A stretch of 62,363 nucleotides of DNA, counting the filler. It is 10 parts of 10 records of this genome, joined end to end, with 100 filler letters (N's around TTAATTAATTAA, not from the genome) between each part and the next. Parts side by side here need not be neighbours in the genome. Positions count along the whole stretch, not along the records: positions 37,132 to 48,906 come from SRR7504441_5669; 9 more parts are not named here. One strand, given 5' to 3'. Under the pieces are notes generated by a model that searched no databases, was not told where the DNA came from, and worked only from the letters and a program-made list of their open reading frames with translations. A program made the translations under genes and the position numbers. Positions 1 to 62,363 of this stretch are shown in pieces (positions within the stretch are counted from its first letter, which is position 1; each line of letters begins with the position of its first letter).

Positions 1-105
1 AGCTGCGTGGCTCAGCTGCGTGCCGTTGCCGTTGAAACAAAGCGTTTGCTTCGAGGAAGGCTTTCGCGTCGCGTCGGCGGCTGATCAGCGGGAGCGGAGA
101 ACACA

Positions 106-2320
106 ATGCCGAAGCCGCGCCAGTTCGTCGTTAGCGTGAGTTGCCCCCTCGGCCACGCTAGGTGCTGACCGGGCTGTGGGTGTGTTTTGCAGCCCATCGA
201 TGACAAGATGCGGCAAATCAGTGCCCGGGTGGTGGTCGACATCGCCAAGCCAGGTGGCGTTCCGTGTGCTGCCGCTGAGCTTGGCACCGCTGCAGGCGTG
301 TCGTTGCTGCACCCCGAGACAGAGAAGAAGATCCAGTTCTATCCCTTCACCCACATTCAGAGCTGGCTCTCCTCGAAGCAGGCCTTCGGGCTGCAGGTCG
401 CAGCGGCTGCCCCAACTGGGCCAGCTTACCGGGGCGCGACCCAGGTGCTCGACAGCAAACAGGAAGTCCAGACCCTGTGGTTCCGCACCAAGGAATCTGA
501 AAACATCATCCAAGCTCTCAAGGCAGGGAGGCCTGCTGCGCGCACTGTAATCACAGACCACAGGGGTGTGTCGACGAGATTCTGCTCGATCGCAGGAAGA
601 GCGCCACATCCAAAAAGATAGCAGAAGGAGTGGTGCGTGCAAATGTCCGGCCCACCCAGTGACATGCTTTGCTGCTGTAGATACACCAATTCCTGGAGAA
701 GTCTGCTGCTGAGCGTTCTGACGACCTGCGCATGATCGTTGCTGAAGCCACCTCTGATGGGGTCAGCTGCCCATGCGCTGCGTACTAATACGGTCGGGGT
801 CAGAATGAGGAGAAGCAGCGCAATGCTGTCTGGACGCTCTCGTTGCTCACTGGGGTATCGGGTACTCACAGCCCCCTGCTGTGGGTCACTGACCATCTGG
901 ATCGGTGCTTAGACACGTGCAAGTCCGAGATACTGTCGGCGGGCCATCTGGAGGCCACTTTGGTGCTGGTGCGCTCCCAGGATCCCAAGCTCCAGTGCCA
1001 TCTTGCCGGTCACTTGCCTACGAGCCAGTGGAGATGGCCTTCTGAGCGATGTCGACAGGTATGATTGCCAACTGTGCCCAGCTGGACGAGCTGCGTCTGC
1101 CAATTTGTGAGATGGGTGCGGTGAGTTAATGCTGGCTCCTGCGGTGCACGCTGATCAGTTGTGGATATCAGGTCAGACCCTTGATAACTTTGGCACAGTC
1201 TGGTACTCCAGAGGTGACCCGGCTTTGCACAGTTGTACGATCCATTGACTCGCAGGTTTCTCGAGTGGCTGTTGCAGCTCTCGCTATCATGTCTGCCAAT
1301 CCCACTGTGAGGGAGGACTTGGCCAAGCGAGGCACAATGCAGGCAAACAAACCTGAATCACTCCCCAGTTGACTGTGGCGGCAGCTCTTCGCCTCAATGA
1401 TGCTTACAAATGATGATGCGCTGCTTCAACGCAGCGCCTTGGCAGGATTTTCTGCCCTGGCATGTGATGGACGATTCCACGGTGCGCCTTTGCACCCTGT
1501 CGGTTCTGTTGACTGCCGTGGACTGCAGAGCTGCTGGTCGGCGAGGGCTCGATCAAGTCTCTGGTTCAGCTAGCCAAAGCAGTGTGCGATGTGCCGGGCA
1601 AGACTGCAGAGCTACTCTCAGCCCAGGTGCAACCATAAAGCAGGTGTCATAGGTGTTGTAACCTGCTTGCCCAGGTATCAGAGACGATGTTCATGCTCTC
1701 ATTCAAGGATGAAATGAAGTACGACCTGATTCAGCATGGTGGAATCCCAGTTCTGGGAGTGGTCAGTTGCAGCCATGTCGCCCGAATTTATTGCGTTGTG
1801 TCAGATGCTCAATCGTAACGAGAAGCGTACTCAGAAGTTCGTGGTGGGGGCAATGCAAAATCTTCTAGGCGCAACGGGGAATGAGAGCACAGCAGTCGGT
1901 GCTGAGTCTGAGAAGCTTGAGCTGGAGAACGAATGCGAGGAGCTTCGGCAGAATTTGGGTTCATTGACGGAAGAGGTATTCGTCTCTGCCTGAGCTCTCC
2001 GCTTAGCGTTGATGCAGGTTGAAGAGCTCAGGGCAGCTGCCGCACAGAGCATTGACCGGGAAGTAGCAGCCGAGCAGGTCGCCCAGGCTGCAGGCTAGCT
2101 CTCTTGACTGCCAGTTTCCAGGCCGAGGCAATCCGTATGATGGCATCTGTGGCTAGAGACATTGGCTCGCAATTTTATGATGAAGGGGATGAATCGTTTG
2201 ATCAGGTCGCGAAGCCACGCTGTCCGCCCGTCAACTGATGTTGCAATGTTGCAGGTAATTACTCAGGGGGAGGAAGCTCTGGAGCATCTAGAGCAATTGA
2301 TAGCTAACCAAGGACAATAG
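106..2320 (+). CDS. PH/FERM-C-like domain + armadillo-repeat + coiled-coil protein (17 introns)
   Basis: Manual splicing of 17 introns (41-57 nt; 15 GT-AG, 2 GC-AG) gives one open frame from ATG 106 to TAG 2320. The N-terminus (GVSLLHPETEKKIQFYPFTHIQSW) looks like FERM-C/PH, followed by ARM-like repeats (GAVRPLITLAQSG, GGIPVLGVMLN). Confidence 0.75.
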
Positions 2321-2856
2321 GCATCACATCCATGGGTGCAGTGAGGGCCAGAAAGTGCTGACTTGTCACTCTTTCACGTATCTTTCACGTGCGGGACGCC
2401 AAACCTTGTGCTAAACTAACCTGACCCGCGATTGCAATCAGTCACTGTGCGGTCACGGAGTAGCACTGGCAGTCAGCTGAGTTTAGGACGAGTAGGATGT
2501 AGTAGGAATGACATTGTGGTGGCTCAAATTGTGGATAGATTAACCTAATTATTGATTTGACCAAATGAATACCCTCAATCTTGTACATGTAATCCTCAAT
2601 CAAAATTGATGGCCATCTCGCACCCTTCGTTCGTCCCACGGTTGCTAAAGTCTTCATGACTTTAGTCTGCCTTTAGTCTTTCAGTAGCCTTTTACTAGTA
2701 AACACCCGCGCCGTTCGTTCGTCCGGCTCACATTAAGTTTTGACCAAGTTATCAGTGACTATTTCACTCCTGGCAACTCCTCATTCGGACACGAGCCCGA
2801 GCCCGAATCTTTGACCGTTCGTTCACGAGTCGGGCGATTGCAGCCACCCCACCACG

Positions 2857-3357
2857 TCATCTTGACTCGCTTAAGCTTACTGCGATTGAACAGGCCTTGA
2901 AAGCTTCGAGCTCCTTGTTGCACTGCAGCAGATCCCCTGACGCGGCTGGCATACCGGAGGTCACACTCCAGCACTCAGGCGCAGGCTACCGAAGCATCTC
3001 ATGCACGCGTCCTTCTCGGCAGTGCACTTGTACGGGCCTTCCTTTGGCCTAGCACAGCCCTAACACCACCGGCGGATGGGTGCTGACCTGAAGCAATGCG
3101 CCTCTATTGATTCGACGAGGCGGTTCACTTCGTCCGGGCTCGCCGCAGCGAATTGGCGGGCCTCCTCCGCGTCCACCTGTCACCGGGTCTATCGGACTAG
3201 CGCCGAAACTCACCTCCGCGAAGTGCGCCTGCAGCGCCCGCTGCTCTAATAGCTTCATGTGCCGGACGCTGACCGAGGCCAGCTCGTTGGCCAGGCTGGG
3301 CGTGATTTCCACGCTGTGGCTGAACTCAGCTCGACAGGTCGAGACCGAGAGCCCCAT
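2857..3357 (-). CDS. Twin CX9C (CHCH) mitochondrial protein, MIC19/CHCHD3-like
   Basis: The spliced product starts MGLS (possible myristoylation) and ends CTAEKDACMRC..DLLQCNKELEAFKAC, i.e. two CX9C motifs. Short GT-AG introns. Confidence 0.6.
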
Positions 3358-3458
3358 CCTATATAGTCCGGAGGGCGGCCTTTTGCCTCGGCGCAACCAA
3401 TCCGTCCGTTGCCGAACGGACTCCTCTCTCGACTCGGCGGCCGCAGTCACTCACACTC
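3358..3458. promoter_or_regulatory. Putative bidirectional promoter
   Basis: 101 nt between divergent ATGs (3357 and 3459); contains TATATAG and CCAAT words. Confidence 0.4.
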
Positions 3459-4294
3459 ATGGAGGAGTACCAGCTCCCGCAGGCTTCGGTGCTCAAGGCT
3501 GTCAAGGTACCGTGCCGCTCAGGCGCCGCATCACACGGCTTTTGCGCAGAACGGGCTGCCAGCCGGGACCGTGGTGAGCAAGGAGGCTAAGAATGTGCCC
3601 GCTGCCCGGCCCGCCAGCACCCGAGCCCGGCGGTCGCAGGCTTTCAGCGCTGCTGGCACGGTGTCGGTTTTCTGGCTGATCAACAGGTGCGCCCCGCCGG
3701 CCGCTCTGGTGACGCCGCTGACTGGTTCCGAGCAGCGCCAACGACCTTTGCAAGGAGAAGCGCAAGTCCACAGTACGTCCTCCCAGCCTGCTGGCTCGCC
3801 GGTGGTGACCTGGCCTGGCTGGCAGGTGATGCCCGAGCACGTGATCCAGGCAGTGTCGCGTGACGCAGGCTTTGTGGCTCAAACCGTAGAACGCTTTTCC
3901 GAAGGTCGGCTAGCGTGCTACAGCAGCCGATCGACCGTCGTGCCTGTATGCAGCACTGAAGAAGGAGAAGGAGCTGAAGAAGCCTGTCGGGAACGCCACT
4001 CAAGATGACGACGAAGAGGATGCCGTCAAAGCCATTACAAATGAGGTTAGACTGCAGCTTTGCAACTGATTTGTGAGGCTGACCCCAGGAAAGTGTGCAA
4101 ATACTGCCACCACAGCCAGATGCGGAGGGTCAAGTGGAACTGGGTATGCTAATAGACTCCAAGCCCGGTTACTTGCAAATGCGAAGCAAAATACCACAGG
4201 TGAAGAGGAGGAGCCATCAGCCAAGCGAGCCAAGATTGAGGAGGAGGCACCCGCCGAGGCAATCGCACAGAGGTGCGTTACCAGCCGTGCTTAG
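3459..4294 (+). CDS. POLE3: H2B-like histone-fold protein, DNA polymerase epsilon subunit 3/CHRAC17 (Dpb4)-like; 3' end approximate
   Basis: Spliced: MEEYQLPQASVLKAVKNGLPAGTVVSKEAKNAFSAAGTVSVFWLINSANDLCKEKRKSTVMPEHVIQA, then an acidic tail with an NLS-like PSAKRAK. This matches the NF-YB/POLE3 histone fold. Confidence 0.7.
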
Positions 4295-4763
4295 AAACGT
4301 GCCGTGCTCATAAATTTCGCACTGCAGTACCGCTCAGGAGGCTCTTCCCACACAAGAAGACGCCGTGCCTGCAGAATGATGCTACTGTATCAAGTGTGAG
4401 CGGCAGGGTGGGACATGAATGGCTTGTCCGGCAGTCTATAGACATATCATAATGTTTGGGCTCCGTCAATACCATCCCCGCAACCAGCATAGAGAGAGAG
4501 ATAGGATCGATGACTTGAAAAGATCATGCTCGTATGTTCGAGAAAAATTATGCATAATGATTTTATAATGATTTGTAATTACGTTACTATTGTCGCGTCC
4601 GACTAGATATTGAGTTAGTAATTATTTTTAATTTGCAACACATGCATTGCTATACTGATTAGCATGACCATGAAACTGTAGTGTAGCAGTTCCCATGATG
4701 CTAGTAGTATTCGGGTCCAGGGTACATGAAGGTGAAAGGTTAAGATTAAGGCCAAATGTTGTG

Positions 4764-5059
4764 TCATAACTCGGACCGGACCAGAAATTGAAGAAACGAG
4801 ACTGTATTGGTGTCCTCCAAGTCTTGACGGAAACGGTTGTTATTATGAATGAACTTGAAACCCTCTGCCCCGAACATGGCTGTGAGGTAATCACGCATCG
4901 CTGGGTATTTACGATCGCCGCAAGGCCTGTCCACGTCCAAGCCTGGTTTGCTTGCCCAGCTGGCTGAGCGGGCTTGTGGTCGCCGGCCGGTATCGTGGTG
5001 TAGCCTGACTCGGTGTCGTTCAACAGGTTCTCGCTCAATTCCACGTTTGCAGTCGCCAT
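4764..5059 (-). CDS. Small hypothetical protein (structure uncertain)
   Basis: ATG 5059 is divergent from the next gene. Two overlapping ORFs can be joined by a short GC-AG intron, and an AT-rich spacer follows. No recognisable domain. Confidence 0.3.
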
Positions 5060-5203
5060 ACAATTGTTCCGCGCGCGGGGCCTCCAACCGCGGTGCAGGT
5101 CAGACCGGCTTTTGCTGTTCCGTTAGCCCACCCAAAGCGGTAAAAACAGGTGGAATAAAATATTATAAGGCGCGGCCGGTCGGACCTGCACCTGGTCGGG
5201 CGC

Positions 5204-8200
5204 ATGCAGAGGCGGTCTGGCGCGCGCGCGCGCTGGGCCGGTCTGGCGGCCGCCGCTGCGCTGGTCACGGTGGTCCTGGTGGTGTCAGGTGGCCGGATGT
5301 ACCCGGTGAGGGCGGGGGGCTGGGTGTCGGGCCGCCCGATCACAGTGCTGATAGCGCTCGAGCAGCCTGACCCGCTGTTCCTCCAGAGCTGCCTCCGGGC
5401 GCTGGCGGCCGACCTGGGCCCCGGCCGGATCAGCCAGCTGCTGCTCTACGACATGGTCAAGGGCTCCGAGCAGCGCGGTGCCAGGATACGCCGGGTGCTG
5501 CAACGGTTCCCGAGCTTGCCCCGTGCATACGTGCAGCCGGCCGAGTCTTGGAGCTGGGCGATCAGCGACGCCATTGCGCGCTGCGACCAGCCGGCGATGC
5601 TCACGCTAGTTGACGCGGTCGAGGTTCAGGCCGGCGCAGTGACGGCGTTAGAAGCGCTGCTGCACCGCTCGCCGGACTCGCCGCTGGTGGCTGGCACTCT
5701 GCAGGACATGAACCGGAACATCCACCACAAGGGCTACTCGATCGAGCTGCACGGCGAGTCAGCTGCGCAGCCGTGGATGGCGAGCCAAATGCACGAGAAC
5801 CTGCTGCTCCCAGTGGCACAATGCCGGGGGATGCCAGCCTCGGACCCACGGGCGCGCCGACTGGATCATGCTGCTGGCTCGAGTCTGGAGCTGGCGCTGG
5901 TCCAGGTGGCCCGTGCCAAGCAGGGACTCAAACAAAGGCTCTCACAAGACGTGCTCGGTCCTGAGTTGACGCAGATCATGCTCTCATTGGCTGCACGCGA
6001 CAGCCACACAGCCAGGGCCAACCAAACAGCGCAGCCTCCGGTGACTGACGAGCTTAAGCCAGGACAGCTCTACTCAGCTCGCGCATCCAATCGAGAGAAG
6101 CTCCGGCTGCAGCACGCCGGCCCATCGGAGCTGAGCATCTCTCAGACCCGACTGAGCCCAATCCCAATATCCAGAGAACCCCTCGGCACCATGATGACAG
6201 CTGCAGTACCAGAGCTGCAACTCACTCTAGATAGCACCAAAGAGTTCACCCAACGATGGAGCCGAGAACGGCTTGAGCCATTGCAAGCTGGTGTAAATCA
6301 AACCCGCCAGAACGTGACATTGGTGTGGGACCTCGAGTGCTCGGATGATGATGCCACAGCAGAGTCGATCGCCTGGGTAGCTGCTTTGGAACAAGAGAAA
6401 CAAGTGAGCTGCTTACAAGTGCATGTCAGCAACATGGATGAGTGCAAGAAGTCATTGAGGAATGCTGGCCATGCGCCATGGGTTGTTGCATTGGTGACGC
6501 GGCTCGCTACTCTGCACACATGCAACAAAGATCACCCAAGAATACTGGTGTGCTTGTGTGCGTTAGTCTAATCATTTCGACTTGGCTCAGGTGATTGGAC
6601 GTGAGCCACACACATTCGAGAGTGTGAAGCAGCAGGTCCAAACACAACGTAACGCGTGCTGAATTGGTGCAGGTACAAACGTCAACTGAAGGAAGTCTGG
6701 CTTACAGCATTGGTCGCACCACCTCCTCCTCCGACTCATTGCAGGCCGCATGGGTCAAACCTTGCAACACCCAAGTCGATGAGCTCTGGCTGCCAACGCA
6801 GTTTCACGTGGCTGCTTTTGCTGGTTCAGGTAACAATCTTGCGCCAAAATCAAGTGTAGTAGTAGTATACACATCTGGTTTGTCACAAGGCCATCATGCT
6901 GCCAGGTGTAAACTCCTCACGAATCCACATAATGCCTCCAGTACTTGAGCTTGGCGACTACGAATCTCGGATTGTGGTATGTTACATCCATTGAGCCATG
7001 GATTTAGAATTGATGTCGCAAGAGGTCTGAATTTGTGTTGCAATGCCTAGGGCCAGCCGATGTTTGATATGCCACACAAACGAAGCTTCAACTTGCTTGC
7101 AACAGGAGCCTGGGCAAGAGGTCAACCGGGACTGGAGGAACTGTTGCTAGCTTACTTTAGAGCATTTGACAGCTGGGACGATGCGGCACTGTTCCTTGAG
7201 GTGGAGCCAGCAAGTCGGCAAGATGTCTTGGATCAAGCCATGCAAGCGTGGCGGAAAAGTGGCAAGGTATTGTGCAGTCACACTTTTTTCACTGAGTCCT
7301 ATCCAACGCTTTGACCAGCATGGGTGTTTCAGGTAGGAGTGCCACCAGCATTGGAACTCTTGGGCGAACTACATTGGAAGGCCCAGCCACAACTATTCCA
7401 GCAAGTGGATGCTCTCGTTGTAGCTCGTGATCGTGTTGGTTGGGGACTGTCTATCATTCAAGCGATGGCTCTCGGACTTCCAGTCATAGCCACCAACTGG
7501 TCAGGAGTTCCAGAATATATTTCCTCCCTGAATGGATATCCAGTTGCTGTGGAACGGCTGGTGCGACAGCCTGTTGTCTCTACCAGCTTTGCTCTGAACA
7601 TGCCTGAACAGGGAAATGTTTCCAAGGGGGGTGATATGCAACATTGGGCTGTTCCAAACATCACCCAACTGGGAGCGCTCATGCGACATAGCTTTCTGCA
7701 GCAGCATGAAGCTAGGTACCGTCTAGATCTGGGCAGTGCGCTTCAAAGCCGAGCTGAGAGGGTGACCAGGTTGCTGGGCGAGCAAGGGCGGGCTACAGCC
7801 TTGAGACAATTCAGTGCTCAAAGAATGGCCAGCAGGCTGGTCAAACAGCTAGAGGTTTGTTCAACTTGCGCCCTTAAAGATGCCATAATATCTATTTATC
7901 TTCTTGGGTTTTGCAGCGAATACTAGGCGAGCTGAAGCGACGGCGGGAGGAAGAGCACGCCATTGCAGAGCATGAAGAGGCGATAATGAAACAGAAGCAG
8001 GTTGTGCCTGTTTTAATTGCCACTGTACAATCTCTGATTTATCTGTCTTTCTCAGGCAGCTCAAGCTGAATGGGAAAAGCATCATGTTGCAATCAAGATC
8101 GTAGATTGGAAGCCCAGCCCGGTAAATTGGCTGTGGACACCGAAGATGTTAACAAGTGATTGTGCCACAGGCACCAAGTGCACAGCCAACCTGGCTCTGG

Positions 8201-9063
8201 CAAGCAACAACTCCTCTTGTATCTGGTGGATACGCTGGGAGCTATGGCAGCACTTCCTCCGAGATTAAACGTGCTGTTGCCAAACGAGCACCTCGGGCGC
8301 CAGTCGCGCCATTGTGGGCTGTTCCACCTGACTTGGACAGTCGTTTGAAGAAGTTGCTCTCGTTGGATGGAGAGTGTGTGAGTTCTACTGTTGGAGAATA
8401 TGTCTATGAGGTCGGTGCACACTATGCGCTTTAGCAGTTAAACGGAGGTGAGTGTGCTCCAGGTATGCCTCTTTCGCAACGTGACACAAACTTCCACACG
8501 ATGGCATGCTCAGCACTCGTTAGGAATCTGGGATAAGTGGCTGGAGTCAGGAGCTGGGCAGTCCCCATTGCAACTGTTCACAGATGGGGATACTTGTGCG
8601 GCGCGAGATAGGGAAACACGAGTTGATGTTAACTGTGGATTGACAGCTCAGCTGCGTGATGTCACTGAACCATCACCATGCTCCTACAAAATGGTGTTAG
8701 ACATACCAGCAATGTGCGAGACAGATTCTTCGAGTAAGTTTCCATGCGTTTTAACAAGGTTAAGGATGTTGCTTGTTGACAGGTTCAACTAAGCAAGTTT
8801 CAAAAGACGCAATGCAAGTTCTTGCCAATGATCTTGGAAACACGCTCACGTTGAACCGAAACGTTAACCGCTCAAGCAATGCAAGTGTAAACTTAGTAGA
8901 CTACGCAAACATCACAGTTCCGTCAACTATTTCACGAGGGGATGCCCATGTGGAGAAGCAACACTCCCTGAGGTTTTGGCACCAAGAGAGCGTTGAGAGC
9001 ATCAAGAATTGGATTGTTTTACCGTATGTGTACAAAAATTTCAGTGCTCAAGCCACAAAATAG
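5204..9063 (+). CDS. Type II membrane glycosyltransferase (GT2-like + GT4/GT-B) with C-terminal MRH/PRKCSH-type domain
   Basis: N-terminal TM anchor; GT-A-like region (SPLVAGTLQD..HHKG); GT4 motif GWGLSIIQAMALGLPVIATNWSGVPEY; MRH motif CVSSTVGEYVYEVCLFRNVTQ..GDTC..RETRVDVNC..VTEPSPCSY. In-frame linking introns at 7855-7916, 8001-8055 and 8122-8170. Confidence 0.75.
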
Positions 9064-9427
9064 AGAGATGTCATGCTCCGCACAATTCATGTCCACCAAG
9101 ATAATTATAAATCGTTTATCAAGGGTTGGCTATCAATCGTTCCTTGAACTTCATTGATCAATCGTTCCTCGGAAAAATGTAATGATCAAAAAAGTCAATA
9201 AAGAAGGGAGCGGTGCGGCCGTGCTCGGACACGCGTGTATCGACCACCGGTTGAACGGTTTCGGCAAGACGCAGCACCTACTTGCTCAATGTGTAATGAG
9301 CCAGTGCGTTGAGTCCAAGTAACTTGTATGTCTAACCTTAGTTCAACCTTTTATGCCCACTTTGCTATGGTCGTCTCCCAAGTCGAGGCCCACGGATCAG
9401 CGCCGCCAGCCCGGCCGCCTGCCGCCC

Positions 9428-9527
9428 NNNNNNNNNNNNNNNNNNNNNNNNNNNNNNNNNNNNNNNNNNNNTTAATTAATTAANNNNNNNNNNNNNNNNN
9501 NNNNNNNNNNNNNNNNNNNNNNNNNNN
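9428..9527. other. Artificial contig spacer
   Basis: 44 N + TTAATTAATTAA (stops in all frames) + 44 N. Confidence 0.97.
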
Positions 9528-9543
9528 GTCCGAACCATCGGCG

Positions 9544-11001
9544 ATGCAGGTCGACTCTGCGGAGGACAAGCCAAAGCCAGTGCTCGCGGGGGTGAACACC
9601 ACCGAGCTGGAGGCCATGCTATCGTCGCAGATACGCCCCAAGCGCCCCGGCTGGACGGTGGAACACGGAGCTGGCGGTTTCTGGTTCTGGCACTGCCAGC
9701 GGCTCTGGCGGCCGTATGGCCTTGCTGAGTCCGCTCAGATCGAGGCGGCCTTCGCGGCCGGGGCCAAGAGCCAGCTGCTCGACAGTTCCGTGCAGCCGGC
9801 GGTGTATCGTGTCGACCTGGAGAAGATGCTACAGGTGCGCCTGGAGGACTCGGAACGGACCCGTACCATCGCGAGGAAGGTGCTGGCGCCAGGCCTAGCC
9901 GAGGCCTACCCTTGCCCAGTGCCGCTAGACTGGGAGGAGATGTGGACGTTGGGTCGCGAGCACGGGCACCTCACCCAGCTGGAGATAGCCAGCTGCCAGC
10001 TGTCCAGCGAGCTCACCGCAGCGGCTCTGGCCGCATATGAACTGGATGCCAGCTCAGCCAGCCAGCAGGAGGCCAGCTGCTCCGAGAATAACTGCAGCAG
10101 CGCTGCGCCCGAGGCAGGGCGCCTTTGCGAGCACCTTAGCTTCAGAGCGAGTTCCAGCCCTGAGACGCTCCGTGCGTCGATCTATTCGAGCGCTAGAGAT
10201 CTTTTCCCAGCGGCAAGGGCGCAGGAAGTGGCAGCCGATGGGGGAGCCACATCTGTGGCCTGCGATCTCTTCGCCGAGCGAGAGAGGCGAATTGGGCTGA
10301 TGGTAGCTGCCAACAGCGGCCGGCCAGCTGGGGCGTGTGGGCTGTGTGGGAAGGTGCAGAAGATCCATCCAGGTCATGGGACTCAGGAGGAGGATATAGT
10401 CAGCAACTGGTTGAGCACCACTGTCGGAACGGCCAGGGAGACTCAAGACCGGTTATATTGTCGCACAATCGATCGGCAATGGGGCATGTGCAGTGTCAAC
10501 TCAAAGAGCCCTCGCACCATCCAAAGGGTCGACTACACCAGGGCGGACCAGGCCCAGCTTTTTGGCGATGCCTGGGTGGTCCCAGCTACACACGTGCAAG
10601 TGTGCCGCAAACGGCAGGGCCCGCCCCCCTCGTTTCAGCTCGAGGATCGGTGCCCCGTCACATTAGTATTCTGTGCTGGTCCGAACGCGGGGTGTCGCCA
10701 AAGCCCGACTGGCTCGACGACTAGGACATTCTGCACAGCGGCAGTAGCCGACTATGCGCTGTTCAAGTCGTGCGTGGCTGCGGCAGTTCGAACAGGGTTG
10801 GATGCAATGGTCAAGGCGGGGTGTACTGTCGCATTGGTGGCTCGTTTGTCGTGTGGTATTTACGGCGGGCCGCACCAGAGGCAGATCAGTGAGGAGTTTA
10901 GTGCGATGGTGGATCAGATCCTACAAGAAGAGGTGCTGCATGGGCGGACTCGCGGGTCATTCTTTGAGCGTGTGCTGATCCCGATGCTGCGGCATGTATA
11001 G
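9544..11001 (+). CDS. WWE domain + microbial-type PARG-like macrodomain protein (intronless; may be 5'-incomplete)
   Basis: WWE: WFW..WRPY..SAQIEAAF..YRVDLEKMLQVR..TRTIAR. Macrodomain/PARG: AANSGRPAGACG..GTQEED, LVFCAGPN, ARLSCGIYGG. Confidence 0.7.
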   Translation: MQVDSAEDKPKPVLAGVNTTELEAMLSSQIRPKRPGWTVEHGAGGFWFWHCQRLWRPYGLAESAQIEAAFAAGAKSQLLDSSVQPAVYRVDLEKMLQVRLEDSERTRTIARKVLAPGLAEAYPCPVPLDWEEMWTLGREHGHLTQLEIASCQLSSELTAAALAAYELDASSASQQEASCSENNCSSAAPEAGRLCEHLSFRASSSPETLRASIYSSARDLFPAARAQEVAADGGATSVACDLFAERERRIGLMVAANSGRPAGACGLCGKVQKIHPGHGTQEEDIVSNWLSTTVGTARETQDRLYCRTIDRQWGMCSVNSKSPRTIQRVDYTRADQAQLFGDAWVVPATHVQVCRKRQGPPPSFQLEDRCPVTLVFCAGPNAGCRQSPTGSTTRTFCTAAVADYALFKSCVAAAVRTGLDAMVKAGCTVALVARLSCGIYGGPHQRQISEEFSAMVDQILQEEVLHGRTRGSFFERVLIPMLRHV

Positions 11002-11419
11002 CAAGCATAATCAGTCTACCGGTTCGGTGGCCTAGCGCTATAACGTGAATAGCACTTGAGCGCTATAAATGTACTGAATGTCCACTGCCGTTATGATACA
11101 TTTATCATCTATTTTCGTCCCCACCGAAGTACTCCTTGTACTCCTCCTCGTCGCAGATCCCGCCGCTCTGGCTGGTATCCAGCGCCTCGTCCAGTGCCCC
11201 TCCCTCGCCCATCACATGCTCGCGCCACAGTACCCGGAGCAGCTCGTACCACGGCCCGCGGCGTGGCATTCCCAACCCACGTACGCCACAAGTGCCGTAA
11301 CGCCACTGGCTCACTGCGTTGGCTCGGCACAGCACAGAGCACAACCCAAACGCCAACGTCGCGCACGTCCGTTGCTGAGTCAGCACGGAGATCAGCGGTT
11401 CAGCGCTGCCTCTCCGACG

Positions 11420-12130
11420 ATGCCGGACTGCAAGTGCGCGCCAGGCTGCAACTTCGAGTCCAACTTCCCCGCGTGCTGCGCGCTGGGCTACTGCTGCGGG
11501 CACTGCTGGATGACCGGCTGCCCCGTAGGGGACTGGATCACTGGTAAAGCCCGCTGGGGGCGGCTCGATCCGGGGACAGGCAAGACCGCGTGCTGCTCGC
11601 ATAGCTGCATGTGCGAGAACCACGACTTTGGCTTCCACAAGCTCTGGAAGGCCTGCCGGCACAGCGAGTGCCATGTCTGACCGGAGGGAGCAGGCCGAGT
11701 GTCTTTGCTTTGCGCTGGACTGCGGTGCGCAAGTGGGCTGTGGCCTGTTGAGACGATGTGTGGGCAGGGGATGGCTTGTGCGGCTGCCACTCGCCCAAGT
11801 TCTCCAAGACGTTCTCGTGCCCCGATTTCTGCCGTTTTGGCTTCTGCTGCAATCACTGTTGTGAGCTGCAGCCTTGTTAGGAGCTACTGATTGCCGGCAG
11901 GGCACGACAAGTGGTGCCTCAGCTATTGGAAGAACATTATGGGAGAGAACTGCTGCGATGGCTCGTTCCTGTGCTGCGACTCCAACTGCGGCCTAACTTC
12001 CACCGGCTTCATCGAGTTCTTCTGTGCACAGTGCTGGATCTGGCATTGTGACAAACAGCCGCCTACAGGATGGCGGTTTCATACTGTGCATCCTGGGATT
12101 GGAAGTACGAGTAGCGCGGAGCAAATCTAA
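11420..12130 (+). CDS. Cysteine-rich protein with internal duplication (4 introns)
   Basis: Splicing three GT-AG introns and one GC-AG intron gives ~180 aa with 32 Cys and two similar units (CCALGYCCGHCW / FCRFGFCCNHCW). Confidence 0.65.
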
Positions 12131-12513
12131 AATGGCCTTCTACAGATCTAGATTCGTGCACCATGTCGATCATGACCTGGCAGGGGGTTCACAGCGTACT
12201 CGGTATATACACAAGCCACGTAATGCAATACGAGTCAGTCTGACAATGACTTGTCATCTCATTGCTGCGTGATCTAGCAATATGAGTTCTCGTACTATCA
12301 GAATGCATCTAGAGTGTATACATATGCATACAAGTACGTGTACCTACCACAAAATTTTATTTATGTACATGTCTACCACTCCTCTAAACAGTATTGTCAA
12401 TCCGAGCTGCCTTTGGTACAAATCCGCTAGGAGATCGAGATAGATCAATTCGAGTGCTGGGGTTTAGCTCTTCCTATGTACAGCGCAGCTAGGCGATCGA
12501 TATGCTTACAGCT

Positions 12514-13993
12514 CTATTTGCCAGCCGCACGACGTAGAGTAGCCGACCAATTCTTCATCCGAGCTCTGGTGTAGCTTGGACCCCCAGATCCAGTTGAAAG
12601 AGACAAGGCTGCAGAAGCGTGCCGTTGCTTCGCTGTAGGCGATAGGGACAATGGTGTGTGTTCATCCTTGTCTTGTTTGTTTGTTTGCGACAAAAACCTT
12701 CCGTGCAAGCGTTTCTTCATCGGACTGTCCAACTTCGTGGTGACATCCCGCTCAGCGGGAATGGTGCTAGGATGTTCATCAATCAATAACGATTCCTTCA
12801 TGGCCTGTTCGAACTTGCGGCTCGGGGTACCGTGCCCAGATTGCATGTTAGTGCGAACACGATCTTTAAACTCGTCAGAGTAGGCATCTCGCTCCGGGGG
12901 TGACGTCGATCGGCTGTTTGTCGTGTCTGGATTCTCAGCTTTTATCATTCCCCACACCCGCTGCTTCAAGTGACTTCGTATTGAATGGTCCTGATTGGAC
13001 GAGGCAGCAGGAACGTTGCGAGCTGAATCAGCCGCACCTGTTTCATTGGTTGTTATTTGATGCAGTGTGTCTGACAGCTGTGCCCTAATCTCATTTTGAA
13101 TAGTCTGAGACACTGCGCCGTCCATCTGGGTGCCGACCAGCCCGGCTTTAATTGCGTCTAGCGTGTTCTGATTGATACCAGACGCCTGCAGCTCCTCTTG
13201 GACATACAGGGCATTCACGGAGTTGACGTTTGCAGCATCTCTTGTTACCGACTGCCGTGCAAGCTCTAACATTGATTCTGCTTCCTCCTTTGCTCTCTTC
13301 CTGGCAGCTGCCTCCTCGTCCGCTTTTCGCTTTTGCATCGCGTCCAAGCACGACATACACCACACCCGTATTGCCGGGCCGCGCTGCTCGTTCGCCATCC
13401 GGACTGATCGTTGCACCATCATTCGCACTGCTGCCTCATGCGCTGTTTGCTTAGCCTGCTTTGCATACGCATCTGCTCGCGATGTAACCCAAGCTCGAAG
13501 AATTCGTCCCAGGTGCTGTTTGGAAATCGTAGCAGCAGATTGCCTCACCATCCGCGCCCCGATGAGGTGCTTATCATTCTTTGACTCTGTTGCATACTGT
13601 TCATACATCTTAGTCGCCTCAGATTCCATCAACGTAACAGCCTCCAATTCCATCATCAGTGCTTGCCACGTCTGCAACACATTTCGACACCTGTCCTTTG
13701 AGATCCTGAAAAGCGTGCCTCCAAGTGATGCTAGCCCCTGGACCTTCTTACGGTTGGCTTGCCAGACCTGGACGACATTTTGCAGCTCTTCGCTCATTGT
13801 CTCGATAGTTGCAGCTGTCTGTGCATGTCGCCAGCAGTGTATAAGCTGTAGCATCCGTTGAGCCAACGCACCGGGAATCTCCACTAGCTGAACCCGCAAT
13901 TTTAACGCTGCTATTGTTCTACGCAGGATGAGATCAGAACTATTTGCCAGTTCCAGCCTCTCTGCCTGGGCTTTCTCCCTTCGCATTGCATCT
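12514..13993 (-). CDS. Coiled-coil protein with periodic Trp (weakly Sfi1-like), 5'-truncated
   Basis: 490-aa ORF running into the contig edge; helical repeats LIHCW, VLQTW, ILRAW, AIRVW; disordered C-terminus. Confidence 0.6.
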
Positions 13994-14093
13994 NNNNNNN
14001 NNNNNNNNNNNNNNNNNNNNNNNNNNNNNNNNNNNNNTTAATTAATTAANNNNNNNNNNNNNNNNNNNNNNNNNNNNNNNNNNNNNNNNNNNN
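13994..14093. other. Artificial contig spacer
   Basis: N44-TTAATTAATTAA-N44. Confidence 0.97.
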
Positions 14094-14428
14094 GGGGCCC
14101 TTGAGCCCCTCCCAGTACACACTTCTGCAACCACCTCGCGGTGTCTGCATCTGCCGAGCAGGTGCCAGCACCTTTCGGAAGGATTCACCTCCGGCGTAGC
14201 TGGGATGGCGTCTAGCAACATGCAGATCCAGAGCAGCAGCACCGCCCCGAAGAGGACAGCCACGAAGTAGCCACGAAGCCAGTGGCCAGCGGCAGCGGGG
14301 ACATGCTGCTCACGTCCAATGTCCTCCGCCGCGGCCGTTAGACTAATCAGAGATCCGGCAGGGCGAGCCGGGTCTACTGGGCCTTCGCAGCACGTTTGGA
14401 CAAGCCCAGTGAGTCCCTGCGGCCAGGC

Positions 14429-16326
14429 ATGGCCGCCCCGGCCGAGTGCTCGGACGAGACCCGGACTGGCCGGTGGATAGAGATGGCTGCTGCGGTGGCC
14501 AGCGCGGAGCGCACCAGCTACAGGTCTCCCTCCGCCGGGGCCGGCGACCAGCCCGGGGGCAGCGCGGCAGTGGGCGCGGCCGAGCAAGAGCGGGATACCA
14601 ACCCGTGGCTGGCCAGCCGGGTTGCCCAGATCCGGCTGGACACCCCGCGGTCGTTCGCAGGAAAGCACAGCCTAGTGCTCGGGCAGTTGCTGGCCGAGAG
14701 CCCTCTGGAGAGGAGTCAGCTGGTCAGCAGCGCCGAGCGGGTGCTGTCGGCATACATGCTGCGGGTCCGGCTGCGGCAGACCGGAGTGGACTACACCCAG
14801 GGGATGAGTTTCCTGGTGGCGCTGCTTTTGCTAGTCACCAGGAGTGAGGAGCCCGCCTTTTGGCTGTTTGTCCACCTAGTCGAGCGGGTAATGCCCCGCG
14901 AGTTCTTCGGCGAAATCCCGCCGCTGGCCGGATACCACGCTGCCAACGCAGTGCTCGGCCGACTGGTGCGCGACCAGTGCAAGCGCTTAGTACGGGCGCT
15001 GCCTGCTGACCAGCTTCTGACCGCGGTACAGCTCATTTCGGTCAAGTGGCTTGTCACATGCTTTGTGGACTATTTGCCGCTCGGCCCGCTGCTCAGGCTG
15101 TGGGACACATTGCTGCTCAGCCCGCCCCCGCACAGGGCAGCCGGGTGCACGCTGTACTGGTTTGCAGTTGGATTGTTCAGGCTGGTCGAGGCCCAGCCAG
15201 AGCCAGACTCGAGCTCACTTTACGTCCGTGTTTTGACCGACTCGGCTGAGATGGCCGAGTCTCGGTACCCCAAGCTGTACAAGGCGGCGGCGCAAGCGGC
15301 CAAAGAGGGCCCGAGCCCTGAGCAGCTTGAGGGCTGGCATGCTCGGAACCTTGAGGAGCTTAAGAGTGTAGAGTATGCCGCTCGGTTGCAGCAGGTGACC
15401 CACTTCTCGTCCGGCGAGCTGCGGGCGCTGCACAGGGAGTTTGACAGGCTGGAAGGTGGCAGGCTGGCCCAGGCCGACTGGTGAGCCGCTACAGGCCGGG
15501 CAAGCGGGATTGACCGCGCGGCGCTGGTGAGCGTCGCAAGGAAGGTGTGCCCACGATGGCCGCTGAGCCATCTCAGACTGCTATACGCTCGGCTGCCCAA
15601 GGCAGCTGGCGCCCTGGGCCGACTGACCGGTGGACAGAACGGGCAGGAGAGGATTCCATTTTTGGAGTTGATGACTGCCCTGTCGACGATGAGCAGGGGG
15701 ACAGTAGACGAGAAGCTAAGGCTGTGCTTTTCACTGTACGAAGTGCAGGACGTTGATTCCGGGGAAGGCTCCGGGTACATAGCCACTACTGGCGTGCTCG
15801 AGATGGCCAACCGTCTCTTCCAACTTTCTCACGACTCAAGTGATCTCCGACGGTGCACGGTCAGCTGCACCAATATCGGGTCTGACTGGTTTGATCGGCC
15901 TGTCGACGACGGGCTGGCTCATTCGCACGGGGGAGACACGCGTGTGAGCTTTGGGGCGGTGCCAGCGTTGGATAGGTGTGGCTGGAGGTGAGAGGAGAGT
16001 GACGGGGTAGCAGGCCGGTGCCTCAAGTGAGCAGCGCGCAGGCTTTTACAAGCAAGCTGCTTCAGATGGACCGCGATGGCGACCACCGGCTTAGGTACCA
16101 GCCCCACACAGGTCGTGAGCTAAGGCCGTACGGCAGTTGGGAGGAGTGGCGAGATGGAATGCTCACGGAGCCGGCGCTACTGCAGTTGTTTCAAATCGAT
16201 CATGGCGAGGACGACGCCGACCTGGAGTTGATACCGTGGCAAGACTCTGATGCTAGTTCGCCCGGTGCGTTGAGCGAGGGCGAGAACGACGAGAAGTGCA
16301 AATGCGTTTGCTGTGCGATTTCATAA
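14429..16326 (+). CDS. Rab-GAP TBC domain + NCS-type EF-hand protein with C-terminal CaaX
   Basis: TBC motifs IRLDTPRSF, YTQGMSFL, EEPAFWLF; EF region THFSSGELRAL..RGTVDEKLRLCFSLY..MDRDGDHRL; ends KCKCVCCAIS*. Confidence 0.85.
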
Positions 16327-16389
16327 AATTAATTATGCAGGTCTGTATGCGTATTATTATATGTTCTTACCAGCCAGGCTTGCACTGAT

Positions 16390-17949
16390 TCATTCTAACA
16401 CTTCTTTGACCGAATCCTCTAGTTGTGGCGACACTATCAACATAGGGTGCGAGTCTAGCTCAGAATGCGCAGCACAGTCGTGCAGTCCGTTGGTACACGG
16501 CGTAGTCGGCTCAGCGCCCAGCTTCTCAAACCCATCGCGGGCCTCGAGCGCGACATCCACTACCGCTTGCGCGCTCCCCGGCTGCTTTGCCCCGGCCTGA
16601 ACAAGCTTGCTCGCTTCCGTAGCGGCTGCGCTCCAGTCACTGCTAGCCAAGCCTATCACGAGCACAGCAGAGAGCACCGCCAGCCCTGAATCCATCCCTA
16701 CCCAACACCCGAGCACGCCGAGCTCGGTCAGACAGACCAGGACGCTCCCCAGCCCCAGCCCGAGACCCATTAGCAGCACTAGATTAGCCAAAGCCACCAT
16801 CCGCTGCTTCGCCATCCCCCGGAGCGCACCGGCAGCGCAGCCTTGTATCCCGTCAAATATCTGCATCAGCGCCAGCAGCCAGCTGCAGCGCGCGACCACG
16901 TCCACAACTGCTTGGTCGGAAGTAAACAGCCAAGCCACCCGGCCGCCTAGCCCCATGATGGCGCCCGCGCAGATAGTCATGAAGCCTGCTCCACCGCACA
17001 CAGCGAGCGCAGCAGTCAGCTTTGCCTGGGAGGGCTGGCCCGACCCGAGCAGCGCACCAACGCGGATGGTAGCTGCGATGGAGATTCCGAGAGGAAAGCT
17101 CAGGAAGGTGAAGCCGCATATGTTGAGCATTATGATGTGAGCGTCTACCTCCGTAGTGCTCCGGGCTGCGGCGACGAACAGCGTGGTTAGCTCAAACGAC
17201 CAGGCCTCCATAGCCACCATCACCCCCGCCGGCAGCCCGAGCGAGAGGAAGGCCGCTATTCCGGGCCAGCCGCACCCTGAGAAGATCTTGGTCGGCTGGA
17301 GATGCACCTTAGGCCTATCGGAAACCCAGAGGTAGGCCAGTCCAGCCAGCAGCTGGAAGATCCTGGAGCATGTGGTGGCGAGAGGTGCGCCCAGGAAGCC
17401 AATCCAGCGGATTAGGAGTAGGTTGGCGGCCAGATTGATCAGATTGGCCAGGACCCCGAGCGCGACCATCGGGCCGAGGACGTGCTGCACTTGCAGCCAC
17501 TTTTGGAGCGCCGTGAATAGCACGAGGCACCACATCCCCGGGATGTTAATCATCACAAACTGCCCCGCCATCCGGGACAGCTCCGGGCTCTGGCCCAGCC
17601 CGCGCCGGAGCAACGGTTCGGTGCAGGCCAGCAGCGCGCTAGCGGGGACGAGCAGCAGCAGCAGAGAGGCTACCCCGCGGCCCAGCCAGCTCCGCATGGC
17701 CGCCGGGCTCTGGGCACCGTGCGCCTGGGCCATGAAGGTGTCCAGGGCCCCGGCCACACCGATCACAAAGTAGTACACGCTGTTGAAGACCGTGTTGCCC
17801 AGCGCGGCCGCCGCGAGCGGCTGGGTGCCCAGGTGGCCGACCATGGCTAGGTCCACGATGTTCATGGTATACCCCAGCATGGTGGTGGCCATCAGCGGCA
17901 CCGCCAGCTCCAGCAGCGCCCAGGCCTCCGCTCGCACCGCCGGATTCAT
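16390..17949 (-). CDS. MATE-family efflux transporter (intronless)
   Basis: 519 aa, ~12 TM; DLAMVGHLG..LAAAALG, ALDTFMAQAHGA, LGAPLAT, IRVGALLG, DGIQGCAAGALRG. Confidence 0.95.
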   Translation of the reverse strand: MNPAVRAEAWALLELAVPLMATTMLGYTMNIVDLAMVGHLGTQPLAAAALGNTVFNSVYYFVIGVAGALDTFMAQAHGAQSPAAMRSWLGRGVASLLLLLVPASALLACTEPLLRRGLGQSPELSRMAGQFVMINIPGMWCLVLFTALQKWLQVQHVLGPMVALGVLANLINLAANLLLIRWIGFLGAPLATTCSRIFQLLAGLAYLWVSDRPKVHLQPTKIFSGCGWPGIAAFLSLGLPAGVMVAMEAWSFELTTLFVAAARSTTEVDAHIIMLNICGFTFLSFPLGISIAATIRVGALLGSGQPSQAKLTAALAVCGGAGFMTICAGAIMGLGGRVAWLFTSDQAVVDVVARCSWLLALMQIFDGIQGCAAGALRGMAKQRMVALANLVLLMGLGLGLGSVLVCLTELGVLGCWVGMDSGLAVLSAVLVIGLASSDWSAAATEASKLVQAGAKQPGSAQAVVDVALEARDGFEKLGAEPTTPCTNGLHDCAAHSELDSHPMLIVSPQLEDSVKEVLE

Positions 17950-18017
17950 CAGTTCTCTCCGGGGCCCAGCCAGTCAGTGGCCGGCCCCCCCACCGGCATT
18001 GACTCGGAAGTCGGCGC

Positions 18018-18117
18018 NNNNNNNNNNNNNNNNNNNNNNNNNNNNNNNNNNNNNNNNNNNNTTAATTAATTAANNNNNNNNNNNNNNNNNNNNNNNNNNN
18101 NNNNNNNNNNNNNNNNN
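18018..18117. other. Artificial contig spacer
   Basis: N44-TTAATTAATTAA-N44. Confidence 0.97.
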
Positions 18118-18544
18118 CGCCGCCCACCAGAGGCAGTTATCCCGCCCCCAAAAAGATGAAGACGAAGTCGAGAGTGAGATTACATGTACTCCAGGTCTCG
18201 AGGCCTGTCGGGGGGCCCACGCAACGCACTGGTCGTTACTGGACAGGCTGCTGCAGCGCCTGCGGTCTACTACAGCATCAATGATTTGATCATTCTGGGT
18301 CTTCCTATAGTATTCCTATAGATGACTTGTGAAGCAGTTAGCTGCAAGAGCATTCTGGCTCTACTTAGGCTCTACTTAGGCTCTACTAGGAACTCAAGCC
18401 TCCGGATTACTTAGACATCATGTTAAGTATATGTTAAGTAGAGAATAGAGATCGATTTAATCGAACTGACTGCCGTAATTATCAAATTGTTAGAAGAAAC
18501 CATTAATTAAATTACTTGTACACGACGAGCGCCCTGAGTCTTTC

Positions 18545-21500
18545 TCATGCAGATGGGAAGAGTTCAAGGCGTTGGTCATTGTCCACCTGATCCGATGCTA
18601 ACCTCAACACAGCCCCTGGAGTCACCTCTCTAAATTCAACCAAGAATGTGGCAAACAATTCATCAAACCGACCGGGAGCCACACCCTCGCCTGGGCAGGC
18701 CAACTGCACACAGCGTACAATGTGAGCCAAACCCCCTGAGCAGATGCCTGGAGCTGCTCAGCAAGTGACCGCAGAATCTCTGGCTTGACATCTTCAAAGT
18801 GGCTGTGAATTGCGTTGCCCAGCACCTCCACTGCCTGCCCAGGCGAGCCATGCTGTCGAATCACAGCGGTGCATAGTGCCAGCACACGGGTCTGCAGAGG
18901 GAACTCGCAAGTGCGGCTCCTGTCAGATAGAAGTGCCACCTGCTGGTGGCTGAGGATATCAGCTGGCCGCCGACTGTACCATTTCCAGCAGCACTCCAGC
19001 CGTGAAAGAGCTGAATGTGCCCAGTGCTGTGCGGCAGGCCAGAGAGGTCTCGAGCAGCACTTGAAGCGTCCTCAGCCCAGCCTCAGCAATCCCCTGCTGA
19101 TCACACCTGCCAGTCTGGCTCGCACCCTGCCAGTACCCACGCAACGCACCGGGCTGCCCACAGCGACGCCTCTACGATAGGCCTAAGTAGGCTCTCGTCA
19201 AACCCTAGCACAGCTTCCGGCGCCACTGCCGCTGCACAGTGCAGCAACGCAAAGAAATGCTGCCGAAGCTCGCGCTGCTGAGGCTTCTGCATGTCTGAAG
19301 TGGCGACTCCCAGCGCTGCCTGGAGCATGGCATGGCAGATCACTTGAACTTCAGCCCCACCGGCCGGGCCAAGCAGCCGGACAACACACACAAACAGCTC
19401 GAGCACAGCTGGCTCGCGAGCTTCCTCTGCCGATCGACAGAACTCCGGGAGCACAGACTGAACAAGCGCAGGCAGCATCGCCTGGCAGAATTCACCTGCA
19501 TGCACTCATGCTCTGCAGCTGGCAAATACGCCACCTCGAAACCGCGGGTCGCTGCATATTGAATCGAGTGATAGTATTTTGGTGAATAAAGAGAGCACCG
19601 CACAGCGCACTGAGCGCATCAGCCGAGTGATTGAGAGGTGCCCGCCTGCAGAGGCGAATTTGGAGCCAATCAGTTGAGAGTATTGGGAGTAGGCTTCAAT
19701 CAGCACAGGGTAGAGTGAGCTTAGCTGCGACGCATACAGCGAAGGCGCCCCGGTAGCAATCGCTTGGTTGATTCTGAGCACGCGCACGAGTCTCCTGCAC
19801 ACATCTGGGTGTTGCAACTGCTCGCTGTCCAACTGCCACACCATCAGGCGAGGGCGGCCAAGCAACAGACCTGCAGCACTTGAACCACCTGCCGGTTGGG
19901 CACTTGCACGATGCTGTCGAGCTGCCCGCCTGCCTGGACTGTCATGCAGGCCATGCTCTCAAACAGGAGTGAGGCGTCGTGCTCAGACAACTCGTCCATT
20001 GCCCGCTCCAAGTGCTCCAGGCACTTTTGGCAAAACAGCCCGTCGCCAATCAGCTGGGGGCCGGCAGTCTGAGCTAACACAAGCATCGCCTGGCTGGCCA
20101 TCCTTTGCACTGCCGGATGGGCCCAGAGCGTGGTGTCCAGCACCCTCGAGGCCACAGTTTGGAGCACCACAGGCTCGGCCGCCGCCAGCCACGGCGCCAG
20201 TTTACCTGCAGTCCATGCAAAGCAACCAGCTGCTACAGTCTTGGCAGAGAAGGACGGCCTAAACCTCCAGTGAGCGAGCCTCAGGCCTTATGGATTGCCT
20301 GGCTTCGCCCGCATTGTTTATCGCTTGGAGTATTGCTACCACAAACCCACTCACGGGCTCCGACTGTGGTAGCTCTGGATAGACCTGTGGCCAAGCGGTC
20401 ATAAGGATACACGGTGAGAGCAACGGACCACTGTGGAAGCCACCCAACACGCCCTGCACAACTCCAGTCTGTGCCACACTCCCTGAGCACCGCTTGGCAG
20501 CCAAACCATCGCACCTGGACCAGCCAACAGCGTCTTGCTGAGCCTCCACTAGTCCAATCGCGCCCTCCATAGCCCGTGGCTGATCCAACTTAGCGAGCAG
20601 CTGGCCGGAGGCAGCTAGCGACTGGTGGTTGATCATCGCATCGTCCTCTTTGGCCGACCCAGGAGCGATCTGGTCGTCCTCGTCCACAAGTAGCATAAAG
20701 TCGCTAGGCCGGACCATCACCTTGGCCAGCAGGCTGCGAAAGTCCTGAACAGACTCGACTAGCACCCTGCCCGCCCGCTCTGGACCACTCTCGGGCCACC
20801 AGTCTACCTGCCGCTGTCGCCCGAGAGCCATGCAGGATTGCTGGAGAGGTGCTGTAACAGTAGTAGCCAGCAGTCGCATGCAATGAGCATAGTCTCTTCA
20901 TCGCTATTATCTGTGAGCTGGACCAGGCAAGACAGAGCGAGTTGGAGCATCCCGAGCGCCGGCACGCTCAGCGCGGCCATGAACTGCTCCAGCCTGTGCC
21001 TCAAGAAGGCCTGGCCCTAGGCTCGGCCTGTAGCTCTGTCAGGGTCACCTGAATTAGAAGCAGCAGGTTGGCAGCGAGCTTGGGCCGGTCATTCGCATCG
21101 AGAAGGTCCAAACTGACAACCAGCTACAAGCCAATACGCCGGCCGCGCACCGGCTTGAGAAGTGCGAGAAGATCGCTTCAACCAGCAGCTGGAGAGCCGG
21201 GCCCTGCGCCCAGTTACAGTTGGCGCAGGTAGCTGACACAGGCACCGGCATCACGCCCGGGAGTGACACAACTTCAATCGAGCACTGGAGTGCCTCGCTG
21301 CAGGTCTGCTCGTCCTTGACGTGACTGGCCAGCGCCGCCAGCAACTGCGTGTCGTACGCAAAGTCCTGTGGCAGCCTGCGCCCTGCCTGAGCGGGCCTCG
21401 CGCCAGTGCTGCGCGCACCACGGCACCAACCGCCGGATCGCCTGGCATGCGAGCTTGAGCAGCGGCGACGGCAGCACCCCGGTCGGCTGGGCTAACAGTC

Positions 21501-22269
21501 CGTGGCACAGCCACTGGTGCAGGATCGGGCAATCGCCGTGCAGTCTGGCCAGCATCTCCTTGGCCGCGATGGCTTCACGCGATTGGTCGAGCACTACTTC
21601 GCCCAGCAGCACCAATATGCGGAGCCCGTTCTCGCACATACCCAGATTCAGCTGAGCCGACTCGACCAGCTCGGGCACAAACCGCTCCCATTGATGCGGC
21701 CACTCGAGTCGGAGTAGTTGGGCCAGCACCTGGTTTTAACAGCTCGCCCTGGCTAGAGCGACTGCTACACACCGCGTCCAGCCGAGAGAGCAGGACTCGA
21801 GCTTCCGGGCCCAGCTCAGGTAGCTCGCACAGCTGCTGGATCTTCTGCAGCACCAGTTGCCGGATAGACACCAGATGCTCAGAGGGCACCTGGCCGAGCC
21901 TGCTGACACCAGCCTGCCGAGGCCGGGCTACCGCGCCCTGTCGGCGGAGGCTGGCTTCGAGGATCTGAGCGGCGGCCAGCATTGACGGCAGCTGCTGGGA
22001 GCCCTGCAGGGCAGCCACGCAACGCCACCACGCGTCGGGCAGCGTTCGGAAGCTGCGGCAGGGAATCGGCCCGGATGGCTGCCGGGGGCGCACCGGGCGA
22101 ATAGCGTCTCGGCGGACTTTGAGTCCGGGCCGGGGGATTGGTGGCTGTGCATCATGCCGACCTAGGCCGGGCTCGGCGGAGCCTTGCTGGGCAGGCAGAC
22201 CAACAGATCGAACGCTTGGACCGACCACTGGGCCGGGTCGCCCGCAACAGCGGCCTCTAGCTCGGACAT
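18545..22269 (-). CDS. XPO1: Divergent exportin-1 (CRM1)-like karyopherin, multi-intron
   Basis: Colinear CRM1 landmarks: PDAWWRC..QILE, EWPHQWERFVPELVES..CENGLRILVLLGE, acidic loop MVRPSDFMLLVDEDDQ, AVQRMASQAM, PELRQHFFALL-like segment, FLVEFRE at the C-terminus. Confidence 0.8.
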
Positions 22270-22427
22270 CAGGCCAGCTGCTGGCGGTGCGCCTCAGTGC
22301 CCCGTCATCATCCAGCCCAAGCTCTGACCCCGATCCGATGCTACCGGTATTCAAGCGACCCGCCACACTAACGGCTTTTTCGCTCGCAGACAACCTGGCA
22401 GCACTTGGGATGCCACGGCCCGAATGG

Positions 22428-22527
22428 NNNNNNNNNNNNNNNNNNNNNNNNNNNNNNNNNNNNNNNNNNNNTTAATTAATTAANNNNNNNNNNNNNNNNN
22501 NNNNNNNNNNNNNNNNNNNNNNNNNNN
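22428..22527. other. Artificial contig spacer
   Basis: N44-TTAATTAATTAA-N44. Confidence 0.97.
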
Positions 22528-22647
22528 AGGAAGAAGGCCTTCTTCTCCACCCCCATGTGTGTTGATCTAGAATGAGTTTATTAAGATTATTATTGGAGCA
22601 ATTTGGATTGTTTTATTAATAATCGATTGTTTCAATAAAAGCAACGA

Positions 22648-25487
22648 CTACGACGTCGGAGCATGCATCGGGTTCAGAACAAGTCCCACGCTGCCCATCG
22701 AGATCTCCTCCGGTGCAGCCACCTCAGTGGCCGGCTCAGTGCGCCGCGCAGGCTGCCTGGCTCGCTTGTAGAGGTAAACCAATCCACCAATCACGAGCAG
22801 AGCCAGCACGAGCACTAAACCTGCCACTGCGCATGCAACCAGCACGACCATGTCACTGTCCGAGCTGTCGCTGCTCCCGCCGCTGGGGCTAGTGCTGATA
22901 CTCGTTCGATGCACGTTCACGCTGAACACACCTGTGGCCCGCCGTCAGCTACCCGCGCGCAACCCGCCGCCGCACCTCCCAGCCCGGGGACGGCATTCAG
23001 CTCTTTGAGGAAGTCGTCGGACTCGAGCCACCCAGGCAAGGCGTCGCCCACTTGCTGTGCCGAGCCCTGGCTGAAGGTCGGGATCACCACTGTCACGGTG
23101 ACTTCCGTCCTGCGGGCCGCCACTTGGAGAGAGACGTCCGACTCAGTGAACGGCTGTTTGCTGTCTGGTCCGGCTACGGGCTTGTTCAGGCTCAGCCAGC
23201 CCGCTACCAGCTGGCTCACGGCGCGGGTGCCGACGCACGGAGCAGAGCCGTACCCGGCCGCCGTGCTGAATGAGTCCTTGTTGCAGAAGTATCCCAGAGT
23301 CCCCGCCGCCGCCCCCGCCGCCCCGACCGCAGCACCGGTCCCGAACAAGCTGAACTTGGCAGCCACCGCAGTCGAGTGAGTAGGCAGCTGAGTCCCGAAA
23401 ATATACACCTTGCCCGCCTCGTCGTGCGGAGCCCCCACCATCGCCAGCAGCCTGCTCTCGTCCACCGACGAGTCCAGCGCCACCGTAGCCCCGAACTGTG
23501 CCTTATCTGCGGTGAGCGGACAGGCCGGTTCGAGAAACGGTTGTGGCCCGGATTTCCAGCCGCTCGACTCGCGCTGGAACAGATAGACAGCCCCAACGCC
23601 GTCGTACTCGGGTCGGAGCCCGAGCAGTCCGTAAAGCCCGGAGGTGTACACATCGCCTTGCAGGTCCATGCCTGCTGCGCCGACCAGAGCGTACTCGCCT
23701 CTAACTGCAACGCTGCTCCCAAACATGGCATTCCCTTGTTCGATCGGAGGAGTCAGCTGCGTGTCATAGCGCCAGCCGGATAATAGGCTGTGCCGGTACA
23801 CGTGCACTGCGCCGTCCAGAGAAACTTTCCCGTCAAAGTTGCTTCCAAAGGCGTCCAACGACCCGACAAGGAGCGTGTCGCTGTCCATCGCAACGCTGTG
23901 TCCGAACCCAGCGTTTGAGTTCGTTGGATTTCCAGCGAACACATCGGACAGAATCACCTTCCGGTCGGCCTCGGGCACTAGCTTGGCTTTCTGGGTCCAA
24001 CCGAGCACACCCTGGCTGAACACATAAGCGGCGCCCGTAACAGTTTCCTTTTCGCCCTTGTCTCCGAACCAATTAGTCGTACCGACCACAGAGCGGGCCC
24101 CTGTGGCCCCCACCACCAGCCGATCTCCGCTCAGAGCGATCGACCACCCGAAAAGATCGCCATCTGTAGAATCTGAAGCCGTCAGCACCGGAGTCAGCAC
24201 CGCCCTCGTCCAGCCCCACGGGCGGCGCGTGAACATATAAACGGACCCTTGCCGCCTGCCCCAGGGCACCGCCCCCTGCCGCCGGGCTCCGACCGCGATC
24301 GTATCGCCGCTGATCGCCACCGAGGCGCCGAAAAGCTCTCGAGCCTGCGGCGTGTCAGCTGTGAGCTTGGTCCTCTCCTGGAACCTACCCGACCAATCCT
24401 TGGTGAAGACGTAGGCCGCGCCGGCGTACGTGGGTCCGTCCTCCGGGGTGTGGTAGGGCGCCCCGACCAGGACGGTCCCCTGGTGCACCGCGACCGCCTG
24501 CCCGAAGCGCGATCCGCAGGGCAGAATCTCCTGCGGGCTGTAGGTTGCGATATAGTTCTGCACCCTAAACCATGCGCTGGTGCTCTGAATCAGGTACGTC
24601 CCGAGATAGCCCAGCCCGCTGGTGCAGATGGCTTGGCTCTTCTCACCAGTCCCGAACAGACTTTTTCTCAAAAACTGGCCTACAAAATCGGGATCCGACA
24701 CGTTCAGCGCAAGCGTCTCAGCGTATCGCGTGATGTTCCAGTACTCGTCCAGCCAGACGTTGGTCTTGTTGACCAGGTCGCCCACCGCCCCGTCGATCGC
24801 CGGCAGCCGTATCGTCTTGCCAGCCATCTGTGCCCAGACTTCTATCGCATCTGATTGCTCGTGTTCTGTCCGATTGGCTGCCACCAAGTACAACTTGAGT
24901 CCGCGCCCGAGCACCTCGTTGATTTTGGCCTCGATATTACCGCGCTGTTGGCCGATGAGTTGAGGATTCTCGCTCAGCTCGATGCAGATGAGCCGGGCGA
25001 GCGACCGGATCCACAGCAGCGCGGCGTAGTCGTTGAGCAACCCCTGGCCAACGCCGTACAGCGCGTCCAACGGAAGCTTGAGCAACCGGCAGCTCTCGGA
25101 CCTGGAGGAGGCGCTGTTATCTGTTGGAACCAGCTTGGCCGTTCGAGTCCACCCCCCCGCCGCTGTTTGCTCGTAGATGAAGACCGCGCCCTCCTGGTCG
25201 TCGACCATCCCCGCGACGCGCGCGCCCAGGTCGGAGTACTTGCCGTTGATCTCGTCCATCGTCAGCCCGGCGTCCCGCGGGGCCCCCACCACGGCCAAGC
25301 CGTCGTCGATGGCCACGCCCCCCCCAAACTGCTCTCGATTGCGGAGCACCCCCTCGTCGGCCTCGCTGAGCCCAAGCACCGAGCTGAGCCCGGCCCGGTA
25401 TTGCGCCACCGTCTCCCGGCCCTCCTTCCCCGAGCCCCCGCACGCGAGCCCCACAAGGCACACCGCCACCGCCCACCTCAAGATCAT
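22648..25487 (-). CDS. Type I membrane FG-GAP repeat (beta-propeller) surface protein
   Basis: Signal peptide MILRWAVAVCLVGLAC; seven FG..VA....VGA repeats; one intron joins a final exon encoding a TM helix (VVLVACAVAGLVLVLALLVIGGLVYLYKR). Confidence 0.88.
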
Positions 25488-25920
25488 CCTGGCCCGCTCC
25501 ACCGATAATAAGAAGACCTCAACGGCCACACGCCCATCGCCACCGATGGCCGCAGGGGTCGGCTGGTCGCGAGAGCTGCGGGCGGCCGCGGCCGACGCCT
25601 CCCGGCTGTCGGCGCACATCGCCGCCCTCAGGCCCGCGGTGGCTCGCCTGCGCCGGCTGCTTCCGCCCGGTCAGCTCCGTTACGCCCCGGCGATCCACCT
25701 TGACCTGCCGATCCAGTGGCGCCGGCCGGAGCCGCCGGGACCGGGCGGGCCGCCACAGCCGCCGGCCGGGCCGGTGGGCACCCCGGCGCCGTTCCCGGTG
25801 TACGCAGCCCCGGTGCGTTCGGAGCGGGGGATGACGCCGGGGTTTGCGGGCCGGGCCTGCACCACGGTGGGCCGGGGCGTGAGGGGGGGCGTGAGGGGGG
25901 GGGGGGGGGGGGGGGGGGGG

Positions 25921-26020
25921 NNNNNNNNNNNNNNNNNNNNNNNNNNNNNNNNNNNNNNNNNNNNTTAATTAATTAANNNNNNNNNNNNNNNNNNNNNNNN
26001 NNNNNNNNNNNNNNNNNNNN
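25921..26020. other. Artificial contig spacer (preceded by poly-G)
   Basis: N44-TTAATTAATTAA-N44. Confidence 0.97.
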
Positions 26021-26171
26021 AACGCGACTTTTGTTATCGGAACATGGTGTATACAACAATTCTGTACCAACTCTTACGAGTTGTTCAACTTGGATGTGCA
26101 CAACCAAGGGCTGCACATCCAAGGGTTTACGCACAGACACCAGACACCGGCATTAGTGGGCCTTGTTAGAA

Positions 26172-27161
26172 TCACGCTGAAAAGTATTCCGCATTGGCTC
26201 CTGTTGCCTCGGCCCACACCTCCAGTTGCGCTCGGTCCACCAAAGCCCCGCCGCACACCTCCACCACCAACGGGGCCTCCTCGGCCGCCTCGGCACACAC
26301 GGCAAGCACCGCCGGGTCCCGTCGGTACACCGCAGCGAGCCCCGCCCCGCAGGCCGGCTCGACAAGAAGCCGGTGCTCATCCGCGAACCTGAGGCAAGCG
26401 CTCACTGCCTCCGTGTCGGTCACCACGCAGCTGCGCACGCTGCTGTCCGGCTTGGTGGCCGCCGCGAGGGCCGATGGGGAGACTGTTGCTGCGCCGAGAG
26501 ACTTTGCCACCGAAGAGATACCCTCCAGAGTGACCAGCCGCCCAGCCGACAGCGCCTGGGCGAGGCAGTCGGCCCCGTGGGTCTCGCACGCGACCACTGG
26601 CACTCGCTCCCAGCCTGGCTGGCTGGCCAGGCCGTCCAGGATCCCCAGGAGCAGTCCGCCACCGCCCACCACCGTCACCACCCCCGCCGGCGGCCCCGGC
26701 AGATCCGCAACCAGCTCCTGCACGATGGTGGCGTGCCCGGCCCAGGTGGTCTCGCCCTCGAACGGGTGCACCAACGCGGCCGTCCCGTCGCTCGCTGCCA
26801 CGATCGCCTCGGCCTTGGCGTTGGCCTCGTCCCAGACCGCGCCGTGGAACGTGGCCTCGGCACCGTACGCCCGCAGCCGGCCGGCCACTGAGCCCGGCGT
26901 GGACAGCGGGAGCACCACAGTGGCGCGCAGCCCGAGCGCCCGGGCGGCGTACGCGGCGGCAAGCCCAGCGTTGCCCCCGGAGGAGCTCACGATGGTGGTG
27001 GCCCCGGCCTCGGCAGCGGCGGCGACGGCGGCTCCGATCCCGCGGAGCTTGAACGAGCCGGTGGGCTGGAGCCCGTCCATCTTGAGCAGCACCGGCCGGC
27101 CCAGAAGGGCCGACAGCCCCTCGCTGCGGATCAGCGGCGTGGCCACGTGCAGTCCGCGCAT
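26172..27161 (-). CDS. SDS: PLP-dependent L-serine/threonine dehydratase (intronless)
   Basis: LHVATPL..LKMDGLQPTGSFKLRG (PLP lysine), SSGGNAG, VGGGGLL, LVEPACGA, VCGG. Confidence 0.95.
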   Translation of the reverse strand: MRGLHVATPLIRSEGLSALLGRPVLLKMDGLQPTGSFKLRGIGAAVAAAAEAGATTIVSSSGGNAGLAAAYAARALGLRATVVLPLSTPGSVAGRLRAYGAEATFHGAVWDEANAKAEAIVAASDGTAALVHPFEGETTWAGHATIVQELVADLPGPPAGVVTVVGGGGLLLGILDGLASQPGWERVPVVACETHGADCLAQALSAGRLVTLEGISSVAKSLGAATVSPSALAAATKPDSSVRSCVVTDTEAVSACLRFADEHRLLVEPACGAGLAAVYRRDPAVLAVCAEAAEEAPLVVEVCGGALVDRAQLEVWAEATGANAEYFSA

Positions 27162-27207
27162 GCTCCCTCGCGATTGGGTCCGGGAGAACTGAATAATCCG
27201 TCACAAG

Positions 27208-30200
27208 ATGGGCGGGTGCTGCGCCGGTGCCATCAGCGTGGTAGTCTACCACGCGCCGGCGGTCGCCGCCCCAAACGAGGAGCCGGACGAGGCATTCCTG
27301 AAGGCGCAAGTCGGCCGGTGGATCCCAGCGGACTTCGAGACCTTCCTCAAGGTGGATTCAGTCTGGCTCGAGACCGCGCTCGGGCACCAGATCCCGGCTG
27401 TGCACGTGACCGACCCCACCGGGAGCAAGGATAGCGAGCGGTGCGGGGGGGCGGCCGGTGGAGGGCAGGGAAGGGCAGGCTCACACTGCTGTACTCGCAC
27501 TGCAACGCCGAAGACCTGAGCAAGCTGGTGGTGACTGCCATCCGACTGGCCGAGACCTGCGACGCGGACGTTGTGGTCTACGAGTACGCCGGGTGCGCGC
27601 GGGATCGGCGGGGCGGGGACGGGGTGGGGCAGGTATGGGCTTAGCCTGGACCGGCAGGGCGTGCTGCTCAAGCACACGAGCGGCTGCGGGGTGACCGGCC
27701 GGTGCTGCCGCGGATGGGGATCGGCCCGCAAGGGCTCTACAGCTGCCTCAGAAGCCGCGGTGCGCGCCTCGGCCGACGCGGCATGGGAGTACGTGACCGG
27801 GGAAGTTGAGCTTGGGAGGCTTGGGAAGCCCAAGTCGAGTGTGGTGCTGTTTGGCGTGTCGCTGGGCACAGGCGTCGCGCTGGACCAGGCGGCCAGACTG
27901 GCGCGCGAGGCGGCCGCTGGCGAGAAGGTGCTGCACGCGGTGGTGCTGATGGCTCCGTTTGAGTCGGTGCTGCGAACGCTGCTCTCGCGAGAGGCGGCGA
28001 TCTGCTGTGGCTGCCTCAATCAGTGGTGGTCCCGGCACGCGATTGTCGACGTGACCGCTCCGGTGCGGCGGGCAGCGCCGCCAGGGCCTGAATGGGCGGC
28101 AGATCCTGATTGCGCACGGCACTAGTGACAGTACCTGCCCATTCAAGCTCGGGTCGGGGCTTTACAGGACTGCAGTGGAGGCTGGGCGGCACGCAGCGCT
28201 GCTGGTGGCTGAGGGCGCCTCGCACGGAGATATGCTCGACTTCGAAACAAGTCCGGTCCGGTGAGCCGCTGACCGCTGGGCGCGGCGCTGACGGGGCCGC
28301 AGGCTCGAGGTGCGGCGGTTCCTGTATGCGCCAGCTGAGTACATGCACCCAGACTGCTACGTGAATGGAACCGAGCAGGCAGGGCAAACCCCACTAGAGG
28401 TCCGCGAGGCCGGCTCGGCCGATGGCGTGATCGGCGGCGAGCTTGGGGTGCTGGCTACTGCTGGGCTGGCGCTTCTGGCGCTGGTGGTGTACCCACTGCT
28501 GGCTGGGGCGCTTCCAATGCTGCTGGTGGTGGCTCTGCAATCACCGTACATTCTAGATCTCTACCTCGAGCACAAGTCGCGAACAAACGAGCGGGTGCCC
28601 TTGCTCATCCTCGCCTGCTCTGGGCTCACCACGCTCGCCGTGCTCTTCTCTCTGATTGCCAATTCTTTGCTAATGCGCACCGCCATTTTCCGGAAACTGC
28701 GCAAACTCGCCCGACAGAGTGGCAGACCAAGCCGGGAGCTGGCGCGCTGCGCGAGCTGTCAGCAGCCCGGAGTCCAACCGGCGGAATCCAACGATCGGGT
28801 CCAGAGAACTGACAGTGATATCAGCCTTTCCCCAATGGGCCAACAAGAGGAACTGCTGCCGGCAAGTGCTCAGACCAATCCGCCTAAAAGGCACTTCAGG
28901 CCCAGATTCTGGGTGGCCAAGCAGGCGCCTTTGCTGATGGTGATTGCGCCGCTTGCGTTCCTGATCGAACTCCCCGCGCTGGTGGTGCTGACTGTGCTTT
29001 CTGATCACTCTGCCTGGCTGGTTTCAATGCTGTGGATCACATGGGCTTCCCTATTAGTACCAGCGTTGCTCGTGCCACTCTTCTCCTGTGTGTTGATCTA
29101 TCTGTGCGCTCCGGAGGAGACCTCTGCCCCGCAGACTAGCGACCATTCAGAGGCAATCGAGCGAGGCCCCGATGGCATGGCGCTAGACCGAACAATGCGG
29201 TCACTCCGCACTCTCTTATCGGGCCTGTTTGATGAGTACTGCGCAAAGCGAGGACAGTGCCCTGTGTCTCGCCGTGTGTCTAGCTCCGGGGACAGCCCGC
29301 GAGAGACCGAGCCGCGCGCCAACGCCGACGGGCTGTGCCAGTGGCTCCGTGAGCAGCAGGCCGACCGGGTCAGCGCGCTCTCGACAGGGCTGCGGGCGTT
29401 GGATCTAGGACCGCGGCGGTGCTGGGAGTACATCCCGAGACTTTACGACAGCGACGGCAGCCTGGGGTTCTCGGAGCTGTGGCTGGCCGTGCAGGAGGAA
29501 TTTGAGCTGATCAAGTTCTTCCGCGCTGCTGACACCAACAAGGACGGCAGGCTCTCGCAGGAGGAGCTGCAGCGATGCATCAACAAGGCTGTAGCCAAGG
29601 CGCGCCAATTCGATCCGAGGGCCGCACCTCCGTTGCTCCCGACCGCCGACAGGGCCCAAAAGTCGGATATAACCAACCAGCTGCTCGACCAAATGTTCTG
29701 GGAAGGCTGGAAGCCCATGCCCGAGAGGTATGACCAGAGCGAAGCGCTACTTCCCCGATCGCTTCTCAAGTTCTCCGGCGTGTCGGCGCTGCGCCAGCTG
29801 TGGGCTCAGCTGGGTCCGAATGGGAGCACGGTAGACGAGGTGCTCGAGGCGCTTGCCGAGTGGAAGCGGAGCAGGGCTACCAGGAAGCCGCTGCTGGGCC
29901 GCACCTGGGACAGAGTCCACGCCCTGCTGGAGGACGCCGAGCAGGCCGCCTGTGTCGAGTTCGGCTTAACTCCGCAGGCTGGCTTCATTAGCAAGGAAGA
30001 CGTGAAGAGGCTGTTTCAGACCAATTCTTGCGTCCAACGACACCTCCGCAAGCCGAGCATAGCCGAGATGTGCGGTAAGGAGCCGGGGGAGGAAGCTGGG
30101 CTGCCTTGGTGCATCGATCAGTTGGACAATGAGGACGCAGACCACCCGGAGCGCGCGTGGTTCCCTCGTGGAACACTCACATGGGAGGAGGTGCGGGGGG

Positions 30201-30700
30201 CGGTGACTGTCGAGTTTTCGATTCGCATACAGCTCGAGGACGACGTGCATGTGAGTGCCACCCAGTGCCAGCCGCACGACGCGCTCAGCATGGTCGACGA
30301 TCTGGTCGAGCAGAACTATTTCTTCGGCAAGCATCTCCGGGCGGCCAAGCTCGAGTTCGACAGAGCGTGGCTTCTCAACTGTGGCAACGCCGCATTGCTC
30401 GACTCCATCGACTGCATCCTGGAACGCGGCCTTCGGCACGACCAGTCAGCCGACCCTGTATTTTCGGTGGGCCAGACCGTCAGAGTGCGTGAAAACAACC
30501 CGAACTTGCCCGGGTGGCGGACTGGGGTGGTTGTCTCCGTGGATCCCGTCAAAGGCCCGCAGGTGAGGGCGGACGGCTTCTCTGCCGCTTTCTACTGGAA
30601 CTTGGTCGAGCCGTTGACAGAGGCCGCCGCAGCCGAAGCTGCAGTTTCAGCTGCATACCGTGCGGCTGCGGTAGGTCTTCCAATCGAGTCCCAGATTTAA
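27208..30700 (+). CDS. ABHD17-like alpha/beta-hydrolase fused to multi-TM, EF-hand and Tudor/SH3-like regions
   Basis: MGGCC N-terminus; YSHCNAEDL, YEYAGYG, nucleophile GVSLG, HGTSD, GASHGD. A 42-nt intron at 28261-28302 joins in frame to the GTG-started 796-aa ORF, which has TM helices and the EF-hand DTNKDGRLSQEEL. Confidence 0.75.
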
Positions 30701-30988
30701 GGACACGAAGTCGTGCATTTTAATTAATTAAGCGTGAAGGGCACACTAGTGGCACACAATAGGCACACAGCACTTGTCGATTCATTATTAATTAATTAAA
30801 GTCGAATCGTGATTCATGAGGATTTAATTGAATCAATGAGCATCAACAGTATATTATTTCCACGCAACAAGTTTTCTCGTCGTACTCAGACTACAAGTCA
30901 TGTAAGTTTCGGCAGGGGTCGATATCGCGGGAGGTGTGAGTCAGGTGTCATTGGGCTGCGCTGAACAGCGGCGAGCTGCTCGGCGGCT

Positions 30989-31088
30989 NNNNNNNNNNNN
31001 NNNNNNNNNNNNNNNNNNNNNNNNNNNNNNNNTTAATTAATTAANNNNNNNNNNNNNNNNNNNNNNNNNNNNNNNNNNNNNNNNNNNN
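30989..31088. other. Artificial contig spacer
   Basis: N44-TTAATTAATTAA-N44. Confidence 0.97.
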
Positions 31089-31096
31089 GTTCACGC

Positions 31097-31963
31097 ATGG
31101 AGGCTGGACTGCAGGCGGTGCTGGCGCTAGGCCAGCGGGCAGTCGAGCTATCGCAGCGTGCCGGCGAGTTCCCGACCGAGCGCAGCCGGCTGAATAGCTC
31201 GGTCCAGCAGCTGGTCGCCTTGGTGGAGCACGGCCGCCAACGGCTCACTAAAACCGACGTGGCCCCGCTCCAGCAAGAGCTCGCCCGGGCCACCCAGCTG
31301 ATGCGGGCGATGGCCGACGACGAGCGGGCCGGTTGGTGCGGCTGCTGCCCGAGCTGCGGGGGTCCGGTGGCCGTGGTGAAGAAGGCCGGGTACGCGGACC
31401 AGTGCGGGGAGATGCTGCTCCAGCTCGAGCGTCGACTGGCCGGGCTGAGCCAGGTGCTCCAGGCCAAGGTGGCCCTAGTGGCGCTCTATCCCAACGCCGA
31501 GGCCGCCACCGCCAGGCTCTGGGCCGAGGTGCGCGAGCCGGCGCCCTCGGAAGCCGTGCTGAAGAAGTGCGCGGCCGACGGCGCGGACATCAACGCGCTG
31601 CACGGGGTGGCGGGGAGCTGCGTGCACCACTGCGCCGCCCACGACAAGTCGAGCGCAATCTGCGTGCTGGCCGAGCTCTCGGCGGATGTGAACCTGCGAA
31701 ACAAGGATCCCGACACTAACAAGCTCACTGGCCCAACCGCTCTGCACATGGCGGCCAGCAACGGACACGTGAGCGCGGTGTACGCGCTGCTAGTGCAGTG
31801 CAAGGCCGACCCCGAGCCGCTGGCCCCGGTGTTCTCTGGTGAGAAGCGTTCGCCGCTGGAGCTCGCGGAGTTGGGCCACCACGACGCAGTGGCCAAGATG
31901 ATCAGGCAAGCGGTAGAGAGGCAGGACACGCCCGGGCTCAAGCTACGGGGACCGGAGGCCTAG
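31097..31963 (+). CDS. Ankyrin-repeat protein with N-terminal helical bundle
   Basis: GADINAL, GPTALHMAASNGHVSAV, SPLELAELGHH; amphipathic helical N-terminal ~125 aa. Confidence 0.85.
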   Translation: MEAGLQAVLALGQRAVELSQRAGEFPTERSRLNSSVQQLVALVEHGRQRLTKTDVAPLQQELARATQLMRAMADDERAGWCGCCPSCGGPVAVVKKAGYADQCGEMLLQLERRLAGLSQVLQAKVALVALYPNAEAATARLWAEVREPAPSEAVLKKCAADGADINALHGVAGSCVHHCAAHDKSSAICVLAELSADVNLRNKDPDTNKLTGPTALHMAASNGHVSAVYALLVQCKADPEPLAPVFSGEKRSPLELAELGHHDAVAKMIRQAVERQDTPGLKLRGPEA

Positions 31964-32170
31964 CCAAGCGGGCACTATATATAGTCATATCAGAGAGCTC
32001 TGGTGGTTTTAATTAGGAGACCTGTAGGATTTAAAATTATATTGATCATGCAATCAGCTGATACTGATCATGCAATCAGTATATGCGGCAATGCGTGTAG
32101 GCGGCATAATGATACAGAATTAGCACGAGGCTTTAATTAACTAATGCAGACTAGCGCGCTTAATTAAAGC

Positions 32171-33175
32171 TCAGGTGTCCTCCTCGTCCAGCACGTTGAG
32201 CATAACCTGCAGCTTGAGCTTCCGGGTCGTGCTCGCCTCAGGCAGCAGCTCCGTGTGCTGCTCGAAGCTGCGCTGCGGGTCCAACTCGACCCCAAGCGCC
32301 TGCAGCCCGAACCCGCCCGCCCGCAGCCCGGTCTCCCTAGCTACAAAAGCGTACAGACCGCTCACCGGTCCGCTCTTGTCAAACCTTCGCCGCAAGTCGC
32401 CACTCGAGCCCTTAACACGCACATCCACCGCCCCTGGGTCACCCGCCGCCGGCTCCTCCGGCACCGCGCCCAGCGAGAGCTCGATGGCGGCAGCCAGCTG
32501 CTCCTGCTCGCTTGGCTGCGGCGGGCCCTCTGGCTGCTCCCTCTGCTGGTCAGCCTCCAAGCAGCGCTCAAACTGCTCCCGCTGGGCCGCAATCATCTGG
32601 CTGGCCGCCATGTTCTGCTCCCGCCGGGCGCTGGCCGCGGCGTCGGCCTGGGCTCGGCGCCGGCTGTGGCTGTCGATGGCGTGTACCAGCAGCTGCTCGA
32701 TCTCGCCCTGGACGCCTTGGGTCAAGTTGACCAGCAGGTCGTCCGGCCCGTCGGCACACACCGCGCACAGGATGTCGTGCCGGCCCTGGCTGCCGGGCAC
32801 CACCCGGGCGGCCATCTGGCGAGTGGTAGGATCGCACAGGCTGCCCGCCCACCCCTTGAAGTTGTGCTCGACTAGCTCGAGCACCAACGGTCCCCCCAGC
32901 TCGAGCACTCTATTCAACCCGGCCACCGGGTCCGCTGTCAGGCTGATGAACACCAGCAGCGGCTTCCGCTCCAGCCCGGCGATCCGGAGCGCTTCCCCAA
33001 AGCTCACCGGCAGCAGGCAGCCCACCAAAGGCTCGGCCGGCGGGCACTCCTCCGCCGGCTCCGCCGGCACCACCGCCGGCTCCGCGGGCGGCGGCGGGGG
33101 AGGCACCGGCTCGAGGTCGGAGAAGAAGCTGTCGCCCCGCCCGGGCGCGCTGCCGGCCGGACACAGGTTGCCCAT
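32171..33175 (-). CDS. UAS + coiled coil + UIM + UBX domain protein (p97/Cdc48 cofactor, FAF1/UBXD8-like)
   Basis: Starts MGNLC; UAS-like SFGEALRIA..KPLLVFI..HNFKGWAG; UIM EQEQLAAAIELSL; UBX VPEEP..VRVK..LRRRFDKS..LYAFV. Confidence 0.8.
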   Translation of the reverse strand: MGNLCPAGSAPGRGDSFFSDLEPVPPPPPPAEPAVVPAEPAEECPPAEPLVGCLLPVSFGEALRIAGLERKPLLVFISLTADPVAGLNRVLELGGPLVLELVEHNFKGWAGSLCDPTTRQMAARVVPGSQGRHDILCAVCADGPDDLLVNLTQGVQGEIEQLLVHAIDSHSRRRAQADAAASARREQNMAASQMIAAQREQFERCLEADQQREQPEGPPQPSEQEQLAAAIELSLGAVPEEPAAGDPGAVDVRVKGSSGDLRRRFDKSGPVSGLYAFVARETGLRAGGFGLQALGVELDPQRSFEQHTELLPEASTTRKLKLQVMLNVLDEEDT

Positions 33176-33191
33176 TGCTCCAACGGCAGCG

Positions 33192-33747
33192 ATGGCGGGC
33201 CACGGCGGCTCCTCCGGGGGGGCGGGGAGGGGGCTGTTCACCAACGAGAGTGGGCGGGCCAGTCCGGGCGGGCTGAGGGGCGGGCCAGTCCGGGCGATGA
33301 TGTGGGGGTTTGGGGACAACGTGCCGGAGCCGGGCGACTCGCTACCGGAGACGGTCCAGGCGGTGGAGGACTGTACGATGCTCTTCCTCAGGGCCGTGGT
33401 GCCCCCCCCCCCCTTCCCCCCTCGGCCGACCGGCGGGCAGGCGGAGGCGGCGGTGCGCAAGGCTGGGGCCGCCGAGAAGATCAAGCCGGAGCACGTGGTG
33501 GCCGTGGTGGCCGGCGGGGAGGCGGCGGGGGGGGGGACCGGGGCCAGGTGGAGAAGGACCGGAAGAAGCGGGCCCGGGCGGTGGACTTGGTGAGCATGCA
33601 TAAGGCGCGCCCGTGGCCAGCCGCGGCCGTAAGCCGGCGGGGCAGCGGCTGAAGGACGCGCGCAAGCTGTTTGAGGACGCCGGGGTGGAGGAGCTGGAGG
33701 GCGGGCACAAGTCCGAGGAGGAGGAGGAGGACGAGCAGCCGCTATAG
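33192..33747 (+). CDS. TAF13: TFIID subunit TAF13 (4 introns)
   Basis: Spliced: GLFTNEIRAMMWGFGD..ETVQAVED..KIKPEHVVAVVEKDRKKRARAVDLVSMHKRLKDARKLFE, matching the TAF13 signature LFxxELRxMMYGFGD..KDxRKxAR..LKxARKxF. Confidence 0.9.
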
Positions 33748-33880
33748 CCCGTCAATATATAGAATGCGTGCTAAAGTTGATATATAGACATTGTTTGGTT
33801 TGTAGCAACAATCTGCGTGGAGATCGCGGCCCCGCTCATCTGGCGGACCCCCCTCTAGACCGTCAGTACTGGGTGAGTCC

Positions 33881-36354
33881 CTAGTTGAGTAGGTCAACCT
33901 CCATGCTCCTGCCGTCAAACACCAGGCTGGCCTTGAACGAGTCGCACAGCTCCGAGATCTGGAGCAGCCCGTCCCCGTTCAGATCCATCTCGCGGAATAG
34001 CGCCTCGCCGTCCAGCAGCTGATCCTCGGCCGCTCCTAGGTTCACCTCGGCTATGTACGACACAAACTCCTCGTGCTCGATCGTCCCGTTGCCGTCCGTG
34101 TCGATATAGTTAAACAGCAGCTTGACCAGCGGGTAGCTTTTCGTCAGCTGCTCCGCATCCACAGCCTGCCCGCCCGCCACGATCGCCAGCATGCTCGTCT
34201 GAACAAACTCCTCCATATTCACCCGGCCTGCCCCGTCGGCCGGTATTAAATCGGGCTGCCACCGCTCCCAGTACACGCTGATCTTGATCACCTCGCGCAG
34301 CAAGGCCGCCCACTCGGCGACGGGGACCAGCGGCGCCTCCGGGAACCTCCCAAGCAGCTTGAGCTGCTCAAACCTGGCTGCCAGCCTGAACCGGTTCTGT
34401 GCAATCAGCAGCCCGAGCGACTGCCTGTTCCTGGCCTTGAACGTCTCCAGGTCGAGCGCGGCTCCAGTGTAGCTCTTGACCTTTGGCCGCTCGCCCGGCT
34501 GCTTGAATCGCAGTATGGCGCCTTTGTTGGTCGAGCCATCGTAGTTGGAAGCAGAGAATATCGTGAACAGCGAGCGCCCGTCGGCCATCACCAGCTCCTC
34601 GCAGCCCTCCTCGATGCACTCGTGCGACCGCACCACAAACCGCACCCCGAGCGCCTGCCCCCGGCCTCAGCCGTGCCAGCGCGGCCCGAGTTGCCTGCAG
34701 CCACCCATCCGCATGCTCCAGATCGTAAAGCTGCCCGAGTCCGCGGTAGTGGTTGGGGGCGGTGTGGCAGTGCGGGGGCAGCCCCGGGCACTCGTACTGC
34801 AGCTCGGTCTCCGGGTCGCTCCACAGCACCTGCGTCCGCTGGCCTGTGCTCCATAGTCGCGGGGCGGTACCTCGGACACGAGACGCTGGGCCTCCGAGCA
34901 AGAGCTTAAGTCTAGCCCGCTCACACTCATCACGCTGCTCCGGTCAAACTGGTTGAGCTGGTCGAGGCAGAATGGCGGTTGGGTGCTGGGGGGGCCTCCA
35001 TGCAGCACCAGGCAGGTGTCGGGCACGATGCAGCCGAGCGGGATCTTGGTGAAGATCTGGTCAAAAAGCTTGAACAGCTGGTCGCTGTACTTCCACAGAA
35101 CCTCCTGGTAGAAGCCATACGCGGTGCAGATCAGCCGATCCTCGTGATTCCCGCGGTTGAGGAAGACCGTGGAAGGGAAGGCCACCTTGGCCGCCAGCAG
35201 CGTGAGCAGCACCTCTACCCCGTCAGCCCCTGCGCCCACTCATCCCGCCCCTGCAGGCCCACCCACCGCGATCCACGAAGTCGCCGTTGAACACGAACAC
35301 TCGCTCGTGCGCCGGGTAGCCCACGCGGTCGAATATGGTCCGGAGATCGTCTATCTGCCCGTGGAGGTCTCCGACCACCACCACTGGCCGGTCTGGTGAT
35401 GGTGCCGGCGTGAGCACGATGTTGGGCTCCGCCTCGAGCACCGCCAGCGCCTGCTCCATGATCGCAGCCGCGTCCGCCGGGCTGGGTCGGCATCCTAGCG
35501 CGGCCAGCCCAATGAGTCTCCGGACTGTCAGGTGAGTGGCCGGGCTCTGCTCCAGCCCGAGGTCCACAAACGGGAGCTGATTCCCGAGGGAGTCAAGCAC
35601 CGCGCAGATGGACGCCTGCCCGGGCTCGGCCACCGGGCCCCCGATCTCGAACGCCCCGTGGTCGGTCGGCGAGAACCCGGCGCACTCGAGCAGCGCAGCC
35701 ACTCCGGGCTTGGCGGTCTCGTCTGATTGGAGCGAGCCTGGCTGGTCTGGTTGGGCCAGCACCCCGCCGAGCGCCTGCTGCAGCCAGGCCACCGCCCCGG
35801 CCCGCTCCTCCGGCCCGTTCTGGTTGAAGCTCCCGATCGCCTGCCCGAGCGGGGTCTCGGTGCTCCGGACCTGCACCAGCTCCCCCCCCACTGGCCGGCC
35901 CCGGACCTGCCAGGCGGTGGAAGCGTCGTGCGCCGTCCACATCACCTCGAGCGAGTCCAGGTTCCGCTGCCCCCCGCTCGGGGCCCGGCCGCTCCAGGGG
36001 GTGCCTTGCGCGAGAGGAGCCGGTTGACCTCATCCCCGTGGTCCGCAGAGAACTTGGCTTCGATACGAGCGAGCGCCCGGGCCAGGAACACGTGCCGACG
36101 CTCGTCCGCCGCGTCCTGGCCGCCGGTGGGCCGCGGGGGCGGGCGGGCGGCACCACGGCGCCGGCCAGTGAGAAGTGGTCGGTCTGGACCCTTTTGCTCA
36201 GGCAGTAGGGCGGAGTGACCACGGCGGAGGGCGAGTCGTCCATCGAGGCGAAAGACTCGCGCATCGACGAGGCCGGGGTCAGGAACGGGAGCACGCTCGC
36301 CTCGTCGTCGCTCGACTCGTCGCCAGCCGAGGGCATCGCCACCACGCCAGCCAT
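33881..36354 (-). CDS. PPEF: PPP-family Ser/Thr phosphatase with C-terminal EF-hands (PPEF/RdgC-like); start approximate
   Basis: GDLHGQ, GDFVDRG, RGNHE, HGG, LWSDP, RSHE, FSASNY; EF-hands DTDGNGTIEHEEF and DLNGDGLLQISEL. Confidence 0.88.
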
Positions 36355-36419
36355 CCGCCTTGGAACAACGGCAGCTGCTTCATCAGCGCAGCGTTCATCG
36401 CGGCCGCTCAATCAGTGGG

Positions 36420-37031
36420 ATGCAGCAGGCCGAGTTCGAGGAGAGCTGCGAGCAGTGGAAGCTGAGCGGCCAGGTGGGCAGCATCGACGAGTACAACGCC
36501 CGCAAGGCCGAGGCCGCCCTGGCCAGCTGGCTCGGCGCCACCGACGGCAAAGCGGCCGGGAACGAGCACTTCAAAGCCGGTGCGACCGAGCCAGCGATCG
36601 AGTGCTACGAGCGGGGTCTGGCCAAGCTGGCCGGGCTGCCGGTGTGCGACTACACGCTGGCTGACGTCTCGCGGGCCCAGGCCAAGGAGATGCGGCTATC
36701 GCTGTTGCTCAACCTTACTGCCTGCCACCTGCGGCTGGAGGCCTGGCAAACCGCTATAGAGAAGGCCGACCTGGCACTGGCCGCCTCGCCCGGGCACCCC
36801 AAGGCGCTCTTCCGCCGGGGCTCAGCAAACGTCGGGCTCGGTCGGCTGCGGGTGCGGCGGGCGGGGGGCGGGCTGACAGCTGGTCCAGGACGCGATCAAC
36901 GACTTGGAGAAGGCGCTGCAGGCCGGGCCGAACGCCGCGATTCAGAAGGAGCTGGCGGCTACCAAGAGGAAGCTCAAGGATTCGCGCAAGAGCCACAACG
37001 TGCGCCCCAGGAGGGGGGGGGGGGGGGGGCG
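36420..37031 (+). CDS. TPR co-chaperone (Hsp90/70 carboxylate-clamp type), 3'-truncated
   Basis: KAAGNEHFK..YERGL..LLNLTACHLRL..KALFRRG..DLEKAL; clamp residues K, N, N, K, R present. Confidence 0.82.
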
Positions 37032-37131
37032 NNNNNNNNNNNNNNNNNNNNNNNNNNNNNNNNNNNNNNNNNNNNTTAATTAATTAANNNNNNNNNNNNN
37101 NNNNNNNNNNNNNNNNNNNNNNNNNNNNNNN
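37032..37131. other. Artificial contig spacer
   Basis: N44-TTAATTAATTAA-N44. Confidence 0.97.
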
Positions 37132-37263
37132 GAAAAGAAAATAGTCCACGGCTCTCAACAGTGACACCAGCACTGGCGCCTGGCGGCACCGGTGGCCACC
37201 GGTGAGATGCCACCGACCAGCCAGGGCGGGGTGTGACAGCGCAGTGAGCGTGCGCCGGCGTCG

Positions 37264-40200
37264 ATGACTGGCGGGCACAGCCACAGGGCGTGCTCTCCGG
37301 AAGCCCGGCGGGAATGGGGCGACCAGGCAGTGGAAGATGAGGAGGCTGGCGAGTTCGAGGAGGTGTACGAGGAGGCCACCCCGCTGCCGGTGGGCGAGCC
37401 GGCGGGCGAGGAGGAGCTGCGTGTGGGGATCGGGGAGGTCGGGGTGCTGCACTCGGAGGACGTGCTCGAGGTGTTCATGCTGTACGATATGGACGACTCG
37501 GGCACGGTCAACACGCGGGACGAGATGCTGCACCTCACCATGAACATGTGCTATCGAGCCAACCTGCAGGTGGACCCGGCCGCCCTGCAGGACACGGTAG
37601 CGCCGGCTGGCCGCGCCGCCCCCAGCTGGGCGTCAGGTGGACCAGATGTACGCGGCAGGCGAGGAGTGGCGGCCGCGCAAGTTCACGCGCTGGTTCTGTC
37701 GAGAGTTCAATGTCCGGATCGCTGGGCAAGCGCTGGAGCTGGAGGAGCAGCCGGACCAGTCGGTCAGCCCGGGCGACTGGGACGAGAACTCGGAGGGCGA
37801 CGATCTGTTCTATGCGGGGCCGGGCGATTTCGACGGGGTGGCCTCGCTCTGCTATAGGACGCACGACACGGACGACAGCGGGACGATCAACTCCGAGTTC
37901 GAGCTGCTGTTCATCACGGTGGACATGGCAGCCCAGCTGCAGCTCGATTTGTCCAGGGATGTTCTCCAGAGAGAGGTGCGGCGTAAGTGGGCAGCCTGCT
38001 CAGACGAGGGCGACGGTGCGTGCCAGCACACGGCTGGCGGCAGCTGGGCCGGCAGGCGAGCTGCGGCTGACCGAGCTCAAGCGCTGGTTCCACTTTACGT
38101 TCGTGCAGAGCCGGCCGAAAGAGGTGGGAGCTCTGGACGGCTGGCGGCCGAGCCGAGCGGCAGGAACATCCTGATAAATACCTAGCTGAGGTTGAGCGCG
38201 TGTCGAGCGACTCCGAGAACGACTCGTCCGGCAACGAACAGGAGGCCGGGGGCGCGCCGGATAAGGCGAGGCGGAATTGGCCGTGCAAGCAGCAGGCGAT
38301 GGCGGTGCGACCTCTGAGGGGTTCAGCTGACGTGTGGTGGGTGCAGATTCGGCGACACATTGTGTTCAAGGTAGTTTGGGCGGGCAGGTGCACTGGAGAC
38401 GGGCGGGGCAGGTCTTTTTGAACTTGTGCATCCTGGTCAACTGCATTGCGATAGCAATTTGGGACCCGAAAGACCCCGGCTCCCAGTATAACAAAATGCT
38501 AGATCACGTAGAGCTCGGACTGCTGATCGTGTTCACCGTCGAGATGGTCAGCTACTCGCAGCGTACAACTGAGCGGCTGGCAGGTGATCAAGATGGTCTC
38601 GACGGGGATGCGGCGATACTTCCAGTCAACGTTTAATCGGATAGACTTTGTGGTGGTGGTCGTGGGCTACCCCGCTCAGTTCCTCTCGACGTTCAAGGTC
38701 TGCTCATGCTGGTCACTGTCGGCTCACGGCCTGCCAGGTCAGCGTGCTCAGGACGCTCCGGCTTCTGCGGCCTCTGCGCTCGCTCAACAAGTGACTGGCC
38801 AGAGCAATGGGCTGCTCAGCTGTGCTGCAGGCAGAAAGATCTGATGATCTTGACTCGGACTCTGATCCTGTCGCTCTCTAAGCTGATCCCTGTGTTCGGG
38901 CTGTTCGCGTTTGTGTACCTGATGCTTGGGATAGTCGGCCTCCAGCTATTTATGGGAGACCTGAACAACCGGTGCTACGACGTCACTGTGTCGCCATACA
39001 CGATCGACACATCCAGCGACCGGCTGTGTGGCGGGTGATTGGACTGCGGATTCGGGCAGCGCTGACACAGTTGTGTGTGACTGCAGGTATCGCAAATGCA
39101 GTTCAGGGAATTCTTGTTACATCTCGCGCTCGTCGCCAAACTATGGGATCACAAACTTCAACAACATCGGCAACGCGATGCTGACCATCTTCATAGCTAG
39201 CACCACCGAGGGTTGGGTCGATGCAATGTATTTCCTGCAGGCAAGTCGCCGGCTTGAGCCTGCCAGCGAGCTGACTGGGCAGGACTCTTCCAACTGGTGG
39301 GGCGCCACAATCTATTTCGTGTTTGTGATTCTGATCACCTCGTTGTTTGTTATGGAGCTTGCCAAAGCGGTCATCCAGGTCTCCCGCCCACTGGGCCTGC
39401 AGGCGATTCCCTGAGCGAAATACTGCAGGATCGATACTCTGTGGTCGAGCAAGCCATGAACGCGGGCAAGGGTGTAGACAGCCCAGGTGACGATCCGATG
39501 AACGATCTGTTTAGCCCAGAGGGCTACCTTAAGGGGCGCGACGGGATGCATGCTTCAGCCAATGGGCAGCCTAAGCCACTGGGCAGCGGCGTGCTGATGA
39601 CATCTTCGGCTAATCTGATGTCCTCACAGGAGTTTGAAGATGACTTTGCTCAGATGGACATTAGCTCGCCCCGGGGAAGCCGCGCACCGTCCCCGGGCAT
39701 GCCAGCGGCCCTGCACTCGCCTGTCGGAGCCCCTGGAGAAAACCTCGGGGTTGGAGTGAACAGTATCTATGAGGGTGACCTCGGTGACTCTGAAGACGCG
39801 TCTGGGCCTGGAAAGCAGGCGCGGTCCAGGCGAGGGTCTGTTGGTACGGATGATTTTGAGGATATGAGCGGCGAGCTACCAGCTCAGCTGGACCAGCCTG
39901 CATCTGAGCCCAACCATGGGGCAGGGAGTGGGAGTGGGCAGAAGCAAAATACTGACCCGCCAACTCAACACTCACTCAGTGAGTCTACTTCGAGCCGAAA
40001 GGATCCCCTGTCACCCATGACGCCGATAACATCGCCTCGGTTTGTCAAACGAGAAAATATGCCATGTTTTGAACACGAGCGCTGGGACTGGTGTTGGGGA
40101 ACCAAAGGGCGGTGGAGTAGATATTGCCGCAAGTTGACTCGTTCCCAAAACTTTGAGAAGCTGGTGCTACTGATGGTAGTGCTTAACGCTCTGTCGCTCT

Positions 40201-43200
40201 GCTTGGAGCACACGAGCACTTGCACAGTGAATGGAATCAGACAAGCATGCAACATGGAACAAGACATGCGCACGGCTCTAGAGGTGACCTGAGCTTGCAA
40301 TGCAGCCGATGTGTAAGCCTCTGCCCCCGGTGATTAACATCGTGTTTCTGTCGATCTTTGTGATCGAGATGGCCATCAAGATGGCTGGGCTGGGTCCAAT
40401 CGGCTACTTCACATCCTGGCTAAACCTATTCGATGCTGCCACCGTCATTATCGGTATTATTGAACTCTCCTTCTCGGGGTCCTCTTCTGTGACTGCTATA
40501 CGGTGCCTGCGGCTTGCCCGGCTGGCGCGGATCTCCAGGGCATGGAAGTCTATGAACGACATGATCAATTCACTCGCTCTGGCAATGCCGTCTGTCGGCT
40601 ACTTTGCAATTCTGGTGATGCTTTACCTGTACATGTCAGCAGTTGTCGGCATGTCATTCTTTGGTGGGAGGTTCGACACGCAACATGGGCTGGAGACAAA
40701 TCCGCGGGCCAACTTTGACAACTTTGGCACGGCCTCACTCACTGTTTTCCAGATTCTGACTGGTGAAAATTGGAACGAAGTGCTGTATAATGGTGTCAAG
40801 ACAACCAATTATGCGGCAGTCTTATACTTTCTGGTAGTGTTTATGATTGGGGACATCGTGATTCTCAATTTGTTCTTGGCCGTCATTCTTCAGTTCTTTG
40901 ACGATGGTGACCCTGAATTATCAATAAAAGATGCCCGGAAGACGCTCAGAGGCATCTGTTGCCCTGTCCAGTGCTTTGGGGAGGACGACCTCGAGGACGA
41001 GGCCACAATGGGCACTGTATCAGCAGGTGATATCGTGAATAAGAAGGAGCGCCGTCGCCGAAAGATTGCAGCCAAAGTCACAACATCGCTGGCGCCTCAT
41101 AGAATCACATCCGCGCAGATGCTCACCACTAGTGCGGCGGAGTGCGACGAAGGGTCGATTGAGATGGAGCTGCAGTCACCCAAGTCACCCAGAAGATACG
41201 CAGCTGGCTCCCCTCGAGAGGCCAGACAAGATATGAGGTCGCCCACATCCGAGACAGAAATCGAGATTGTGGACATGTCCGTGTCGCGAATGATCCACGA
41301 TCGCCGGCGTGCGAAAGTGGTCAAGTCCGCATCCAAGCCATGGCACTACTGGTGTTTTCCGACAAAAACTGCTGCAGATCTGGGGGTAGGAACAGGAGGG
41401 AGGAAACTGCCAGATCATACGTCGCTATTCTGCCTGGCATCTGACAACAAGTTCCGCAGGGCGTGCGCACTCTTCATTCGGCAACCATGGGTAGAGAATC
41501 TCGTGATGTTTATGATTGTGGTCTCTTCGGTGGTACTTGTTTTTGACCTGAGTCCAGACAGGCAGGACTCTGGTTGGGGGGACAGAGTTCTCTGGGGATT
41601 TGACATTGGGTTTGTGTGCTTCTTTGGCCTTGAAGCCTCATTGAAGATCATTGCACAAGGCTTCATTCTGCATCGAAGAGCCTACCTCAGGTCAGTCTGG
41701 AATTGGCTTGACTTCATTGTGGTGATCACCTCAATCGTGAGTGTGGTACTGGCCGACCAAGACCTAGAGGTGGTCCGTGTGCTCCGGATCTTTCGCACGT
41801 TACGGCCACTTCGTACTGTAAAGAGGTCGCCATCTCTGCGTGTAGTGGTAGAAGCAACAATCCTGTGTCTTCCATCCTTCATCAACGTGCTGCTGCTTAC
41901 TGTGTTTGTAAACCTCGTGTTTGCTATCATAGCAGTGCAACTGTTTGCTGGAAAGTTTTGGCGCTGTGTAGACAGCGATGGTGTTACTGTTTGTGTGTCA
42001 TGGCATTCAAGCTACTGTACGAATGCGTCAGGCAACAATATCTACAATGCTGAGACCTGTGTGGCGTTTGGCGGTTACTGGAAGAACGAACAGCAGAACT
42101 TCGATAACATTGGCAACGCGATGCTGACATTATTTGAGGTTGCCTCACTCGAAATGTGGCTTGAGCCACTGTACGCTTCAATGGACTTGCCCAATACCAT
42201 CGGCCAGCAGCCCATACGCAACCAGTCGGCATGGTGGGCCATCTACTTTGTGATATTCATAGTAATAGGTTCATTTCTCGTGATCAATATATTCGTTGGT
42301 GCTGTGGTGGACAATTTTGAAAAAGCTAAACTGAATGCGAAAGGGGCCTTGATGTTGACCGAGGACCAGCAGAAGTTTGTGGAGTCGATGCATGTTCTCC
42401 TGTCGTTCAAGCCAGAATCCTTTCCGCATCCGCCTGAATACGACGCATGGATGGTGCATACACGAACCTTGTGCTACAGGCTCATCACCTGGGACTTTGA
42501 TGGTACAGGCAAGGGTAAGATGTTTGACCTAGCTATTATGTGTGCAATCTATGTCAATGTGCTTGTGATGGCAATGACTGTCTGGAACCCACCCTCATCA
42601 GGGTCATATGTCAGTCCAGGCTCAGACAATGCAGATAGTCTAGTCGACTCTGACTGGAATGTTTCGCTCAACTACATCAACATGGGCTTTACTTGGCTAT
42701 TCTTCCTCGAGATGGTAATCAAGATGCTTGGGCTAGGACTCGGCCAGTACTTCGATAACAATTGGAATGTTTTTGACTTTATACTGGTCGTGCTTTCTAC
42801 CCTTGGCTTCTTCCTGGAAATCTTCTTGTCCCAAGGGATGCCCCTCTCCCCACAGGTACTAATCCACCCTGCCTGCAACATCACTGACCCATATGTGCTG
42901 GCAGCTGCTCAGAGTTGTCCGTTCCATTCGATCTTTCCGCTTGATTCGTACTCTTCGGAGAGCCAGGAGCATCACGCGCTTGCTAGACACGCTCGTTACA
43001 GCGCTGCCTGCTGTGGGCAATGTGATCATGCTGCTTTCATTGACCATATTCATATATGCTCTACTAGGAATGGCGATCTTTGGACACATAAAGGTAGACT
43101 CGGGACCATATCAAGCGCTGAATTCGCATGCTAACTTTCATACTTTCAATGTGGCGGTGGTGACCCTCTTCCGATTCACAACTGGAGAGAGCTGGAACGC

Positions 43201-44308
43201 CGTGATGCATGACTGCATGGACCAGACCTCACCAGCCGCCTTCTTGTACTTTGTCACCTTTGAAATATTCTGTGGCTACTTAGTTCTTAACCTGGTGGTG
43301 GCAATTGTGCTCAATCGATTTCAGAAGGTGCATATTAGGCTGGATTGCACTGAGCGCTGGGCAGGTGATTGACTTGGAAAATGAGGTGGTGACGCCACAC
43401 CTTGTGCACCAGTACAAGGTGGCCTGGGAGACATTTGACACCACGGAAGAGTTTCTCGACGCTGATCAGCTTGATGACTTCATCACCAAGGTGGGGGGTT
43501 TGGTCGCTGCGGCCCGAAGCGACCGGTCGGGTGGCAGGTGCCCTGGCCACTAGGGCTGGGCCACCCTGAGTCCAAGGAGAGATATAACGACCCTAAGGCG
43601 CTGAGGGAGCTTAAGTCCACCATCCCACTGACCGGGGACGGCCGAGCTGTGCATTATGTGGAGTGCTTTGTAGCCATGTGCAAGAATGCGTACTCGTATG
43701 CTCCAACAGTTGCAGACATTCCGGAAAAGTCTTTCAAGGATTTTGTCATCGAAGTGTCCCACTTATTTCCGTCGCTCTATCAGGTGGCCACTAGCCCCGT
43801 TCTACTTCTGCTACTGTCCCCACCCCCTTGTTGAATGCTGCCTCCTCTCATAGTGACTCGCCCCTACCATGAGGCACCGCATTTGAGACTCTTGTGTATC
43901 GCCTGCGTTGAGCACTCCGCACGCAATCGGAATGGCCTGGCAGCTGAGCTGTTGCTCTGCCAGGCCACTCCGTTGCCGATGGAGCGTTCGATGCAGGGGA
44001 TGGGTATCATGCAGCTGGACGCGCGGGACTATGCCGTGCTGATGGAATCGCGTGGAGTTTACAACCTGAGTGACCTGATGGGCAGCACACATGAGACATT
44101 GAAAGCCGAGTATCGGATGCGGAAGCAGCACCGCAAGATTATCTTGGGTCATCTCGACAGCTTTGCTAATGTCGACTTGGTACTTTCACCGAGACATCGA
44201 GCAAGGGGGGACCGCGATGTTAAAGCAACTAAAAAGTTAAGAAGGAGGAGAGAGGAAGAGAGGAGGCTAAATGCAAACAGCCCCCTTGCAGACGAGGAAG
44301 TCAGCTGA
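37264..44308 (+). CDS. Four-domain voltage-gated Ca2+ channel alpha subunit (EEEE filter) with N-terminal EF-hand-like repeats and probable C-terminal SAM domain
   Basis: Four S4 segments (LRTLRLLRPLR, IRCLRLARLAR, LRIFRTLRPLR, VRSIRSFRLIR) and pore loops TTEGW, TGENW, SLEMW, TGESW. A 40-nt intron at 38124-38163 links the upstream EF exons in frame. Confidence 0.9.
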
Positions 44309-44639
44309 TCTTACTTCTACCGTGACCACGAGTAAATTAAATTGATTAATTAAAGTCAAGCCGAAGCCCATGTAACCCGATCTAGCTGCTATAATCATTA
44401 TCATAATCAATTTAAAAAGGAACATCAAATTATACATGTACGAGAACGTGGCAAAGTGAGCTCATGAATTTGTGTCTGATCATGATAAGGCGAGGAAGCT
44501 ATTGTCTATAGTACTTGGTATACGTATCAATTGTTAGAGCTCTTATACGTTGCAGACCTACGAGCACTCGTACGCAATGATTCTCTTTTGCCGTTGCGTG
44601 ACATAATTATTCTGTAGGAATGGGTGCAGCTGATTAAGC

Positions 44640-47600
44640 TCACAATGCCTCTGCTTGAAGAGTAGCTAATGCATATCTGGCTTGCGCTGCTTTGGCCTTT
44701 GCAGCTTTTGCAGCCGCCTCAGCTGCAAGTGCCTCCGCTTCGGCGTCGGCAGCTGCTGATTTTGCCATTGCGAGTTCAATCTGCTTCTGTCGACCAGATG
44801 CTGCATCCGATGGCTGCAAATGTGATGGCTCCTCGTCATCTATGATGATGGCCTCATGCTGGTTGGCAGTGTTGTGGCTAAGCCACTCCACTGCTGCAGG
44901 CACACCGGTGTTGCGAGTCGCCAAGCATGCCTCGGTCGCGGCAACCTGTGCATAACCCATCTCGACGAGCCAATTGACCACGACTGGGTTTGCTTCGGAA
45001 TCCATCTGAACTAACCTAGGCGCCATTTCTTCCTTGGTGGTTGTAACTGTGGCCTGCCGCTTTCTGGATGCAAAGTAGGCCTCCGATTCTGTCTTTAGCC
45101 TTCTCATGCGATCTGCAAATGCTTCGGATGGCTGCGCGGGCCCAACTTGCTTGCCGTGTGGATTAGGTGCTGCGTGGGGGTTAGGTGTTGCGTGTGGGTT
45201 AGGTGCTGGCGGGATTGGCGCCTCTGGGAGCAGCTCACCTCGCTTACTTCTGACGTATCTTACGAGATTTCCGATGTATCCCGAGAGTTCGTTGTATGTC
45301 AGTGCTGCAGACGATTGTGCGACCCCGAGCTCGGTGCCATCTGCTAGGACGACCTTGGCATTTTGTTGTTTCATGTCGTTCAGCCAGCGCATTACTTGGT
45401 CGCCCGTCATGTTGCCATCCAAAAAGCGGACCTTGACCGTTTTCTTTTGCCCAATTCGATGACATCGGTCCATAGCTTGCGCATGTACAAAGGGATTGAA
45501 CCACCTGTAGTTAGTTAATTACCGATCTTCAGGATTCGGGTTACCTATCGAGGAACAGGATATGGTTGGCCTCAGTGATGTTGAGCCCCGTTCCTCCTGA
45601 AGCTACCGTCGCAAGTAGCACCCGACAGTCCGTCTGCGTCTTGAATCGCTCTAACTCTTGCGCTCGATTCGATGGGGTGACATCTCCATCGAATCGAGCG
45701 CAATCAATCCCCGAGGAGGTCAAGGCCCCCTCGAGGAGGTCAAGGCCAGACTTGAAGAAGCTCAAAATAATCCCCTTATCGTTTTGCGGCAAGTTCTCCA
45801 CCCACTCGATTGCCTCCTGAATTTTGGTTGATACCTTAAATCCAGGTTGATCGGGGTTGATCGGGAGTGTAACATGCTCGCAGAACGATTTTCCCTCAAG
45901 GGACAATCGGTTTGCAAAGTCTTCACAACGGGGGCACGTCTCCTTTGCATCAAACAAATTTGCTTCAGCCACCAAATCTGCTTCAGCCAAACTAGTTCTA
46001 AGCTTGGTAGCTTCTCGGAGGCCAAAAACTAAGCCGTCGTAGGCTTTTTCAAGATCACCTTGATCGAGCTCGCCTTTTCCCGACGAGCTAAGTTGTTGCT
46101 TCATTGCAGAAATTGTAGATAAATGCGGAGTGAGTTGCTGCACAAGGTCATTTGCCCTATCTACAAGCTCTACCAAGAATCGCACGTGCGGGCCTGTCGC
46201 ACAACTTTGCGCATCATCGCGCAACTTCGCTGCCACGACAAATGCAGCACGCATTGTAGCCAAACCTATTTTTTCCTTGATGCAAACGTCATGGGCCCAG
46301 TGCCCGCAGCTTCCTCTACATATTATATTACCACAATCTTGAAGCTTGCACAGTGCTCCGAGGCTCCTGCCCTCGGCCTTACCCTCGGCCTTGTGATCTT
46401 CGTCTCCATCCTTGTCTTCATCCACATCCTGCAGAAAATGAAAGTCAGTTAGTTCATTCTTCGATTTCGTCGGCTCACCTCCAGACTTAAGGACGTTCGA
46501 ACGTTTCCACTGAAGCAAATGTGCTTTGGTTTAAGCTTTTCTTGAGGAAATGCCTCGGTGAACTGCTCAAAGTACTGGCTAAACACTCCCTCCGGAGGGG
46601 CATGTCCCCCGACTCTCTCGTACTCGCAAATTCTGCACTTTTTCTTCTCCTCTAAGCTCTTGAGCAGCCCCTTTCGTGTTGGGCTAAAAGGAATGGTAAA
46701 CTCGCGCCCGTTTGGCGCCAACGGGTGGATCAATGATAGCCGCATGCATTGCAAGCAGCTCATCATTTGCATGAATAATCTGTTTCTCTCCTGCCTCGCC
46801 ATCAAAGAATCATCGCCGCTCAGCATGTTGAACTGGTCCAGAATTTTTAGGAAGCTATCTTCATAGATGGCGTAAAACTGAATCTCTCGCTTCACGTCCA
46901 GCTCTCCGCCGACAAACTCCTTTGGCTCGAGCTGCCCGAACGTGCCGACCAAAACTTCCTTGCCCCGGCGCACCATGTATTTCTCCCGCCATGCCGAAAC
47001 TTGTTGTGCAGCGTCACTCGAGGAGAGAGCAGACAAAGCCTGCTCCCACCAACCAACTTGGGCTGCTGGATGCCTCACGTCCATGAACGACTGGATTGCT
47101 GCCATGTCTGCGATAGAATTGTTGTACGGAGTGCCTGTTAGGGGCACACTGTACTCCGACTGTGCTGCAAGCAGCATAGCACCAATTCCCCAAAATGCCG
47201 CTTGATTCTTAAGGAAATGCGCCTCGTCGATGATTAATGTCCTGAAAACCTGAACCCGGCCTAGCCCAGCAGCTCCGGTGCAAACAGCCGTCCGGATGAG
47301 CCTGCTGACGATGTCCGCGTCTGTCTCTCCGGGCATTTTGTGCTGATACGGAGCACTGCCGTGTGAGGCTTTGTACGTTTGATGAAGAGCACTGCCTAGA
47401 GGTCCCGTAAGTTGCGGAAACAAGACAGATGTTGCATGTTGAGTTGAGGCACCCTCCAAAGCCTGCCTCGCCTCCACTTGGAGGGTGTAGCGGGTCATCA
47501 AGACCCAAGCCGTACTGAGCACGCTTGGTGCGCCACCCAGAGACCACCGACGGGCCTCTCTTGAAGCCTTGCTAGTGAAAATCAGGATGGCGCTCGGGCT

Positions 47601-48517
47601 TGTCCCAGCCTGGAGCAGATGAGTCCTCCACTGTGCAAGCACTGCATCGTTTGGGGCAACGATTAGTGTTGGCAGTGCCGGCTTACGTTGTGCTCTCGCA
47701 ATCCCGATCCGGAGCAGTGCTCCTCCAATTGCCTCGACAGTCTTGCCCAAGCCCATCACGTCAGCAAGGAGCACCCCTCGAGTCTGTGTAGGCTCGGCCG
47801 AGGCCATAATCTCGAGCGGATCCCCACGGTTCCCTTTCTTGCCCGGGAAGGTCATTGACACTCCAGCCGTAGCACGTACTGCGACAAACTGGTGCGGCAG
47901 CAGCTCAAAATTAAACCCCAGTTCAAAGAGCATCTCCTGCAGTCTGCGGTCTTCTGCACGGTCAAGCTTAGCCAAACACGCCGCTTTTTGCGCGCAAGAT
48001 AGCTCGAGCTGTCCCCCGGCACTGTCCCTCTTTCGCTTGAGGCGCTGGGGCGCTGTCATGCTGCAAGGTGCTGCTCGAGATGCTGCAGGTTCGGAGGGTT
48101 CATCACCTGGACCAAAGGCTCGTCAGAACTCTCGCCTGGCACCGATCTATGGCCGGCTAGAGCCGGTGGGCAGCGGGCAGCCGGGCCGGGGAATCGCCAG
48201 CTCCCGAGGTAGCCCGGGGGCGGCTGATCTGAGAGCCCTCGGGAGGGCAAGGCGAGGTGTGTTGTACCTTCAGAACCTGGCCTTGCCTCTGTCTCCCCGA
48301 CAGTCGGCTTGGCCTGCTCTTCAGCACCATCCGAGTCGCTAGAGTCCACCAACCATGCGAGCTGAGCCGAGGATCCCGCGGCTGATTGAGGATCCCCAGG
48401 CGAGGCGACCGGGGAGGCAACAGGCCCACAGCCGCACACGGTGCAGTGGTTGCACTCGGCGCGGTTCTTGTAGTCGCACTCGGCGCAATTCCAGTCGGCT
48501 TGAACCACCATCTCCAT
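44640..48517 (-). CDS. SNF2-family (Rad5/Rad16-like) ATPase with RanBP2 zinc finger, interrupted RING-like finger and UBA domain
   Basis: WNCAECDYKN..CTVC; LADVMGLGKT; IIDEAH; LTGTPYNN; GGTGLN; WFNP..QAMDRCHRIGQ; UBA LVEMGY..AAVEWL. Confidence 0.9.
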
Positions 48518-48600
48518 TGTTGCCCGGGCTTGCCGTTGGGAATCGACTCAGGGGTGCTGCTGCAGGCGGTGGGCAGCGGTCCGGGTTGCCTCAGCCTGTA

Positions 48601-48906
48601 ATGGCGACGGAGGAGGAGCTGGCGGCAGTGAGTGCGGCGGTGGCTGCCAAGAGGGCCGAGCTGGAGGAGCTGGAGCGAAGGATCTCGGCCGCCCGGGCGC
48701 AGCTGCCGGAGAGCCCCAGCACAGCCGGTTGGTTTGTATCGCAGCAAGACGCAGGGCGCGCGCCCGATCCGAGCTGGTTTTGTGGCGGGCCAGCGAGCAT
48801 CGGGACCCGGGGTTGGTTTGTAGCCAAATCTGGCGAGGACCCGGGCTGGTTTCGTGGCCGGCGAGAGGTGGCGGGACGCGGCTGGTTTATTGGCGAGCAC
48901 GAGGCC
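48601..48906 (+). CDS. Coiled-coil + GWF-repeat protein, 3'-truncated
   Basis: ATG 48601, a short coiled coil, then five (G/S)WF motifs; the frame stays open to the contig end. Confidence 0.55.
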
Positions 48907-49006
48907 NNNNNNNNNNNNNNNNNNNNNNNNNNNNNNNNNNNNNNNNNNNNTTAATTAATTAANNNNNNNNNNNNNNNNNNNNNNNNNNNNNNNNNNNNNN
49001 NNNNNN
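48907..49006. other. Artificial contig spacer
   Basis: N44-TTAATTAATTAA-N44. Confidence 0.97.
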
Positions 49007-49154
49007 GCAAGTTCCAGTCGCTTTTTACGTCGGCCGGCTGGGCCTCCAGCCCCGGGCAGCGGCTCCGGAGCTCGGCGAGCAGGCCCAGCTCCGGCTCGGA
49101 CGGCCCGGAGAGCTCGCCGCTCGCAACCCCCTCGCCTGCACTGCCTTCCGCCAT
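49007..49154 (-). CDS. 5' fragment of a gene (weakly CRAL-TRIO-N-like)
   Basis: MAEGSAGEG..LLAELRSRC..SDWNL is open to the contig edge and divergent from the FYVE gene. Confidence 0.3.
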
Positions 49155-49266
49155 TGCCAGGAGATGCTTTGACGGTCGGTAGGCACCTTGGCGCTGCGCC
49201 GAACTGAAGCCGTTGGGAGACGTCAGGCTGAGCAGTGCCGCCCTGCAGGCTGCCTCCTTGCAGGCG

Positions 49267-52200
49267 ATGCCGGGGGCGCCGAGCAACCCGCCTCGGCTTA
49301 GCAGCCCCCCTGATGAGGGCGCCGCAGCCGAGTGGGACGAGGCGTCCATCTGCTACAACTGTGCCTGCAGCCCTGCCCGGCCGGCTGACGGCTCTGCCGC
49401 AGGTACGAAGAAGATAGGCGGGATGGCCACCATGCTGGGATCGGGGCGGCACCACTGTCGGCACTGTGGGCATTCATTCTGCCAGAGCTGCTCCACCCAC
49501 ACGGCAGTCATCCCCTGGATTGGGGTCGACCGCGAGGTACGGGTCTGCGACACCTGCGCCGCAGATCTGGCCGCCGCGGCTACCGGGCGACAGTCCCAGC
49601 GGCGGCCGTCAGTGTCGACCCAGGGAGTGCAGCGGGGCTGGGTCCGGGCCAAACTGGGCCACGCTGGGATGCTGGACCAGACTCGGTGGCACCCGCGTTT
49701 CTTCGAACTGGATCACCAGTCGCTGCGACTGTTCGAGAAGCGGTCGTGGGCGGTGCTTGAGCAGCGGGCCGCGACCGAGGAGGTGCTGCTGGGGGTGCAG
49801 ACAGTGATAGCGATAGAGAACAGACATGCACAGGAGATGGATTGGGTGCTGCAAATCGCTGCGAGTGAACAGCAGCTCAGCAGCGACAGGTGCCTGCGGC
49901 TCAAGAGCCAGAGCGGCGACGAGGAGCAGAGTCCAGGCGGGCCGGCTAGCTGGAACGTGATACCTGGGCTCTGGTCCGGTCTGCTGCGACAGTTGGCATC
50001 GATCAATCTGCAGGAAAGCTGGAGTGTTAACCAAAAGTACGGGCTGAAGCCAACCGACGAGATCGAGGAGCTGGCCACCTCCAGCACGTAAGCCACTGGC
50101 TGGGTCTGTGCTGAGCTGGGCGCAGGAGCGTCCAGACCGCCAGCAACGACAGCCCGAGCAGGCCGACGGGGTTTCGAGTTACCCCGACCATGGCCCGTCG
50201 CCCGCCGATCGAGCGCACGCTGGATGAGATTGTGCAGGTCAGGGCTGCAGGCCGGGCTGCGGGCAGCGGGCTGGGCAGGGGCACGTGGTGCAGTCGCGAC
50301 TGGTCGGGGAGGTGCGCGAGTGGGGCGCGGCGTCTAGCTCGAGGGCCCGACACATCGGGAAGGTGCAAACATTCGACGTTCACTTGACTGAGAATCACTT
50401 CAACATCTTCCTGGTCGACTTGCGATCGCCCAACTCGACGCTCGAGAGCACCCACAGTGGACCGGAGAACGGCCGACAGGCCGAGTTCGTACTCGACCTA
50501 GTCCTGCTCAACACGGGCTGCCCGATTGTTGACTCGGCCAACAATGCGTTCACACTAGAGACTGATAGTTTCAGCTGCGTGTTTTACTGCCCAGACGAGG
50601 CCACGCTGCTGCACTGGGCTGACGCCGTCTCTGACAACTTGCGGCGGCTCAAGCATGTGGAACGGTCTCGACGGATCGCAGAGCCCACCGTGGAGCACTC
50701 AGATAGCAGGCTGCGACTGGTGATGCGAGTACTCGGGCCTGGGGCTGGCTGCATGCAGGATCAGAGGCAATGGCTGAATCGACATACATCCTCCAACGCG
50801 AGCGTTCCACTGTTGTCAGTCATCCAGCGTGTTTTCCGGGTAACATATCAGACACCACGGAGCAGCATACCGGGCTACCTAGCGATTGGGCCCTCACGGG
50901 TCCTGTTTGTGTCGAATGGCACAGGCACTAAGCTTGAGGTGAGCCAGAGTCAGATCTACAACGTGACGCTCGAGGCCGGACAGGATTCTCATCCGCTGAG
51001 ACAGGTGCTGTCGTTTGCAATACAGCGACACATCACAGATGAGTGGCGGCTCACGTTCCACTGCCCGCTAGAGGCTGAGCAGGCGCGCGTGCTGGTTGAG
51101 AAGAGCTTACATGAGACGCACGGGAGTAGCAACACGGACATATTCCGCTCGTCTTTGGGTGGAATCGAGGGGAACAATTCGAGCTTTAACAGTGGCAAGT
51201 CTCCTCTGCTATGGCAGCTACAGCACAAGTTTCATATTCCCTCGAGTGATACACCGCGGATGATGGTTGCCTGCTGTATTTTGATGCAGCAGGAGCCTGG
51301 GGAGAGTCACCACTTGCCAATGATGTGCCCGCCCGGAGCTGCAGTGGCGCCACTGGGTGGACCTGGTGGTGTCGAACTGGTGTCGGGATTGCTGGCTGTT
51401 TTCGACTGGGCGGTCGTTTTTGTGGCAGACAGCGGTCCTATTCCAGCGCTTTCAGCGCTGACAGCCAAACAGTGGCACACCAATGGCGGTGGCCACCTAG
51501 GGGAGATCAGTCAGACTGCTCATCGGCATTTGAGACTGATCGTAATGAACAGTCAAATAGAGCGGGTTGAGTGGGCTCAGGAGCCCTGCCGTCTCAAGCT
51601 TTACACATTATCAGAGGCTTCCTTGTCGATCGAGGATCAGACCGAGCCGATTCAATTCCATCTAGTCCAACACGGCGATCAATTGGCCACTCTACTGACT
51701 CAGATTACTAACCACCATGATGATTTCTACACGCCACGGATGCCAGTTAGGAATGCATCAAGCGCTGTTGGGTCTCCGTTCTCGAGCGTGGGTCAGTGGC
51801 AGGGTTGGACAGACCTTCGTGCGTCGCTTCATCTTTACAAGACGCTTCACCCTGAGATGGTTGTGTTGGATCCAAGTCAGAGTGATCAGTTGCCGTCCAA
51901 GATAGAAGTCTATGGGTTTGATTCGAACGGGTACCAGCTTCCAACGCCCACAGACTGGCGGCGAGCTCTGGATAGCTGCAAGGCAGGAGCAACGTCCAGA
52001 GAGGCGCAGCTCACTGCGATTCAGCAGTACTACAAAGCTTCGCAGCATGATGGGGTGCTGCTGGTGACACAGCAGCTTTCGAGCCTCGCACAAGGGGGAT
52101 TCCCTCCAAAAGTGCGGGGCGACCTTTGGATGGCGTGCACTTTTGCGCTGACCAAGCCTCGTCAGGAGACTGAGGGATACTATGTGCATCTGTTGGACCA

Positions 52201-54244
52201 GGTCAGCCACATTGAGAGTGTGTATCGAAGGAAGTCCAGTGGCGCCTTGGACGAGACTAGCTCTGTCCCAGAAACACTTGCCGATGCACTGGACCAGATA
52301 CATAGAGATATCGACTTGGACCGCACTGACTCGTCACATTGCCTAATGTATCGGCGAGACGGGCTGACACCAGCGGAGCTAGAGTCCGGGGACGGGCTGG
52401 TGCCAGAGTACAAGGAACTCAGCGATGCAGTGCGACGAGTCTGCTGCGCTTTTGTAATGCGGAATCACAACCGTACAGGCTTTGCGCAGGGGATGCCCTC
52501 GATTGTGTTGCATTTATTATTAGCGCTTCCAGAGGAGCATGCCTTCTGGTTGATGTGTTGTATATTTGAGGATATGCTCCCAGATCATATGGGGTATAAA
52601 GGCACAGCGATGGGCGGGGTGCATGATGTAGGGAAGGAGGCATGCAAGACGCTCCTCGAGAATTTAGTTGACGAAGTCTATCCACACTTTTGGCGCTATC
52701 TCGAAGAGGAAGGCCCAGATGTGCGCGCCGAGGTGCGAGGCAATATTTTTGAAAAGTGGATGAATTGTCTCTTCTGCGGCGAAGGCTGTGGCTTTCCGTC
52801 CGAGACGGTCCAGCGCATTCTGGATCTAGTGTTTGCGCAAGGTTTCCACATGCTCTTCGCTGTCGCAATTGCGGTGATCAGGCTGCAGCCTCTTGATCCT
52901 TTGACTCATCATGCTGAGCGATTCTGTCTACTGAGCGAGAACCAGCGCGTGATAGCAAGGTCGCTGCATGACGCTGATGTGTTGATAAAGATGGCCTGCG
53001 AGGTGGCTTTGCTGCCACAGCTTCAGCCAGCAGCGATTTGGCACGCTCACGCTGCACTTGTCGTCAAGTATGAGCAGTACAGACTACTGTGTGCAGCAAG
53101 CTATGAGCCGGGGGTGGCATGCCAGTTCTGCGACAAGCTCGGATCACGCGTGACCAACTGCTGTTACCGGGGCAACAACAACAGCAAACAGATGGAGGAG
53201 GTGATACCTCATATCGTCCATGCTGTTGCCGATGTCAACTGGCAAGGGGCAGAGACTAATGGGCGGACAGCCCTCCACTACGCTGCAAGTGCTGTGAATG
53301 TTCAAATGGTCCGCGGCCTCATGAAGCACCCTAAGATTAAGCTGAATGAGCCAGATGAGCACGGATGTACTCCACTGCACCTTGCGACTACCAAAACGTG
53401 TCTTTGCCGTTCTGGGTGTAGCCAATGTACGGTCAAGCAGAAGGAACGAGTCGACGTGGTGGTTGCTTTGCTTGATGCTAAGAGTGCCATGCACATTCAG
53501 GATCGCGCAGGGTGCACTGCTTTGCACAACTCCTCGACTGGGGCCGGGTTCTATCCCCTCGCGCAGCGCATCCTACAGTCTTGGTGGTCGATGGAGCACG
53601 TTGAGCCCGAGCAGAAAGGCTTCCTGGACCTGCAGAACAAGGTAGGCTACACGGCTCTCCACCTGGCAGCGCACTACGGAATCCTGTTGACGGTCGAGCT
53701 GTTGATCAAGTATGGTGCCAATGTCGATGCTAAAGGTCTGTTAGATGAGACTCCGCTGCACACTGCAGCGCAGAATAATCAGTATGAGGTCGTGGAGTCG
53801 CTATGTGCTCATTCAGCAGCTGTAGATTCGACTGCAGGCACTGTGGGCTGGATGCCTCTGCATGTGGCCTGCTCTGAAGGCCACCACGACGTTGCCTTCA
53901 AGCTCGTGTTACATCAGCCGATAATCTCTGGTAACCGCAAACTGGTTGATGTCCCCACTTTAGACGGGTACAGCCCACTTCAGATAGCAGTGCTCGGGAA
54001 CCAGGGGGAGATTGTCGACTTTCTGAAGGCGATGGACGCCTGCTTCCCTGAGCACCACTATGACCAGCCGAATGTGTCCATGTGCAGTTCAGAGAATTCT
54101 ATACCAACACAGCTAACACCGACACAGAGCCAAAAGCTTGAGATGAGCAGCTTGCGCAATGCATTTGGATACGACTCCATCGAGGATGACAACGATGGCA
54201 GTGACGTGACGAGTGAGATCTCAGAAGGGCCCGTTCATTTGTAG
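49267..54244 (+). CDS. FYVE + PH-like + TBC Rab-GAP + ankyrin-repeat protein
   Basis: FYVE RHHCRHCG..RVCDTC; PH GWVRAK..WHPRFFEL; TBC IHRDIDLDRT, FAQGM, EEHAFW; ankyrin repeats GRTALHYAA, GYTALHLAA. Joined by introns at 49361-49402, 50088-50125 and 50238-50278. Confidence 0.85.
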
Positions 54245-54267
54245 CACATTAAATCCTATAGCAGCAC

Positions 54268-54365
54268 TACAATCATGATTGTAAGTTTATACTCCTGGCC
54301 GCATACCGTAGCGACCGCATACCGTTCATAACTACATGAATTGTACTCGTACAATCATGATTGTA
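54268..54365. repeat. Two copies of the 16-bp palindrome TACAATCATGATTGTA flanking a CCGCATACCGT duplication
   Basis: Exact copies at 54268-54283 and 54350-54365. Confidence 0.85.
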
Positions 54366-54647
54366 TAAGATGAAGGAGTTCTCTACGAGTCTAACGTTCT
54401 TTGGTCTCAGATGATTCAAACCGCGTGCTTGCGTTAGTATTTGTTGCAACGATGTACTATTGCAAGTATGACATTTGATTAATTAACATTTGATGCGCTT
54501 ACTTGTAGCATTTTTACTTTAGTATTTGAATCTTAAATGTGGGTTTCGTGCACGCACCTCAGTCTCTAGAACCCACGCCCCTTGAAATTAAAATGTCGAG
54601 GCTACAACCTGATCAGATCAACGTCTTTGACGCATCTCAACGAGCGC

Positions 54648-55534
54648 TCAGCTTTCTGCTTCGGTCGGAGCCTCCTCTGCTGCAGCGTCCTCTTCAGCTC
54701 CGTCCTCCGGATTTGAATCAGTATTGGCGTCTACTTCACTCTGGTGGGCCTTCAATCCAGCCTGCCAGAAAGCATATGCTCACAACATCGTGCAGCCAAA
54801 AAGCGCCACCTCAATAGCACGGCCCACAACATCGTCGGCAAGCTTGGAGGCCATGTCGAAGCTTTTACACTTCTGGGTGGCCAGTTGGGCTATCCACGGC
54901 ATAAAGGACGTCTCAATCTCTCTCTCTACAGGATCATAGAAGTACGACAGCTTTGTGAGTCTGTCGAGCACTGAGCTCTCGATGCCCGCCATGTAGTTCT
55001 TGGCAAATGCCGCCGCCGATATCTTTTCTTTCAGCACCTTCTCCTTCTCGACTCTCTCCCTCTCCTACGACACCGCTCAGCGCTGCCCCCATCCTGGCCG
55101 GCCACCTCTTCCATGCGCCTCTCCTTCTCCTCGAACTTGCGCCGCTCAGCTTCCTCCATCCGTTGCGTCTCGGCCAGCTCGGCGTTCCGCAGCTGGACGA
55201 AATCCTCCTGGTGTGCCCGAAGCTCTGCTAGCTCCTCCTCCTCCATAACCTCCATCATCGACTGCTCGAGCGTCTTGCCCACCAGCACATCCAAGATCGG
55301 CTCGACCTGTCCCCCGCTCGCCCCCACTCTCCCCGGCCGAGCGCACCTCCAGCTCGAAGGGTGGGCTGGCACCGTGATGATCTGAGCGGCGTACGTGTTG
55401 CCGCGGACCACCCGTCGATCCCACATGATATTAGCGTTGACCGGCTCGGCCGGCTGTGCGCGGTACATCGCCCGGTTCTGCACTGCCCGGGGCTCCGAAG
55501 CGTGCTGGTACGCTCCGAACGCGGCCGCAGTCAT
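54648..55534 (-). CDS. RSPH3: Flagellar radial spoke protein 3 (central segment missing in this assembly)
   Basis: NIMWDRRVVRGNTYA; VEPILDVLVGKTLEQSMMEVMEEEEL; RNAELAETQRME; YFYDPVEREIETSFMPW. Confidence 0.92.
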
Positions 55535-55779
55535 GGTCACTCGAACACTGGCGCACGCGCGCGGTGAGACGGGGCAGGCCAGGGAGGGCCGGGCGGGCGG
55601 GCGCGGGCTAGACCGACGGCGGCGACTACAGCGCAGGCCACGGCGGCCGGGCAGCTCACCTCCACTCACGCCTCGCTCCTCGCACTCACGCTCCCCGCAC
55701 CATACAGTAGCTGGACACACAGTGCTATAAACAGATCGGCAACGGCAACAACTGCCATGCGAGATTACGAAAACAAAAG

Positions 55780-56690
55780 ATGGCGTCAGGACGGACAGAC
55801 ATGAGTCCGGCGTGTCCCAAGGTGCTCGACTCGCCCATGATGGCCAGAGGCCGCGCAGCCGGCTCGAGCGCAGCCGGCGTGGCCTCCCGCCAGGAGCAGG
55901 CCCTGCTCAAGCACATCCAGCGCCGGGGGGCCGGGGTGCGGCTCGAGTCGCCCAAGGTTCAGAAAGCCCCGTCGCACCGGTGCTCACACCCGGGCAGGTC
56001 CGCACCCCGGTCCGGAACGCGGTCAAGCGGGTACACAAGAAGATCCTATCTCTGCGCGAGACGGCCCCTCCGGCCAAGCAGCCCAGCCCGAGCCCGCGCA
56101 AGCGTGCCCGCCTTCAGGTCGCAGCCCGCCCCGCCCCCAGCCTGAGCCCGGCGGCGCAGGAGCAGTGCCCGAACAAGCCGACCGAGCCCCGGGGCGGCAA
56201 GCCCCGGCTGTCGATGGAAACCCTCAAGTGGGCCACGCCGTGGGGCCGGGTGCGAACGGGGGCGGCAGGCTGGCGGAGGAGGTAGCACAGCTGGACAAGC
56301 AGGTGGAGGAGATGATCTCCAAGTCGCCCAGGGCCTCGCCCAGGGCCTCGCCCAGGGCCTCGCCAGCCAGGTGGTGTCGGCCTGGAGCCTCGCTGAACGG
56401 CTGCAGGGCCCGGAAGCCAGCTCAGCCCGAGACCCAGCCGGCTGCTGAAGGCAACACTCCGATGCGCGCCAAGGCAAAGTTCTTCAAGCGGGCTGCTGCC
56501 AAGCGAAGCGCGGTGACCGACGCAACAGTAGGTGAGCAGGCAGTGCCAGCGGTCGAGGAGGCAGCAACGGTCGAACTGGGCTCACCAGATGCGCAGGCAA
56601 AGCCAGCGGATAAGGAGGCCTCAGATCCGATTCAAGAGGTACCATCGATCGTCGACGAGGCATCCGATGCGGTCGAGGAGGAGGCACCAG
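55780..56690 (+). CDS. Low-complexity SP-rich hypothetical protein, 3'-truncated
   Basis: Overlapping + strand ORFs joinable by short introns; SPRA x3 repeat near 56325-56365; open to the contig end. Confidence 0.5.
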
Positions 56691-56790
56691 NNNNNNNNNN
56701 NNNNNNNNNNNNNNNNNNNNNNNNNNNNNNNNNNTTAATTAATTAANNNNNNNNNNNNNNNNNNNNNNNNNNNNNNNNNNNNNNNNNNNN
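56691..56790. other. Artificial contig spacer
   Basis: N44-TTAATTAATTAA-N44. Confidence 0.97.
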
Positions 56791-56908
56791 CATTGTGATC
56801 ATACGCAGTACATACTCGTACTCGTACGTATTCGTCTAGTATTCGTACCCGTACTATAAATGTACACGTGCAATCCGCGTGCACAATCATCGTACACGTA
56901 CGATGTCT

Positions 56909-59900
56909 TTAGACTTTATTGTAGACTTGATCATGATCGAGCTCTATATCATCTAGATCAAATTCGAGCTGTGAACTCTCGCAATCGTGGAACTCAGAAG
57001 TCGTCAGGACTTTGGTGCGTGCTGGTAGCTCGACTGAGTCACCAGCACTGTCACAAAATGAAGCGAACTCTGATGAGTCAGCTCGCGTGGCCTTTGCTTT
57101 TAGCTCGCAATAGTATTCTTTCGCAATTGCCTTGATTTCTCGTTGCTCCTCCAAGGTTCTGCCACTTTGTCTGACTTCCTGGATAAAAGATGTCGAGTCC
57201 AGAAACGTGTCCCATTCTTGCTCATTGTCGGTATCTGGAATACTTGCTAGAAGCTTCTCAACCTCGCTCTGGCGCCTAACCGTATGCTCAGCTATATCTT
57301 CGAGCGCCTGCCAACGACAAAATCATGACCTAATACAGTAACAAGTAGGCATACATTCTCTCGAAGGTAGCTCCTGCGTTGCGCAGTATAATTACTGACG
57401 AGAGCAACCGCGGCCAACCCTACGAAAACTGCTATAGTCCACATAACAGTCATCCAGCCGAAGACTAAGAATGCACGGGAAAAGTCGTAAACAATTTCAC
57501 CCGAACCCTCTACGCCCCTTGCAACCTGCCATCCCAGGCGTTCTCCTGTCTCTATCCAGCATGGCAAAAGCAATAGCATAAAAGTAATAAAAAGGACAAT
57601 CCTTGTGAACCGAATATCACTGAATCTGGCCAAGAAAGCCTTCTTATCCGACAGCGATGACGACACATCCAGTTGCTCTTCCTGTGGAAGATCACTCGTA
57701 GAATACGAAACCTCGGAATCAAAAACTCGATCAAAAAGGGGGGTGTTAGTTGCGTGTGACTGCCAAATCACTGGAAGGAAGTCACAGATCAGCTGCTTGA
57801 GGAATAGGAGTAACCCCATCACGACAAGACACAGTCCGCCAGCCAGCGCGGGCCAATACCCTTTCTGATCCGGTTTACAAGGACACTGACCTCCCGCAGC
57901 CAAGTATGAAGTGTATGCGGACGTATCACACACCATCGCATTCTGAAGATGTTGGTTCACAACACTTCCCTGAGCTGCTAGGGCGATCACTGTCATTAAG
58001 CCAAACGCCAGCAGCAACATGAGAGCAAGCTTGATAACGAGCCATCTGTGCTCCTCTGGAGGGCTGAGTATCCGGCTAGGAGTCAAGAATATCGTAAGAT
58101 TCAAGGACAACAGAAGCACCGAAAAGCAGAGGACCCAGAGGACACTCATGGCGAGCTGCTCTATTATGTTGCTTTTCTCATGAAAAGCCCGTGGGATCCA
58201 CATAAAGCCGTGCACACTGGCGAATGCAAAGATCCCAAAACAGATGACAGCAGAGGTGAAGCCATAGATTCGCATTGTGGCGCCAGAACACGCATGCAAC
58301 AATGCAGGCATGACAAGCAGTCCGATGACTGGCAAAAGCAGTTCAACTGTGTCTGCACCCCAGCCATCAGAAAGACGCGCTACTAGCCTGGTACTTACAA
58401 AGTGATACTTCAGCAGGGCAGGAAGCGCGATCGCAAGTAACAGATAAAGCTATCACCACACATGCACCGTAGAAAGACGGTAGGAAATCCAAGCCGAGCA
58501 CATAAATGATCACCGCCCAGATAAGCTTGAGCCTATTGACAAGCTTGCCATCCAATGTGGAATAACTTGATATACCCAGGGTTACCCCATGGCGATTGAG
58601 GGCGCCCAGAGTTGGGTAGAGATTCTCGACACCAACCCTAAGTTGGCGGAGCCCAAGGATGGAAAAGTGGAAAGGCTGTGGCGGAGGCTTGTCTTGCTCC
58701 TTGGAAGTCGATTCGGGTTTCGCTTGGCTTTTGTTGGTGAAAACCCTCTTGAAGGCAGACACGGCATCCATCAGGTTAGCAATCGCCGTTGGCGTGTAGG
58801 CACAGTCAAGAACCCCCACCCCCTGTTGTCCAAGCGTGCTCGTTCGGAGGGTAGTCTCCCCTGAGAGGGTATCATCGCTAAATGCGACGATGAGGCGCGC
58901 TTGGCCAGGCTTTGGCTTCAAAGCAAGTGTGACAAAGGCAACCTTCGGATCCAGAGCGAGGTAAAGCCAGCACCCAATCTCGGATTCGGCAAGAGGTGAC
59001 ACAATGCTGACTCCAACTGTATAGAATCGAAGGAGTGCTTCCTCCTTTGCAAACTGGATTTCAGGACAATCAATGTCAACATTGAGCTGCAAACAGCAGA
59101 TCAGCACAAAAAAGCTAGATTGGCACCTGGCCGACCATGGCGGTATTGCATCGCAGCGTTGGCAGATTAACTTTCACTCCGCGTTTGCCATCCCAGTTGT
59201 AGGTAAGGAGGCAAGCAATAGACGATTCCCCAATCGGCTGTCCGGCTCTGACTCGGATATCGCAAGAATTGAACTCGGCAACAAGCAATTCCTGCTTCAG
59301 CTTGTCTAGGTCGTCACCAAAGATTTCCTGATCCTGCGGGTTGCGATCCTCGGCCTCTTCAATTACTTTTATCTGATCGCTGAGGAAGCATGCCAATGCC
59401 CTGGCCGCACTTGGAGAGGATGTAGTGTGAACGCGCAAATCTGTCCACAGAGTAGATTTGATGCGGTCTTTAGTTTCTTGGGCAAACCCCCCCTCCTCTT
59501 GTTCCGCAGCACGAAATGCCTTCACTGCAATCAGCATCATCTCTTTACACAGCGAGTGATCCGATTCTTCAGCACCCATACTCAAAGCTGTCCGGTCAGG
59601 GGCACGACCAACCAGCTCCGGCACATCAACAGTAAGCACATCCTCGTGCTTGCTGATATGGATTGGACCCTGTGCATTGACTGCTGCCGTAAACTGGTCG
59701 ATGTACACGAAGCGGATATTGTGCATTATGTTGAAAAACAGAATCTTTCCTGCAGTAGGATTCTCGAATGCACTGGAGATGTGTGATTTGATTCGTGCCC
59801 TGACATCGAGAAACTCCAAGGTGCTGGCCCGCGGCACCAGGCTCTGACGAGGCATAGCGCGAGGGGCTCCATTACTTGGTGCTCCTTGCTGGCCTACACT

Positions 59901-62321
59901 CTCGACTCGGGCCTTTATGATCTTCTGAAATGCATCAAACTTGTCTCTCTGTAAGCGTAGTACGACACAGCTTCCATACGGGAGCATCAAAGTCTCAAGA
60001 TCAGACCTCTGCTCTTCCGAGACAAATCTGATACATGCCTCTACACTTGCACAATGACGATTGCCAGCATCGAGATAGATCACTCTGCGGTCCGTGGTGT
60101 CAGCACTCGCGTCGCCCTCCTCGATTTTATCGAGAACTTCAAGTATTTGCTCTCTGCTCATCCGCCAGCAGTATCGCTCCAGATACATCACAGGGAAAGA
60201 GCTCGTCTTGTCGTTGACCTCGACTTCGGTTTTGATGGAAATAGTAAAGTAGCGTTTAGTTGCTTGGACTGTGCGCTCGCGCCGCGGATTGAATGTGGCC
60301 TGTTGAGTTCGATAGGTCGTGTGTTTCTCCTCAAACGTGCCTCTGTTGTCCACCAGAATCTGGCCCGGAGACAATACAACGCACTCTACAGTGGACATTG
60401 CATCGGCACCCGATCCGGCAACCGTGACGCCCGGCAATATGACAATTGGACTGACGGCATGCAGGTCAATTTTCATGGTCTTGGCTATCAGCGGGGTGGC
60501 TCTGAAGGCAACATAGTAAAGTCCAGTTGTCTGAGGCCCACTGAGTACTAGTTTGACATAACGTGATAGCGGCAAGGCGTCCATGTGCACGGACAACGTG
60601 GTTGGGCCGTCGGGAGCTACTTGAGTTGTAGGCAGAACCGTTTGGAAAGCCTCCGCGATCCATGGCGAAGCACAAGAGGCGAGCACTTGGACTTGGGGAG
60701 CAGGCAGTAGCGGGTCTGGCGCGGGGCAGAGCTCGACGCTCTCCAGCCGATAATTGTCGTCCAAGTCGAAGAGGATCTCCGTCTGGCCGTGCTTGAGCTC
60801 GTTCTTATAGTAGCTGAATGAGAAGATACCGTCGACCGAATCAGCATCCCATGAGGGGCTTCTGAACCAGCCTGGATCTGCTGCAAGACCTCTTTTAAAC
60901 TCAACATTTCGCGTGAGCTGCTCTGGGCCGAAACGGTTGGCTGCTGATGGGTCACGATTTATCGCCCGGGCTGGGATCTCAATCGTGGTCGGAGCCTTCT
61001 GCTCTTGCTGCGTGGGCTCTGGGATGGCTTTCTTCTTGCCTGTGCGCATATTTTGCTTCAGATACGTAAGCCCGCCCAGGATCTCCGTGTGTAGCAGAAT
61101 AAAGTGCAGCGGGACCAAGATTCTAAGCTCGAGCTTGGCATTGAAGGCCCGTTTCTCTTCCTCAGAGAGAAGCTGATTCTTAAACCGTTCGAGCAGTCCC
61201 CCGGCCTGGCTCCTGTGGCCCAGCTGGCTGTACAGCTGGTCCATATTTGTCAACACGAGTTGGACCAAGTCCTGCTGCATCGAGATTCGCCGCGAGAGCC
61301 CAACCACCCGCCGATGCTGGCCTGGGCTGCCCATCCTGACCATCAATGACTTGAATGTCAGCGTGAGCATCAATTTTTTTAGCTGCTCCAGCACCAACGA
61401 TAGCTCCACCGTTGGTCCGCACAGAGGGCAGCAGCACTCCGGGTCCCGTCCAGGCGCACTGCAGCCTTCCTCACGTTCATGGTCTCGACTTATTACGAGT
61501 GCTGGCCTCAGCTCGGTCGCCCTGTGCCAGAAAGAGCCATCGGTCGGCTGCTTGCCAACAATCACCGACAGGCCATAGACCTGGCAGCGCAGGCTGAGCG
61601 AGTGCAGTTCTAGTTTGGGACTGGCGCTGTCGGAATGATGATCCAAGCGAAGCTTGTCCAGTCGGACTACTGCAGAGCCCCGGAACGGGACCTCAGAGTC
61701 ATGGTCGGAGCAGCCCAGCCAGGCCACGCTCACTCCAGTCAGCTCGATACTCAGATGGGCGGCTGCTTCCCTCAAGTAGTCAACCACACTGGCTTTGATC
61801 GTACCGATCAAGCCTTGCGCACCCTCGGCCGGCGCCGGTTCCGGCTCTCCCTCGGCTGGCGCCGGCTCCTGCTTTGGCCTGGGGGTGCGGGGGTCTGCCT
61901 CCCGCTGACTGTAGCGCTCACCACTTATGGCCAGTCGGATCCCGTCGAGCTTCACTGTGCTCTGCTCCTCTTTGGCCAGATAGAGCATCAACTCCAGCCT
62001 GCCCACGTGCGCCAGCACCTCGTTCTCCTCCGACGGCCGAAGCAAGTCCAGCCCCGTCTTCCTGAGCAGCAGCTGACAGATTGGGTCGTTGAGGACCAGC
62101 TCCGAGGCCGTGATCCGGAGCCCGCCCTGCAGGTTCTCGACCCGGATCCCCTCGCCACCGGCCGGCTTCACCCACTTTTGGATCAGATGCGCCAGTTGCT
62201 GGTCCACAGACAACCTTGGGTCGTAGGCCGACGCCGTGCTCGCTGCGGCCAGACCGAGGTTTTTAACCGCCGCCAGCACATTGTCCCGGGCCCACTTTCC
62301 CCAGCCGTCCGACCGGCTCAT
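56909..62321 (-). CDS. VPS13/chorein-like bridge lipid-transfer protein fused to a polytopic membrane domain (~1760 aa, 3 introns)
   Basis: Chorein-N-like start; VPS13-type repeat KIDLHAVSPIVILP..VVLSPGQILVDN. In-frame GT-AG introns at 59087-59126, 58353-58398 and 57308-57354 join four track ORFs. About 8-9 hydrophobic helices lie near the C-terminus. Confidence 0.7.
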
Positions 62322-62363
62322 CCGCCCTCGCCCTGCCGGCTTGAGGTCTCCACCCCTCCGCCC

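What the first reader, a model, noticed from the sequence alone, without database searches (positions are those of the whole stretch)
37264..44308. Voltage-gated Ca2+ channel with built-in N-terminal EF-hand repeats and C-terminal SAM
Seen: two ~75-aa repeats (FMLYDMDDSGTVNTRDEM..FTRWF and YRTHDTDDSGTINSEFEL..LKRWF, with one extra loop residue relative to canonical EF-hands) splice in frame through a 40-nt intron into domain I. The pore residues are E/E/E/E, no clear IQ motif is visible, and the tail (YAVLMESRGVYNLSDL..MRKQHRKIIL) looks like SAM. Established: Cav feedback normally uses calmodulin bound in trans at the IQ motif. Inference: the channel carries its own Ca2+ sensor and a polymerising/clustering domain, an architecture I do not know from characterised channels.
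Basis: partly seen in the sequence, partly recalled or inferred. Interest (0 to 1): 0.72.

Follow-up and report, generated by a model that had tools for sequence, protein, structure and literature searches.

The report
Calcium channel with built-in sensor domains
A marine protist gene encodes a voltage-gated calcium channel that has lost the usual calmodulin docking site and instead carries two calmodulin-like EF-hand modules at its start and a SAM-type assembly domain at its end, an arrangement not described for studied channels.

Summary
Window 37264-44308 (+) can be read as one 16-exon gene of 2080 codons. It encodes a four-domain voltage-gated channel with E/E/E/E pore glutamates and four R/K-rich S4 segments.

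- **N-terminus:** it holds a real internal repeat (z 11.5, 0 of 1000 shuffles). A profile of the two window copies finds centrin, calpain, calmodulin and other EF-hand proteins in the PDB (best E 7e-7). Both loops are one residue longer than canonical.
- **C-terminal exon:** it belongs to a small conserved family, of which 2 of 7 relatives pass Pfam's SAM_2 cut-off.
- **SAM link:** three public contigs carry uninterrupted ORFs running from channel domain IV straight into this domain.
- **N-terminal link:** support is weaker. One 1955-aa metagenomic homologue (P0001) has the same order of parts, and the splice model fits. No RNA covers either end.
- **IQ motif:** none is found, although 8 of 11 other relatives examined have one at the C-terminus.

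Calcium sensing and clustering are inferred, not shown. Verdict: a new variant of a known kind, of moderate to high interest.

The parts
37032..37131 (.). Artificial contig joint (N44 + TTAATTAATTAA + N44). The gene's contig runs 37132-48906.
   Evidence: one search lists 10 such joints in the window; one search shows the letters
37264..44308 (+). Whole gene model of 16 exons and 2080 codons. Exons: 37264-37596, 37637-37982, 38056-38123, 38164-38370, 38412-38546, 38584-38697, 38738-38790, 38831-39034, 39087-39240, 39283-39378, 39429-40283, 40318-42855, 42905-43327, 43365-43490, 43538-43783, 43964-44308.
   Evidence: There is no internal stop. 14 of 15 introns are 34-73 nt, and 14 of 15 use a GT donor (one uses GC).
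37450..37708 (+). EF-hand-pair lobe 1 (residues about 63-135), interrupted by the 40-nt intron 37597-37636. The 13-residue loop is at 37486-37524.
   Evidence: GC1/2/3 of 0.74/0.39/0.89 in this frame
37829..38105 (+). EF-hand-pair lobe 2 (residues about 176-243), interrupted by the 73-nt intron 37983-38055. The 13-residue loop is at 37865-37903 and has F, not E or D, at loop position 12.
38124..38163 (+). The 40-nt intron that joins the EF module to the linker exon. If it were retained, the frame would stop at TGA 38172-38174.
   Evidence: The acceptor ranks 7th of 101 AG sites and the donor 11th of 71 GT sites, under a matrix trained on ten core introns.
38164..38370 (+). Acidic, Ser-rich linker exon. 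It holds an in-frame ATG at 38299-38301 that a separate channel transcript could use.
   Evidence: GC1/2/3 of 0.65/0.46/0.72
38412..39378 (+). Channel domain I (six exons). S4 lies at 38750-38779 and the pore Glu at 39208-39210. The intron at 39241-39282 uses a GC donor.
40318..42855 (+). Large exon holding most of domain II, the II-III loop, domain III, and domain IV up to S3. S4 segments lie at 40501-40548 and 41776-41823. Pore Glu codons are at 40765-40767 and 42151-42153.
   Evidence: Ion_trans E 4e-118, three stretches; RNA contigs at 41080-41283 and 41577-41807
42856..42904 (+). 49-nt intron, the only one confirmed by RNA.
   Evidence: table 5: one metatranscriptome contig skips it
42905..43327 (+). 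Domain IV from S4 to S6. S4 lies at 42911-42967 and the pore Glu at 43187-43189.
   Evidence: Ion_trans E 3e-33
43365..43783 (+). Proximal C-terminal region, homologous to the post-IVS6 region of other channels (two exons). No IQ motif follows it.
43784..43963 (+). 180-nt last intron. It contains the in-frame TGA at 43832-43834. Other acceptors would give a SAM-less product: 43853 leads to an immediate TGA and 43943 to a frameshift.
   Evidence: Acceptor 43963 is the one that makes the product align without a gap to L001-L003.
43964..44308 (+). Last exon. It holds a SAM-like domain (about 43964-44170), then a basic tail and the stop.
44640..48122 (-). Convergent neighbour, an SNF2-family helicase with a C-terminal UBA domain. 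It bounds the channel gene's 3' end.

Best explanation
One gene encodes a Cav-type four-domain voltage-gated Ca2+ channel with an E/E/E/E filter and four charged S4 segments. The ancestral C-terminal IQ calmodulin site is absent. Two accessory modules are fused in cis.

- **N-terminal module (cytosolic).** It has two EF-hand-pair lobes. Each lobe has one 13-residue DxDDSGT[VI]N...E loop and one degenerate partner hand.
- **C-terminal module.** It is a divergent SAM-type domain.

Proposed working:
1. Depolarisation opens the pore.
2. Entering Ca2+ is read by the tethered EF lobes.
3. The lobes then dock on a cytosolic part of the same channel and change gating. This would be feedback like calmodulin/IQ but in cis, the same logic as a calmodulin-like domain fused to a kinase in CDPKs.
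4. The SAM domain ties the channel to other copies or to SAM-bearing scaffold proteins, fixing where it sits.

Shown here: the channel identity, the repeat, its EF-hand kinship, the SAM-family kinship of the tail, and the tail's fusion to the channel in relatives. Inferred: the N-terminal fusion in this organism (about 0.8), Ca2+ binding, the gating effect and self-association.
For: - **Channel.** Ion_trans is found on the exons. The best named relatives are L-type Cav proteins at 28-33% identity. Pore glutamates and S4 runs are mapped.
- **Repeat.** z 11.5, with 0 of 1000 shuffles reaching the score.
- **EF-hand kinship, profile search.** A profile of the window's two half-lobes alone gives 79 PDB sequences at E<=10. 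The best are centrin (7.3e-7), calpain-3 (2.4e-4), GCAP1 and ALG-2 and calmodulin (0.002-0.005). By their names, 56 of the 60 rows shown are EF-hand proteins.
- **EF-hand kinship, homologue.** The profile that includes P0001 aligns across a whole EF-hand pair of GCAP1. hhalign picks the Pfam-verified EF-hand of P0007 out of its 1986 residues (E 4e-4, probability 34%). In the AF2 model of P0001, residues 149-226 form helix-loop-helix twice with a bridge between the loops (pLDDT 61-82). Its best structural matches over that stretch are mostly calmodulin, centrin, troponin C, CaBP and myosin light chains (Z 6-7.6).
- **N-terminal fusion.** P0001 has the same order of parts in one ORF: EF lobe, linker, four domains, SAM-like tail. 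All four N-terminal exons show coding-type GC1/GC2/GC3. Their acceptors rank 6th, 1st, 7th and 2nd of 101 AG sites.
- **SAM.** Four relatives score E 9e-11 to 2e-8 among 1.84 billion representatives. SAM_2 is hit by 6 of 7 relatives and passes Pfam's cut-off in 2 of them (24.2 and 22.2 bits against 20.5). SAM_1 is sub-threshold in 6 of 7. The language-model neighbours are SAM_1/SAM_2 clusters (0.89).
- **SAM fusion.** L001, L002 and L003 have uninterrupted ORFs from the channel into the domain. They are 57-62% identical to the model in single alignments that cross the last exon junction.
- **IQ loss.** The model and P0001 have no IQ-like match at the C-terminus. Of the other 11 relatives examined, 8 have one there. 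A survey of 277 such channels (PMC5824947, passages read) infers calmodulin-binding motifs in the ancestor.
Against: - No RNA covers either terminus.
- The window's own pieces give no Pfam EF-hand or SAM hit at E<=1. P0001's N-terminal hits are below cut-off (18.2 bits against 25.9).
- The loops have 13 residues, not 12. Loop 2 has F at position 12, and the partner hands have no ligand pattern. Ca2+ binding is therefore not assured.
- The donors of introns 1 and 2 score poorly (ranks 44 and 25 of 71).
- No protein of 341-2000 aa sharing words with the window's N-terminal exon scored. None of 1075-3422 aa matched P0001's N-terminus except P0001 itself.
- The structural matches are middling (Z below 8), which the tool warns is common for helical models.
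- The tail also gives sub-threshold hits to RNA polymerase alpha CTD and HhH families.
- The best-scoring acceptor near the last exon is 43943, which would frameshift, not 43963.
Confidence: 0.5

Rival explanations
1. The fusion is real, but the EF lobes are not a gating sensor. They would be a Ca2+-insensitive or weakly sensitive adaptor, like myosin light chains, centrin on its target repeats, or the EF-like fold in channel C-termini. In that case they anchor the channel to a cytoskeletal or flagellar structure.
For: - The loops are non-canonical (13 residues; F at position 12 of loop 2).
- The second hand of each lobe is degenerate.
- The best sequence match is centrin/caltractin.
- Structural matches include myosin light chains and the EF-like C-terminal fold of NALCN.
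Against: - Positions 1, 3, 5, 6, 8 and 9 of both loops keep the ligand pattern.
- An acidic residue follows at position 13 in both window loops and in P0001. That conservation is expected if a metal is bound.
- Loss of the IQ site in the same proteins fits a replacement of the sensor.
Confidence: 0.25
2. Gene-model artefact at the 5' end. The EF-repeat ORF would be a separate small gene, or an alternative first-exon product, that ends at TGA 38172-38174. The channel would start at ATG 38299, 24 codons before the exon that begins IS1.
For: - No RNA covers 37140-41027.
- Open frames are easy to get in DNA of 65% GC.
- Donors of introns 1 and 2 score poorly.
- Many relatives have short N-termini (for example P0002).
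- The contig edge lies 132 nt upstream.
Against: - P0001 carries EF lobe, linker and channel in one uninterrupted ORF, collinear with the model.
- Only about 125 nt would separate the two genes.
- The intron has the local modal size (40 nt) and a GGCAG acceptor like the core introns.
- The linker exon shows coding-type GC by codon position.
Confidence: 0.12
3. The SAM exon is used only in some transcripts. Splicing to 43853 or 43943, or intron retention, would give SAM-less channels, so the tail would be a regulated option rather than a constant part.
For: - Acceptor 43943 scores 13.2 against 4.4 for 43963.
- Acceptor 43853 follows a pyrimidine run and leads to an immediate stop.
- The intron is 180 nt, whereas the others are 34-73 nt.
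Against: - Relatives L001-L003 and P0001 encode the SAM-containing form.
- Nothing here shows a SAM-less RNA.
- 14 of 15 acceptors are CAG, which 43853 (TAG) is not.
Confidence: 0.15
4. The tail is not SAM proper. It would be a helix-hairpin-helix domain of the RNA polymerase alpha CTD type, with some other binding role.
For: - The profile of the tail family gives RNA polymerase alpha CTD as its best PDB hit (E 0.0023).
- RNA_pol_A_CTD and POLH-Rev1_HhH are sub-threshold in 2 of 7 relatives each.
Against: - SAM_2 is the top family in 5 of 7 relatives and passes its cut-off in 2.
- None of the HhH families passes its cut-off.
- 9 of the ten best language-model neighbours with a family share the SAM family or clan.
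- A DNA-binding module on a plasma-membrane channel tail has no obvious role (inference).
Confidence: 0.1

Closest known systems
Animal high-voltage-activated Cav1/Cav2 channels with calmodulin on the C-terminal IQ domain
   Same: Four 6-TM domains, E/E/E/E filter and charged S4s. The best named sequence matches are at 28-33% identity. A Ca2+ sensor of the EF-hand class is presumed to sit at the cytosolic face.
   Different: The sensor here is part of the polypeptide and sits at the N-terminus. There is no IQ motif. The tail ends in a SAM-type domain. The beta-subunit site (AID) was not examined.
Protist and algal four-domain channels (P0002, P0003, P0006, Ectocarpus P0074 and others)
   Same: Same channel core at 28-38% identity, with short or no extra domains.
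   Different: Of the 11 relatives examined (excluding P0001), 8 keep an IQ-like motif at the C-terminus. None of those read has the N-terminal lobes or the SAM tail; only P0001 does.
P0007, a metagenomic four-domain channel with a canonical EF-hand pair in the II-III loop
   Same: An EF-hand pair built into a Cav-like channel (EF-hand_7 E 5.5e-12, above cut-off). hhalign aligns it to the N-terminal lobe of P0001.
   Different: The position differs (II-III loop rather than N-terminus), the loops are canonical 12-residue ones, an IQ-like motif is still present, and there is no SAM.
Two-pore channel TPC1 of plants and diatoms
   Same: A voltage-gated-superfamily channel with cytosolic EF-hands in cis. 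In plants the second hand is needed for Ca2+-dependent gating (PMC11085791, passages read).
   Different: TPC1 has two domains rather than four. Its EF-hands lie between the domains, it is an endomembrane channel, and it has no SAM.
Calcium-dependent protein kinases (CDPK)
   Same: A calmodulin-like EF-hand module is fused in cis to the protein it regulates. CDPK EF-hands are among the PDB matches of the window's repeat profile. That the fusion replaces calmodulin in trans is recalled knowledge.
   Different: The regulated part is a kinase rather than a channel, and the module is C-terminal with four canonical hands.
STIM1 EF-SAM
   Same: An EF-hand and a SAM domain occur in one Ca2+-signalling protein. 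The papers were seen only as a search listing.
   Different: In STIM the two domains are adjacent, face the ER lumen and form one unit. Here they are about 1700 residues apart, on either side of a channel, and cytosolic.

Membership tests
Four-domain voltage-gated cation channel, Cav type | Four homologous 6-TM Ion_trans repeats in one chain | tested here: met
   Pfam Ion_trans is found on the exons (E 4e-118 with three stretches, 3e-33, and a weak 0.039 on the IS1 exon). The model aligns to P0001's four domains.
Four-domain voltage-gated cation channel, Cav type | S4 segments with R/K at every third position | tested here: met
   Four runs lie at 38750-38779, 40501-40548, 41776-41823 and 42911-42967.
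Four-domain voltage-gated cation channel, Cav type | E/E/E/E selectivity-filter ring | tested here: met
   Glu is found in the P-loop motif of each domain. Actual ion selectivity was not tested.
Calmodulin-regulated Cav/Nav (IQ-bearing) | IQ motif after the post-IVS6 region | tested here: not met
   There is no C-terminal match in the model or in P0001, while 8 of 11 other relatives have one (the motif was recalled). Pfam gives no IQ hit on the window pieces or on L001.
Animal HVA Cav1/Cav2 | AID site for the beta subunit in the I-II loop | not tested
   Not examined with a tool. PMC5824947 (passages) reports AID only in the animal HVA clade.
EF-hand | Significant sequence match to EF-hand proteins | tested here: met
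   The profile of the window's two half-lobes searched against PDB gives centrin at E 7.3e-7. By name, 56 of the 60 listed rows are EF-hand proteins.
EF-hand | Pfam EF-hand model above its gathering score | tested here: not met
   The window pieces give no hit at E<=1. The P0001 N-terminus scores 18.2 bits on EF-hand_5 against a cut-off of 25.9.
EF-hand | 12-residue loop with ligands at positions 1, 3, 5, 7, 9 and Glu at 12 | tested here: not met
   Positions 1, 3, 5, 6, 8 and 9 fit. Position 12 is D (loop 1) or F (loop 2). The conserved acidic residue followed by a hydrophobic one comes a position late, and aligners open a one-residue gap there.
EF-hand | Paired helix-loop-helix fold | tested here: inconclusive
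   Tested only on the homologue P0001. The model has pLDDT 61-82 over residues 149-226 and matches EF-hand proteins at Z 6-7.6. The window's own lobes could not be folded because they are split by introns.
EF-hand | Binds Ca2+ | not testable with these tools
   This needs protein chemistry.
SAM domain (Pfam SAM_2 / SAM_1) | Pfam model above its gathering score | tested here: inconclusive
   The window's exon gives no SAM hit at E<=10. Its relatives at 49-57% identity do: P0121 scores 24.2 bits and P0122 22.2 bits against a cut-off of 20.5. Four more relatives hit SAM_2 below the cut-off, and L001 hits only SAM_1 below its cut-off.
SAM domain (Pfam SAM_2 / SAM_1) | Five-helix SAM fold | tested here: inconclusive
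   The AF2 model has mean pLDDT 63. The structural searches gave nothing clear.
SAM domain (Pfam SAM_2 / SAM_1) | Self-association or polymer formation | not testable with these tools
   This needs SEC-MALS, EM or a two-hybrid test.

The most novel reading that the evidence does not exclude
A small clade of marine protists replaced the ancestral calmodulin/IQ feedback of Cav channels with a self-contained design. A tethered two-lobe EF-hand sensor with unusual 13-residue loops gates the channel in cis, and a SAM domain polymerises the channels into fixed clusters. This would be a natural counterpart of the engineered calmodulin-channel fusions used to study calmodulation (those are recalled, not read here).
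Probability: 0.3. Interest if true: 0.75.

Novelty: new variant of a known kind. Interest (0 to 1): 0.6.

Why it matters
Calcium feedback on Cav and Nav channels is understood almost entirely through free calmodulin bound at the IQ site. The one broad survey read here (PMC5824947) infers calmodulin-binding motifs already in the ancestral channel.

A channel that dropped the IQ site and carries its own EF-hand module would be an independent solution to the same problem. It would have fixed 1:1 stoichiometry and no dependence on the cell's calmodulin pool. It is directly testable by expressing the channel with and without the module.

The SAM tail would put channel clustering into the channel itself, a job that separate scaffold proteins do at animal synapses. 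The conserved 13-residue loop is also a compact case for asking how loop length tunes metal binding in EF-hands.

Three literature searches turned up no description of a four-domain channel with either fusion. The library is partial, and supplements were closed. That includes Supplementary Table S3 of PMC5824947, which lists motif states for 277 channels.

Tried and rejected
**Searches and jobs that gave nothing useful**
- **Pfam on raw window pieces:** only Ion_trans and PKD_channel, no EF-hand, SAM, IQ or GPHH at E<=1.
- **Single-exon phmmer against PDB:** nothing useful. The tail gave a designed repeat protein and RNA polymerase alpha at E 1. Exon 2 gave one restriction enzyme at E 0.27.
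- **Word-based protein search with P0001 residues 1-300:** only itself among proteins of 1075-3422 aa.
- **Word-based protein search with the window's exon 2:** none among proteins of 341-2000 aa.
- **Locus search with P0001 in metagenome contigs:** 9 pattern matches, none confirmed.
- **RNA:** one run holding 0.07 of the sampled words. Three short contigs were laid, and neither terminus is covered.
- **Tail structure:** the AF2 model has mean pLDDT 63. Foldseek gave no match at E<=0.001. VIA-align gave no Z of 5 or more, and most rows matched only the long last helix.
- **Two copies of the SAM-like domain in complex prediction:** no verdict (score 0.00). This is evidence neither for nor against binding.
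- **Whole genome:** none is held.
- **Earlier findings of this scan:** none.

**Ideas considered and dropped**
- **Chimeric contig.** The GC content falls from 0.68 at the 5' end to about 0.5. I dropped this because GC3 declines gradually (0.9 to 0.55 over about 700 codons), the other contig end is GC-rich too, and P0001 is collinear.
- **Two short introns with a mini-exon in place of the 180-nt intron.** I dropped this because L001-L003 align across the junction without extra residues.
- **The N-terminus continuing upstream of the contig joint.** This is unlikely, because an in-frame TGA lies at 37234-37236. An upstream intron is not excluded.


Full report
**Setting.** The window is not one stretch of chromosome. 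It is a chain of contigs joined by 100-nt linkers (N44, TTAATTAATTAA, N44) at ten places. The finding lies in the contig 37132-48906 and starts 132 nt after the joint at 37032-37131. The DNA is eukaryotic, with many very short introns. No whole genome is held, and no earlier notes exist for it.

**Gene model.** I enumerated GT/GC..AG introns that keep the frames open and chose among them by agreement with homologues. This gave 16 exons, 6243 nt and 2080 codons with no internal stop.
- Fourteen of the fifteen introns are 34-73 nt and the last is 180 nt.
- Fourteen acceptors are CAG and one is AAG. One donor is GC.
- The only public RNA found is a seawater polyA metatranscriptome holding 0.07 of the sampled words.
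- Its three contigs lie on 41080-41283, 41577-41807 and 42768-43021 with 0-1 mismatches. One skips the 49-nt intron 42856-42904.
- So the gene is expressed and spliced, but neither end is covered.

**The channel.** Pfam finds Ion_trans on the exons: E 4e-118 with three stretches on the large exon, and 3e-33 on the domain IV exon.
- The closest named proteins are L-type Cav alpha-1 subunits of animals and Cav-like proteins of algae, at 28-33% identity.
- Each P-loop has its glutamate, at 39208-39210, 40765-40767, 42151-42153 and 43187-43189. Each domain has an S4 run of R/K at every third position.

**N-terminal repeats.** The two copies align with score 84 against 26.8 +/- 5.0 for shuffles (z 11.5; 0 of 1000 reach it).
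- The window pieces alone gave no Pfam EF-hand hit at E<=1.
- A profile built from the window's own two half-lobes (alignment A4) finds 79 PDB sequences at E<=10. Centrin/caltractin scores 7.3e-7, calpain-3 scores 2.4e-4, and GCAP1, ALG-2 and calmodulin score 0.002-0.005. Calcineurin B, CDPK, hippocalcin and recoverin follow. By their names, 56 of the 60 rows shown are EF-hand proteins, and 4 are the copine BONZAI 1.
- The top full-sequence E-value sums several weak per-hand matches. The best single stretch has i-E 0.043.
- The loops are DMDDSGTVNTRDE (37486-37524) and DTDDSGTINSEFE (37865-37903). Positions 1, 3, 5, 6, 8 and 9 follow the EF-hand rule. The acidic residue followed by a hydrophobic one comes one place late.
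- HMMER and hhalign both open a one-residue gap in canonical hands at that spot.
- The homologue P0001 has DLDGSGSINSLEE, which fits both registers.
- Each roughly 70-residue copy therefore looks like an EF-hand pair with one ligand-bearing 13-residue loop and one degenerate partner. Two copies make a calmodulin-like two-lobe module.

**Homologue P0001.** This 1955-aa protein from one JGI contig of 8704 nt is 38% identical to the model over 1268 alignment columns (model residues 803-2023). That single alignment runs into the last exon.
- It has the same order of parts in one ORF: the end of a first lobe, a second lobe, an acidic linker, four domains, and a tail similar to the window's last exon. 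BLASTP E-values are 3e-4 and 0.003 for the N-terminal exons and 4e-5 for the tail.
- Its N-terminus gives sub-threshold EF-hand hits: EF-hand_5 at E 0.0017 (18.2 bits against 25.9), EF-hand_7 at 0.024, EF-hand_6 at 0.044 and EF-hand_1 at 0.1.
- Its language-model neighbours are EF-hand clusters (0.90; a lead only).
- An AF2 model of residues 1-246 is poor overall (mean pLDDT 54). Residues 149-226 have pLDDT 61-82 and fold as helix-loop-helix twice, with a bridge between the loops.
- The structural matches over that stretch are mostly calmodulin-type proteins at Z 6-7.6, and also the EF-like C-terminal fold of NALCN. Such Z values are common for helical models, so this is support, not proof.

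**Is the N-terminal module part of the channel here?**

For:
- P0001 is collinear with the model.
- All four N-terminal exons show GC1/GC2/GC3 typical of coding in the chosen frames (0.59-0.74, 0.36-0.46, 0.72-0.91).
- Their acceptors rank 6th, 1st, 7th and 2nd of 101 AG sites under a matrix trained on ten core introns.
- A separate gene would leave only about 125 nt before the next possible start (ATG 38299).

Against:
- There is no RNA.
- The donors of introns 1 and 2 are weak (ranks 44 and 25 of 71).
- Open frames come easily in 65% GC DNA.
- No further protein with this N-terminus was found.

I put the fusion at about 0.8. The fall in GC along the gene is gradual (GC3 0.9 to 0.55 over about 700 codons), which argues against an assembly chimera.

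**The tail.** A full HMMER scan of 1.84 billion representatives with 43964-44179 gave four hits, at E 9e-11 to 2e-8 and 49-57% identity. All are short called ORFs of 86-99 aa.
- A pattern scan of metagenome contigs with their alignment gave three loci.
- In all three the domain is the end of a long uninterrupted ORF that begins in the channel. L001 has 1267 codons from domain II onward, L002 has 356 and L003 has 321.
- They are 57-62% identical to the model in single alignments that cross the junction of the last two exons.
- They have no extra residues at the junction. This selects acceptor 43963 and the 180-nt intron.
- The link between channel and tail is thus shown in four other sequences, P0001 included, though not by RNA of this organism.
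- The best-scoring acceptor nearby (43943) would frameshift, and 43853 would give an immediate stop. SAM-less isoforms are therefore possible.

**Is the tail a SAM domain?**
- The window's exon itself gives no SAM hit.
- Of seven relatives, six hit SAM_2 and two pass Pfam's cut-off (24.2 and 22.2 bits against 20.5). Six hit SAM_1 below its cut-off.
- RNA polymerase alpha CTD and an HhH family appear below cut-off in two relatives each. Alpha CTD is the best PDB sequence match of the family profile (E 0.0023).
- The language-model neighbours are SAM_1/SAM_2 clusters (0.89).
- The AF2 model is weak (pLDDT 63) and the fold searches gave nothing clear.
- I read it as a divergent SAM-type domain.

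**IQ motif.** A recalled IQ-type expression finds a C-terminal match in 8 of the 11 other relatives examined, but none in the model or in P0001. Pfam finds no IQ in the window pieces or in L001. In these two lineages the tail domain follows the post-IVS6 region directly, where the others have the IQ helix.

**Context.** The next gene is convergent, an SNF2-family helicase with a UBA domain on the minus strand (44640-48122). The SAM exon therefore cannot belong to a downstream plus-strand gene.

**Mechanism.**
- Shown: a Cav-type channel core, an EF-hand-related two-lobe N-terminal repeat, a SAM-family tail fused to the channel in relatives, and no IQ motif.
- Inferred: the N-terminal lobes are cytosolic, as Cav N-termini are. 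They bind entering Ca2+ and then act on the channel in cis, in place of calmodulin on IQ. The SAM domain ties channels to each other or to a scaffold.
- The main rival is that the lobes are a Ca2+-insensitive adaptor of the centrin or light-chain kind.

**Known or new.** Cis EF-hands are known in two-pore channels (PMC11085791, passages). One metagenomic Cav-like protein met here, P0007, has a canonical EF-hand pair in its II-III loop. A survey of 277 four-domain channels discusses loss of pre-IQ and IQ motifs in some clades but has no occurrence of 'EF-hand' in its text (PMC5824947). Its supplementary tables could not be seen. Three searches found no paper describing an N-terminal EF-hand module or a SAM tail on a four-domain channel. 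I rate it a new variant of a known kind.

Noticed in passing
window 9428-9527, 13994-14093, 18018-18117, 22428-22527, 25921-26020, 30989-31088, 37032-37131, 48907-49006, 56691-56790: The window is a chain of separate contigs joined by N44 + TTAATTAATTAA + N44 linkers. Gene order and distances across these joints mean nothing. GC content differs strongly between pieces (0.50-0.68).
   Followed up: partly
window 37264-40300: There is a strong 5'-to-3' gradient of third-position GC within the gene, from 0.88-0.90 in the first 200 codons down to about 0.55 by codon 700. The far end of the contig is GC-rich again (0.66-0.69 at 48132-48906).
   Followed up: partly
P0007 residues 867-926 (metagenomic protein): This is another Cav-like four-domain channel, with a canonical EF-hand pair above Pfam's cut-off inside its II-III loop and an IQ-like motif still present. 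Built-in EF-hands may have arisen more than once in protist channels.
   Followed up: partly
window 39241-39282: One of the 15 introns uses a GC donor (GCAAGT...CAG, 42 nt). The acceptors are almost uniformly G-rich followed by CAG.
   Followed up: no
window 43853 and 43943: Two alternative acceptors lie inside the 180-nt last intron. Each would give a channel without the SAM-like tail, by an immediate TGA or by a frameshift to a 33-codon tail. Acceptor 43943 scores higher than the one supported by homology.
   Followed up: partly
window 44640-48122 (-): The convergent neighbour is an SNF2-related helicase (SNF2-rel_dom, Helicase_C) with a C-terminal UBA domain, split over at least three open frames.
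   Followed up: partly
window 36219-37031 (+): An open frame with a TPR-like look runs into the contig joint just upstream. Pfam gave no hit at E<=0.001. It belongs to a different contig and is unrelated to the channel.
   Followed up: partly
P0121-P0125: The SAM-like domain's closest relatives in the protein collections are called as stand-alone ORFs of 86-102 aa on contigs of 436-1962 nt. They are probably last exons cut off by an intron, as in this gene, and not free-standing proteins.
   Followed up: no
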